Source: Thalia democratica
Taxonomy: Eukaryota
Reading direction: 5' to 3'
Assembly (NCBI GenBank): GCA_965202585.1
Contig: OZ241830.1
Coordinates: 44,702,001-44,766,000, forward strand
Length of the DNA stretch: 64,000 bases
Within the stretch, counting starts at the first letter, position 1; each line of letters begins with the position of its first letter. Positions 1 through 64,000 of the stretch are shown in pieces. A program made the position numbers and the translations under genes. The notes beneath the pieces were generated by a model. The model was not told where the DNA came from and searched no databases. It saw only the letters and a program-made list of their open reading frames with translations.

Positions 1-871
1 AAAAACTCTGCACTGGTTGAATAGTTAACTGCAAAACCATTTTGAAACAACCTTGAAGATTTTTCTGGGTTATTAGAATAAATTATATGTTCACTGATGT
101 TAGTTTCCATCAATAACTAACATTTGTAAAATAGGTTAAACAAAAGTATTTTAATTGAAAAATTGCAGTGGTGATACTTTTGAACGGGAATTAATTAAAC
201 GTTATATTATCACGTCATTATGAAAAACTTTAAATTTCGTAATTTTACGACTTCTTGTAATACTTTTGTTTATAAGTACAAAACAGATCGAACATGATTT
301 ACCAGAAATTAATTCTTTTACATCTAGTTGAATTTATCAAAAACTTGTAGAAACAAAAACATTTCTTTTAGTATAATTAAACATTTTCATCACAGAAGCA
401 ACTCTAACAAATATACTAGTTTGATTTAAATTTTTTTTAGAAATACATTTTGTTTGAAATAAATTGTTTTACCATGTAAAATTTGCAAACAATTGAGAGC
501 TGCTTTAATTTCAATACAGTGCTTATAAATATTTGTCAAAAAAAACAAACAAAAGTCACAGGTTTATGTTGTAGAAATAAAGTATATAAAAAAAAATTAT
601 GACAATGGACTTTAAAATTGTTCTACTAAACTAATCATTATAACTTATTAGTAGCATTGCCTTGATTTTGAAAATTTTTGCAAACTCTTTGAAAATTAGT
701 ATAGATAAAAAACAAAACTGTTGTTTACAATTTTTCACCAAAAATAGAACAGCATTAGTATAGAAAATAACTTACAATGGTAACAAAGTGTAAACTTTTA
801 ACCCTAAAGCTTAGTACTGGAGACTCAAATAAGACTTTTGTGATAAACAATTTCTATAACCTATTTAACAG

Positions 872-1375
872 GTTCTGCTCAACAATCGAGAAAACAAAAC
901 GATGTTAAGTAAAAAACTGACCAAACCTTTATGTAATTAAAGTAAAATAAGTAACTAAAGTACTTTTTTACTTGATAGTGTTCACCAACTTTAACTAGTC
1001 TCTTCATTACACAGTTATTTTTAGACTCCTCTTTCATAATCTAAATTTGTATATCAAACCAGCTTATCTTTAAATAAATAGACGTTTATATTTGTTTGTA
1101 TTGACTTATTTCTTAGGCCGATTTTAGGTACTTACACAAGAAGCTTTTTCATAAAAATTATTAAAATAAAGTCTTCCTTAAGTGCAATAGTTATTGCTAT
1201 TTTACACCAAAAGTTAATCTCCGTATACCTTAATAAGGGTAAGGGTTAGTAGTAATTAGTTTACAAACTAAGTTCGTCGGGTACTTCAAGCAGAAATTTT
1301 CGTCTCATGACTTATGTTTTATGCAGTTGTAGAAGATCAGTTGTACAAAACAAACAAAACTGTCTTAATTTCTAA
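872..1375 (+). CDS. Possible last two coding exons (872-908, 1273-1375) of an unidentified gene entering from the left edge
   Basis: aacag|GT...AA|gtaaaa and ctaag|T...TAA are phase-compatible and read SAQQSRKQNDVNSSGTSSRNFRLMTYVLCSCRRSVVQNKQNCLNF*. No homology was recognised. Confidence 0.25.
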
Positions 1376-1655
1376 CTAGAATTACAGCTATTGTGTTTAA
1401 GCAACAGTATTAGCTAAATGGTTGGATAAATGCTTTTTCTTGTTTAATTTTATAATTTTTCGTACACATATAAAAAACCAAACAATCCTTGAGACTATTC
1501 AAAAATACACACAACAAGTTTGAAATGAAGCAATTTATTTGGCAGTAATATAAAACACTAGATTACAAAACTAAAAGTACATATGTTACCCATATTATCA
1601 AAACCCAAAAAGTTACTAAACTTCTAACTAAAACAGATACTAAAATTCTACGAAA

Positions 1656-1849
1656 CTATTGTAACCATTTGTATGGTTGTAGAAGTCCAACAAGAAGATC
1701 TATTTGCTCGTCCAACTTAGAAAAACTTTTCGCACTCAAAATATTTCTGTTCAGACCTTGGTTTCCATTTATCAAAAATGAAGAACATAATGTTTCATTG
1801 TTGTAAATACTTGGGTCATTATGATATTCAAAAAACTCTTTAGAAAAAT
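1656..1849 (-). CDS. Possible terminal coding exon of an unidentified gene
   Basis: A caatag acceptor is followed by 63 open codons (FSKEFFEYHNDPSIYNNETLCSSF...LLQPYKWLQ*). A minus-strand AATAAA lies near 1535. Upstream exons were not established and no homology was recognised. Confidence 0.3.
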
Positions 1850-2688
1850 CTATTGTTTTTAAAAAACTAATGTTTTTTTTGTTTTAATTCAAAACAAAGT
1901 TAGCCAAAAAAACCTAAATTAAAAGATTTTTTTGTTAGATACAATTTATAAGAGAACTTAAAGTTAACAAAACAGCTATAAATTTGATTTGAATACGATA
2001 ATAAGACAAAACGAAGAGAAAATTCTTCAAAAATTATTAATAACTGTTTCCGTGTTTTATAAAAAATTATTTAAGAACTGACAGATAAACTTAACAATAA
2101 GTAATTTTTTAATAAGGTACAAACAAATTAACACTCTGTTTTTTTGTGGCAGTTTAGTAAATTTTCTACTTATCGTCAGAAACTAACACTAAATACTGAA
2201 GAAGCAAATATAAACAGTTTTTTGTTAAGAACAACAAAATTAAAACTAATTAATTGATCAATGAGAGTGTGCTTTTTACTTATGAGATCACAATAAAAGT
2301 TCTCGACTTAATAATAAGGAGAATGATCAATCAAATTTTCAAACTATATTAACAAAACAATGTTTCACTTTTTTGAACTAAATCAAACGAGATCATCAGT
2401 TGAATACAATCTGTAAATTTTTTTTTAAACATCCAAGAAGACATTAGGCTAAACTCGAAATAAAATTGGTTATTATAAGTAAAAAAACAAAATAAAGCTA
2501 ATAGTTTAATACTATCAATTTAGGAAAATAACAATGTTACCAGGTTAGTTCATGTTAAGGTTAGAAAAACGAAATTACTTAATAATTTTATAAATTTTAA
2601 AAGTTAAAAAATAAACATACTTACAATTGGCAGGCTTGTAATATTTGTATACAAAAAAAAAAAAACTCTTGCGACTAAAACACTAGAC

Positions 2689-2760
2689 CAGGGGCTGGCA
2701 AACTGCGGCCCGGGAGCACGTTTTTTTTTTGAATGGAATGCAGCCCGCTGAGCAAAAATA
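2689..2760. mobile_element. Left terminus of a hAT/Charlie-type non-autonomous element
   Basis: CAGGGGCTGGCAAACTGCGGCCC matches the termini of the complete copy at 50522-50869. Confidence 0.65.
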
Positions 2761-4074
2761 TATTTGAAGTTAAAATTTTTACTGTTATTTGGTTTAATTT
2801 GATTAGTTTCGAAGTCGCTGTTAACATTTTAAAACAATCAAAAGACTTTACAGCTTTGACTTAATAATGTGAAAAAGACAGATTAGCGTTCAAGCAGTGT
2901 TTTTATTTCAGTTTCATAACAACTTTCTTCTTACAATAGCAGCTTATGATTTAAAAAATAGAGTATTTTTAAACATAAAGTATTTTAAAAAAAGTACTTG
3001 GATTCAGTAAATTGTTTATATAATACCTATTTAGTAAATAAAAAAATACAAATTATTTCCGTTGTGTACAAAATTAATAAGTAATGCAAGTAATCAACTA
3101 GAATTTCATTTTTTTACAATTTAGGTATTTTGTTTAACATGTTATTTATACTAAAGTTTCTCTTATAGATGTTTTATAACTATATGTTTTATTTTAGTGT
3201 ACACAAAAATATTAGAATAAAATACTAATAAGAAATAAGGTTTTTATTATTTTGACTTTTTTTGTGCAACTTCTCTGAAATAACTCCTATGCATACCAAT
3301 GTCCACAGATGTTCACTTTTTAAACAACTTTTTTTATTTCATACTCAAGTTCGATTAAGTGTAGTTTAAGCACAAATTTCTATTACTAATGTTTTAACAT
3401 ATGATATCTAAGTGTGTACAGACACATGTATTAAAATGGTTTTCGTTTACATAAGTTAGAAAACTGTATAAATTAGAGTGCTCAATACATAAAAGCGAAA
3501 GTATCAAATATCAAATTATTAAATATTAAGTATTGTTACTTAAAAAGCTCTGAAGATACTTTTAGGAGAAACAATGTCAGCTAAAGTAGCAATCTTTAAA
3601 CAAAATTTAATAGTTTTTGTTCAGTATATATTTTCTTTTTCAAATAATATTTTTTGGAAAATTAAGTTAATTTTTATACGTTGCATACTAATGAAACTCA
3701 GATACTCTTTTTTGGAACTACCTATTTATTACAAATTGTATTTAAGAAGGTTAATTTATTGATTCTGTTATATTATTAATCAAAATAGTTCAAATTTATG
3801 CAAATAAATAACTAAGCATTGCCACACACTCAGACTAAGTCAGGCTAGTTTGAAGACTTTAAAATCTCATACCAATTTAGGAATTTTTGTGTCAGTTTTT
3901 GGCTTGAAATGCTAAAAATATTGTTTTAAAACAAAATCATATTACCATCGTGTTTTCAGCAATATTTGCAGTAACAACATTGTTTGTGAAAAAAAATTAA
4001 GATCAAAACCCATTAAATTGTTGCGTTGCAACATTGTTTTTAAAATGTCTTTTGTTGTGCTTTGCATTGGAATT

Positions 4075-4620
4075 ATTATTATTATTAAGTTTATTGTCCA
4101 ACGAAGGACCTAGGCATTAAAACCTAAGCCACTTAAACTGAAAGACACTAACATAAAAAGAAAAAACAAATTACAGTGATTAAATAAACATAAACATAAA
4201 GCTTATACAAAGCAGAAACTGAATAAATTAAAACTTTCACAACCAAATATTCAACAATTCCAAAGTCACCAATCTCCAATTATACGTTCCAAAGCAACAA
4301 ATTCCTGTAACAAGCATTTATGTCAAATCTTCAGAAGCTGTCTTCATCTTGCAGAACATTCATCTCAGCTATTATTTGCCACTCGTTATGACGGCAAATT
4401 CAGTCAAAAATCACTTCAAAAATTTGGCAGCAACAGTTCACAAATCTAGCTTAGGAATCAACTGAATATCCAACAATTTCAAAATCTAAAGCCCAAAGCA
4501 CATTAACAACAGCCCTTCCAAAAAATCAAAGTTGAAAAGTACCTAAAATCTATAAGGGTAAGGTGTAGCTTACAGATTAAACTACCAATAAACTACATAC
4601 CACACACCAAATCAATGGCT
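4075..4620 (-). mobile_element. Degenerate non-LTR retrotransposon 3' fragment (L2/CR1-like)
   Basis: GC-richer decayed coding-like sequence (ICKLHL...; ...QEFVALERI) ends at a short (TTA)n tail at about 4075-4087. Confidence 0.35.
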
Positions 4621-6155
4621 AAAGAGATGAACAAAACTAATCACTTATAAATTTTACTGGTAAATATTTTATTTAAATTAAACCTAGAAATTCTTCTAAA
4701 ATATTAAATTTATTAAAAACACCTCTAATAGATATTCTAAGATAAGAAGTATTTGTTGTATCACTCCTCTCATCTTAACAAATCGATGAAAGCCCTAATT
4801 TGGTTTATGCGACTGTATAATCTTCGGTCCTTTCCTAAACACAACTTTATGTTGTCATTGAACAAAAAAGCTAAAAGTTTGTACTCCCGTGAACACAAAT
4901 TCTTTAAAAAAAATTAAATTTTCATTGGTGTCTTCTTTTTAGTAATTACTTTTATGACTTTATAACTTGCCTCGACAATATTTTCTGATCAGTCTGTAGT
5001 TACTGATGTGCTTTGTTTTGAACTAGCTAATGCTATTTGTTTTTTTCGTTTCTCGCAATAACTCCTAACTAACAATTTTTAATTCTTAAATTTTTGTCTT
5101 GTATTCACAGTTAATTTTTTTTTAAAAGCTATATCTTTATTGTAGATAAAGCAATAATGAATTGCCATAATGCTTAATAAAGATAAGTTTTTCTACTCAA
5201 ATAATAACTCAATAAATTTTTATATTTAGTATTGAATATTTTAGAAACTTATCTATCCATTCAAGCTGACCAATTTAAAATAATTTGAAAAACTCAGGTG
5301 TGTGTAAAGTTTTTATTTCAAAATTTATGAATAAATTTTCGAATTCTTAGAATAGTTTTTATGACTTTAGTCTAGTTTCTTAGTTGTAATTTTTTCTAGT
5401 CTAGTTGCGTATTATGTGCTTTTTTATAATGATGATATTTAAGCTATATACTTAAGCTTACTGTGTTGCAAGTCTTTGAATTTTTCGATTTTTTATAAAC
5501 TTAGACTCATTTGATTTATCTCGGAATTATTTCTTAGAAAGTGGCAACCATGTAAAACACTATTTAATTACTAATATGGTGTTTTATTAAAGTATTTTAG
5601 CATTTATTATGCTAAAAAAGTTAATAAAGTTATTTTTTATTGACAAATAGATATTGATTATATTTAGTCAACTAATTACTGAATTTTCTAAAGATTTCAA
5701 AATATTTAAAGCGTGAAAATTTTTTTAAAAAGTAAATAATTAAAAACATATATAGTCTAAAACCACTTATTTTTTTTATGATTTGTTATTTTATTTAGTA
5801 TTTTACTTTACTTTATCTAATTTAGACTTAATAATTGTAAATATTAATAGTTTTATAACAGGCGGATTTAACATTAAGTATTGTATCTATTACTAAGCAT
5901 TAATCTACAATAATCTGTAGTATTTAAATTTATTTTTAATATACACATATATATATATGTATATGTACCTACTTTAGCTTCTATTCTTTCCTTACAGTGT
6001 TTCTTTTAATTTGTTACTATTGAAATTAAAATTAGGCATTCTATGTGCAGTTAAAAATTATTAAGAATATAAACTGAATAAAAGGAAAACTTTTTTTTTA
6101 TAAATGTGACTAAAACCAAACCCATTAAATAATTTAAATTTCAGTAAAACTAAAA

Positions 6156-6223
6156 CTGCGGCCCCTGGAAGATTTTAGAATTTAAAATTTGGCCCTCGAG
6201 CACCAACTGCCTGCCGACCCCTG
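6156..6223. mobile_element. Right terminus of a hAT/Charlie-type element
   Basis: CTGCGGCCCC...TTGGCCCTCGAG...GCCTGCCGACCCCTG is the inverted counterpart of CAGGGGTCGGCA. The flank gctTAaac has the central TA seen at other Charlie-type sites here. Confidence 0.65.
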
Positions 6224-6350
6224 GCTTAAACTAACAGTTAAAAATGTTCAATAAACTACTCCTGTTTTGTAACCTTGTCTCATTTGCATAATAGTATTGC
6301 TAAAAAAATCCAAAACCTTACTACTTCAGTGGACTAAAAATTAATTGCGA

Positions 6351-7035
6351 TCTGTTCGGGCTAAAATTTCTAGGCTAAGGTTATGAAAAATCGAGTATAT
6401 AACGTTCATGTGTAACTACACTGCTAAAATAGGCTAATATTTTGCAAACTTTATCATGGTACACGTATGTGTCGATTTCATACTTTTTCATATAAAACTT
6501 TATTTAAATCCAATAAAACACATGTCAATACGTTCCTTAGGCTTTGTAGTTAATGAATAACTTGTTTATTTTTAGTATAAACACTTTTTATATACTTTTT
6601 AAAACCTCGAAGTTTAACTATTTTTTTTCATATATATTCTTTATAAAAGTACACGCATGTGTCAATTTCATACTTTTTTCATATTAAAATTTATTTAAAT
6701 TTAAAAAAACACATATCATACGTTTCTTAGGCTTTGTAGTTAATGAATAACTTGTCTATTTTTAATATAAACACTATTAATATACTTTTTTAAGACCTAA
6801 AAGTTGGACTGATTGTTTTCATATTTTTTCTTTATAAAAGTACACGAATGTGTCGATTTCATACTTTTCCTTATTAAAATTTATCTAAATTTAATAAAAC
6901 ACATATCAATACGTTTCTTAGGCTTTGTAGTTAATGAATAACAAGTTTATTTTTAATATAAACAATTTTAGTATACTTTTTTAAGACCTATAATTTTTAT
7001 CATATATTTTGTTTATAAAAGTACACGAATGCGTC
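6351..7035 (+). repeat. Dispersed repeat with an internal ~190-bp tandem array (3 full units plus the start of a fourth), possibly Helitron-derived
   Basis: Units start GTACACG..TGTCGATTTCATAC at about 6460, 6651, 6841 and 7021. The head (a|TCTGTTCGGGCTAAAA...) and units recur at 14968-15330. Confidence 0.8.
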
Positions 7036-7261
7036 GAGCACCAACTGCCTGCCGACTCCTGGCTTAAACTAACAGTTAAAAATGTTAAAAACTAAAGAGA
7101 CATAAACAAACACTTTTCTTGACTAAATCATTAACTTTTAAACTTTTTTTGTGTTTTCCTTTGTATTTTTAATAAAAAGTTTTTGTTTTTACTCAAAAGT
7201 TTATTACTAGCTTAATTTTATTATCTTGTCCATCACATAAAACAATATTGACACATTTCGA

Positions 7262-8857
7262 CTAAAGTTCATCATTTTGGCGGCACATCGACCTCAAATC
7301 CGCGCTCGACCCGGCTTTCTCCACTTCTTCCGCGCACCCGACCACCCAGTCCCTGCTCGCAGCATCGATCATCGCAAACTTTTTGTTCAAACCGTTCATC
7401 CTGTGCAGCTCCACCGCCAGAATCCTGTTCTCGCCCTGTTCGTCCTTGTAGTGCGCCAGTGCCGAGTGGTGCGTGAAGCCCTTGGGCACTTTCAACTCGG
7501 CCTCGTTGCCGTCGTCGTCCATGTACATGGCGTCCATTGTCATCAGCTCGCCCTTCACAGCGTCCTCGTGTTTGTTGAAAGCGGGCCCTCCCATGAGCGG
7601 GTTGAAGTAGCTCAGCTTCGGCTTGCCGCCGAAGAGCATGTACTCCATTTCTTCCAAATGTTCATCTTTCGGCAGTTTTACGTCCTTGACATTTCGGAAA
7701 CCGTCGCGAAAGTAGACCAGTGCCACGCTGCCTCTGGTGTACCACGAGTTTGCTTCTTTTTGATCACGGGGATTTCCCCCAGATGGAAGGCTGGTCACGT
7801 GGACCGAATCGATCCTACCGTTTCCGGGCAGATTGTTCCTCTCCATGCAGTGGCCGGCAACGATGACGAAGTTTTCCGCCAAAAAAGCTCCGCTGCACCT
7901 AGTGTAATAAAATTCTTTGTTTCTTTGGTACTTGGAGATGACGACGGCCACGAACCCGGGGTTCCTGTGTTGGCTGTTCTGGTGTATGGTCTGCTCGGGC
8001 GTCCACTCGTTGACCGTCGGCTCGATGAAATTGTCCACAAAGTACGGAATTCTCGTCGTAATGAGCCTCGGTTGTTGACAGTTCACGTCGTTACCCCAAG
8101 AAATCAGGGCGTGCAAAGTTCCTTCGAAGGTGACCGGACCGCCGGAATCGAACCTGGTGGCCATGTTCAGTTGCTCCTGGTGCAAACGGCCGTCTCTCTT
8201 TACCATTCTGGAGTATAACAAGCTTATAATGCTGTCATCAAACGCATCCAAATGCATGTAGCCGTGCCGCAGCCTTAGTTGTTCTATGGGTACTTCCTGG
8301 CAGGTGGGCGCACCCCAGCCGTATATCTTCAGCGTGCGTCTCTTCTTCAAGCGGTCGTCTTCCTTTCTGTTGGCGATCACCACCGGGCCCACAAAATCGT
8401 CAAAGTTGAACTTCCTGTCGGCCAGCACCAATCCGACGTCGTTCCTCGCCTCCTCCACGCTTTTTATGCCGGCGGGATCCTCCGGGTACTTGAAGTCCGG
8501 GTGGCTGAACCACCGGCGGCTTTCGATCACCTGGCGGTGGTTGCTGTTGTTCAAATCGGGCCTCACTTCGCCAGCGTAGATCTCGAAATAGGCCCGGTCG
8601 ACGTCATTGGAAGGGTGGAGGCAATGGGCCGCTGTCAGCACCCACCGCTCGTTGATGATGGACCCTCCGCACACAATCAGCACTTTCTTGAGGTTCGGGT
8701 CGCGCTCGGAGGGCTGCAAGGCGCGCAGGTAGACCAGGTGCCTCGGCTGGTCGCGCTGCTCAGTCACTTCTGTTCCCTCGAAAACCTGACCCCGGGTGAA
8801 ATTGAGGAGGGAAAGTAACAAGCACAATAAAGTGCACCATTTTATTTTTCCCAACAT
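7262..8857 (-). CDS. Secreted two-domain trypsin-family (peptidase S1A) protein, 531 aa, single exon; domain 1 has His/Asp/Ser, domain 2 is degenerate
   Basis: The first ATG is at 8857 (the ORF track starts at an upstream GTG). The signal peptide is MLGKIKWCTLLCLLLSLLNFTRG. Domain 1 motifs are CGGSIINERWVLTAAHC, RNDVGLV, GWG, FDSGGP and LISWG. Domain 2 motifs are CSGAFLAENFVIVAGHC and GSVALV. Strong GC3 bias is present, and minus-strand AATAAA signals lie at about 7198-7221. Confidence 0.93.
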   Translation of the reverse strand: MLGKIKWCTLLCLLLSLLNFTRGQVFEGTEVTEQRDQPRHLVYLRALQPSERDPNLKKVLIVCGGSIINERWVLTAAHCLHPSNDVDRAYFEIYAGEVRPDLNNSNHRQVIESRRWFSHPDFKYPEDPAGIKSVEEARNDVGLVLADRKFNFDDFVGPVVIANRKEDDRLKKRRTLKIYGWGAPTCQEVPIEQLRLRHGYMHLDAFDDSIISLLYSRMVKRDGRLHQEQLNMATRFDSGGPVTFEGTLHALISWGNDVNCQQPRLITTRIPYFVDNFIEPTVNEWTPEQTIHQNSQHRNPGFVAVVISKYQRNKEFYYTRCSGAFLAENFVIVAGHCMERNNLPGNGRIDSVHVTSLPSGGNPRDQKEANSWYTRGSVALVYFRDGFRNVKDVKLPKDEHLEEMEYMLFGGKPKLSYFNPLMGGPAFNKHEDAVKGELMTMDAMYMDDDGNEAELKVPKGFTHHSALAHYKDEQGENRILAVELHRMNGLNKKFAMIDAASRDWVVGCAEEVEKAGSSADLRSMCRQNDEL

Positions 8858-9026
8858 TTGTGTGTCCACTGATTAAAAGTTTAAAGAAATTTAATGAAAA
8901 AAAACGTGAAAGCTTGTAGAAAGATGATGTAACAATAAAAATGTTAAAAATACTTTTTTGTTAAATTTAGGCGGATTTACTTAATATTTTTTTGCAGTTC
9001 TTAAACGAAGAAGTATGTGTTTGGTT

Positions 9027-10246
9027 AAGAGGTCGACACACTGCAGACCTAATGCGGCCTGCAAAGTAAAAAATGCGGTCGGTGGTGTAGTTAACAGATA
9101 CAAACATACGTAACAAATGAATCTTCAAGAAATTACCATGTTTCTATTAATATGTATAACAAAATACTATTTATTTATTTATTGAAATAATAATCCAACT
9201 GTGAAATTGTTAAACACATCAGTTTAAACAAACATAAACAATCAAAAACTTATATTTTTTCTTACGAAACATTACTTTTCGAATTTTAGCAAGTAATGAA
9301 AAAATTTATTATAAAAATGGCAAATCCTATTATCCGAAGTCGATAAATACATATGGCTTTAAAAAGATTATCAAGAATGGATAATTCAAGTTAGATAACT
9401 TTTATAAGGAACAAAAGAAGACAAAATCAATCTTATCATAGTATATATCAGGATAAAAAACAAAGTACCATTTTAACAGTTTATCTCAACTGCATATGAT
9501 TAAATATTTTGAAACTATTGAGAAAAAATGCTGCACCGAAAAAGTTTTATTGAAGTTAATCAAACAAGTAGATCTCAGCATTTCTATTACAATTTTTTAA
9601 GTTTAGTAAACAAAAGTTACAATAAAATTGGTTTTTAAAATAATAAAGCATTTAAGTTGGAGTACTAAGACATTAAAATCCAGATGTATTAGTTTAAATA
9701 TCTTCTAAAGTTGTCATTAGTTATTTATATACCATTCTTTCGTATTCTATAGTGTTAATCTATAATTTAGTCTTATCTTATTCCAAATTAATAATACTTA
9801 AATTTTATTGAGTATTATAAATTTTTGTCATATAAAATGAAAGCTTTACTAAGTTGAAGTTAAGAAACTAAGCTACACTTTTTTATCTTCCAAAAAAATT
9901 TTTGGAATACAATGTTTGAAAAGTTTAGATTTAAAGTCATTGAATTGTTTTTAAACTAAAGAAAATAAAGTTTTAGTGCTTACTTTAATAATCAATTTAA
10001 TGTGTGGTCCTGCTTAGAGGGTTCTATAGTTTTAATAGTAACTGTAAATCAAATCAGCTGAGTTCTACAGTTTAATTATGCTTTTTGTCCTAAAAACTTT
10101 CCTCTAGGTTCTTAATTATTATCTACCACTTATAAAGTGTTTTATTAATGCTTATTTTATAACCATACTGTTTTAAAATAACTAGGTCGTATGCAATTTT
10201 TTCAAGGAAAATTGGCCCACAAAGTATAAAAGACTGCCGACCCCTG
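9027..10246. mobile_element. Degenerate hAT/Charlie-type element (termini only)
   Basis: A decayed left end AAGAGGTCGACACACTGCAGACC and a right end GACTGCCGACCCCTG are present. The flanks do not form a matching TSD. Confidence 0.4.
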
Positions 10247-10439
10247 CATTAAACTGAACTACTGCTTTTGCTGTTTAAAAAAATTAAACTGTCCTAATGT
10301 GACGTAACTATAAGTTAGGCTTTTAAAATCTAATAGTGCTATAAATTTGAAACTTTTTTCGATTTTAATATTTGCTTGTACAATTTAAAAAAGAGATGTA
10401 TTTATCAACTTTTCTTAAGTTTTAAAACAAAGCTTTTCA

Positions 10440-10720
10440 TAATGAACACATGAGCATTTTAACTCGGACTTTTTATTAAATGAAGTTCCACCGTCAGTGT
10501 TCGCTGTTTCCATATTCTCACAGGTACACGTACAGGTCATGCAGATTCTCTGTGGATTCCTTATTTTGACGATGTGATGTAAAATGTATCAGTTAATGTT
10601 GTAATCAGTATAATTGTTTTTAATTTCAAAATATATTTCGACAGTTCGGTGCCGTTTTCTTTGTGGACTTTCAAATCACTAATTTGACCATACAACCTTA
10701 TTTAAAAGGTCCTCTAGTGC
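10440..10720 (-). mobile_element. Penelope-like element remnant (GIY-YIG endonuclease C-terminal region)
   Basis: Frameshifted translation gives TELSKYILKLK ... RNPQRICMTCTCTCE ... FNKKSELKCSCVH, resembling the Penelope pattern LSKYIWxLK...CxLC...LNKRSEL...CRH. Confidence 0.55.
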
Positions 10721-10949
10721 TTCCTTAAATGAGAGTAACAAATAATTAATGTAAAGCAATCATTAAATCAAACTAAAATACAATTAAAAAAAGAAGCTAA
10801 TTTAACTTAATAATGACACACTATAACTAAATCATTTTTGTTTGCTCAACTCTGTTACTCTGTTTTTTTAACATTTAAATAACTCTCACTTAAGAAAGTC
10901 AAAAACATAATTTCAATAATTAAAAATTTTAAACATATATACTTAATAA

Positions 10950-11040
10950 ATCAAGCACATTCTTTTTTATTTATCAAATGTTCAGCTATTGAGGAATTTT
11001 TGACAATTCGAGTCAAAAGGTAGGCACTTTATAATAACCA
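10950..11040 (-). mobile_element. Possible second Penelope-type endonuclease fragment
   Basis: Translation KNSSIAEHLINKKECA resembles the SAIAEHL...C motif of Penelope endonucleases. Confidence 0.35.
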
Positions 11041-12194
11041 CTTTAAAAAAACGGTTGTTCATGAAGAATAATACCTTATCTAGTTTTAAATAATGAAGGA
11101 TTTGTAAAGATGACAATTTACTGTTAAAAATTTACAATTTAATGAGCCGCTTACATTGTTGTACTTGTACAATGTTTTAGATCCTAAGTAAAGTATAACA
11201 CTTTTCTTTCAATATTACAGTTCAGTATTTTCAATATGAAGTAATTTAAATAATTTATGAGTCTTTTTTGCTTTAATTTTTTCAACCTTTTATATGTTCG
11301 GTTTTTGTAAGACTACTATTAAACTAGACATTAGAAACATAGATAACTTATTAATTATTTTAATTTCTAAGGAGTCAGATTTTAGGATAAACAAGCTAGA
11401 GTTAAAGCCAATCTAAATTAACTAAGTCATACAAATTTAAAACAACGTATTACAAGATAAAACTTAAAAATCTTTAGTTACTTTATTTTTTTTTAAACTT
11501 TAAAGATATCAAATTCGCTATTTGAAAATACACAATAAGTTTTAACTGTAGTATAAATGGAAAAATCATGTTAAGTGTTCTAACTGGATCAGCATAGACG
11601 AATTTTTTTAATTTAATACTTATGTATTTACCACATTGTATAACATAACTTTTATTGTGGTGTGGTGTATAAAAAAAAATATTTTTTAAGTTCTAAGTTT
11701 AAACAATGCAAGTCAACTTTTTTAAGTAACATCCAACAAACGAGAAAAACAACTTTAAAATACTTTTCTGATATCATAAAATATTTTGATTTATTTTTAC
11801 AAGTATTTTTTTTATAGAAAAAATATTATGTTTAAATATTAAGCGTTATTCTAGTTTAAATAATATTATCAACAAAGAAATTAGTGACTTTTATTTAGGT
11901 TGTTAAACTAATATAAAAAAGTTTATTGCTTTTGTTTTTAATAATTAAAAACAAAATCTTCAATCTTTTAAACAATATTTTTATATTAAATCTCGCCAGT
12001 TTATTTAAAAGGCTGCCGGTCCCTGGAAAAAAGGTATTGCCTTAGTTTGTATTTGTACTATCTATAAAAAGAATGTTTGAAATATGTAATGAACTAGTGT
12101 ACATTGCCTCATTAGTATAAATAAGAATTCCCTAAGTTAATACTAAAACAAAATCTCTGAATGTGTGAAAAACCTGAAACACAACTATCAAATA

Positions 12195-13403
12195 CAGGGT
12201 TGCCACACACTCAGGGAACTCAGGGAATTCAGGGAATCTCAGGGAATTTTCAAACTGTAGAAAATCTCAGGGAAACTCAGGGAATCTCAGGGAAACTCAG
12301 GGAATTTTGGCATTTTTCTTTTAACTCAGGGAAACTCAGGGAAGTTTTGATTTTTTCTCTAAATTTCAGGGAAGTTTTTGAAAATCTCAGGGAAATTTTT
12401 TTCTAGATCTAGAATGAGGTTTAGTTAATCTAGTTTCAATATTTTGTTCGAAAGTAGTAATTTTTTATTATTTAAGTGGTTATTTAGAATTTTTTTAGCC
12501 TTGCAGCTAGTTCTTCAATATTCTTAGTATTAACATTGTAGTTTTTTTAAGTTTTAAATTTATATTTACTTAAGTAAAATCAAACAGTTTAGAGAAATGA
12601 AAGTTGTTGTTAACTATTCATTGAAAAGTTCTAATAAACTTTTTATTTTTAGTTACTTATGTAGTTTAAAAAACACTATGTTGTACTATTAGTTCTTATT
12701 TTTTAAATAATAAAGTTATTTGTTATTTGTTTACAACTACTTGTTTTCAGTAAAAAAAATTAAAATGAATACAGATTAGTGTTGTATTACTTTTGTTAAA
12801 AAAATAGAGGTTAATTTTTTTTTATAAATAATATTTTCAAAAGTAGTAGCAGTAATGGTAATTAATTTTTTAGTGTGAATGTTTTAATATACTTTACAAC
12901 TTTTTTGCAGATTTAATTTAAAAGCTTTTATAAGTATTATGAGTAAAGTACAGTTTAAAACCTTGTTTAAAAAATGTTGGCTTAACCATGAAGACTTCAA
13001 AGATTGGTTACTTGGGGATGTAGACAAAGAGAAGTTTAAATGTAAGTGGTGTGGTGATGATACACCAATGGCCTTATCCAACATGGGTATAAGGGCATTG
13101 AAATCGCACAGTATGTCAAAAAAACATATTAAATTGAAAGCCTCTAAGAGTAAAAATAATGCAATTACTTCTTATTTTGGTGGTTTTTTTCATAAACTTA
13201 ATGCAGAAGCATACACATACAACCTTCCTTTTATTATTAAAGAAAAAAAATGAGAATGAGGTATTAATAATTTGTGTTAGAAGAGAAAATTTTTTTTTTA
13301 AGATCTGAAAAATACTCAGGGAAACTCAGGGAAATTTAAGGTTACTCAGGGAAATTTTTGGTCACTCAGGGAAGATTTTTTGGCTCAAAGAGTGGCAACC
13401 CTG
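12195..13403 (+). mobile_element. Non-autonomous DNA transposon, CAGGGTTGCCAC TIRs, 6-bp TSD CAAATA, carrying a zinc-finger ORF remnant
   Basis: Ends are CAGGGTTGCCAC and GTGGCAACCCTG, with caaata on both sides. Arrays of CTCAGGGAA subterminal repeats sit at both ends. Confidence 0.9.
12939..13253 (+). pseudogene. Transposase N-terminal zinc-finger (BED-like) remnant inside the 12195-13403 element
   Basis: FKKCWL...FKDWL...KCKWC...LSNMGIRALKSHSMSKKH gives a CxxC/HxxxxxH pattern typical of transposase N-termini. No catalytic domain follows. Confidence 0.7.
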
Positions 13404-14967
13404 CAAATAGTTTACCTTTTAAAGATACAATACATAATTATCCAAGGCAGTGAAATCAAGGAGTCAAATATTGGCTTTGACTTGATTTCTGTTTATTTAA
13501 ACTACGTATTGAATAAAATTTTTGGGTTATAAGTAGAACTAATGTTCTCCATTGATTGGGGTTTGAAAATTATTAATGAACTTGGTCCTGGACAAAACGT
13601 TTAAAGGTATCACTCTATAACAGATTTTCCCAAACTTTTTAAAAATTGCCCCCTTTAAAAAATAAAAAAAGCTATGGCATCCCCCAACAAGACTACTCAA
13701 AAAACTACCGTTAAAAGCACTTTTTATTTATGTCCTGGCAATGAAATAGTGATTGTTATAAATTATTGTAATAAATTTTGTTAAATGCTTAGTTGCTTTA
13801 CTTGTTTTAATTTTGTTATTGTGTTAGATTTAAGATAATTCATTTTATTTATATTTTTTATTAGAAATTAGAGGTAAAAGTTTTTTAAATAGTACAATAT
13901 TCAATTCTTACGTCATATTGTTTTTGTTTTTTTGTAAACTTTTACATCTTTGTTTACTAAAGTGCTTTTTATTTTAAATTTGAACTGGCTGAAGATTAGA
14001 GACAATCTTTTTTGTCTTTATGAAACATATGTTCCAGCATTTTTAAAATCATCATTTCAATAAGTTATTTAAAAGCCCTTCAAGTGGGCTCATTAGAAGG
14101 TGTTCAAGTTTGAATATTAACCTTATTTTATATATATTTTATTTTTTTCAATACAAATAGTATCTTTTTTTCCTACTTACAGTATTTCTTTACTCTAGTT
14201 ATTTTTTTATTTATTTTTATTTTATAGAATTAAATACTTAAAATTAGATATTGGTTTTTTGAGTTTACAACAGCTGATTGTGAGTTCACACTGGTGGCAG
14301 TGATCACATGATTGGATTGTTGGTGTTTTTATTGTTGTAGCATCGGCAAATACTTCTTTGGGGATTTGAGCTTCATGATTTTCCCACACTTTGTGGTTTT
14401 TAGTGTTGAGATTTTAACCTTGTGAGTGTTTGCCAAATGACGTGTCACCAGAGGTTTTTTCAATAAAGGGTTAGGATAAGTTTTTATTTCAGTTAGCTAA
14501 ATTTTTTGTTTTTATTACATAGACATTTTTAGTTTTGTTTTTAGTTAAAAGGTATTTTTTTTTTCTTAGTAAATTTAAAGATAGGGCAGGTGGAATAACA
14601 TGTGATAAGCACAAACTCACTTGCTTGACCTTCAGAAAACGTTTATCATTGCAGAGAGGAGAGTGAGTATTTTCTGATGTTTTTCTACCTTAAAAAAAAA
14701 ACCTAGACCTTTTTTTTTGATATTAGTAATTTAGTTTTTAAACTTGTAATGTGTTCAGTCCAATTTAGGTTACATCTATTGTAATATCTTAGTACTTGTA
14801 ACTATTTACCTTTTTTATAAATGAGTTATCTATCTTAATATCTAAATTTATGTTTTTCCAATTGTCTGTTTTAATTGAATGAAATAACATGCATCTTATT
14901 TTATCAGCATTTAGTTTTAGCTTATTATCCTTTAACCATTTATTTAAGATAAATTATCTAATTCCAA

Positions 14968-15330
14968 TCTGTTTGGGCTAAAACTTATAGACTAAGATTA
15001 TGAAAAATTGAGCATCTAAAGTTCCACTTGAGTAATTACACTACTAAATTAGGCTAATAATTTGCAAATTATATCTTGGTACAGGCATGTGACACAATTG
15101 TATACTTTCAAATTAAGTAAAACACATATCCATGTGTTCCTTAGGCTTTGAATTTAGTCAATGATTTGTTTAATTTTGATATAATCACTTTTAATATACT
15201 ATTTTAAGACCTCAAAGTTGAACAAACTTTTTTTCATATTTTTTATTTTTTAAAGTACACACATGTGACAATTGCATACTTTTCCATATTAAACTTTATT
15301 TAAACTAAAACAAATACATATCAATACGTT
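14968..15330 (+). repeat. Second copy of the 6351-7035 repeat family (head plus about 1.5 units)
   Basis: TCTGTTTGGGCTAAAACTTATAGACTAAGATTATGAAAAATTGAG...GTACACACATGTGACAATTGCATAC aligns with 6351-6700. Confidence 0.75.
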
Positions 15331-15352
15331 TTTATGGTCAATATTGGCAGTA

Positions 15353-16076
15353 CAGTGCTTAACACTTTTCCGGACTTCACTTATCCAGGCGCTTACTCAT
15401 CCAGACAGTTTTGGTAAGAAGAAAATTCAAAAAAAAATATTCAAAAAATTTGGAACTTTTTAAATTCCATTAGTTTTCTGCTAAAAAACGTGGAAAAATT
15501 ATAAAACAAACGTCTATTATTTCTAATTTTGTTAAAACTTCCAATAAAACTAGTTTGTTAAGAGTGATATGTTTCCTTTAAATTGACTTTAAACGTCAAA
15601 GTTTCCCGTTTTCTTTATGTCTGTTTTTTAGTTAAAAAAAGTCTTTTATTTCAATTAAAGAGAATGGTTTACATTATTTTTTGTTTTTAAAGATAAATTT
15701 AATTTATATTTTCTCTTAAACATAAATTGATTTTTTTTTCAAATTAAAATATAGGCAGGAGGAATTGCAAATGATGAATTTTACTTGCTTGACCCATAAA
15801 AAATGTATATAGTTGCCAGAGGGTTAGTAAGTCTGATGTTTTTCTACCATAGAAAAATAAATTAATTAACCTTAAGTTTAGCTTTTATAATTTATCATTT
15901 TATTATATATTACTTACAATTACTATGTATTTGTTTTTACCATAACATTTATTATGCATTGCATAATATGCAGCAGTTATATTATTATATGAAAAAAAAA
16001 TATTTTTGTAGTTATCCGAATTTTTAGTTATCCAGACGCGTCGGGCAAGATTTATCTGTAAACCGTGTTATCATTG
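15353..16076. mobile_element. Tc1/mariner-pogo (Tigger-like) MITE with TA target duplication
   Basis: ta|CAGTGCTTAACAC ... GTGTTATCATTG|ta, with subterminal TTATCCG/TTATCCAG repeats at both ends. Confidence 0.7.
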
Positions 16077-16905
16077 TAAATAATTGATAAGTGAATAAAC
16101 ATTGTAATAGGTTAAAAAAGGGTGCTTACCATTTTTAAACTAAAAAAATTAGAAAAAACATCTTCTTTTTAATGAATATACCATTACTTTTTGAGTTTTT
16201 TGTTTTATTTATATATATTTTTTTCATTATTGTTTTATAGTTAGCTCAAAGTATTAGTTACAAGTAAATGGTGCACAGCTGATGACCAAAAGGTCTTTCT
16301 CCACACCAATCCATTAAGCTTAGTTGTGAGTGTTCACATTTTTCTTTCTTTCTCTTCATCAAGAACTCCAGAATATCTAGTGTAAGTTTCAAATTAACTT
16401 TGCTTAAGGTAACTTTGTAAAATTTGTTTGTTCAGGTGTTCAGTACTGATTGGAATCAACTAACAAAACGTTTGGTTAATGAAAAAACGTTGCATCATCA
16501 GAATAATAATTAAAACCTCTGTCTACAATGGACATGTATTGATTCCTTCTTTAGGTTTTGCCTCTTACAAATATTTATGTTTACAGTTATTTTACTTTTT
16601 CCTTTTCTACAAGAACAACTAAAAATAAATAAATGATGAATAATCAGGAAATTACTATAAAATAATTACAAATAAGCTGTGTAGTATAACCATATTTCTT
16701 TAAAAGCACAATTTAACACTAAGAATAGTTTAATCCTGTAAATACCTATTCTGTGTACTTTAGTTCTGAACATTAAAAACAGATTCTAGCTTTTAATTAC
16801 TGTGTGAGTATATATTCTTATCTCTACTTGTTATTATAAAGTTTTCAACTAACAAAAAATTTTTGTATAATCTGCAGGATAAGTAATTTAAAAATATTAA
16901 AAAGC

Positions 16906-19900
16906 ATGGCAACCTACAATCAAAGATCAGCTTCTTCAAGCAACAACAAAGATGATAAGTTGAAAGATCCATCTGCTGGTGCTCTTTTTAGTGTTAATTA
17001 TAGAAAGTTAGTTGGTTAATTTGTTTGACATAAAATGACTAAGCTAACCAATAAAAATTCATTATTTTTAAAACAGTACTTTTTTTAATAATTTATTTAA
17101 CATAATCATATTTTGGTAATTTATTGAAATTATTACATCAAAACTTTAAAATTTTACTAGTTAGTTAAAAGTAAAAACTAGTAATACATTTATTTAATAA
17201 AATATTTTTTTGTTTCATTGGTTTGTAAAAGACTCAAATATATTTTTTCAAACATGTTATATAGTTTTTTTTTAAATAGTAGTACAAAATTCTGTAGGTC
17301 AAAAAAAAATTTATTCTTATCTCACTGACAAAGAGCCAGAATGTCTAATCTATATTTTACAATGGGAATATTTTTTGTATAAAACTAATAGTTATAAATA
17401 AAAAAAGGTATATAGCTTACCAAAAATACTAATTATTTCCTTTTTCAATCTAAGTTATACATTTTGTTTTAAAACAAAAGTTATCAGACTTAAAGTAGGA
17501 GATTTTTAAAATTTTATGCTTGATGTTTTTAAAGTTTGAAATAATTTTTGATAAATTTAATATTTTTAATAATAATTAACATTTTTATTAATTTTAAATA
17601 AATTTTAATATTTTATTTAGCTTGAAGAGGTCACAATTTTTTTGCCACAAAAACCGGTCGTGAATAAAATATTTACTTTGCACACCTCTATTTAATTTAG
17701 AAATAAAATTATTTCAAACCTCAAAATGGAGAAAGTCAAACAAATACTGTAATATTTTTTTAAAGTAACTTATAAATTATTTGTAGATAACAAATATAAA
17801 GTTTTGATAATGGAATAGAATTTTTTCTACCGAGACTAAAAAATTAAGCTTGAAAAAAAGAGGACACGGACTAACAAAAAAAGTTTAAATAATATTTCGA
17901 AGATTATTTTTTAATATTTTATAACATTATTAAAAAGTAATAAGTCTATGGTTTGTAAAGATATGACATAAATATCCCTTAATCGTTCAGAATTTACCCT
18001 GACCTTTCAAGGTTTTATGGGTTAAGAACGAAAACAGCAAAGATAAAAATAAAATTCAGAAAAAACTCAGTTTGACAACTGATTAAACTACTAATTAAAC
18101 AATCTAGATGCTTTTTTAAAACTATGAGAAAATAAATAAAATACTCACAAATAGTTTTTTCATTGATGGTTGATTTTCTATTTTTAAAGACATCAAAAAC
18201 TTTTTATATGCAAAAACAGTTCAAATTGCCTAACGCCAACTGGCATAGTTTCTGATGTCAGTAGAGTTTTTAATTTTGGTCTTAAACTTTAAATGCATTA
18301 GAATTTTGTCTTTATGCTAAAGATTTTTAAATAATTTTTTTTCCTTATTTCTAGTTTCTTTCCTACTGTGTAACTAACTACTTTATAATAATGCAAACTA
18401 AAATTTTCAAACAGTTTCACAGCTTGAGGCAAGCTTAAAAAAGGTATTTATTAGTGATTTACCAAGTCCAAAAATTTTGGATTTGGCCAAATCCAAATAT
18501 GAATCTCAATTTTGAAATTTGGATTCGACCAAGTCCGAGTCCAAATATTTTAATGATTTTTTATAAACTTTAATTGCTTTTGAATCCTTAATGTCCCAGA
18601 GTTTTAAAGACTTATAATCATCAAGGCTAGTTTGCTTGATAACTTCAAGCTTTCTTTTTTTCGGAGGTTCAAGTGCAATACAACTTCTATCTTTGTACAA
18701 AGATTCACTTTGAGACTTTTTGTAATTCTTGCTGAGTTGAGTTTTCAAATACTTGTGCATGGAAGAGGTAGTATAGGACTTAGACTTACTACTTCCTCTT
18801 TTTATCTTAGCTCCGCAGATATTGCATACTGCAACGGAGTTATATTTCTAACTTATAGTGAAATATTGCCAAACTATTGAAGACATTATTGATACTGTAA
18901 AACAAAAATAACTATAGAACAATAATATTATAGAATTATAAAATTAACATCCACTAAATCTTAATTCTAAATAGTAATTTAATTTCTATATTGTGTAAAC
19001 TATACTTTGATAAAGCTGTTAATATAGCTCGTTATAGTTTTGTTTTTAAATTATGCTTTTATTTAAATAAAACATTTTATGGATACAAAAAAACTGTATT
19101 TTAAACTACTAGGCAAAACATAATACTACAAAATACAAAACAATATAGCATCAAATAGCTATTAAGCTTATGCTATTAAAAAGCTCAAGCTTTATTTATT
19201 GTGATCTAGTGAGTCAAACGTATTTCATGAAATTAACAATTTAATTACATTGTATTTTAGCATTTGTATGTATTTACATTCCTAACAGAATAAAAATAGA
19301 AAATTATATAAGCATAATAATATAGAGCTAAAAATTTGCAAAATCTGCTTCAATATAATTTATTTTTTACTTATTTTAACGATTAAATTTATTCATTTTC
19401 TTGGCATAAATGTTTGACATTAAGTAAAAAACTTTAAATATAAATAAAACATTTCTAAAATCTACACTAACTGAATCTCCAAAATGAAAAAATTAACAAA
19501 ATAAGCTTAATAAAATTGTGAGAATATATAAAAAATATTTTAATCATAAACATACTACCAAAAAAAAATACATTATTCACGGTTGTCACTCTTTAAGTCA
19601 AAAAATCTGCCCTGAGTGACTATAAACTGTCCTGAGTCACCTCGAGATTTTTCAAATCCTTAGAAAAAAATTAACATCTTTTCAACATCAATAAAAATCA
19701 AGTTTTTAACAAAATTGGCCATAAAACAAAGTATTTAAACTAATTCAACTTAATCTCATTCAATATATATGAATACTAGCCTAAAATTTTGAAAGTCTTA
19801 AAACTACTCTGATTTATTTATTAAAAATTAAAACTACCTTGAGTTTCCCAGAAACTCCAAAAGATTTTCTAAATTTTTAGAAAACCCTATGTTTCCTTGA

Positions 19901-22900
19901 GTACCCTAAGTGTTTGACAACCCTTGATTGCTATAATTAATTAAAGATAACAATTAATTTATTTAAAAATAAATGGTTTACGTAAACTATACTTCTGCAC
20001 TAAAAACAGTATAAAATTAGCCGAATAATTTTTTTAAAGCTGTTGTCTTCAAAGATATATAACAAATAAAGGTCTCAACTTATTGCTAAAGACAGGGTTG
20101 CTAAACGTTTATGCAAATTTTCTCAAGGTTTTAAAAAATTCCTCCAAGTTTTCGAAAGTACACAATTTTAGGTCTATTTTTAGTTTAAAACTAATTTTGA
20201 GGTTAAAAACTCTGTTAAATTGTATGCAAACATTCAAAAAATACTGTAAAGCTCCTTTAAAACTGTTTTTTTATAAATAAATTGTGATGATGCTAAAAAT
20301 AAATATCTATATGATAGATTTCATTGTGTTAAGTCAAAATTTTACTACTTAATATCTAAAAATTGTTAAAATTTCAGGTTTTTTAGATATTTTTGTTTAA
20401 AATATCACGTTTCTTTTAATTTCACAAATTTAAGATTTTTCTAAGTTTTTTAGTCTAAATTTTCAAATTTTAGGGTTTCAGGTTTTTTGGCAACCCTGTA
20501 AAGAAAATGATATAACGTTATTTATTTTAAGACTTTGTTTTCATAACAATCTTCTACTCCAAAGAAAAGAACATCAAAAAAAAAATTAAAAGTTTGTGAG
20601 CTATGGATGTTGGTGGGCCAACATCCAAAGTTTCAGTTTGGTCTGGTTGACTGTCTGTGAGAAAATTGTCAACCTGACATTTTTGCTCATATTTTTCCTG
20701 CAGACGGGGTGACTTCCTAGTACGTTTATGCTTAGGACCCTCTGCCGGCAGTTTGGTATTTGTATTATTTAAATTAGACATATTAAAAATATAATGCTTT
20801 TATATTAACTTATTATACTGTATCAGTGAATTTTATTACTATACTAAAGACTATTCTAGACTACTTTAAATAAATTAGGCGATATAGTATGGGTGAAGTA
20901 TATATTATACAAAAGAACCACGCAACAATCTTACAAAACTTCTTACTCGAAAAATATATGCTGCTTTCAAAGCTTTTATAAATGACTCGGCAAATGTTTT
21001 ACGATGAAATGTTGCACCATTGATTTTAAGCCTTATTTCTCATAACTGCAGTAAGCTCTAAATATTCTCCTTATAATCAGAGTTCAACAATGAATAATGA
21101 AAGTATTTGCAGCAGTTCATTGCAAATTAATTTGGATTTTATTGTTAACGATTTTTTTTACTTTTAGAACATTGTTTAAATAATGCAGCTGTTCATAACA
21201 ACGAGCAAACATAAAAAAATAAACATATGGTGAATAAATAAGAGCGGTTATCTAAAAAGCTGAGATTAAACGCCTTAACTTTTTACTTAGTTTTATTTGA
21301 CAGTCTAACAAAAATAATATATCATAGTTTTTATACTGTGTGCAAAACTCTAAATCAAAATTGATGATGCTTTTATAAGTAAGAAAGCCCATCTTTTTAT
21401 CTACTCAAACATGAAATCATTAACTAGTTTTACACTTCATTTAAATGTTAACAAACAATTAAGTAAAATTCAAAAAGTTTAAAGTGGTCTACCGAGTCCG
21501 AAACTTTGGATTCGGCCGAGTCCAAATCCGAATCTTATTTTGAAATTACGACTCGGCCGTATCAGAGTATTATTTTAAATTTAGGATTCTGCTGAATCCG
21601 AGTCTTGTTTTGAAATTCGGATTCGGCCAAATCCGAGTCCGAATCTTGGATTCTGTAGATCACTAGTATTTATTAAATAATAATAAACATTTTGTATTCA
21701 TTTTTACATATCTAAAATCCTTTTTTTTTTGAAAGAAATCTAACATATTAAAGCTGGATTAATTTTCTAGTACTTAATCTCTGTTTTGTCTTTTTATGTC
21801 TTGTTTTAAAATATTATGAAATATATATAAACAACTTAAATAAAAGCAATAGCAACTAGCTTTTAAAGTTCAATCATAACTGTATTCTAATGTTGCTCAA
21901 GAGTAAACAAAAGATATATTATAAATTTGCTTTATCTTAAATGCTGTTTTGATGTTTTGAATACAATTTTTCAGACATGAAGATCTAAAAAATATGCTTG
22001 ATCAAAATAAAGATTCTTTAAAGTTAGAAGCAATGAAGCGTATAATTGGTGTAAGTTTTTTGTCTTATTTTCAATACAGTTAGTTTCTAATAAAATGTTA
22101 TCAATAAGTTACTTTTCTTTTTATTCGTATATATTTTACACTTGAGTAAACCTGGTTTTAAAATTAAATATTAAAGTTTATTGTTATACAAAATAGTTAA
22201 TACTACAAGTACTAAAATACAATTAGTTTATAGGTTTAAAGTTAACAATTTTTAACAAAATGTTTATCTAATAACAAATTTTAAAGCAGTGTTTTTACAA
22301 TTAGTTTTAAATTAAAAAAATTGTTATAGGTGTAAAATTTTTGTGTATGTCTTTATATGTAAATTTGTTTTTAAACAGATGATAGCAAGAGGCAAGAACG
22401 CTTCAATGTTGTTTCCTGCAGTTGTGAAAAATGTTGCTTGTAAAAACATTGAGGTAAAGAAACTGGTGTATGTCTATCTTGAAAGGTATGCTGAAGAGCA
22501 ACAAGATCTTGCTTTGCTTTCTATATCCACTTTTCAAAGAGGTCTAAAAGTAAGTTATGTGTATATGAATTTTTTTAATTGTTTAATTTCAAAACTTTAA
22601 ATGGCTAACTTATTTATTATTATGAAAAAAACTGCAGTTTTTGTTGAAGCACTGTTTTAAATATATTTCATACTTGGAGGGAGTAAATTACTTTTTTTTA
22701 AACTTGATCTTAATTTGTATCAGTTTAATTGAGCTATAAGTTACTTTTCATAGCTTTATAATATTCGAAATAATTTTTAAATATAAGTAGTTAAAGTCTG
22801 ATAGTATAAAAGATTCCTTATGAGAGGAGTAACCTAATATGGATAATAAATAATAATTACTAATAACATACTTCCTTCTACTATTTTGAATCAGTTAACT

Positions 22901-25900
22901 TAAAACTTTTATAAAAGATTTTTTTTAATAGTACAACTTGTAGGAAGCGGATAAATGAAAAAAGTTAAAATAAAAAATTAAAAGCGAAAAAAAATTGTTT
23001 ACTAGAGGTTGTTTTTAGATTATTAAAGATTACATTAGTAAATGTTGCTCAAAAATTTTAGGAGGATATAGAGTTTTCTTGAATGTTCTATTTTGGTCTT
23101 TTAGTTTGCGCGTCCCATTAAGAATCTATTCAAATCTCTATCTTTAAGCGCTTAAATCTCAAAAATTACTTCGAATTTTTACAAACAGATAAACAACTGG
23201 TAGCTTAGGAAAAATGTTAAAATATTGATTTTTTAACTCCTATACCCTTAATTATAACGAGCTTAAGCAAGATTGTCTTAAAAGTGTTTCACTTGAATGA
23301 TTAGGGTAGCTCCATTAAGAGTATATTTAATATTTTTATTTTTTTTAAAGTATTTAAGTCTAAACACAACTATAAAAAGTCTTTTTTTTATTCAAAAAGT
23401 ATCCATTTGAGTTTTTATAAAATATATATATAAATGTTAAATTAGGATTATCAAACTGTAGCAGTAGTAAAAATACAAACGTAATTGAAAGGATTCAAAC
23501 CAAATGATACGAGCGAGCGCATTAAGAGTGCTTTCAAGTATCAGAGTGTCAATAATTGTGCCAATAATGTTGATTGCCATCAAAGAGGGAGTCAGTGACA
23601 TGTGTCCTTTTGTGAGAAAAACTGCAGCCCACGCTATTCCTAAACTGTACAGGTGAAAATTTCTTTAAAAGCTTCATCAATGCTTTTATACAAGAGCAAC
23701 TACAACTATTTTTTTTCGTTTCATTTTTTTAAACAATTAAAACTTAAGTGTATTTCTCGTTAATAGAATTAAATGGTGGTTTGAAAAAAAAAACTGAAAT
23801 GTATTTCAAAGTAGTTTAACCATATATAGAAGTAAAAAATAAAAAGCTCAAACATCTTATAGTTCTCTTATAGAATGTATGCTTTCAATTTATTTACTAA
23901 CCAACAACTTCTGTATTTCTAGTACACAAAATAGTATTCAACAACTGTTTTTTTTTATAGTCTTGACAAGGACCAAAAAGAAAACTTGATTGGGATAATA
24001 GACAAAATTTTAGGTGATCGAACAACTGTAAGTTTTTTTTTTTAATTATACATTTTAAATATTTTCTTATTTTAGATTTTTTTCCTTGGAAAAATTTTGG
24101 TTATTTATCAGAGTATAAGCTTTAGTTATGTTAATTTTATTTACTAGAGTTTGATATATTCAAAATACATTCACAGGGTTGTCACAAAGTAAGGAAAAAA
24201 AAAAGACAAAACTTATAAAAATAAGAGGGTTTAAAAAAAAGTTAGGAAAAGTCAGGAAATTTGATATAAACATGCTCTTAATAAGAAAGCTCATCATCTT
24301 TAAAAACTGTATTTTGCTAATGCTATTTTATTAAATATTTTGCTTTAGGTTTTCACCTTTATTCAGGGTTTAATTAAATTTTTATAGAAAACTTAAATTT
24401 ATTTAACCATAATTTATTTTACAAGTGTTTTTGAATCGACTTTAATTATGAATTTAATTTAGAAAAATCAGGAATTTTTTTTCAGCCTGATATGTAACAA
24501 CCCTGCATTTATAACTTTATAGAATGTTATAAATGTAATAAAAACTAAAATTATTAGCAGAAATTATTTATGAAAAGCTAAAATATTAAATGAAGTTAAT
24601 ACATATATACCCATTTAGAAGTTTTATAAAATAGGTTTTAAAATTGTTTCAATTTCAGCCTTTATTTAATAACAATCAAAGTTTGAAGGTTGTATTTTAT
24701 TGTGCCGCGACAACGCTATTTTTTTATTGAATTAAAAAGATACGCAAATACACTAAAAAGTAGAACTAATTAACAACACTTTGAAGTTCTTCGAAACATA
24801 TTTTTGTTGAAATAAATAAAACCAATTCATTACAAGGAGTTACATTTTTGTAATATAACATCATTTTACTTACAATCTCTCGAAGTTAGAAGTGGTGGTG
24901 ATGTATGTTACTATCCATAAATTTGTTACCTTTAGCAGATAAAACGAGACTGCTTAATTTTTAGTTTTAAGATACTTATTAGCTGTTGTTCATTTGTCTT
25001 TGATTATTTTATCAACTTTAGTTCTAGTCTAGCTAGTTGTAATATGCATTCAATCCTCGTTTTTTAGTTTATAAAAATAAACTTTAACTTTACTAACAAT
25101 CTTAGATGTTTTTTAACCTCTTCCATCTCATACTCGTAAGCAACCCCTTTATTGCCACATATTAAATATGATAAATCAAGAATATGAAAATATTAATAAC
25201 ACTTACTGTTTTAAATAATAAAAATAATTGGTATTTATAGCTTTCACTTTTATGAAATTTCTATAATACTTGTAGTCTAATACAAAAAAAAAGTTTTATA
25301 AGTTTTTTAAATAATAACAGCAGGTAACTATATATTTCACCTTTAACAGTAACAAATACATTAAATTGAAACTATTATAAATGTTAAGGTTGTAGGCTTG
25401 TTTTTATTCTAAATTGTTTCTTTAAATTAATATAGATTTTTTAAACAGTAAATTTTACGTGACTGTGTATATTTGCAGGGTTGCCAAAAAACCTGGAATT
25501 CTGGAAAAACACGGAATTTGACAATTTAGTTAAAAAAACACTGGAAAAACTTAGAATTTCAAATAATTTTTACATGTAAAGTAATGAAATTTCAATTAGA
25601 TACAAAAAATATACTAAGAAAAAAATACCATTAAGCTTTTTTTATTGAATAACACATACAAAGTAGCTTTACAGTATGTTTTTTAAATCTTTATATTATT
25701 TAAGCAAGTTTTTTATCTTTAAGCTAATTTTATACTAAAAATGAACCAAAAATATTTTCTTTAAAAATCCTGAAGAAAGTTTTGAAAACCTGAAAAACAT
25801 ATACAAAAAACTTTTGACAGATCTGTATTTGTATATCAAGGTATAATGTATATCAAGGTGCAAACGTGATGAATAATGTACTAGAGACCTCCTTACAGGG

Positions 25901-28900
25901 TTGCCACAAGGTCAGGAAATCAGGAAAAGTCAGGAAAAACTAAAAAAAATGACAAAAGTTAGAGAAAATGGCGGTTTTTGAAAAAAAGTCAGGAAAGTCA
26001 AGAACTTTGACAAAATTAAAAAAAAGTCAGATTTTGTTAGTTTGAATTAACAAAATTCCTTATTTTCCAAAGCCTTCAAATGGTAAAAAATTAATTAAAA
26101 ATCCTTTATAAAACTCCAACATTTTTCTATTTACAGATTGAACAACCACCCTACTTGAACAAGCAGTTTTTGTAAGCTTTTTAGTATTGATGATCTGTAG
26201 CAAGGACACTTACACAGTGAAACTGTAATATCTACACAAAAGTTTATCTAGCATAGTTTAGAATCAAAGTGTTTTTTGTTTAAGTAAATAATTAAGGAAG
26301 CAAAATTGGATGTAAAAATAAATGAGTGCAAAAAGAAAAGAAATTAAGCCCACAAATTGTGGCTATATTTAGAGAAAAGATTCTCTTCGACAAGTGTAGG
26401 GGCAGCAGATGATAACGATTTAAATAAAATGAGGCAAATGGTTTTAACTGCCAAGAAAATGAACCGGGATGCAAACCAGATGAAGGAAACCATATCTCTA
26501 TTAGATAAAGAGGTTGAAGTTTTAATAAAGAAACAGAGAAAATAAATTTTAGTACATATAAAAAACAGTGTTTGATTAAGTTATTTATTCTTTTAAGGAT
26601 TTAATTGTAAAAGTTTTAATTGTTTTAAGGTTTTATTTGTGAAAGTTCGTTATTAATTTAAGGTTTTAATTAGTTTAAGGTGAAAGTTCCTTATATGTCG
26701 TTTCGTTTATTTAGATAAATTTATGCTGGGAAATGCTAAAAGATTGTGTCTTTTTTCAGACAAGCTGTGTTTATAAGGTAATAATACAAGTATTTTGCTG
26801 GTAGAGATGTTTAATGCAATTACATCAATCATAAATAGATGGTTCAACTGGTGTCGTGGAAGTTTGATGATTGAATTCAGCAAAAATACTGTTGTTTTAA
26901 CGTGTATAAAAATAGAATTGAAAGCTTTATATAGTTTCAAAAGTTAGATTATGTATTTTAGAATAAGTTTAAATTAAGAGTTTGATTAAAAAAGTCAGGA
27001 ATTTTTTTTCAGCTTGATTTGTGGCAACCCTGTCCACACAACTCACTAAATTAATATAAACAATGTAAATTTTCAAACAGCTTGTAGCCGGCAGTGTTGT
27101 GATGGCGTTCGAGGAAGTTTGTCCAGACAGAATAGACCTGATACACAGGCATTTCAGGAAGCTGTGCAACCTCATTGCTGACGTGGATGAGTGGGGCCAG
27201 ATTGCAATCATTTCCATGCTAACCAGATACGCCAGAACCCAGTTCTTGAACCCGAATGCCAATGTTAGTTTTTTATGTAATTTTATCTAAGCTGTCTTTT
27301 TCTAGTTGAATATCAGTTTTTAGAACTCTACCAACTAATAAGATATGTATGTCAGCTTGGAGACTTAGTATAACTAAATTCAAAATTTAATAAGTTTTAG
27401 TTTTTGTACTCAAACTTTCAACACTAGGTTTTGATTTAAATGTACTTAGCTTATACTTCTTTAAAAACTAAGAAATGTTTTAAAGTATACAAGTTTTTAA
27501 AATTTTGACAACTCTTATAGTTTTAATATTAGTTTTCGAAGATACTCAAATGTTTTTTTATTGAAATGACGAACTTATTGTGATCAAAAATACTAAAAGT
27601 TCTTAATTTCTTACATTTTAAAAAATTACTTCATAATAATTTCAATGTGGTGATTCTACTTGTAAATATAATTTTTCATAGGACGGTGGATTGGAAGATG
27701 AAGAGGACAAGCCGTTTTATGAGGAAAGTGATGAAGAAGATGAACAGGAGGACAAACCCACCAAGTATTTCATGGATCACGACCACAAGCTACTGCTGAA
27801 GGCAACCAAGTCCCTGCTACAATCTAGAAATTCTGCTGTTCGTAAAATATGATTTATATTTACGTGTGGTTTTTAATTGTTGTTAAAAATCCAGACAAAG
27901 GTTTTCGACAAACCGGTCTTGGTAAAATATCAAATTAGATATGAGAGTATATTCTACGCATGTATTTCAAAGTATATTAACATTATCATATTAATTACAC
28001 CAGGTTGTGATGGCAGTTTCGCAGCTGTACTACCACGTGGCCCCCAAAAGTGACTTTCAAGTTTGTGTGAAGGCGCTTATAAGGCTTTTGAGAGGCAGAA
28101 GGGAAGTCCAGTACATTGTGCTGCAAAACATCGCTTCCATTTCACTTACTAGAAAAGTTGGATTTTTTTATAACTTCTTTTGTTATAAGCAAGCAGTAAA
28201 TTTAAATTAAATATATGTGTATGTATAAAAGTTTAGTATTTAAAATTATCACCTATATATTATACCTGTATACATACATAGTCATACTTTTATGTATTTA
28301 ATTTCTTATTTATTTATATTTTAGCTGATTTTATTTTCTATATCAAATACGTTTGAAACACTTTAAGTTTTAATAAACCATAAACTTTTATTAAGGCTCC
28401 CCATTAAAAGTTTCATTCATTTAACTATATTAAAATGAATATACAAAATACAAAGTTATAGTATTTGTTTTTGATTAAAACTACTCTTCTGTTTAAAAAA
28501 TATATTCAACTACTCTATATAAACTTTTCAATAACTGTATACTAAATTAATAACATATTCTTAAAAGTTTTGTTTTATAATATTTTTCTTTGCTTACTAG
28601 ATAGAATTTATGTAATTTTTTTAAAAACCCTTTTGTTTTGACTTTATTAATGTTTTAACAGAAAGTATTTGGTCCATACTTGAAAAGTTTCTACGTTAGG
28701 TCTACAGACCCAAGTCACATTAAAACGCTCAAGTTAGAAGTTTTGACCAACCTGGCCACTGAGACCAACATACCCGTTATATTGAGAGAATTTCAGGTAA
28801 ATTTGCTATTTTGATGAACTACATTATGAATTATACAATCACTAGCGATAAAGTTTTTAAAGTTGTTTGTTATTATTTTTATGTATTTAGACTATATCGA

Positions 28901-31900
28901 CTTAAACGTTTTATAAAACTATTTTAGGGATAAACCTTACGCAATATCAATACTATTTGATTGAAGGTTTCAGAAAAAATGAATAAAGTAGTCTAACTGT
29001 TAATAAAGTGTATTTATTTAACCATAACTTTGTAATCAAAGTTTTTTTTTTTAACCATTTTAATTTGTCATAATTTTTCTTGCCGAATTTAAAAATGTCG
29101 AACAGACTTATGTGAAAAGTTCAGACAAAAAGTTTGTAGCTTGCACAATACAAGCTATAGCAAGATGTGCCACTAATATCAATGAAGTCACTGATACTTG
29201 TTTGCAAGGGCTTGTAAACTTGCTATCTAATAGAGACGGTTTGTTTTATTCAATCAATAAATACTTAAAAGTTTTGATTGCACGAATATCAATTTTACGC
29301 TTTTACATTTATTTATTTATAGTGTTTTATCTTACATTTAACTGTGTAAGTTTTTTTAGTAGAAATACAAGTGCTATTAAATAAAAGAATTTCAGACCAA
29401 AACCTTTAAGAGTATTAACATTAAATACTCTTAAAACGAAGGAGTAAGATAAAATAAGTTCTTTTAGTTAATTTAAAAGTACTAAACTGTTTTGTTTTAT
29501 TTATCTATAACTTTTAAATTACTTTATTAGTTAAACTGTTTGCGTTATAATTAGGTGCATATAACTTAAGATGGCTAAAACTACCATTATATCTAATAAT
29601 AATAACAGGTCAGCTATCAGCCGAATTCGTCTATGCCTATTGTGCATAAAGGAATTAAAATTAATAATAAAAATAAATTATAAATACCTTGATGCAATAG
29701 GTACAACAAACAAATAATAAGTACAAAAATACGTATAAATAAGAAAAAAAATAATTTGCTTCTCATTTCTTCCTTTGCTTCGGTTTCATCAGATATTGCT
29801 TTTCCCTTTTTAGTCTTTTCCGTATAGTAGATCGCTATTTGACGCGCTCATTTGCAAGCTACTGCCACTCATCAGTTCTTATGTTAAAGATTTTTAGGTC
29901 GCACTTGAATACGTCTAAATGAATTAATTATGTAAAATTTATAAAATTATACTTTTAGATTTAAACTTTATTTTATTTTAGTGCTAAAGCTGTGTTGTAA
30001 ATGTTAAAAAAAATTAGCAAAAAGATGGTTTAGTTTAGTTTTTGAGCAACATTATTTTAAATATATGTTTAAATTTAAACAAAGAGTAACAATTTTGTAA
30101 ACAGAGTAGGTTTTTGTTTAATAGTTATGAAATAGTTATTAGAATGTATATTATCATACATTTACTTCTATTTAGAATCTGTAGTGGCAGAAAGTGTAGT
30201 TGTTATTAAGAAGTTATTGCAAATGAATCCAAAACAACACAGTGATATTATAAAAGAAATGTCTAAACTTCTTGATCAAATACAGGTATATATAACAAGT
30301 CTGTTTTAGTTTTACAAGTATGTGTATTTTTAACGCATACTTCGTCAACTATAGTATTTTTGCAGTTAAAGTTTTTATTTAAATTTGATTTTTAAAAATT
30401 AAACTTCATTTTTACTCACTTGTTGAAAAACAAGTTGAAATAAGCAAGTCTATCACATTCTAAATCAGAGATTCTTAACTTGGGGTAAATACCCTTGTTT
30501 TAGGGGGTAAATTTTCTTTATCACAAGTTATGTCAATTAGTGTTTATTTATTGTCTTTTTAATTTATAAGTTAGTAATTAATTGTTTTTATATTTAGGTT
30601 AAACAAACTCTTTAAATTTTACTATTTTAATAACTAATAAGCTTAAAGTTTGAAAAAAAAAATTTTCCCTCAAAATTAAACACTACTTTAGTTTTGGGTA
30701 AACTTAATAATTACCTTCCAAAAAGCGGTAAACCGTGAAAAAAAGGTTAAGAACCGCTGATATAAATTACAATTAAATTATTATAAAAAGTTATAATATA
30801 ATTTTCTGAAGCGAACAAAAACTTTTTACACTCAAAATTATTGTTTGCTTTCAAACTGCTGATTGTAGGTACCAATGGCACGCGCAAGTATAGTGTGGCT
30901 GATAGGTGAATATTGCGAAATTGTTCCCAAAATAGCGCCCGATGTGCTCAGAAAGCTGGCGAAGGTTTTCATCGAGCAAGAACAAATCGTTAAGTTGCAG
31001 ATAATAAATCTCGCTGCTAAGCTATATCTTACTAATTCAAAGCAGGTTTGTGAAGTAACAGTTGTTTTTTCGATCTTAGTTGTTATAATTAGTTGCACTA
31101 TTAAATCATAATTTTACCTTCATATATTTTTTGAAATAAAGTTAATATTTTAACATTTTTAAAAGTTGTTTAGTAATTTTACAATAACTATTTATTTTAC
31201 TAGTTAAATTAAGTAAGAAAGGGCCTAGAGCTATAAAGGAAAATAATTTAAATTGGTAATTACCTAGTAAAAGGGTGAAATCTAATTAAGGGTGGCGATT
31301 ATTTCTTAAATTCATACCAATTATTTTGAGCTTTGAAAACCCTGTTGAAATAATGTACAACTAGCACAGTATAATATAAACTTTATTAAAAAAAAAGGTT
31401 TCAAACACAGACGAAGCTGATCACGCAGTACGTGCTGCAGCTGGCAAAATACGACAGCAACTACGACATACGCGACAGAGCCAGGTTCATCAAGCACCTC
31501 ATCATGCCACAACCCACTGACTCAGCCAACCTCAGAAAGTACGCCAAAAAAATTCTGCTTGCTGCCAAGCCTGCGCCTGTGCTCGAGTCGCAGTTCAAAG
31601 GTAACTTTTTTTTTTAAACTTTGTGCAAGATATATGGAAAGTTTTATACTATAAGAATAAATTTAAGTATTTATTTAGGAAAATTATTAAGATTCTATAA
31701 AGTTAAATATTTACCTGGTTTTTTTATTTTGCAAATAAGTAATAATTTTTTAGTTCCAATCGTTTAAACCAAAGGTTTTTAAGCTAGTCAAAATCTGTGC
31801 ACCCTAATTTGCAAAATTAAAATTCTGTGTACCCCAATGTGCGAAATTTCTAGTATAAGTTTCAAATGTTTCGTATTATCCAGTGCGAGTTTCCCAAACT

Positions 31901-34900
31901 TTTCAAAAGGTTTCCGTTATGCTATAATAAGCTATGGCCCCCTCCAACAAGATTTTTCAAAAAACTACCATAAAAACCTCCCTAAGACTTTTTTTGCTCT
32001 TCATCACGAACTCTATAATATCTAGTGTAAGTTTCAAAATGTAGGATAATTTTTTAAGCTACGATTCGTGCACCCCAAAATAAATTTTGTTTGCACTGGT
32101 GCACACTTTGAAAACCACTGATTTAAACCAGTCGTTCATATATATTTTTTAAAACCGTGCGCAGTAGCATAGCTGCCATGATGCGAATTTTTGTAAATCT
32201 AGCGGTGGTAAATTCTGACGAGTTATGTGCAAAAAAAAAAGCATTTATTAAAGCTTCCTTTTTATTTAGAAAATAAATTTATATGTGTATCATTTATGCA
32301 CAGTAGATCATAAAAAACGGTACACAGTAAAGCATAATGAGAATGTTTAGTAAATTTTTTTCAGCAAAAAATCAATTTATACTACTGTGCACAGAGGTAA
32401 ACTTAGAAAAACACTAAATTAGAAAAATAAATTCGTCTTGTTAAATTTTATGCTTAACGTACCTTTAAAACTGCATTTTTTTATTGTTGATGTAACTTAA
32501 AAAGTTTTAAAAAATGAACTTAATTTATGATAAAAATATCAAGTGTCTGTATAGTTTTTGATTTGAAATGTTTTAGTTTTTTAATGTACTTAAGTGCATC
32601 TAAAAGTAAAAACAACAAAAAGTTGCTTTTAATTTTATATTTACTAATAATTTGTTTTACATCTTACATTAAATTAAAGGTTTTCGATAGGTTTCAAACT
32701 TCATTTTTGTTTAAAGGTAGTTTTAATATTGCTTTATAGGTTTTGATACGTAGTTAAACTATCATGAAAGAACTTGATAGCTGTAAAGTTATATAATATA
32801 CTAGCTTATTTGATGACAAAACTTATTATTTTTACTTTAAAAGAGTAAATGTCTCGTGAAAGTAATTTACATCTTTTAAAATGTATATATTATTTTTTAC
32901 TCTAGGAAGAGATGTTTATCAGATAGGATCTCTCTCACATTCACTAAACACTGAAGTGAACGGATACCAGCCACTTCCTGATTTTCCACTTGAAAAACCT
33001 GATCCTAGTGTCAGAAATGTTGAGGTTGTAGATTAGAGTATTACAATGCTCAATTTATTTAAACTTTATTTTAAAATGTAAAACTATTCAAAATATAAAT
33101 TTAAGTGTTTGTTAACAAAAGATCCTAGCGAAACAAGTTCACTGGAATATATAATAATAACAAATTATACAGTATTCTTCTTTTATTAAACTGATATATG
33201 TTTCTGTGTGTTAAACGAGTCATTAATTTAAAGGCATTACTATTATTTAATTTATTAATTCATTATATAATGTTTGTTGTTTTACTTTTTATTCACAATA
33301 GATTACGTATAACTTTTTTTTAATTAAAGCGCTCTACTACTTTTTACAAATATAAGGAATAAATTATCTAACTTTGTAGTATAAATTATACTAGTCGTAA
33401 TGTTCATATGCGTAATGCCGTAATTATTAGAAACATTTTTTCAATGGTTAGCAACCAGTAAATATTTTAGAATTGGTACTTCCTTTATTTTTATGTAGGT
33501 AGTTTATATTATGATTTGTTATCTTATTTTGTATTTTTACTTTAATTTATTTAATTTAGACTTAATGATTACAAATTTTATAACAGTCGCATTTAACATC
33601 AAGTATTTTATCTATTATTAATCTATAAAAACCTATAGCATTTTTTTTAATGGACACATGTATATACCTACTTTAGCTTCTATTCATTCCTACAGTATTA
33701 ATTTTTTACCGAGCTCAGTTGAAGTGTGTTGACTCGTCCAACACACAGAAATATATGTTAGTGTGATAAAAGAAGAATACTGTATAATTTGTTTAAAATG
33801 TATTGTTATTATTTCTTCTTGTTTTTCCATACACAACACGCATAGCCGTTTTTGGCTGATAGCAGGCCTATTAAAAGTATACTTTCGAAGTTTAATTTTT
33901 TTAAAAGACTGCCTAAAACTTGTTGACATTTAATAAGTTGAAATGATATTTGAAAATATACAATTTTAGTAATGATAAAATTTTATCTTCACTATAAAAT
34001 TAACTAAAAAATATTACTTTATCTCCATTTAAACCTAACACTTGTCATTTTAACTTTTTCTAAATATTAGCCACCAAAGAAAGAAGTACCGTCAAAACCA
34101 GACCAAATCTTCAAAAGATCTTCAAAGAAGCAAAAAAAGGAAAAATCGTTCTACTCTTCAACGGAAGAAGAAGAATCTGGTTTGCTAAGAAATAATTTTC
34201 AAAACTTAAAAATATATTTATTTAGGGGTTATTTTTCCCAACTGACGTCTTGTTTGTTTTTACATGCGTATATGAATTTCCTTTTTTCGTAACTTTAAAT
34301 GTTTTACTAAAAGCGTTGTCAATAGTTTTGTGATTTTATAGGTCCTGTTTACATATTTAAAAGCTCCAACCTTTAGTTTTCTAATATTTTTGTTAGATTA
34401 TGTATTTAAAAATATATAATAAGTTATAAAACTAACTAGACAAAGTAAAATGTTTGAGTTATACAAACGATCAAAAAGCAGTTTCAGATTTTGCTATATA
34501 TAACAAATGTTACATTGTATTAGCAGCTCGTCTGGAGTAAACAAAAACACAAGTATCTAAAGCAAGGTCCGGTAAACTGCGGCTCCGCAATTAATAAATT
34601 TTGAACCTCCACATGCATTTTAGCAAAAAAAAACAACTAATTAAGTTGATATCATTTTATTTTATAAAATAAGTTTAATACTAATAATAGTTATGTTTTT
34701 TTTGCTGGTGTAAACCGCTGCTTATGTATTTTATTCTGTACCTTCCCTTACATATAAATTGATTTTTAAATAAAACTTTTCAAAAATTTTGTAGCCTGCG
34801 AGAGAATATTTTTAATTTGGCCCGTAAAGAACTTTTTCATTATTTCTGTCCGGTTGCTTATAAAAGGCTGTTAACTCTTGGTCTTAAGTTTTTTTTTTTT

Positions 34901-37900
34901 AATTTATAGACTTTAAGCTATATATACTTTGGTAGGATCATTGTGTTTTAGTTTACTTCTTAAGCTCTTAATTCAGCGAAACGTTTGTTGTGAATATTAG
35001 TATGTTAGTACACTAATGATTTACTGTAAAAATTTATATTTAATTGTTGACAACAATTGTTTAGTTCGAAGAGTTTTTAATCTTTAGAACTTTAATCTAA
35101 TTTTATTTATTTCAATGTTGTGTTTAGCTCTGCTTATAGCCTATTATAACTCTTCTTGTCTGTAACAAGTATGTCCGATAAGCTTGCAAATATGTTAAGG
35201 TCTTGTTACAAAATATTTTGATAAGTATTCTATTTACCAAGGTTCAGATGGTTTAGATTCGGGCTCCGAGGAAGAAAGTGATTCTGACGAATCTTCGGAG
35301 GCAAGTTCTTCAGATGAGGATTCCAGCGAAACAGAAGGTCCTGACTCGCACGTGTCAGAATCAGATGCAGGCGTTACATCTCCGAAGATGAAGCAGAAAG
35401 AAGACGAAGTTCCCAGCTACGACGAACAAGGTAGAGTTATAATGTAGAAAAATTAGTGTTTATGTTGAAAGAAATTTTAGAACTTATTTTTAATACCTAC
35501 AGTTAATAGTATAAATTTAGAATTTCATGGTGTCCGAATGTTCTCAAAGTAAAAATACTTAAATGGCTGTTGTGATATCGAAGTTCGATAATTAAGTTAA
35601 ACTATATTTTATGGTTAAAAAAAATAAAATATTAGTACAATTTAAAAAAATTTTGAACTATAAACCATTAAGATTCATCATCAGAAGATGAAAGCGAGTC
35701 TTCGTCTTCAGATGGTTCACTAGAAGAAGAAGAATCTTCAGACGAAGAAAGTTCAGAAGACGAGAGTTCTGAAGAAGAGCAGAAATCTGCAGAGAAAGAA
35801 GTAAATCTTCTAGATCTTGATGATTTTGTTGCGGCTCCTCAACTGTCATCACCACCTCCTCAAATGGACATACTCACTCCTCAAATAAGTAGCGATCTCG
35901 CAGGTTTACAAAAATTATTAAACTTAAGAAAACTAACAATTATAATAACTATAAATGAAATAATTGGTATTGAGATAGTTTTTTTGTAATATTGGAAACA
36001 GTTGTATGTACTTTTAATGTACTTCAACGCTTTTTTTAGTTTAGAAATGTCAACAAACGTGAAAATACTTATTTTTTAACTATTGCATATTTACATCTTT
36101 ACTAAACCTAGTTTTCATCAACGGCTAATAGGTTTGTCGTTTGGAGCCGGTGACGTGTCACTAAATAGTAAAATTACGTCATCAACTTCACTTAGCAACA
36201 AGCCCCAATTCGAACTGCTGCACAGGGTTACCGGGGAGGGATTGGAAGTTAAATACAAGTAAGTTTTTAAACAAGTTATTCATACAAGTTACATATGTAA
36301 CTAGATACGTTAGTTTGAACGTTAGTGTTTATAACTACTTTGAACGGTAGTTGGTCGTTTATTAAAAAAAAATTATCTTACTTAGTTTTGATAGTTAAAA
36401 CAGAGTAATGCTGTTTTATACTTTACAAAGTACTTTAGTTACTTGTTTTTATCTATTTAATTTACTCAAGTTACAATTATTTATTAGGTTCACACGAACA
36501 AAGTTTGCAGCAAACAGCAAAATGGTCTCAGTTGAACTTGAATTTATAAATCACGCTGTCAACCCGATTCGTGATATTTGTATTGGAGATAAGGTTGGTT
36601 GTGCATTTTCGGCATAAAAAGTCATAATCGAAAAATATTTAAAACTCTATATCAATAGATGCATTTTTCTACATCTTAAATGTATGAATTACAATTGCGT
36701 ATTTTCTCAAATCTATAAAAGGTAGTTTTTTAGTTTTGAACAGCGATTTTTTACCTGAGGTAAATTTACCCCTGGGGGTAAATTTTCTTTATTACAAGTT
36801 ATGTCAATTAATGTTTATTTATTGTCTTTTTAATTTAAAGGTTAGCATTTAACTGTTTTTATTTTAAAGTTAAACAAACTCTTTAAGTTTTACGATTTAA
36901 TATAACTAATAAGCTTAAAGTTCAAAAATCTAGTTTTTTCCCTCAAAATTAAAAAATTATTTTCAGACTTGGTAATTACCTTCTAAAAAGGGGTAAAATG
37001 TAAAAAAAAAAAATAATAACTGCTGGTTTAGAATATATCAATTGAATTTTTATCAAAATCAAGTAGCTTTTTAGCTGAGTGTGCATAATGTTCATCATTT
37101 TTTACATTTATGTAGTTGTACAAGCTTATTAAGTTTTTTTCTATAGAAACTTCAAGGAGGGCTTAGCATTCATAGTTTTGAAGAAATAAGTAAGTACACT
37201 AAACTCTCGTAAATATGCTCTTTGTTAATAAGGAACTACAAGCTATTTCAAGCATCTTTTTTTTTTGAAGCACTCTATTTAATATTTAAAATTACTTTAC
37301 GTTTAACTAAATATGTTATAAATTTGTCACAAGTTTCAGTGCAAAAATTATTATTATTTATAAGTTATAACTGATTTTTTATTACTATTGTTTTAAAAAT
37401 TTTCCGTAAAAGTACTAAATGCTAGTTTCTATATTTAAGGTATGGTTGAAAATGGCAAACCTTTTACTACTTTGATTGGAGTTGATTTCAATGATTCAAC
37501 CCAAACCCTTGAATTTGAACTCAGGTTTTATTTTTTGATAAATATTAACGTAAGTGAAACTGTAAACCACAAATAAAATTATAATACTATCGTTATAAAT
37601 AATGCTAAAGTATTTTTTTATTTCATCTCAATTTTATAGGACAAAAACTCGAAAGTTTAACGTGAGTATCAAACCTCCGCTAGGTGAGCTTGTCGAGCCA
37701 TGGAATGTACCTCAAAATGAATTTCTGCAGAGTAAAGGTATAAAGTTTAGACTAAGATAAAACTTATAACTTATATAACAGTGAAATTTTGAAACTTTTA
37801 TATCATTTCAGCTTCATTATCTGGAATGAACGAAAACAAGAGCAAGATTCAATTATCCGATACAAAAACTGGTCATATAAGCAAGAAAGTCATGCAAGCT

Positions 37901-38892
37901 GCTCATGTTTGCAGAGTTCCTTCTACAGACAACAATGTTCACAGGTATATCGAAAATAAATTAGTTTATTTGACTGAGCTCAGCAATTTTATTTTTATAC
38001 TTAAACATTTTTAGTATTTCAATAAAATATAAAACTAATTTATTAACATTGAAACTTTACATAAAGCTAATTTATATTTAATGGTTTTTTAAATTTGTAT
38101 TTAAAACTTAAAAAGCTATAAATTTTCACTTTTTCTACTTATTTATGTATCTTATACAACACACTAAAAATATATTTACTTACTTTAAGTTCATTACTTC
38201 TGTCTATCAAATCTTTAGTATTTACAGTATTAAAGTGTTTATCTTTTTAATATATTCACAACTATAAAATAATTACTGATATATTTTTTCTAAAGGAGGT
38301 TAAAAACTTATAAAAAAATTCTAGTACCCACTAAACAAACTTTTGCAAATTTAATTTATCAAAAAAAACTAAGTTGAAATTATTTATAAACAAAAATCAA
38401 CATATAACAGCATATAAACCAGGGTTTTCCAAACTGGACCAAGTAGCCCCCTTGGGGGCCATTACGTAATTTTAGGGGGCCATGAGGTCATATTTTTAAA
38501 CTTAAACTAGATATTCTTGAGTTGATAATAAAAAGCAAAAAAAGGTCTTCGGCGGTTTTAATGGTAATTTTTGAGAAATCTTGTTTGAGGGGGCCTTTAA
38601 AAAAGGTTTTTGGGTAACCCTGATCTAAAATAACATTCTGAGTTTAACTAATTTAATTTAGGTAACTTTTAAATAGTTTACTTGCAGAACAAAAACTAAT
38701 AATGCTTCTTTTTATAGTTATTGTCCTATGCAATTATATTTTGTTAACAGGTTTGCAGGAAAAACATTAAGTCATGGAAACCCGTTGCTAGTAACTGTTG
38801 AAGTTGGTGATGACATAAGTCTGACTGTCAATTGTGAAAAGATGGTCATTGGGTCGATGCTATTCACTAAAATTAAAGAATGTTTGCAGTAA
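16906..38892 (+). CDS. AP3B1: AP-3 adaptor complex subunit beta (beta-3 adaptin), 24 coding exons, 1064 aa
   Basis: All introns are GT-AG and phase-consistent. Exons: 16906-17006, 21975-22050, 22379-22549, 23492-23652, 23961-24027, 27081-27263, 27682-27837, 28004-28156, 28662-28796, 29106-29238, 30176-30285, 30869-31045, 31411-31600, 32906-33024, 34071-34179, 35242-35430, 35673-35903, 36132-36258, 36488-36593, 37147-37189, 37440-37524, 37640-37737, 37812-37944, 38751-38892. The translation closely matches beta-3 adaptin ([59 protein letters not shown]), with an acidic Ser-rich hinge, the clathrin-box-like LLDLDDF and an ear domain ending EKMVIGSML. It is probably the single co-orthologue of vertebrate AP3B1/AP3B2. 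Confidence 0.96.
18506..18886 (-). pseudogene. BED zinc-finger transposase remnant of the 18452-21665 element
   Basis: [49 protein letters not shown] shows the BED pattern VWxYF...CxxC...TSxMxxHL, with an in-frame stop and His-to-Tyr decay. Confidence 0.8.
19578..19926 (-). mobile_element. Short inverted relative of the 12195 element, nested in the hAT
   Basis: CACGGTTGTCACTCTTTAAGTCAAAAAATCTGCCCTGAGT is the reverse complement of the 13403 end. The other end is TGACAACCCTTG, and the TSD is only partly conserved. Confidence 0.7.
20093..20498. mobile_element. CAGGGTTGC-family MITE with perfect 6-bp TSD TAAAGA, nested in the hAT
   Basis: taaaga|CAGGGTTGCTAAA ... TTTGGCAACCCTG|taaaga. Confidence 0.88.
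24174..24505. mobile_element. CAGGGTTG-family MITE, 6-bp TSD (cattca/cattta)
   Basis: CAGGGTTGTCACA ... TGTAACAACCCTG, with GTCAGGAAA subterminal repeats. Confidence 0.85.
25476..25825. mobile_element. CAGGGTTGCC-family MITE with perfect 6-bp TSD TATTTG
   Basis: tatttg|CAGGGTTGCCAAAAA ... TTTTGACAGATCTG|tatttg; the right TIR is decayed. Confidence 0.8.
25896..27032 (+). mobile_element. 1.1-kb CAGGGTTGCCAC-family element with a probable transposase C-terminal remnant
   Basis: CAGGGTTGCCACAA ... TTGTGGCAACCCTG, with flanks tcctta/tccaca. The internal ORF 26357-26545 ends in a coiled-coil-like ...[25 protein letters not shown]. Confidence 0.8.
29590..29920 (-). mobile_element. RTE-clade LINE 3' remnant in AP3B intron 10
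   Basis: Translation [33 protein letters not shown] resembles the RTE ORF2 C-terminal pattern DxxKRDLK...WExLAxDRxxWR. A short trinucleotide tail lies near 29595. Confidence 0.55.
30466..30759. mobile_element. hAT-type MITE (same family as 36741-37025)
   Basis: CAGAGATTCTTAAC ... GTTAAGAACCGCTG, with flanks ttctaaat/atataaat (6/8). The internal sequence aligns with 36741-37025. Confidence 0.8.
31770..32120. mobile_element. hAT/Charlie-type MITE
   Basis: CAAAGGTTTTTAA ... TTGAAAACCACTG, with flanks gtttaaac/atttaaac (7/8) and TGTGCACC subterminal repeats. Confidence 0.82.
34563..34880. mobile_element. Degenerate hAT/Charlie MITE (50522 family)
   Basis: CAAGGTCCGGTAAACTGCGGC ... AAGGCTGTTAACTCTTG, with flanks atctaaag/gtcttaag (6/8). 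Confidence 0.65.
36741..37025. mobile_element. hAT-type MITE (same family as 30466-30759)
   Basis: CAGCGATTTTT ... AATAACTGCTG, with flanks gttttgaa/gtttagaa (7/8). Confidence 0.8.
38420..38622. mobile_element. hAT/Charlie-type MITE in the last AP3B intron
   Basis: CAGGGTTTTCCAAAC ... TTTGGGTAACCCTG, with flanks atataaac/atctaaaa (6/8) and GGGGGCC subterminal motifs. Confidence 0.75.
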
Positions 38893-41063
38893 CTATCTTA
38901 TGTGTTCACTTTTGATGCATTTGTCAGTACACTCTGTTATTTGAACTAATAATGTTACAAATTTTTATTTGTTTATTTGGATTTGCTTTTAGACTTAGAT
39001 ATAAAATACTTTTGCATATTTTTAATGCTTTTAAAACTGCTAGGTGTTTTATTTAAATTTTCAACATTATTAACTTTTATAAAAATCAAATTATTTTATA
39101 ACTTTTTACAAAAGAGTAAAACAATAATACTCTATAAAATTACAACAAAAAGTTTTTTTAATTACTAATACATGTTACGTTTTAGATAACTCAAACTAAT
39201 GATCACTCAAATTTTTTTAAAGCAGGATTTTTTTTTTATCTTGGCATACACATCTTTAAATTAATGTTTGTACATATTAATGTTTTTATTTTGCACAAAG
39301 ACATTAACAACAGCTAAAAAAGCACCTCTTTTAATGATAAATTAATTATTTATTTTTTAGTTGGTAATTTTTTTTTTTGTATGACATATACTTGATGTTT
39401 CTCGTTTGTGCAATTTGTATATTATTCCCTTTTTATTTATGAATGTTGAAATACTAATATTAAACTATGTATTAGCAGATAATCAAACAAAAAGTATCTA
39501 GCTTCGTTAATCTACAATTTTAGCTTCTATTTTTGATAAGCCGTTGTTTTATCTTCGTTTTGCTGGTGCATTCAAAAACTATGAGTTAAAAAAATATATA
39601 TTAGTTAGTTTAAAACAATTATGAAATAAATAAAAATTCAAAAAATAGTGGATTTACTAGTGTATACATATAGTGACTTTTTAATATAAAGCTATTGGCA
39701 TTTCACTGGACCACCATCAGTAAAAAGTCCTGCAGCTGATTGCGATACTGGTTTTGTTACTATTACAACTCACTTGTTGATTTATAATGGAATAAACAGT
39801 TTTTAGTATCATCTTTCTGAAGCTTCAGTTCGCGGTTATACTTTAAAACAAGGGACAAGCAGCTTAACTACTACAAGTCAACGACTAAAATAATGTTAGT
39901 TAGTATCTTTGTTTTGGTCCTTATCTTTCGCGAGAAACGATTTTAGTGTTCATGGTGATAGCCTAGCGTTAAATATAAGATTGCGAAATTCAACGTTAAC
40001 TTTGTTGATAATTTGTACTACTAAAAAAACGAAGTAATTTGTTTAGACAGTATTATAATTTATACGGTAAATGACAAATTGTTATGCTCAATAATAATAA
40101 AAAATAGACTGTAACAAACGTTTAGCTAATTTAATATAGTTTATATATGCAACTTTTATATTATCAATTTACATCTTAGCATTGATGACTAAAAAAATAA
40201 AATTTGTTTTAAACTTTACAAAACTTTCGTTTAAATTACAAAGTTAGTGTTTTTTTTGTATTAATAGTCATAAGATAAAACAAACATTATATACTTAAAG
40301 AAGTATAATATTGTTTTTTATCATATTTAATTAGAAATTTATTTTTGCAATGAAAATTTTAAAAATACTAAAAAATCAAAATTGAAACGAAAAGTAATAA
40401 ACATTTAGAAGTTTGCTTAATATAACAAACTTACAAAAAAAAACTTCTCCAGCAAGTCATCTTTAAAACTTTTATTATATAAATCAGAAATTTCATCATT
40501 TCAGTCTAAAGCCGCTCTGCCGTAAAACTAGTTGTTAGTTTCGTACTATTCATTTAATATATAATATTTTATTAGAACTCAAATACACAAAAAAAACTTT
40601 TGCTTGGGACAGCTTTTTCTGTGTTTAATACGCGTCTTCAGCCAAGTTTTATTATTAAAAAATCATTTAAATATGTACAAAAACTTTTTTGTGTTTTTCT
40701 TTAATTGTATTTATTTCTACTAGGTTTCAATTAATAGTGTAGTATGTACTAATAAATGTACAGCTTTTATTAAGAATATGTTTTCTGGAATAATTTATTT
40801 TTATACTAGTTTTTCGGTTATTTAAAGTAGCTTACCACACTAGAATGTTTGTTGAACAAAAAAAAAACGCTTAAAAATTTTAGTCTTAAGGACATAGTAA
40901 TAATTTATGATATGATTAAGGTTTGAATAATATCTAGATTTTTGTCGATGTAAAAATAAAATTTGAGATATATTTCAAGTAATAAATGTATAGATTTTTT
41001 TGCAAACAGACAGAACCTTTGTATTATTTCCAACATGTTCATTTAAATCATTCATTAAAATTA

Positions 41064-41427
41064 TTATGATTTACCGGATACTAGTTTTCGGATCCGGCAG
41101 AATATTATTTTGAAAAAAATACCGGGATCTTATTTGAAAATCCAGTAGGTCACTGAATTTGTTTTAGTATTTTCTATAAAAAAATTAAAAGACACTTTTA
41201 AAACTTACACTAGATATTCTGGAGTTTATGACGAAGAGCAAAAACAATAAGGTCTTAGGCGTATTTTAGGGTAGTTTTGCAAAAAGTTACACTAGATATT
41301 ACTGGTAAATTTGAGATATTTATTGGATCCAGTCAGATCCTGATTACAAAATGATATTCGGATCCTTATTTCAAAATTATATTCAGATCCGGCTGGATAC
41401 TAAGTATTTGGATCCGGTAAATCTTTA
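41064..41427. mobile_element. MITE with GATTTACCGGAT inverted ends and GGATCC repeats
   Basis: TTATGATTTACCGGATAC ... GGATCCGGTAAATCTTTA; no clean TSD was resolved. Confidence 0.7.
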
Positions 41428-43689
41428 ATTATTCCAACAAAAAGGACCCATACTTCTTTTAAAACTTCAGTAAAATTTAAGCAAAGACTTAATTTGGTGT
41501 AGATAAGTTGTGGAAAAATAACTTAAGCTAGTTTATCTAAATTAAGTCGCGAAGAGTGTACTAAAACTTTCATCTTGACCTTTCGGCGGTGTTTTTTTTT
41601 CGATTTCTCGTTCAGTATGTAGAAAAAATAGTTTAAATAAATACCGATTTTACTAATTGTGAAAAGAAAAAATAAGTACAACTGTTGTTTTATTTTTACA
41701 AAGCTGCTTTTTTTACATGTAAGTAGTCAACTATTTGTTATTCTGTTCAAAATCTAAAGTTATAAGTAGAAACAAATATCAAATTATAAAATTGCGATTA
41801 AAAAATTGTAACAAAATATTTACATAAAGTTGTCGAGTTTTTACAACACAGTATTGTTAATCAAATTGTCTTACAAGTTTTAAATGTACATTCAGTATAT
41901 TTTTCTTGTTAAGTTATTAATACTTAGTTATACTATGTGTATTAATTTACATTGTAAAAACTTCATTACTTATTTAAACTATGTAAAAATACTTAAATTA
42001 TTAATTAAAACCAAAAATAAGAAAAAATTACACAGATACTTCGTTAAAGCACACGTTGTTCTCTTCAATAATTAAGTTATACGTCTTGATATAATCTAAA
42101 GTTCTAAACATTTGTATAACCTTGACTTGTTAAAATTTAATTACCATTATGTACATTCTCTAACCAGATATTGCTAGAAATCACGTTTTAAACTTCTACT
42201 TTAATCCACTGTTGAGTCTATCTTCGACTCTCAAGAATTACTTCGTGCCTTCCCGTGAACCTTACAAAAATTAAATATGAAAGGTGTGACCCATTGATTT
42301 TTTTTCTAAATTCCTATTTTGCGATAGTCGACAACACTAAAAAATATTAAAAATGTTATAAAAAAAGTTAGAGCTTTATGAATATTTATATTTTAGATTT
42401 TTAAATGGAATTAAAAAAATTTATATTATGATCAAAAACTAACTTATCTTTTTTATTTTATAAACTAACGTTATTAAACGATTTATTATATTTTTCTTAT
42501 AGCTCTATAAAATTTAAAATTTAAAAATGAATCATGATGTTCTGTTTTATACTTTTTATTTTTTTAAGTTTTTTTTAGAAAACTAAGTGTAACTCAAAGA
42601 GCTCGTCAATTCTTAAAAAAATCTAAAATATTCTTAAAATTTATATTTAAATGTCATTGAAAGTAAAAAGTCAATTAAACAATTGCTTAAAATATTAAGC
42701 AATAACTACACAAAACAAATCAAAAAAAATATTATCTTAGGTGAAAGCTAAGTAATTAACTTGGTAGTATATATTTGTTCTCCTTTGTAAAGACCTCAGT
42801 TTTTTTTAAATCAAATCAAAATAATAGTATCCTATTTTACAGTGTTTTAAAACACTTAGTAATATAATATTGTGAAAATAACTAGTTTACTTTTTTTGAT
42901 AGCTCTTAGTATATTTTATTTTGATTGTTTACTTCGTAAACTTTAAGCGGATTTAGTAAAGGACTAGAATTAAATTCATTTACATTTGATGAAAAGCTTA
43001 TGTTAAAAATGTTTAATAACTATAAAAAATACTAAGTCTTTACAAACTTAAACATTATTTTGATTATTTAATTTTTAGGATACTGCCATAGTATGCTTTT
43101 AATTAAAAAACTCTGTACACTACTAAATATTTTAATATATTTGAATTCTATAAGATTACAATGGTTACATCGTTTCCTACGAATTTATTAGATTATTGAA
43201 TTCTTACAGTATTACTATAATTCAAAAAAACTAAATTGCTAAAAATAAAAAAATCAACTGTCTAAATAATAAATTGATTCAAAAATGAACAGTTTGAAAT
43301 TGATTTTTTTATTGTCAAAAGTAACTCTTTATGGTTATTTCTAAATTTATTGATAGCTTTCTAAATGTGCAAAGAAATAGTTTAATAATAACTATAAAAA
43401 GGGTATACTTACAATTCCCATCCGCGATTATTTCCCAACAAACTTTTTTTCATTACTTTTTTATCCTTTTTTTTTTTGATTATATGGAATCTTTTTATTT
43501 TTTAACATCACTGTTACCCTTAAAAGGTGAGCGGTTGTCAGATTTGACCAGGTGAGATTTGATAGCAATTTAAAACTGAAAGGTTCCAAAAAATAGTGTA
43601 CAAAATATTAATAAAGATTGGTATTAAGATTACAAATACTATTTTTTTAAACAACCGGGTGACTTTGTGTTTGAATCTTTTTATAATAT

Positions 43690-46025
43690 ATTGTTTATGA
43701 ACGATAAAAAAATCGCTCAAGTTTGGTCTAAAGACAAAGGTCTTAAAGTACAAAGGAACCTTTTGGTTAACGAGTCGTACACCACATGCTTATAAAGTTT
43801 CTTACGAGCTGTTACACATAGTTTTTTTAATCATTAAAATATTAAAATCTTTAGTATTAAAACAATCAGTTTGACGAAAAGAAAAATTAAAGAAGTTAAA
43901 ACTAAACGATAGTTAAGTGAATTCTGTGTTTATTAATGTATTATAAATCTTGTTTAGTAACATAAGAACTAAAAATTATATATAACTTTAAATTAACTTT
44001 TAAATTAAGATAAACAACATTAATAACAAACGTGTGAATACTTGAATTATAGTATAACTTTTTTAAAGAAAGTAAAATGAAAAAGCTGAAATACTTTACG
44101 AAATTTTTTTTATAAGTGTTTTGTGCTAAAAAGTTAATTTTTGTTTTGTTAAAAAGTTAACTTGAACAGTAAAAACAATTTTACATTTGAATACTTAAAT
44201 AAACTGTTGTAATTTTTTTTTTTACAATTTTAAAGAAGTGATTTTTACAATAACTGAACTTAACTTTTATAAATGAAAATATGAAGATAAGTACTGTAAA
44301 ATTCATGCTCTTAATAATAAAAAAAAGAAAAAGACAATAATTATTTTAACAATAATGATATCAACAACAACAAATTTCTTTTTATTTTAAAATACACTTT
44401 TCTCTTTTTTTTTTGAATACTTGTCCAAGTCTAAAACTGTAATAATAGAAACTAAGCAACATTTGCAAACATAAAAATAAAGAAATTTTTATTGGCTTTC
44501 CTCAAAAAAAAAAAAGAGATTTTTTAACTTAAGTTTGCTTGAAACAGTTATCTTAGCTTACTTTTAAAATACTTTATTTTCTGCTAAAGTAAAAACATCT
44601 ATAACTATTTTTTACATTTGCATGCTAAAATAAAAAGTTTGTAAGTATTTTGAACTTAATTCAAAATAGTAATCTTAAAGAATAATCTTAAAAAATAACA
44701 AGATATAAAACTCTAAAACCTAGACTAAACCAATATTACTGTAACCAAACAAATCAACTTTCGAACAAAAATAAATAAATAAAAATTTGAAAACTAAATG
44801 ACAATTACTATTAACTCCTTAAACAAAAGTAAATAGACGACTAGGAATGATCACGACCTTGATAATCACTATTTAAAAAATAAATTTTAAGTTCATCCTG
44901 GAACTTTCCAAAATGACTCATATTTTTTTAAACATAATGGTAGCTTCATCCATAACTTACTTCCTTGGTAGGATAGCGATTTATGACCTATTTTGCTGTT
45001 GAATCTAGGTAGGAAAATATTTGTTTCTGAAGACCTCGTACGATAATATTGGACGTTTTTTACACTTTTATAGTAATTTTTAAAGTTATCTGGTAACAAG
45101 TTATTGTTAAACTTAAACATAAGCTGATCTATTTCATAGAGATACAGACTTTCAACACCTTGAATTTTTTTCTGATATTTTAATTCTCTTACACTATCAT
45201 ATTTCTTATAATGTATGCATCTAAGCGCTCTGTTTATGAGAACATTGATATAATTTATACATTTTTTATTTGCTTTTGCCCAGCACAACAAGCCATGTCT
45301 AACATTGCTCATATAAAAAGAATTAAAGATAATGTATAATGCTTTTTCATTTAAGAAGTACCTGGTTTTATATAATACACCCAATAATATTTGTAATTTT
45401 GTTTTTATAGCTTCTATGTGTTCTGTCTATTTTAAGTTTCTATCTAAAATTATTCCCTAGTATTTATAGCTATCTGTGTTTGTTATAACTTTTTTACCTA
45501 TTTTAACATTAAGTTCTATAAATTACTAAAAACTATTTTTGATTGGTGTAGAATCATGCTTCTGGTTTTATTAAGGTATAGTTTAAGTTTGTTTCTCATA
45601 AGCCAATCTGATACCTTTTTTAGTTCTGTGTTTAAATTTTTACTGTCATTTAGGTATGTTTCTTTTGTAAATGTCTTTTATAACATTGTATTTTCTGCAA
45701 AGTTGAGGACTTTAAGACTAGTATTATTTTGTAAGTCATTTATGTGTATTGGGAATAACAACGGTCCTAAAACTGAGTCGTGTGGTACCCCGACCTCACT
45801 ATTTTCACAGGTTGACTCATATCCTACAAAGCTAACGAATTGTTTTCTTTTATCTAAATATGAATTGATTAGTAGATGCATATTTCCTTTCACAACATAA
45901 CATTCTAATTTCCTTAGTAAGATATTTCTATCTACACTATCAAATGCTTTACTTAAATCCGAAAAGACTGCACAAACTGCGTTTCTTTTATCAAAATTGG
46001 ACAGAGCCCCTTCAACAATTCAGAA
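43690..46025 (-). mobile_element. 5'-truncated CR1/L2-group LINE: degenerate RT, ORF2 C-terminus and a long 3' region
   Basis: RT motifs are DLSKAFDSVD, GVPHDSVLGPLLFPIHINDL (GVPQGS..LF..YINDL) and FAENT (FADDT). The C-terminal part is ORF 44893-45384. The 3' region is homologous to 52900-54050. Confidence 0.9.
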
Positions 46026-47575
46026 AAAACTAATAAAAATAATAGATTTCACGAGGTTGAGTAATGTTAATTAATTTAGTCTGATCGTACTTCTTTTGAT
46101 TAGTACTTCATATAGATATATAACGAAAGCTTTTTTTCTCAATGATTAACCTTCATATTTATGTTGTTGATAGGTATAACTAATGTGTGTATATTGTATT
46201 GTGTATTATATTTTGTATAAACTACGATACTTCACTTTTTACAGAAAACCTTGGTCTTGAAAAACGTTAAAATAAAGTTCTTGAAAGTTTTCAGTAATGT
46301 AAGGTAAGTAATCAATTGAATAGTACACTTGTGTAAAAAATAATGTAGCTCTGATTTATTATAAGTATGCCTTTATATTACAACCAGTGTTGCCAAACAC
46401 TTATGCTAGTTTAATATTCTTGAAAAATTTAGTAAGTTTAAATTTGTTTCGTAAATCTTAGGCTAGGTTTGTGTGTTTTTATTCAATTTTTTTATAAAAG
46501 TCAAGTTTTTTTCTATACATTAAGTTATTTCTTTCTTTTATGATTTTTAAAGTATTCAAGCTTTAAAAAAAAACCTTTTTTTTTTTTTTGACTCTCACTA
46601 CTTTTTCGTAAATTTCTAATAAGCTCAAGCTAATTTGATGTAAATGAAATTAGTTTTTAGACAAACTTGATTTTTAGTTAGAAAAAGTGTTATTTATAGT
46701 AATATGTATGATCTGTTTTTATTAATAAATAACATTTTCCTCAACTTGATTTTGTTAAAGATTTATAATGTATTTTTTTAACTTCTGTTGAATTATTTTT
46801 GTAAAAACTAGCACATATAAACTTATACAACATTTTGGACATAGCTCAAAAGTGCGTACCTAAGAAAGTAAAATCTAATTATAAAATTCAATTTTAAAAT
46901 CACAAGAAGAGCGTACATAAAAAGTGCATACTCAAAAGTAGAATAACGTATTTTAAAATGTTGCATTTGAAAATATAAGTCACTAACCTTAATTTATGTA
47001 AAACTATTTAAGTAATTCTACAAAAATAGATAAAGTATTTTTAAAAACTGTGTGTTTTTAAAAGTTAACTCGTAAAACTTATACAAATCTATATTAAGGC
47101 TAATTCAAAACTTATAAAAAAATACTTTTATATCTATGTTTCATAAAATATGAAAAATTGTTTATTTTTAATTTAAAACAACAGTATAAAAATAAAAAAT
47201 AAAAATATCTGAATCCGTAAAGTATACTTAAACTTATACACTTTTTAGACTTCATTAATATTCGTGAAAGACAATAAAATTAAACAATATCATTATTCAG
47301 AAACTTTATTTCGAAACAAATAAAAATTTAGTGTTTACAATAATAATAAAATGTTTTTTTATTTAAAAAACTTAAGTTAATATTGCAGTAATAAAACCAG
47401 ATACTATAATTTTCAGTAAAAACTCTAACAAGTTTGAAAAAAAAATATATGTTTTGATCAGTCAAACTTTAAGTATGTTTCAATAATATATCAAAAAATA
47501 TATTGGTAAAAACATAGAACTAAATGTTCATTTTAAAATGGGTATTATTGTCTTCTTATTCTCCAATTTTTCCAA

Positions 47576-50500
47576 TCATGAAGATGATACAGCTCTGCTG
47601 TAAAAATAATAACAACTTTACAAGTAAAAAGTTTAAACTACAGGACTACCGTTTTTTGCTTCAGTGTTTTTATTTTTTAAAGTTTTAAGAACAATTTAAA
47701 TGATAAATAAAACTATTGTTTTATATTGTAAACGTTTTGTTTTGTACAGAACTATGAATACCATACTTATGATTTAGAGAAAAATATATATACATAACAA
47801 TATTAAGGGCAGTTTAATAAAAATATTCTATGTAGCTAACTTTAAATTAACAGTCTCATGTGTAGAAAATTTTTCTTCCTTAATCAAGCCGTCAAGGTAT
47901 ATTTAAAGAAGCTTAAAACGCGTCTTTAAAGTAAAACATTTTTAATTAATACACTACTTTTTTTAACTTTTATTTTCTCTTTCAAACGTTAAATTCAGAA
48001 AAGATGTTTCTTACTAATAGTTTGTATTCTATCTTTAATAAAACTACACTACAAATGCAAATAAGTATTTTAATTTTAACGAAATATATAACTAGCTAGT
48101 TTTAGTTTCATAAGAGTTTAGTTTCTTGTTATTGTGAAAAATTAGAATAAACATTAAAAAAAACCTTTTAGAAGATACGCGCGCCCTCGTATAAGCAGTT
48201 TCAGACTTGGTGCTTGTGTTGAGTTTTCTGCTGCTTGGTTTACCTGTTACACTTCTACGAACTGTTTCGCTTGCTCTTCTACATTATAAATTCTGTGTTG
48301 TTCTCAAATAATTGTTGAAATGAAAAATAAATAGTGTTGTAAAGCTATTGAAAAACTTATTGTTAATTTTCAAACTCATCAATTGTGTAATACGATTTTA
48401 AAAATTAGTCATGAAAGCAACAAGGAAGTACATTAGGTAGTAAGCTTTCTATTACATGACATAATACAGTAACTTTCGCATTGATCTTCCGTGTATTTAA
48501 TACAAGAGCAAATTAAACTTTATTTGGTTATTTCAAAGAATTAGAAAGTTAATTAGTTAAAAAAATTATTTTAATGAAAAAATTAAAGCTTACGAAGTTA
48601 AAAATTTAACTTGAATTTTAAAAAACATTGAAATAAATTAATAAAACTTTAATTTAACTACAATAAAAATATTGTAATGTATTGCAATAATCTAAAATAG
48701 TACAAAAGTAATGCTTCTTACGATAGATCTAACTGTATACCCGATTTTTTTTCTAAAATTAGTTCCCAAAAAGCTGTAGCATATTGGATTTAATACGGAG
48801 TTTATATACGCGAGAAGCGATGAAAAAATCGTCAAATTTTCACATGAACCTCCCTGTTTGTTTGAAGCAGTAAAAAATTGACTCTTTATAACTTCTGAAA
48901 TTATACTAAACAAAATTCTGTTACAAATTTTATCAGAAATTTTAATTAGTTTTATAGTTTCTGTTATCTAATACTTGAACTATTTTTAAAAAATCAACAG
49001 ACTAGTTTCAGTAACGTTTTAATTACAGAACTAATTTTTTTTAGAAAAATAAATTGTACAATCTTAGTAAAGTAAAAATAAATTGATTAAAAATAATAAA
49101 GGTTTATGTATGAAATAACCATTTAAATTTGTCTCAAAATTACATGCATTAACATGTTACCTGCATGTAAGGCAGACCCTTTATTTTGGTCAGGTGTATA
49201 ATGTGGAATGGCAGCCAGCAAATGATGAAGGTGGAAACCAGGAGTGCCGACATCAGGGTCACCTTGTTCCTCACTTTCGCCTGCCTGCCTCCTGACACTC
49301 CTCCTGAAAACTTCACTTTTTTGATGATCATGCCGTACGTTGCAATCATTGCCTTCGTATAAATGTTTTAAAATGTGAATTGAAAATAATTTAAAACATC
49401 AACGTAAGGCATTATTTACAAGCTTCCTTTGAAAAAAAAACTGACTTAAACAGCTTGAATAAATGTTATTTAAAAAAGTTTTCAAGCATTTGGTTTAGTG
49501 TTAAACTTCTAAGCAGTAAAAAGAAAAGTATAAGTAAGCTAAAAAATGTAAATAGTAAAATTACCAATACTGGAAAAATGTATAAAACTATGAAGTTTGT
49601 GTACAGAAATTTGTGCCATCGCTTTGGAGAATTTCTGTAGTGACAGTTTATACTTTGAATGTACAACAGATCATCCTCAGAACCTTCTGTGGTATTGCCA
49701 TTTTCTGGTAAATAATCACCACTAGGGTCAAATTCATCTTCCCATTTGCTCGAATAGTACGACTCCTCCTCGTCGATAAATGTCAGATTGCTTGAAATTG
49801 AGGTCATGTTTTTTGTTAAATTAATTTCAGTAGAGTTGTTATTTTTAGTATTTCTATTCGTATCATTTTCTGAGGAATAATAACTGTAATAGTCTCCTAG
49901 TTCTTCATAGTAGTCTGGATAGCTGTCACTGCAAATAGTTAATTATTTTGGTTTTAAGAATAATTATTTTTAAAAGTAAATAAAGTTTAAAACAACTTGT
50001 ATATTAAAAACTAAAACGTGGATAACATTTTACTAACCTAATTTTATTATACCTTTGATATTTTTTGATCACTTTGTAATAATCATATGAACTTAAACTT
50101 ACCTAACGCGTAGCTTCACATGCTTAAGACATGTAAGAGGGACGACGATGCAAGGCGGGGTCGACAAGTTTAAACGTGAATAGTTAAATGTTAGTCTCTA
50201 AGCAGATGATAAACAAGCTTAATTGTCTATTACTACATAGAACTTAAGTTTTAAAAAGGTTTCAAGAACAGTAAACAGCTTCGAAAATAAAAATAAAAAC
50301 CTAAGTATAAAACAACATTGATAAGCTGTTGGAAGAACAATATGTATCACTTTGAAAAAAATGAAACTCACCTGTAATGATCTTGGTGTACTAATTAAGT
50401 ACACCTCAAAATCAGGAGTTTCCTTAAGCCAATCGTCTTATTTCAAAATAAAAAATTATAAAGTAGCCGTGCATTTGTTACTTGTATTTCTGCGCAGCTT

Positions 50501-53500
50501 AATTTAGTTATATGTCTAAATCAGGGATCGGCAGCCTGATGTTACTCGCGCGCCTATTTTCCTAGGAAAAATTGCTCGCAGACCGCACTATTTAGAAAAA
50601 ACCTTTGAGGGCCGCATTTATTTTAAAAAAATTCTGGTAATCAGTAGAAAAATATTATTTAAGATCAAAAATATGACAATTTAAGCAATATTAGAGCATT
50701 AATAAAGAGTACTTATTGAATTAAGAGCCTAACTGTAAGTTTTTATTACAAAAAATATAACTTTTATTGTTTTTAAAATGTATATTTTCGGCTGAAAGTA
50801 GCTCGTGGGCCGCAGATTTTAACTTTGAGGGCCGCATTTGGCCCGAGGGCCGCAGTTTGCCGACCCTTGGTCTAAAATAATCGTGAAGCTGATTATTTAT
50901 AATTTGAAAATAAGCAATAAAAATTATTTTAACTAATATTAAGTGCATAACAACGATAGACTAAAAATTGAATGTTACAAGTAACATACATAACAAAACA
51001 ATCATTTTAGAACAATATATTAAACGTACACTAAAAATCATTACATTTTTCTGTTTAAATATACGATTTTCCAAGCAATAAAAAACTTAAAACAGTTTAC
51101 TTCAGCCTGAATAAACCATCTCCGATAGTCCGTCAGAACCTAAAACTCGAAGTATACTGTTAGAGCAAAACCTGTAACCATCCGCCCAACTATTAAAAGC
51201 AAGTATTATTAAAACTTGTTATTCTAATTAGGAAAGCTATTTAAGTATTTTTTTTTCTTCAAGTCTTACGAACTACCGACTCTTAAATGCCGTACTAAAC
51301 TTGCGTAGAATCTAAAACATACAGTAACAAAGTTATAATAAGGTACGCATCAACTTTAGCTTTAGTTGAGAGTTCAGACACGATGTTAGTTAGCTTCCAA
51401 TAAAATGCACATGTAACTAACTTTTTGAGTGAATCAATTTTTTCAACTAGATAACACTTTTATCAGCAAAAAAGAAACTATACTCAGTTGTTAAAAGTAA
51501 AGTAGAAATACAAGGCTGTTAATAAAAAAACAAAGTAATCTAAAATTCAATTTAACTTAAATAAAAGCTAGTGTAATTTTAATTATAACTATGTTTTAAA
51601 ACAAACCTACAAATTCTTCCATCGTCTTGTGCTTGTATGCTGTGTTCAAGGCACGTTGAAATTTGAGTTTCCGAGGTGTAACCAACTTCTTTACAAACAT
51701 TTATCAGCTCATGATACTCTTTTTTAAAGTTAAACCTAAAAAGTAAAACGTCTTTTCTAACACACCTAAGTTTTTGCAATTCTAAACATAAGAATTAAAA
51801 GTTTATTAAAGTAACAGAAAATAATATTATTACTCTTTATAAAAACTTAGTCAAAAAAAAATATAAGATGTAATTAAAAAGAATTACTTTCAAAGACAAA
51901 CAGCAACTTCAATAAAGATTTATCTTATTAATTTTTTGTACAAAAAGTTTATTTATAGTTTTAATACGATCATGTTCAAAGTTATCTAAATTGATATTTT
52001 TATTGATTATAGTTTTTGTTTCACATTAATTAAAAATTGTTATAATGTGTGCTTAAATAACTAACTGACAAAAACATTCTGGTTTAGTACCAACTACTTG
52101 AGTATTTTGCATTACCGGAAGACATATAAGTAAAGAAACTATCCACGTAAGACATATAGTTAATATTGCTGGCTTTGTTTTTCTCCATTTTCCAAGAAAT
52201 TTATTAAAAGGCTGACAAACAGCAATGTACCTATCAATGCTCATTATCTGCATTTTTTTTAGTTTTTGTTGCTTTTAATTTTATAAGAAACAATAAGTTT
52301 AGAACTTTAATTTTTGTTTTTTTCTATACTGCATATAAAAAAGCATAAACAGTACAGTAGTAGAACGTTATGAAACTATAAAAACAAAACTACAAAAAAC
52401 ATTGGGTGTATTATATAAAACCAGACATTTCTTAAGTGAAAACCCATTATACTTGATCGTTAATTATTTGCTTATGAGCAATGTTAGACATAGCTTGTTG
52501 TGCTGGGGAAAAGCAAACAAAAAATGTATAAATTATATCAATGTTCTCATAAACAGAGCACTTAGATACATACAGTATAAGAAATATGATGATAGTGTAA
52601 GAGAATTAAAAACTCAGAAAAAAATATTAGATGTTGAAAGTCTGTATCTATACAAATTAGGTCTGTTTATGTTTAAGTTTTATAATTTGTTACCAAATAA
52701 CTTTACTAACTATTATAAAAAAAATAAAAAAATGTCCATAATTGTCATACGATGTCTTCAGAAACCATTTTTTTCCTACCTAGATTCAACAGCTAAATAG
52801 GTCATAAATCGCTATCCTTACAAAGAAGTAAGTTATGAATCAAGCTATCATTATGTTTAAAAATATGAGTCATTTTGGAAAGTTCCAGGATGAACATAAA
52901 AGTTATCTATTAAAAAATTACTAATAAGGTCATTAGTGATCATTGCTACTCGTCTATTTACTTTTGTTTAAGGAGCTAATAGTATTTGTCGTTTAATAAC
53001 CAACTTTTTTTTATTTACTTTGTTTTTTTTGTTCAAAAGTTGATTTGTTTGGTTACATTAACAGTGGTTGAGTATAGATTGCAGCATTTTCTATCTGGTT
53101 ATTCTTTAGAATATTCTTTAAGATTACTATTATGAATTAAGTTCAGAATACTTACAAACTTTTTTTTTGTTTTTTTTTAGCACACCAATGTAAAAAAATA
53201 GTTATAGATATATATACTTTAACAGAAAATTAAATATTTAAATAGTAGGCTGAGATAATTTTTTCAAACAAACTTATGTTTTAAAATTTATCTTTTTATG
53301 GAAATCAAAAAAAAAACTCTTCTTTTTCATATTTACAAATATTGTTTGCCTTCTTTGTTTACAGTTTTAGATTTAGGCAAGTATTCAAAACATAAAAAAT
53401 TAAATTTTAAAACAAAAAGAAATTTGTTTTATTTTTTACTCATTTAAAACATAAGTTTTACAGTACTTATCTTTATATTTTCATATATAAAAATTTAGTT

Positions 53501-55927
53501 ATGTTATGGTAGAATTCACATCTTAAAATTTTTTTAAAATTATACAATAATTTATTTATCTAATCGAATGTAAAATTATTTTTATTGTTCAAGTAAAGTT
53601 ATTTAATAAAACAAAGACTACACTTTAATCACAAAATACTGATAGAATTAAACGTAAAAATATTTCAGAGTATTACATTTTTACTTTCTTTAAAGAGGCT
53701 GTAACCTAGCATTCAAGTATTCACGTAATTGCTATTAGTACTGTTATATCCTTTTATAATTTAATATAAAGTCATATCTATACTTTTAGTTCTTATATTA
53801 CTAAACAAGTTTTTAAGTACATTTTTAAATAAAAATTTCAGTTAATTACGTTAGTTTTCTTTTCTTTTATTTCTTTTAATTGATTTTTTCATTACTAAAG
53901 ATTTCAATATTTAAATGGTAAAAACTATTTATAATAGCTCGTAAGAAATTTTATAAGCATGTGGTGTACGACTCGATAACTGAAAGGTTCCTTTGTACAT
54001 CAGTTCCTTAGACCAAACTTTTTGAGCGCTTTTTTTATCTTTCAATAAAAAAACTTTTTAGACTGTAAAAAAAACTTTGTCAAAGTTGTTTAACTTTGAG
54101 TTTAGTTATTTTAGTAATTTTTTTTTCTTTTAAAGAACTGTATTTAATACCCGAAACAAATTGTTTTAGTCATTATTTAACTTTTGTTTTAATTGAATTA
54201 AATAAATAAATCCTTACAGTTTTTTTTTTCTAATTTTGGAAGACTATTTTGTATAAATGTATCAACCTTAAACTCCTTAAATAGTATATGAATACAAAAC
54301 TATTAAATAATGAATAATAATATAAAAGCTTACTACTAAAAAGAAAACTGAGGCGTTGTAATTCAGAAAAAGAATAGTCTCTTTTACACTACAGAGCGAA
54401 TTTCCAAAAGGCCACGATCCATGAAAATCCTCACTTACTTTAAATGGAATTGTCAACAAAAACAAAATGTCAGCAAACGCTAGTTGTAAAACATACCTAA
54501 AACGCATAATTTTTGTAAGTTTGTGATCAATTTTCTTCTAGAAGTTTTAGAAAATGTTTATTAGATTAAATGCAGTATGTAAAAAAACATTAAATACTTT
54601 AAATAACGTCAAAACTTAAAATTTTTGAAACAAATAAGTTTGTCTATAAGATGAACTAGAAATACTGTTTTATATTTCAATTTGTGTTAGTTCTCTGAAT
54701 TAATTTAAAGAACCTTAAACTAACTTTTTTAAAAGAAACATGTTTTTCTCACAGTTTTAATATCTTTAAAAACTTATAAAGTTTTAAAAAAAATCCCAAC
54801 TAAATTTGAACGAGTTTTTTGCTGATATTCGTAAGATATAATAAAGACAAACAATGTCACACTTTTGCTTTATCAAAAGTCAAATTAAAAGTAGTTTATT
54901 TAAATTTTGGACACTATTTAAACTTTGACGTTAGTTAAAGTATTTTACGTTTCTTGTACTTTCTACATTTAACCTAATCATTTTCTAAAAATTTTGATTT
55001 TTTTGATAAAGCAAAAGTGTCACATTGTTTGTCTTTATTACGAATATCAGCAGATAACTCGTTCAAATTTAGTATGGATTTTTTTTTTTGAGCTTTATAA
55101 ACTTTTAAAGATATCATAACTGTTAGAAGAACATGTTTGCTTCCAAAAAATTTAGTTTAGGTCCTCTAGATTTTTTTTTTAGTTGTCTACATAAAATTAA
55201 AACAACTTGAAATATAATTTAGTGTTTTTAGTTCATCTTATAGACAAACTTATTTGTTTCAAACAAGTTTCAACAACAAAACTTAAATATAAGTATAGAT
55301 ATCTTAGTACATAATATACAAAACCAATTTACTTACATGTGTAACACAGACTTCTTATATTCTTTTAGAACAACAATCACAAAAATACTGACCAAGTTTG
55401 CAATAACTCCAATGATGCATACAATAATAGAAATTGATACTTTTCCTAGGTTAACTGAAAATACATTTTAAAATTTTTACTTTATTACTTTGATTTAGTT
55501 TATTTTTGAAAACCACTTTTTATATTTCTGCCTAAAAAGCATAATTTCTACAGTTTAAACTAAACCTATAGTAAATTTGTTCTTCATTTTTTGTTAACAA
55601 AAATATAATTCAAATAATTCTGGAAATCTATCAGTTTTCTTAGTATTTAACAAACATCTCTTTTTAAGTTTCTTTCAAAAAAATAATAAATATTTCTAAA
55701 AAGGGCCTTAAAATAATTATGCTTGATTTTAGGTCGTAAGTTATTCTTAACAGAAACGGTAAATTGCATAGTATACATTTTGAATAAAATTTAAGGAAAA
55801 GTAAATTATTTAATAACTCGTTTTATTTAATAAATATTTATTCAAATATTTTTATTTTTTCTTATATACAATACTATATTATGAAACACATACCTTTAGG
55901 TTCTGCTTGTGAATCATCATAATTCAT
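47576..55927 (-). CDS. Class A (rhodopsin-family) peptide-type GPCR of the somatostatin/opioid/galanin-chemokine-related group, about 476 aa, with a very long ECL2
   Basis: Phase-consistent GT-AG exons: 55927-55894, 55454-55337, 54496-54334, 52247-52066, 51735-51607, 49928-49565, 49352-49161, 48853-48741, 48278-48165, 47597-47576 (the last two are less certain). Motifs are TM1 GVIAN, TM2 LAFAD..TIPF, ECL1 WPFG..LC, DRY, TM4 W...LP, TM5 IFP, TM6 CWLPF and TM7 NSVLNPICY. Confidence 0.9.
50522..50869. mobile_element. Complete hAT/Charlie MITE in a GPCR intron
   Basis: CAGGGATCGGCAG ... TTTGCCGACCCTTG, with TSD gtctaaat/gtctaaaa (7/8) and GGGCCGCA subterminal repeats. Confidence 0.88.
52350..54050 (+). 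mobile_element. Second, shorter copy of the CR1/L2-group LINE, in GPCR intron 3 and antisense to the gene
   Basis: ORF 52402-52800 (GVLYKTRHFL...VRHSLLCWGKANKKCINYINVLINRAL) is nearly the same as 44893-45384. About 1.15 kb of downstream non-coding sequence is also shared. Confidence 0.9.
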
Positions 55928-58214
55928 CTTGTTTTGACTAAACTTAAAAATATTAGCACTAAAAGTTATAAAGATAAAAATAGCTATAATTTATAAGGTT
56001 AGTCCTCAAGATATAATTAGAAAAAACTCTGGAAGCACATTTAAATTATTTCTTATGATTTTATCTATTTATCTTTAATTTATAGCAATTTAAAAAATCT
56101 GTGTTTATTATTAAAAAACAATATTTCTACCACTTAACTATTATTCTTTAATTTAAAGTTTTTCTTAAGTAAAGTGTCATTTTTAGTCATATGTTTTTTT
56201 AGTTCTTAAAATTCAATTTGTTCATATTAAGATATTTATTTGTTATGGTGAGTAGCTTGATGATTTAGAGATCTTTTCAAACATAAGGTTCTTTGACAAA
56301 ATTCTTCATCATCTAATAATCTATCATAATCAAATAATTGAACACTAATGGTTTAAGTTTTAAGCCTACAAATTTATAATTTTAGTTAAAAATATGTTAA
56401 AATCATTATTCTGCTAATTTGTAATTATTTCTTTTAACTATCGATAAAATACTTTAGATAAAGAAAGTAAAAGTTTAAAAAAGCTAGAAAAACTTAAGTC
56501 ACACCTAAAAGAAATGAAATAAAAACATTAAAATATTAACAGAGTTATGATTGTTTTTTGCTGTTTTAAAATATTCTTTTATAAACTAATTGATAAATTT
56601 TAAATATAAAAACCTTTCCCTATCTATAACTTTAACGTAAATAGTTTTCAAAGCTTTCAAGGTAATTAAAAGTATAATAATTAACTAATGAAAAGTTAAA
56701 CTGCTAGTAAAAAATAATAAAAACCCGAAAATACAAAAGTTAGTAATTAAAGGCATACAAGGAAATTAGTAACTTTCTTTATTGCACAACTTTTTTCATT
56801 GAAGTCTAAACGTAAAAAACAACATAGTAAAACATAGTTAAGTTTTTTCCTTTATCATTTACTTTCAGTTTTGAACTATTTTTGAAAACATTTTATATGC
56901 TTTAAGTAGTCAAAGTTATAACAACCACTTTTTATGTTACATTTCTCAAGTATGTACATTATCACTTTTTATGTAAGAATTCTTAAGACTGAAAAATAGA
57001 ATCTGATTTTGGTTTCAGTTAAACTTTGTACATTTTATTACCTTAACAAACTGTATTTTTCTTTGGAAATTGAAAGTTTTTAATTTCTTAGCTTTTTTTT
57101 ACGCTCAATTCTATAAGATTATTTTTTTATTAAAAAAAGAAAACTTAAACTAATTGGATTAAGTTTTACTGTTTTCTTAAATGAACTACAATAATCTATC
57201 TAAAATTTAAGTATAGTAGAGCTGTTAACTTTTTTTTTTCATCCTTTTACTATAAACTTTTTGCTATAATACTTTATATTATTAGAAATATTCGTATATA
57301 TAGTTTGCACAATTAATAAAACATACTTTGTTTTCATTAATTACATGTTTCAAACATTTTGAAACAGTAGAAATATAAAATTATAGAAGAACTTTAGACA
57401 TTGAAAATTAATTAAAATAGTTTAATTTTGCAATAGGATAAAAATTACCTATAAAAATAATTTTAAGATAACATTCTTTTATTTTATAAAAATAATGAAG
57501 AAAAAAATTAAGTGATATTTAGAAAACAAGTTTATTTTATAAACTCTAAAAGCACTAAATTTTTCGGTTGTGCTTGTACTCTAATGAAAAAAAAATAAAA
57601 AAATAATGTTTTTTAAATCCTGTTTTCAAAGCGTAATACAAAACGTTTTTTAAACAAAACTTTTTGAGCTACTTGTTTAGATGTAAGGTTTACTGATTAA
57701 AAAAAGTTAAAACTTTTATGTATGTAAACTTATTTCTTATTTAGACTCTTACCTCTATACTACTTTATTTTAAAAGTTAAGAAATAACAATGTTTAACAA
57801 TAAAGTTTCTTGACGTACTTTAAGTATGTAAACTAGTTTGAAAAGTTTACTTGTTATTGAAATAAAAAACAGTTCCGAATGTGTGGTTTAATCTTATATC
57901 TATCACTACGAAGGTAAAACTTTTTGTCATATATGTTGTCTCACGGCAAATAAAAGTCCAAGTTTTGGTTTTGATGACACTAGCTAATGTTTCTCTTTGA
58001 TATGAGTTAATTAAACAAAAATTTATATATGGTATGTATTTTGTTACCGGATCTTTATTTTGTATATTAGATTTAAATACATGAACAGTTTATATTATAC
58101 AAAAAAAAAATGTCTAAGAGTTAAATCAAAAAACAAAAACCTTTGGAAAATTTAAAACGAATCAGAATAATTTTTTTATATCGCTAAAGTATATAGTCCT
58201 GGATAAGACGTTAA

Positions 58215-58320
58215 GCTGATTACAGGTGGTGTACCACTTGATAACCGAAAGGTACATCAGGTACTACATCAATTATTTTGAGCGCTTTTTTGTCGTTCAA
58301 ACAGTAAACAAATTCCAAAA
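58215..58320 (+). repeat. Solo copy of the conserved core found at the 3' end of the two LINE copies
   Basis: GTGGTGTACCACTTGATAACCGAAAGG...TTGAGCGCTTTTTTGTCGTTCA matches 53960-54045 and the reverse complement of 43700-43790. Confidence 0.7.
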
Positions 58321-58783
58321 CTAAACTATTCTTAAATTAACCTTAATACAAGATTTACTTATAAGTTTAGGAGTTATTAAATGTTAGCAAAGCTGTAGTA
58401 GTGTTTTTGAGAAAAAAATTAAACACAATTTTTCAACCTTCTTTCTTAATACTAAAAGTCAAGCATAGAGTGAAACACCTAGAAATGTTCCAATTTTATC
58501 TCTTTCAATATAAGTATGAGTTAATTATAGCGGAAAAAAAAAATAAAAAATACTTTAAAAGCGATATAAGTTCTATGCTATGTAAATCCAATAGTCAATT
58601 TAACGTGATTAATCATTAATCATACTTTTTTTTTTTACTAAAAAATAAAAAATTTAAAAAAAATATGTTAAGTTCGCACGCTACTGTTTAAGTTTACCGA
58701 AATATATTTTTTAATAGATAAATTAAACAAAAAAGTTTATTAACAACCAATTTTATAAAAGTATTAATTTTTATGGACTGTAT

Positions 58784-60145
58784 CAGGGGCGTGTCTAGAC
58801 ATTTTTCGAATGTGGTTCACAACTATTTTTTTGTTCTTAATTTGCCCCGTAAGTACGCATTTCTTAGGTATGCACTGCCAGCCAGTTAAGTACACATTGT
58901 GCTACTACGCAATATTTAGCTGAAAAACTCTGTATTTAAAATGCTTTTTTCTGCTTAGAAATTTAAAAAAACATATAAGTAGTAATAGAAAAATATTATT
59001 ATTTTTTATTTGTTATACTGTATCAAATTTAGATAAGTTAAAACTAAAAGAATTAGAAAAAAGTTATGAACTTACAAATTTTATTATTTTATCTCTTCAA
59101 CTGTTACAGACATAACTAACTTACTCTATAAAATATTAACCTTTATATCAGGAAACAACATTATAAAATAATTAAAACATCTAGAATAAGCTTTTATAAG
59201 AAGAATTTAAATTTCAGTTTAAATGTTAGTATAGATGGAGTTCTTACATTTTTTTTTTTTTTTAACATCTTTACATTTATATATCTATTTATAATAAAAA
59301 CAATTTTTTCAAGTAATTTAATGTACAAAATTTGAAATTTCACTAAATATACAATAACAAATACAAAAATAACACAACTTAAATAAAAATTAAAATTTTA
59401 CTTAAACAAATGTTTAGACTTATACAATTGAATTAACATATCTTTAAATTATAATTAAATGTTTGCCTGATGGTGCAGGGATTCTAACTATGGTTTTGAA
59501 ATCTTTCTGAGTTGAAAATTTAAAAAAATCAAGAATCAACTTTGTGGCCAACAGATATACAAAAATAAAATAACTTAAATAAAAATATTAAAATACCATT
59601 AAATGATAAAAGAATAAATTGCCAGGTGTGTAAAGGTCTAAAGATGATTTTAAAAACTCTTTGAATTGAACTTTTCAAGGTTCTTAGCTTCACACATTAT
59701 TATTATATACAATCAACTAAGTAAAATAAAACTTTAGTGATTTAATGGACATTTTTTAAGTAAAATTGTACTTACAAGTTGAAAAACAATACTTAATCAA
59801 AAGTTATTTACACTAAGTAACAATTTATAATGGGAACTAATAGCATATTAGTAAAAAAAATCCCAGAAAAGAATGGCTCTTTAAAATTTTTACCTATTAT
59901 CACGTCACCATTAAAATTTTATTTGAAATATATTTCAGCTGGGCAAAAACGAGCATTTTTTGTTAATGAAACTTATAATCTTTCAGTGTTATAAATTCAA
60001 CATTCAATATTCAAAGTTTATCAAATAACCAAAACAAAGTCAATAAACAACGTTTTTAGTGATATTCTAAGAATATTTTTTTCTTTTCTTTTCTTTTTGT
60101 TCAGGGGTTCACAGGAAACAGGAAACCAGTCAAAACACGCCCCTG
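58784..60145. mobile_element. 1.36-kb non-autonomous hAT element
   Basis: CAGGGGCGTGT ... ACACGCCCCTG, with TSD gactgtat/gagtgtat (7/8). Confidence 0.85.
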
Positions 60146-60435
60146 GAGTGTATATCAAAAAAAATGCAATTGTTTCTTTAATCATAAAGTTTATAAATGT
60201 ACACTATTATATAAGAAAATTGTAAACTTTGAGTGATATAGTCTATATTTAAAATAAAATATATAGAAAATTTAAACATTTCTACAAATTTTGTATATTT
60301 TAAAACTATAAGATTTGTAGTTGTAAATTAAGTGAATTTAAACTATAAACACAATAAATATTAGTTACCACACATCCTTTATTTATGTACAAAAATTTGT
60401 AGAAGTTGTACAGCTGTATTTTAAACGGTTTACTA

Positions 60436-60730
60436 TCATTTCTAACTCGCTTTCATTTCTAACCCGATCATTTTTAACCCGATCACTTCAAACCCGATCA
60501 TTTATAACCCGATCACTTCTAAACCGATCACTTTTAACCAAATTACTTCTATCCCGATCACTTCTAACCTGATCACTTCTAACCCGATCACTTCTAACTC
60601 GATTACTTCTAACTCAATCACTTCTAGCCCGATCACTTCTAACCCGATCACTTCTAACCCGATCATTTCTAACCCGATCACTTTTAACCCGATCATTTCT
60701 AACAAGATCATTTATAACCCGATCTAACCC
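60436..60730. repeat. 15-bp minisatellite (CGATCACTTCTAACC)n, about 19 units
   Basis: The 15-nt periodicity is directly visible. Confidence 0.95.
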
Positions 60731-62097
60731 GACAATTATTAATCCGATCTGTGTTAATATGTTTGTTTATTATTGTCGTAAATTAAGGGTTTGTTTGAAA
60801 AACAAATTAATCTCAACAAAGTTGTTTTTTTAATGTAATTTAGTTTTTTTTTTGTTTAGAATAAAACTTAATGTTCAGATAGCTTTGGTTAAAATTTAAT
60901 ATTTGATATTTATTGCTTTGGAAGTTTGTTATCCTACGCTAGACTAGAAAATCTGGGCCACTTAAACTGAATGACACTTAACAAAGAGACGAAAATATAT
61001 ATACCTTAAAATCAAAAACTACAGTTCTACCTAATATTTATAAACTAACAGCTAAAGAATCAACACTTTAGTATAAAATTGTCTTATTTATGATTTGAAG
61101 GTTTTTAACAAATTTGGTTTTAACTCCATAATAAGCAAGTTTAACATCTATTCTTTCATCGATCTGTGAGTTCCAATATAACCAAACACAGCTGCACAAT
61201 TTTTCAATTTAGAATTAACTTCCGATTTCTTTTCAACATTTCTTTTAATTTCAAAACCTTCTCTTTAAAATTCAGCAACACATATTGAGACAGTTTAGTA
61301 AACTATTTCAATGATTTTAGTACAGCAATCAGCAAAATAGTCTGAATTCTTCATTAAATTAGGGTTCATGGTTATTTTTATAAAACTCGTTTAGAACATA
61401 CTAGAATGTCATAATTCAAACAAACTACAAAAGTTCATAAATAAAATTTATTCTTGTTCAAACATCAACCGGATATACACATCCTGACATTTAGAGTTAG
61501 GTTCTGTATATTTGTGCAACTGTTTGGTATTTCATTTTATTTTTATCAATTATTTTGTCGCTTTGCCAAAGCATAATCGATAAAATAATAAAAAAATGTT
61601 GGAGTTAAAGTAAAGACAATTATAAAAATAAAAATCAATAAATTATGTGCATTGACTAACCACTAAATTAAAATTTAAATTCCAAAGCACATTAAGAATA
61701 CAGGTCAAATAAAAATCTATCAAAAATATTGAAAAACGGTTTATTATTTACAGAGGAAAGGCGCTGCTAATAAAATCAAACTATATAATGAACCAAATTC
61801 TACATTTTAAATCAATAGTTTATAGGTTTAAAAAAATTTTTAATTACTGGTAGTTTCTAGTATAAAGTATCTTATCTTAATCAAGTAAACTTAAATCTAA
61901 ATTGTTTTTTTTTCCTAAATTAGTTTTGTTTGAAAGCTAATTCCACATTTAAACTGAAAGATATTTATGACTGCATGAATTTTTCGATTTGTTTTCGTGG
62001 TAATTAATTATTTTAATAAGGTTCAAAAATGAGTTATAAATTAATTGTAGCTAATCAGTTTTAAAAATCAATAGGAAAAGTATAAGTCTTTTGAATT

Positions 62098-62286
62098 CTA
62101 AAGATTAAATATTAAGTTTTGATAGTCGTCAATGTAAGAAATGTAATGAGTTTTGCAGCCGTAAAAGACTACTCCGTACTTTTTCTTTGAAGAGATTCTA
62201 TATGGTTGAACTATGTTTTTCAAGTATGGAGACCAGATTGGCAAGTTGCATTCAAATTTAGGGCGAATTTGTATGAAATACAACAA
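62098..62286 (-). mobile_element. CR1-group LINE ORF2 C-terminal remnant
   Basis: IRPKFECNLPIWSPYLKNI resembles the CR1 motif VRPxLEYxxxVWSPxxK. Confidence 0.6.
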
Positions 62287-64000
62287 TTTTTTTAGAATAT
62301 TAATATCAGTATTGATGAAACTTGAAATAATATAGTTAATAAAATTTAGTGATCGTAATTAGTATGGTGGTTTCATTTAGATTATCCTTATTAAATTCTA
62401 AGTTTTTAAAACGAAAGTGTATACTGCTTAATAAGTTAAAAGCAGAGGTAGACAATTTTATAATATTTAGAACCTGTCATTTACTAAAAATAAAATTTAA
62501 ATTTCTTTCTTTTAGCCAATGTCAAATTATATTTAAAGATTAAATAAGACACTATATATATATATAAACTTAAATAAAAAAGTTAGGTGTCGAAAACTTA
62601 TTATTTTGCTTTTTTTTCTTTTCAATTTAATGTATATAGAGCAAAATAAATTTACATTTATCATGAAAATCTAAAAGTTTTCAAAATTTAAAATTGCAAA
62701 AATAGTTTCTCAAGATTAATAGTAAAAACTTCTTTAAAAAATTTCATGATATCTTTTAAAAGTTATTGTTTCACAGATTTCCATACACAAAAACTTTAGA
62801 TTATTTAGCGATACTTAATATGAAATATAAATAAAAGTTATTTGATTAATTTATGTAACTTAAAAACTTAAATTAAGTAATAAAATTTGTTTGTATTGTG
62901 AAACTCTAATATAGGTTTAAATATCTAATGAAGAAAAAACTCATGACATTTATAGAAATTTAGAGGTGCAAAAAACCAACGAGAATAAAGTCTATAGACT
63001 TCAAGCTGGCTTTACTCTAATGAATAAAAGGAAATATGTTCCTTGTAATAATCGTCTGAAAAAGTAGATGATTAAAAGGAACAAAGAACTTAAATGAGTA
63101 TTTATAAACTTCTGCTCCTAGTTATACTTTTTTAAACTATAATTAATTTATTACTCAATTTCAAAATATTTTTTCAGTACTTATTTCGTTTTTACTTACG
63201 TTATCTTAATTGTTCAAAATACAGTAAATTTAAATTAAATTCTCGTCAACTAAAGTACTAATTTAAGTCGTAATTTAAACATTTTGTATATTGTATAGAT
63301 TTAAGTGAAGGTTTTAAAGAAGATTACCTGGGCGAGGTTTGATTAACCTGGAACTTGTTATACAAATAAACATTTCTGTTTAATTATTAGTGACTTTTTT
63401 GCTATACGACTAAATAGAAATTTATAAATGATGTGAAATTAAGACGGTCAATCGACGTAACATACTTTTGCGGTTTGTAATATGACATGTTTGTTTTAAT
63501 ACATAGGTTATACCTAAAAATCATGCTTTTTCAGTTAAAATAACAAAGGTATTAAAATTCTCCTAGTCTTTGTTTGAATTCCATTATTTTAGTAGGCCTA
63601 TGCAAGTTGTAAAACAATTTGTAAAAGTTATTCAAATGAAACTTAAAACTAACCTACTATAAAACGTTAATAAATTAGTCAACAATACTACAACATTTAC
63701 AGCAGACTTACAATGTAGTTTTTAGACCGTAATATAAAAGTTTTTGTATTTTAATACTACAACTGTAAAGGTTTATTAAAACTTGCTTATGTTAAAATTA
63801 TTATAGCCACGTGAATTTATTAAAAGATTCAACTTAAATATAGTTATAACTGCTTATTTTAAAATCCTAAAAATTGTAGTTTAAAATATTGTTAAGTTAA
63901 AGATTTAGTGAATTGTATATGATTAACGACAAACGACTGTTAAAGTAGATTGAAAGAACCAAAAAGTATGAAAAAATGAAAAAAAAAAAGAAATTATGTG

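What the first reader, a model, noticed from the sequence alone, without database searches (positions are those of the whole stretch)
49565..52100. GPCR with a ~16-aa N-terminus and a ~160-aa ECL2 built from a Cys-rich module plus an acidic Tyr-rich glycosylated stalk
Seen: the N-terminus is only MNYDDSQAEPKVNLGK. ECL2 (about residues 152-312) has six Cys, three of them in a separate 129-nt phase-2/phase-2 exon (51735-51607). It has acidic Tyr clusters (DSYPDYYEELGDYYSYYSSE, DEEESYY, DPSGDY) and seven N-x-S/T sequons. Established: chemokine receptors bind protein ligands via sulfotyrosines in the N-terminus, and C3aR has a very long ECL2 with a functional sulfotyrosine. Inference: the ligand-capture domain has moved from the N-terminus into ECL2, possibly with a novel small disulfide-bonded fold.
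Basis: partly seen in the sequence, partly recalled or inferred. Interest (0 to 1): 0.7.

Follow-up and report, generated by a model that had tools for sequence, protein, structure and literature searches.

The report
Tunicate orphan GPCR with giant loop
This is a real, intact receptor gene from a family found only in sea squirts and their relatives. All members carry a very long, acidic, tyrosine-rich outer loop. One member has already been published as a putative complement C3a/C5a receptor, so the gene is a new member of a little-studied known family, not a new kind of receptor.

Summary
A 10-exon, 476-aa rhodopsin-class GPCR lies on the minus strand (55927-47576). It has a 16-aa N-terminus and a 161-aa ECL2 with six Cys, three of them in a 129-nt phase-2/2 exon. 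The loop carries 11 Tyr in an acidic stalk (net charge -18) and seven sequons.

No reads could be laid on the window. Five marine metatranscriptome contigs of a sister species (89% aa identity) do show exactly this splicing, exon 5 included. They also have in-frame stops just before the ATG.

The interpretation needs correcting in four ways:
- **Family trait.** The loop is shared by at least 48 tunicate GPCRs (ECL2 74-239 aa, against 21-31 aa in outgroups), whatever their N-terminal length (0-98 aa). Nothing "moved".
- **Position of the insert.** The canonical Cys45.50 is the second Cys of the CxC. The roughly 135-aa insert lies after it, where C3aR has its own insert.
- **Age of the exon.** The Cys-module exon is also a separate exon in the ascidian Clavelina.
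- **Prior publication.** Botryllus BsC3a/C5aR (Peronato 2020) belongs to this family, and its large acidic loop was noted there. No ligand has been shown.

Most likely mechanism, inferred: a folded, disulfide-stapled cap plus a sulfated acidic tether captures a basic protein or peptide ligand.

Verdict: new member of a known kind, of moderate interest.

The parts
55894..55927 (-). Exon 1: start codon and the first 11 codons (MNYDDSQAEPK) plus one base; donor GT
   Evidence: Sister cDNA maps here. The sister 5'UTR has in-frame stops before the ATG.
55337..55454 (-). Exon 2: rest of the N-terminus, TM1 and ICL1 (LKEYKKSVLH family motif)
54334..54496 (-). Exon 3: TM2, ECL1, Cys3.25 (C86) and most of TM3
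   Evidence: Pfam 7tm_1 E=1.7e-11.
52066..52247 (-). Exon 4: end of TM3 with DRY, ICL2, TM4 and the ECL2 beta-hairpin ending in CFC. C165 is Cys45.50.
   Evidence: Pfam 7tm_1 E=6.7e-10. The HMM alignment to SSTR2 puts the second Cys of the CxC on the canonical ECL2 Cys, and so does the outgroup alignment.
51607..51735 (-). Exon 5: 129 nt, phase 2/2, 43 codons. It holds the three-Cys module (C180, C194, C208), predicted as a helical hairpin.
   Evidence: Present in all five sister cDNAs. A separate exon also in Clavelina. pLDDT 85-88 within the full-length model. dN/dS 0.42.
49565..49928 (-). Exon 6: acidic, Tyr-rich, sequon-rich stalk (residues 210-303, predicted disordered), the extra Cys304 (INCHY), and the first half of TM5
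   Evidence: 76% identical to sister P0001.
49161..49352 (-). Exon 7: second half of TM5, short ICL3 and TM6 (CWLPFH). Unusually GC-rich (GC3 0.66).
   Evidence: Pfam 7tm_1.
48741..48853 (-). Exon 8: ECL3 with the family-invariant Cys398, TM7 (NPxxY) and the start of helix 8
   Evidence: The acceptor was fixed by the sister cDNA. Cys398 is invariant in 48/48 family members and absent from the outgroups.
48165..48278 (-). Exon 9: Ser/Thr/Arg-rich C-terminal tail
47576..47597 (-). Exon 10: last seven codons and the stop

Best explanation
The gene encodes an intact, selectively maintained, orphan class-A (gamma-rhodopsin group) GPCR. It belongs to a tunicate-specific clade that the literature knows as ascidian 'C3a/C5aR-like' or 'unclassified chemokine-receptor-cluster-like' receptors.

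The hallmark of the clade is an insert of about 50-215 aa in the C-terminal arm of ECL2, immediately after the canonical Cys45.50 (the second Cys of a CxC). In this gene the insert has three parts:
- a folded cap, made of the usual ECL2 beta-hairpin followed by a helical hairpin with three Cys, encoded by its own ancient 129-nt exon;
- a disordered stalk of about 90 aa, strongly acidic, with 11 Tyr and 7 sequons;
- a further Cys just before TM5.

Together with an invariant ECL3 Cys, the extracellular face has eight Cys, enough for four disulfides. One of these probably ties ECL2 to ECL3.

Inferred mechanism (about 40% likely): the stalk tyrosines are sulfated by the genome's TPST enzymes. The stalk then acts as a flexible polyanionic 'site 1' that captures a basic protein or large peptide ligand, whose tip activates the 7TM core. 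This two-site mode is analogous to C3aR (ECL2 sulfotyrosine) and to chemokine receptors (N-terminal sulfotyrosines).

Shown: the gene structure, expression of the orthologue, family membership, conservation, the position of the insert, and the presence of TPST genes. Inferred: sulfation, disulfide pairing, ligand class and signalling.
For: - Gene model with canonical splice sites.
- Orthologous cDNAs with identical splicing in at least 3 metatranscriptome samples.
- Purifying selection: dN/dS 0.07 outside ECL2 and 0.36 inside it. All six loop Cys and all 11 stalk Tyr are conserved.
- 7tm_1 domains and the class-A microswitches D2.50, DRY, CWxP and NPxxY.
- The tunicate clade of 48 is monophyletic (SH-aLRT 96) and includes Botryllus BsC3a/C5aR, P0084.
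- The BsC3a/C5aR TM1-TM2 segment is 60% identical to P0014, against 31% for human C3aR.
- Family ECL2 is 74-239 aa against 21-31 aa in outgroups. Cys165 aligns with the outgroups' Cys45.50. Cys304 is in 46/48 and Cys398 in 48/48 family members, and both are absent from outgroups.
- AF2: ECL2 150-210 at pLDDT 85-88 (hairpin plus two helices); 212-298 below 50.
- Ten of the 11 stalk Tyr have no basic residue or His within 5 positions on either side of one or both of themselves, and all 11 have 2-4 acidic neighbours.
- Two TPST genes in the genome.
- The published view that the acidic ECL2 of ascidian members resembles the C3a-binding loop of C3aR (PMC7565592).
Against:
- No ligand is known for any family member. 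The Botryllus paper shows expression and an agonist effect on C3 transcription, not binding.
- The module alone folds poorly (pLDDT 56), so it may not be an autonomous domain.
- Only about half of the sequons are conserved in the sister, and the stalk is disordered. It could be a spacer rather than a binding site.
- This gene has Phe, not Tyr, at the position of human C3aR Tyr174.
Confidence: 0.55

Rival explanations
1. It is an anaphylatoxin (C3a/C5a-type) receptor, an orthologue in function of vertebrate C3aR. The acidic ECL2 binds the basic core of the organism's own C3a fragment.
For: - A family member is published as BsC3a/C5aR. It is expressed in morula-cell immunocytes and has a large acidic ECL2 (PMC7565592; P0084).
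- The insert follows Cys45.50 with a C-x-Y-x-F motif, as in human C3aR.
- Foldseek ranks C3aR among the top 30 Swiss-Prot models.
- A quick tree puts the clade next to PTGDR2-type chemoattractant receptors (SH-aLRT 89).
Against: - The family profile scores SSTR and opioid receptors at 212-182 bits, and no C3aR or C5aR chain reaches the top 60.
- An AU test does not reject grouping with SSTR/opioid instead (p=0.55).
- The published tree contained no SSTR or opioid sequences.
- The window gene lies in a different, pelagic-lineage subclade from BsC3a/C5aR.
- The genome holds at least 36 related loci, far more than the expected number of C3a-type ligands.
- The Tyr174 equivalent is Phe here.
- No binding assay exists for any member.
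Confidence: 0.1
2. The loop is not the ligand-capture site. The folded module is a structural lid over the pocket, or a self-capping or tethered modulator. The acidic glycosylated stalk is a mucin-like spacer under weak constraint. The true ligand is a short peptide or small molecule bound in the 7TM pocket.
For: - The stalk is predicted disordered.
- It evolves about five times faster than the core.
- Its length varies from 74 to 239 aa across the family, and only some sequons are conserved.
- Family-specific pocket residues K3.28, E3.29 and H6.52 are well conserved, which suggests a pocket-bound ligand.
- ECL2 capping of the pocket is known in SSTR5 (PMC12745778, abstract seen).
Against: - dN/dS of the loop is 0.36, clearly below 1.
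- All 11 stalk tyrosines and their acidic context are conserved at dS of about 0.3-0.46.
- Acidity and Tyr enrichment recur across 48 paralogues despite the lack of alignable sequence. That points to selection on composition, as for sulfated capture regions.
Confidence: 0.25
3. It is a chemosensory or environmental-cue receptor from a lineage-specific expansion. The variable loop diversifies recognition of external molecules, not endogenous hormones.
For: - At least 36 loci, with tandem clusters at C8:7.36-7.53 Mb and C2:26.35-26.53 Mb.
- An all-pelagic subclade of 8 sequences.
- A fast-evolving extracellular loop.
Against: - No expression data place it in sensory tissue.
- The 7TM core is very strongly conserved between the sister species (97% aa identity).
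- The one studied member is expressed in immunocytes (PMC7565592).
Confidence: 0.1

Closest known systems
Botryllus schlosseri BsC3a/C5aR and the ascidian 'putative anaphylatoxin receptors' Ciona R3/R4 and Halocynthia R (Peronato, Franchi & Ballarin 2020, PMC7565592). Probably also the 12 'unclassified chemokine receptor cluster-like' GPCRs of Ciona (Kamesh et al. 2008, PMC2396169).
   Same: The same tunicate clade. Shared features are the LKEY(K/R)KS ICL1 motif, YVLQLA.AD in TM2, a Cys45.50 followed by a long acidic insert, a Cys before TM5, an ECL3 Cys, and multi-exon genes.
   Different: It lies in a different subclade (pelagic-lineage expansion). Its ECL2 is longer (161 aa against 99). It has the full CxC plus a three-Cys module, where BsC3a/C5aR has 5 loop Cys. 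It has Phe instead of Tyr two residues after Cys45.50. Expression and function are unknown.
Vertebrate C3a receptor (C3AR1)
   Same: A gamma-group class-A GPCR with an ECL2 of about 170 aa inserted after Cys45.50. The loop is acidic, and a sulfotyrosine is needed for ligand binding (as cited in PMC7565592). The overall fold is similar.
   Different: Only about 31% identity in TM1-TM2. No C3aR chain is in the top 60 profile hits. C3aR lacks the CxC, the three-Cys helical module, the pre-TM5 Cys and the ECL3 Cys. Orthology is unresolved.
Somatostatin and opioid receptors (SSTR1-5, MOR, DOR, KOR, NOP)
   Same: They are the best sequence and fold matches: 212-182 bits to the family profile and Foldseek TM-score by target 0.83-0.89. 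They share DRYIAVCH, CW.P.H and N3.35.
   Different: Their ECL2 is 25-31 aa. The ligand-anchoring Asp3.32 of opioid receptors is Leu in 40/48 family members. No true SSTR orthologue was found in Ciona (PMC3560075). NCBI's 'somatostatin receptor type 2-like' names are automatic.
Chemokine receptors (CCR, CXCR, ACKR)
   Same: A two-site logic with a polyanionic sulfotyrosine region. An extra extracellular disulfide involves an ECL3/TM7 Cys. ACKR3 and CCR6 are among the good matches to exon 3.
   Different: In chemokine receptors the sulfated region and the partner Cys are in the N-terminus. Here the N-terminus is 16 aa with no Cys, and the candidate partners lie in ECL2. Classical chemokine receptors are absent from Ciona (PMC2396169).

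Membership tests
Rhodopsin-class (class A) GPCR, Pfam 7tm_1 | Seven TM helices with D2.50, the C3.25-C45.50 pair, D/ERY, CWxP and NPxxY | tested here: met
   7tm_1 over its cut-off on exons 3, 4 and 7. All the motifs are present. The AF2 7TM bundle has pTM 0.70. Foldseek finds GPCRs at E of about 1e-13.
Tunicate long-ECL2 clade (BsC3a/C5aR-like) | Monophyly with the ascidian members, including BsC3a/C5aR | tested here: met
   48 tunicate sequences form one clade, SH-aLRT 96. The window gene is nested inside it, and P0084 (Botryllus) is also inside.
Tunicate long-ECL2 clade (BsC3a/C5aR-like) | A long acidic insert after Cys45.50, plus an extra Cys before TM5 and an ECL3 Cys | tested here: met
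   ECL2 is 161 aa with D+E 30 against K+R 12. C165 is Cys45.50. C304 and C398 are present, in 46/48 and 48/48 of the family and in none of the outgroups.
Tunicate long-ECL2 clade (BsC3a/C5aR-like) | The three-Cys module encoded by its own exon | tested here: met
   Window exon 5 is 129 nt; the Clavelina P0014 gene has a 138-nt exon with the same limits. C180, C194 and C208 are present in 40-42 of 48 members.
C3a/C5a anaphylatoxin receptors | Orthology with vertebrate C3AR1/C5AR1 | tested here: inconclusive
   A quick tree places the clade beside PTGDR2-type receptors (SH-aLRT 89, with a long-branch warning). An AU test equally allows grouping with SSTR/opioid (p=0.55). Profile scores favour SSTR/opioid. 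No C3aR or C5aR sequence could be brought into the tree.
C3a/C5a anaphylatoxin receptors | Tyr two residues after Cys45.50 (human Tyr174, sulfated, needed for C3a binding) | tested here: not met
   Phe167 in the window protein and in its sister; Tyr in 30/48 family members. The role of Tyr174 is as cited in PMC7565592.
C3a/C5a anaphylatoxin receptors | Binds and responds to C3a or C5a | not testable with these tools
   No binding data exist for any family member. PMC7565592 reports expression and an agonist effect on C3 transcription only.
Somatostatin / opioid receptors | Asp3.32 anchoring the cationic group of the ligand (opioid receptors), and a short ECL2 hairpin | tested here: not met
   Position 3.32 is Leu93, and Leu in 40/48 of the family, against Asp in MOR and DOR. 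ECL2 is 161 aa against 26-31 aa. That Asp3.32 is the ligand anchor is from general knowledge.
Chemokine receptors | A sulfotyrosine-bearing N-terminus, with an N-terminal Cys bonded to the ECL3/TM7 Cys | tested here: not met
   The N-terminus is 16 aa with one Tyr and no Cys. An ECL3 Cys is present.

The most novel reading that the evidence does not exclude
The whole clade is the tunicate counterpart of vertebrate chemokine and chemoattractant receptors. On this reading it arose before, or in parallel with, those receptors, and it uses a sulfated ECL2 tether in place of the N-terminus as 'site 1'. A disulfide-stapled helical cap links ECL2 to ECL3. The lineage-specific expansions (at least 36 loci here) and the fast-evolving loops would then reflect co-evolution with an undiscovered family of small basic secreted proteins, in effect tunicate 'chemokines'.
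Probability: 0.15. Interest if true: 0.7.

Novelty: new member of a known kind. Interest (0 to 1): 0.35.

Why it matters
Tunicates are the sister group of vertebrates, yet they lack classical chemokine receptors and true somatostatin receptors. A tunicate-wide, repeatedly expanded receptor clade whose defining feature is a C3aR-like acidic, Tyr-rich ECL2 insert bears on how two-site protein-ligand recognition arose in chordate gamma-group GPCRs. It also bears on whether the published 'C3a/C5aR' label for one member is justified.

This gene itself adds little beyond another member. The useful by-products are:
- the insert lies after Cys45.50;
- the extracellular face has a conserved eight-Cys framework;
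- the module exon is ancient;
- the relationship to C3aR as opposed to SSTR/opioid receptors is unresolved.

Tried and rejected
- **Reads on the window.** There is therefore no direct RNA evidence. Those places were masked in my local BLAST and sent to no search tool. One marine metatranscriptome run holds 9% of the sampled words of the locus, but it could not be inspected.
- **Paralogues of the loop.** Searches of the own genome with exon 6 and exon 5 found no second copy of this loop. The one weak exon-5 hit on C5 (E=0.88) was not followed up.
- **First organism guess.** From the 25% GC content I first guessed a cnidarian such as Hydra. I rejected this once the nearest named homologues were all tunicates.
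- **First Cys45.50 guess.** I first took the 'INCHY' Cys to be Cys45.50. The HMM alignment and the outgroup alignment rejected this.
- **Profile search.** A search with alignment A1 added no new members.
- **Module alone.** AF2 of the Cys module on its own gave pLDDT 56. That is too poor for a meaningful fold search, so none was run, and the novelty of the fold is untested.
- **Ciona deorphanisation paper (PMC6475428).** Its receptors are described as unrelated to known peptide GPCRs, and the text mentions neither somatostatin nor opioid receptors. Its supplements were not available, so identity with this family could not be excluded by sequence.
- **CiC3aR of Melillo 2006 (Ciona R1, 848 aa).** In the published alignment it lacks the family motifs and looks like a different protein.
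- **Pseudogene or annotation artefact.** Rejected on the intact ORF, dN/dS 0.07 in the core, and the orthologous transcripts.
- **Complex prediction.** Not used. There is no specific ligand candidate, and the prior that this paralogue binds C3a is low.

Full report
**1. What is in the sequence**

Reading 47.5-56 kb on the minus strand and assembling the open frames gives a 10-exon, 476-aa gene with GT-AG at every intron. The exons are 55927-55894, 55454-55337, 54496-54334, 52247-52066, 51735-51607, 49928-49565, 49352-49161, 48853-48741, 48278-48165 and 47597-47576.

Pfam 7tm_1 matches exons 3, 4, 7 and 8.
- The N-terminus is MNYDDSQAEPKVNLGK.
- ECL2 spans residues 152-312, with Cys at 163, 165, 180, 194, 208 and 304.
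- The middle three Cys sit in the 129-nt, phase-2/phase-2 exon 5.
- The three quoted Tyr clusters are present.
- There are seven sequons, two of them overlapping.
- The stalk 210-303 is 11.7% Tyr, 23% Asp+Glu and 13% Asn, with net charge -18. The rest of the protein is 3.8% Tyr.

**2. Is the model real?**

I could not lay reads. I kept those places out of every later search.

A library-wide phmmer search with exon 6 found P0001, a 474-aa protein 76% identical over the exon. P0001 and four near-identical variants come from contigs of 1.5-1.7 kb in marine metatranscriptomes: JGI 3300018695, JGI 3300018893 and Logan ERR1719317. These contigs are therefore spliced mRNAs of a sister species.

The cDNA maps piece by piece onto the window at exactly my exon limits. 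It also maps at 98-99% onto L051, a sister genomic contig with the same exon-intron structure, the 129-nt exon included. The cDNA fixed the exon-8 acceptor and revealed exons 9 and 10.

The sister mRNA has TAG TAA in frame two codons before the ATG, so the 16-aa N-terminus is genuine there. In the window the homologous 5' stretch has no in-frame stop, so the same start rests on conservation.

**3. Selection**

Against the sister cDNA:

| Region | dN/dS | aa identity |
|---|---|---|
| TM1-TM4 | 0.05 | 97% |
| TM5-helix 8 | 0.04 | 97% |
| All of the protein outside ECL2 | 0.07 | 96% |
| ECL2 as a whole | 0.36 | 74% |
| Exon 5 | 0.42 | 67% |
| Stalk | 0.30 | 72% |

The loop is therefore constrained, but several-fold less than the core. 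All six loop Cys and all 11 stalk Tyr are conserved. Only about half of the sequons are.

**4. What family is it?**

Named homologues are all tunicate proteins, from Clavelina, Phallusia, Styela and Ciona. They carry automatic names such as 'somatostatin receptor type 2-like' or 'kappa-type opioid receptor-like', and there are further marine transcripts. The organism is therefore a tunicate. Because the sister's transcripts come from ocean plankton samples it is probably pelagic, but that is an inference.

In a 58-sequence tree the 48 tunicate sequences form one clade (SH-aLRT 96). The window gene sits in an eight-member subclade made only of plankton-derived sequences. The window's own genome has at least 36 loci with a full-length exon-4 match, several of them in tandem clusters.

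**5. The loop is a family trait**

Across the 48 members:
- ECL2 is 74-239 aa, against 21-31 aa in the opioid, SSTR-like, PTGDR2 and aminergic outgroups.
- It is always acidic: D+E 9-30 against K+R 3-16.
- It usually has six Cys (36 of 48 members).
- N-termini range from 0 to 98 aa.
- Several members combine the loop with a Tyr/acid-rich N-terminus (P0021, P0060, P0019).

So nothing has 'moved' from the N-terminus. This gene simply has a short N-terminus.

The module exon is old. In the Clavelina gene for P0014 the same segment, from just after the CxC to just after the third module Cys, is a separate 138-nt exon.

**6. Anatomy of the insert**

The family profile aligned to SSTR2 puts the second Cys of the CxC on the canonical ECL2 Cys. 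It resumes at the Trp just before TM5. The multiple alignment with outgroups agrees. Three points follow:
- Cys165 is Cys45.50.
- The insert of about 135 aa follows it.
- Cys304 ('INCHY') is an extra, family-specific Cys (46/48), as is Cys398 in ECL3 (48/48, absent from all outgroups).

Most members thus have eight extracellular Cys. Members lacking two module Cys still have an even number. That fits full disulfide pairing, with one bond between ECL2 and ECL3. The pairing itself is inferred, because I had no access to model coordinates.

AlphaFold2 was run on the sister orthologue with the 17-sequence alignment, giving mean pLDDT 74.7 and pTM 0.70:
- Residues 154-167 form a beta-hairpin.
- Residues 173-182 and 188-205 form two helices, at pLDDT 85-88.
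- Residues 212-298 fall below 50.

The module folded alone reaches only pLDDT 56. It probably needs the receptor surface, and I ran no fold search on it.

**7. Relation to known receptors**

By sequence and fold the best matches are somatostatin and opioid receptors. The top 60 profile hits in the PDB are all SSTR or opioid/NOP, at 212-182 bits. However, Asp3.32 is Leu in 40 of 48 members, and K3.28/E3.29 are family-specific. Ocampo Daza et al. found no true SSTR in Ciona (PMC3560075).

The literature already touches this family:
- Kamesh et al. 2008 list 12 'unclassified chemokine receptor cluster-like' GPCRs in Ciona (PMC2396169).
- Peronato et al. 2020 describe Botryllus BsC3a/C5aR and the related Ciona R3/R4 and Halocynthia sequences. 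[quoted passage not shown]

BsC3a/C5aR is P0084 in my search and falls inside the clade. Its TM1-TM2 segment is 60% identical to Clavelina P0014, against 31% for human C3aR.

Their tree contained no SSTR or opioid receptors, and no ligand binding was shown. In my tree the clade sits beside PTGDR2-type receptors (SH-aLRT 89, with a long-branch warning). An AU test accepts the alternative grouping with SSTR/opioid equally well (p=0.55). The C3aR orthology is therefore unresolved.

The window protein has Phe at the Tyr174-equivalent position.

**8. How it most likely works**

Two bona fide TPST genes are in the genome. Ten of the 11 stalk Tyr have no basic residue or His within five positions, and all 11 have 2-4 acidic residues in that range. 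That is the classical context for tyrosine sulfation, as I know it from the general literature.

The best-supported reading is a two-site receptor. A disulfide-stapled cap carries a flexible, sulfated, glycosylated polyanionic tether that catches a basic protein or large peptide. The ligand then engages the 7TM core. This works like C3aR and, with a different topology, like chemokine receptors.

I put the odds as follows:
- About 40% on this mechanism.
- About 25% on the loop being mainly a lid or spacer.
- About 10% on C3a itself as the ligand of this paralogue.
- About 10% on a chemosensory role.

**9. Verdict**

It is wrong on the evolutionary story.

The kind is already known, if barely characterised, so this is a new member of a known kind. 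The modest new points are:
- the position of the insert relative to Cys45.50;
- the eight-Cys framework, including an invariant ECL3 Cys;
- the conserved module exon;
- the size of the family in a pelagic tunicate.

Noticed in passing
window 49161-49352 (exon 7): Exon 7 has GC3 0.66 (GC 0.48), against 0.09-0.36 in the other nine exons. The sister cDNA shows the same (0.59). The nearest paralogues have 0.24-0.43, but a distant paralogue on C10 (L048) has 0.84. The intron before exon 7 lies inside TM5, whereas paralogues L045-L049 have it in ICL3. This may be an old exon replacement or gene conversion.
   Followed up: partly
window about 50540-50880 (intron 5): A GC-rich insert of about 340 bp with inverted-repeat-like ends and internal repeats of 'aaatgcggccctcaaag', in an otherwise 25% GC intron. 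It looks like a MITE and may be related to the transposon family noted elsewhere in this window.
   Followed up: no
window 52402-52800 (+), inside intron 3; and 44893-45384 (-): Two open frames that are about 70% alike (MGVLYKTR.FL...LLCW.KANKKCINYINVLINRALR...). They look like C-terminal fragments of a LINE-type retrotransposon protein. One lies inside the GPCR gene's intron 3.
   Followed up: no
G000:C9:18004286-18009293 (+) and G000:C8:36252344-36257168 (-); loci L053-L057: Two protein-tyrosine sulfotransferase (TPST) genes in the same genome. Their first exons match human TPST1 and TPST2 at E of about 1e-21.
   Followed up: partly
G000:C8:7.36-7.53 Mb, C2:26.35-26.53 Mb, C8:52.47-52.53 Mb and C5:66.58-66.61 Mb: Tandem clusters of paralogues of this GPCR: at least 36 loci with a full-length exon-4 match. 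A separate array of about 25 exon-7-like hits lies at C8:36.98-37.47 Mb. It has no exon-4 match and is probably another GPCR family.
   Followed up: partly
L051 about 3405-3411; L060, L061, L062 positions 1-32: The three longest sister transcripts, all from one sample, begin at the last base of a genomic ttttAG acceptor 32 nt upstream of the ATG. This suggests a trans-spliced leader or an upstream non-coding exon trimmed in assembly.
   Followed up: no
L059 2830-2967 (Clavelina lepadiformis genome, gene of P0014): The three-Cys ECL2 module is a separate 138-nt exon in this ascidian too, with the same limits as window exon 5.
   Followed up: yes
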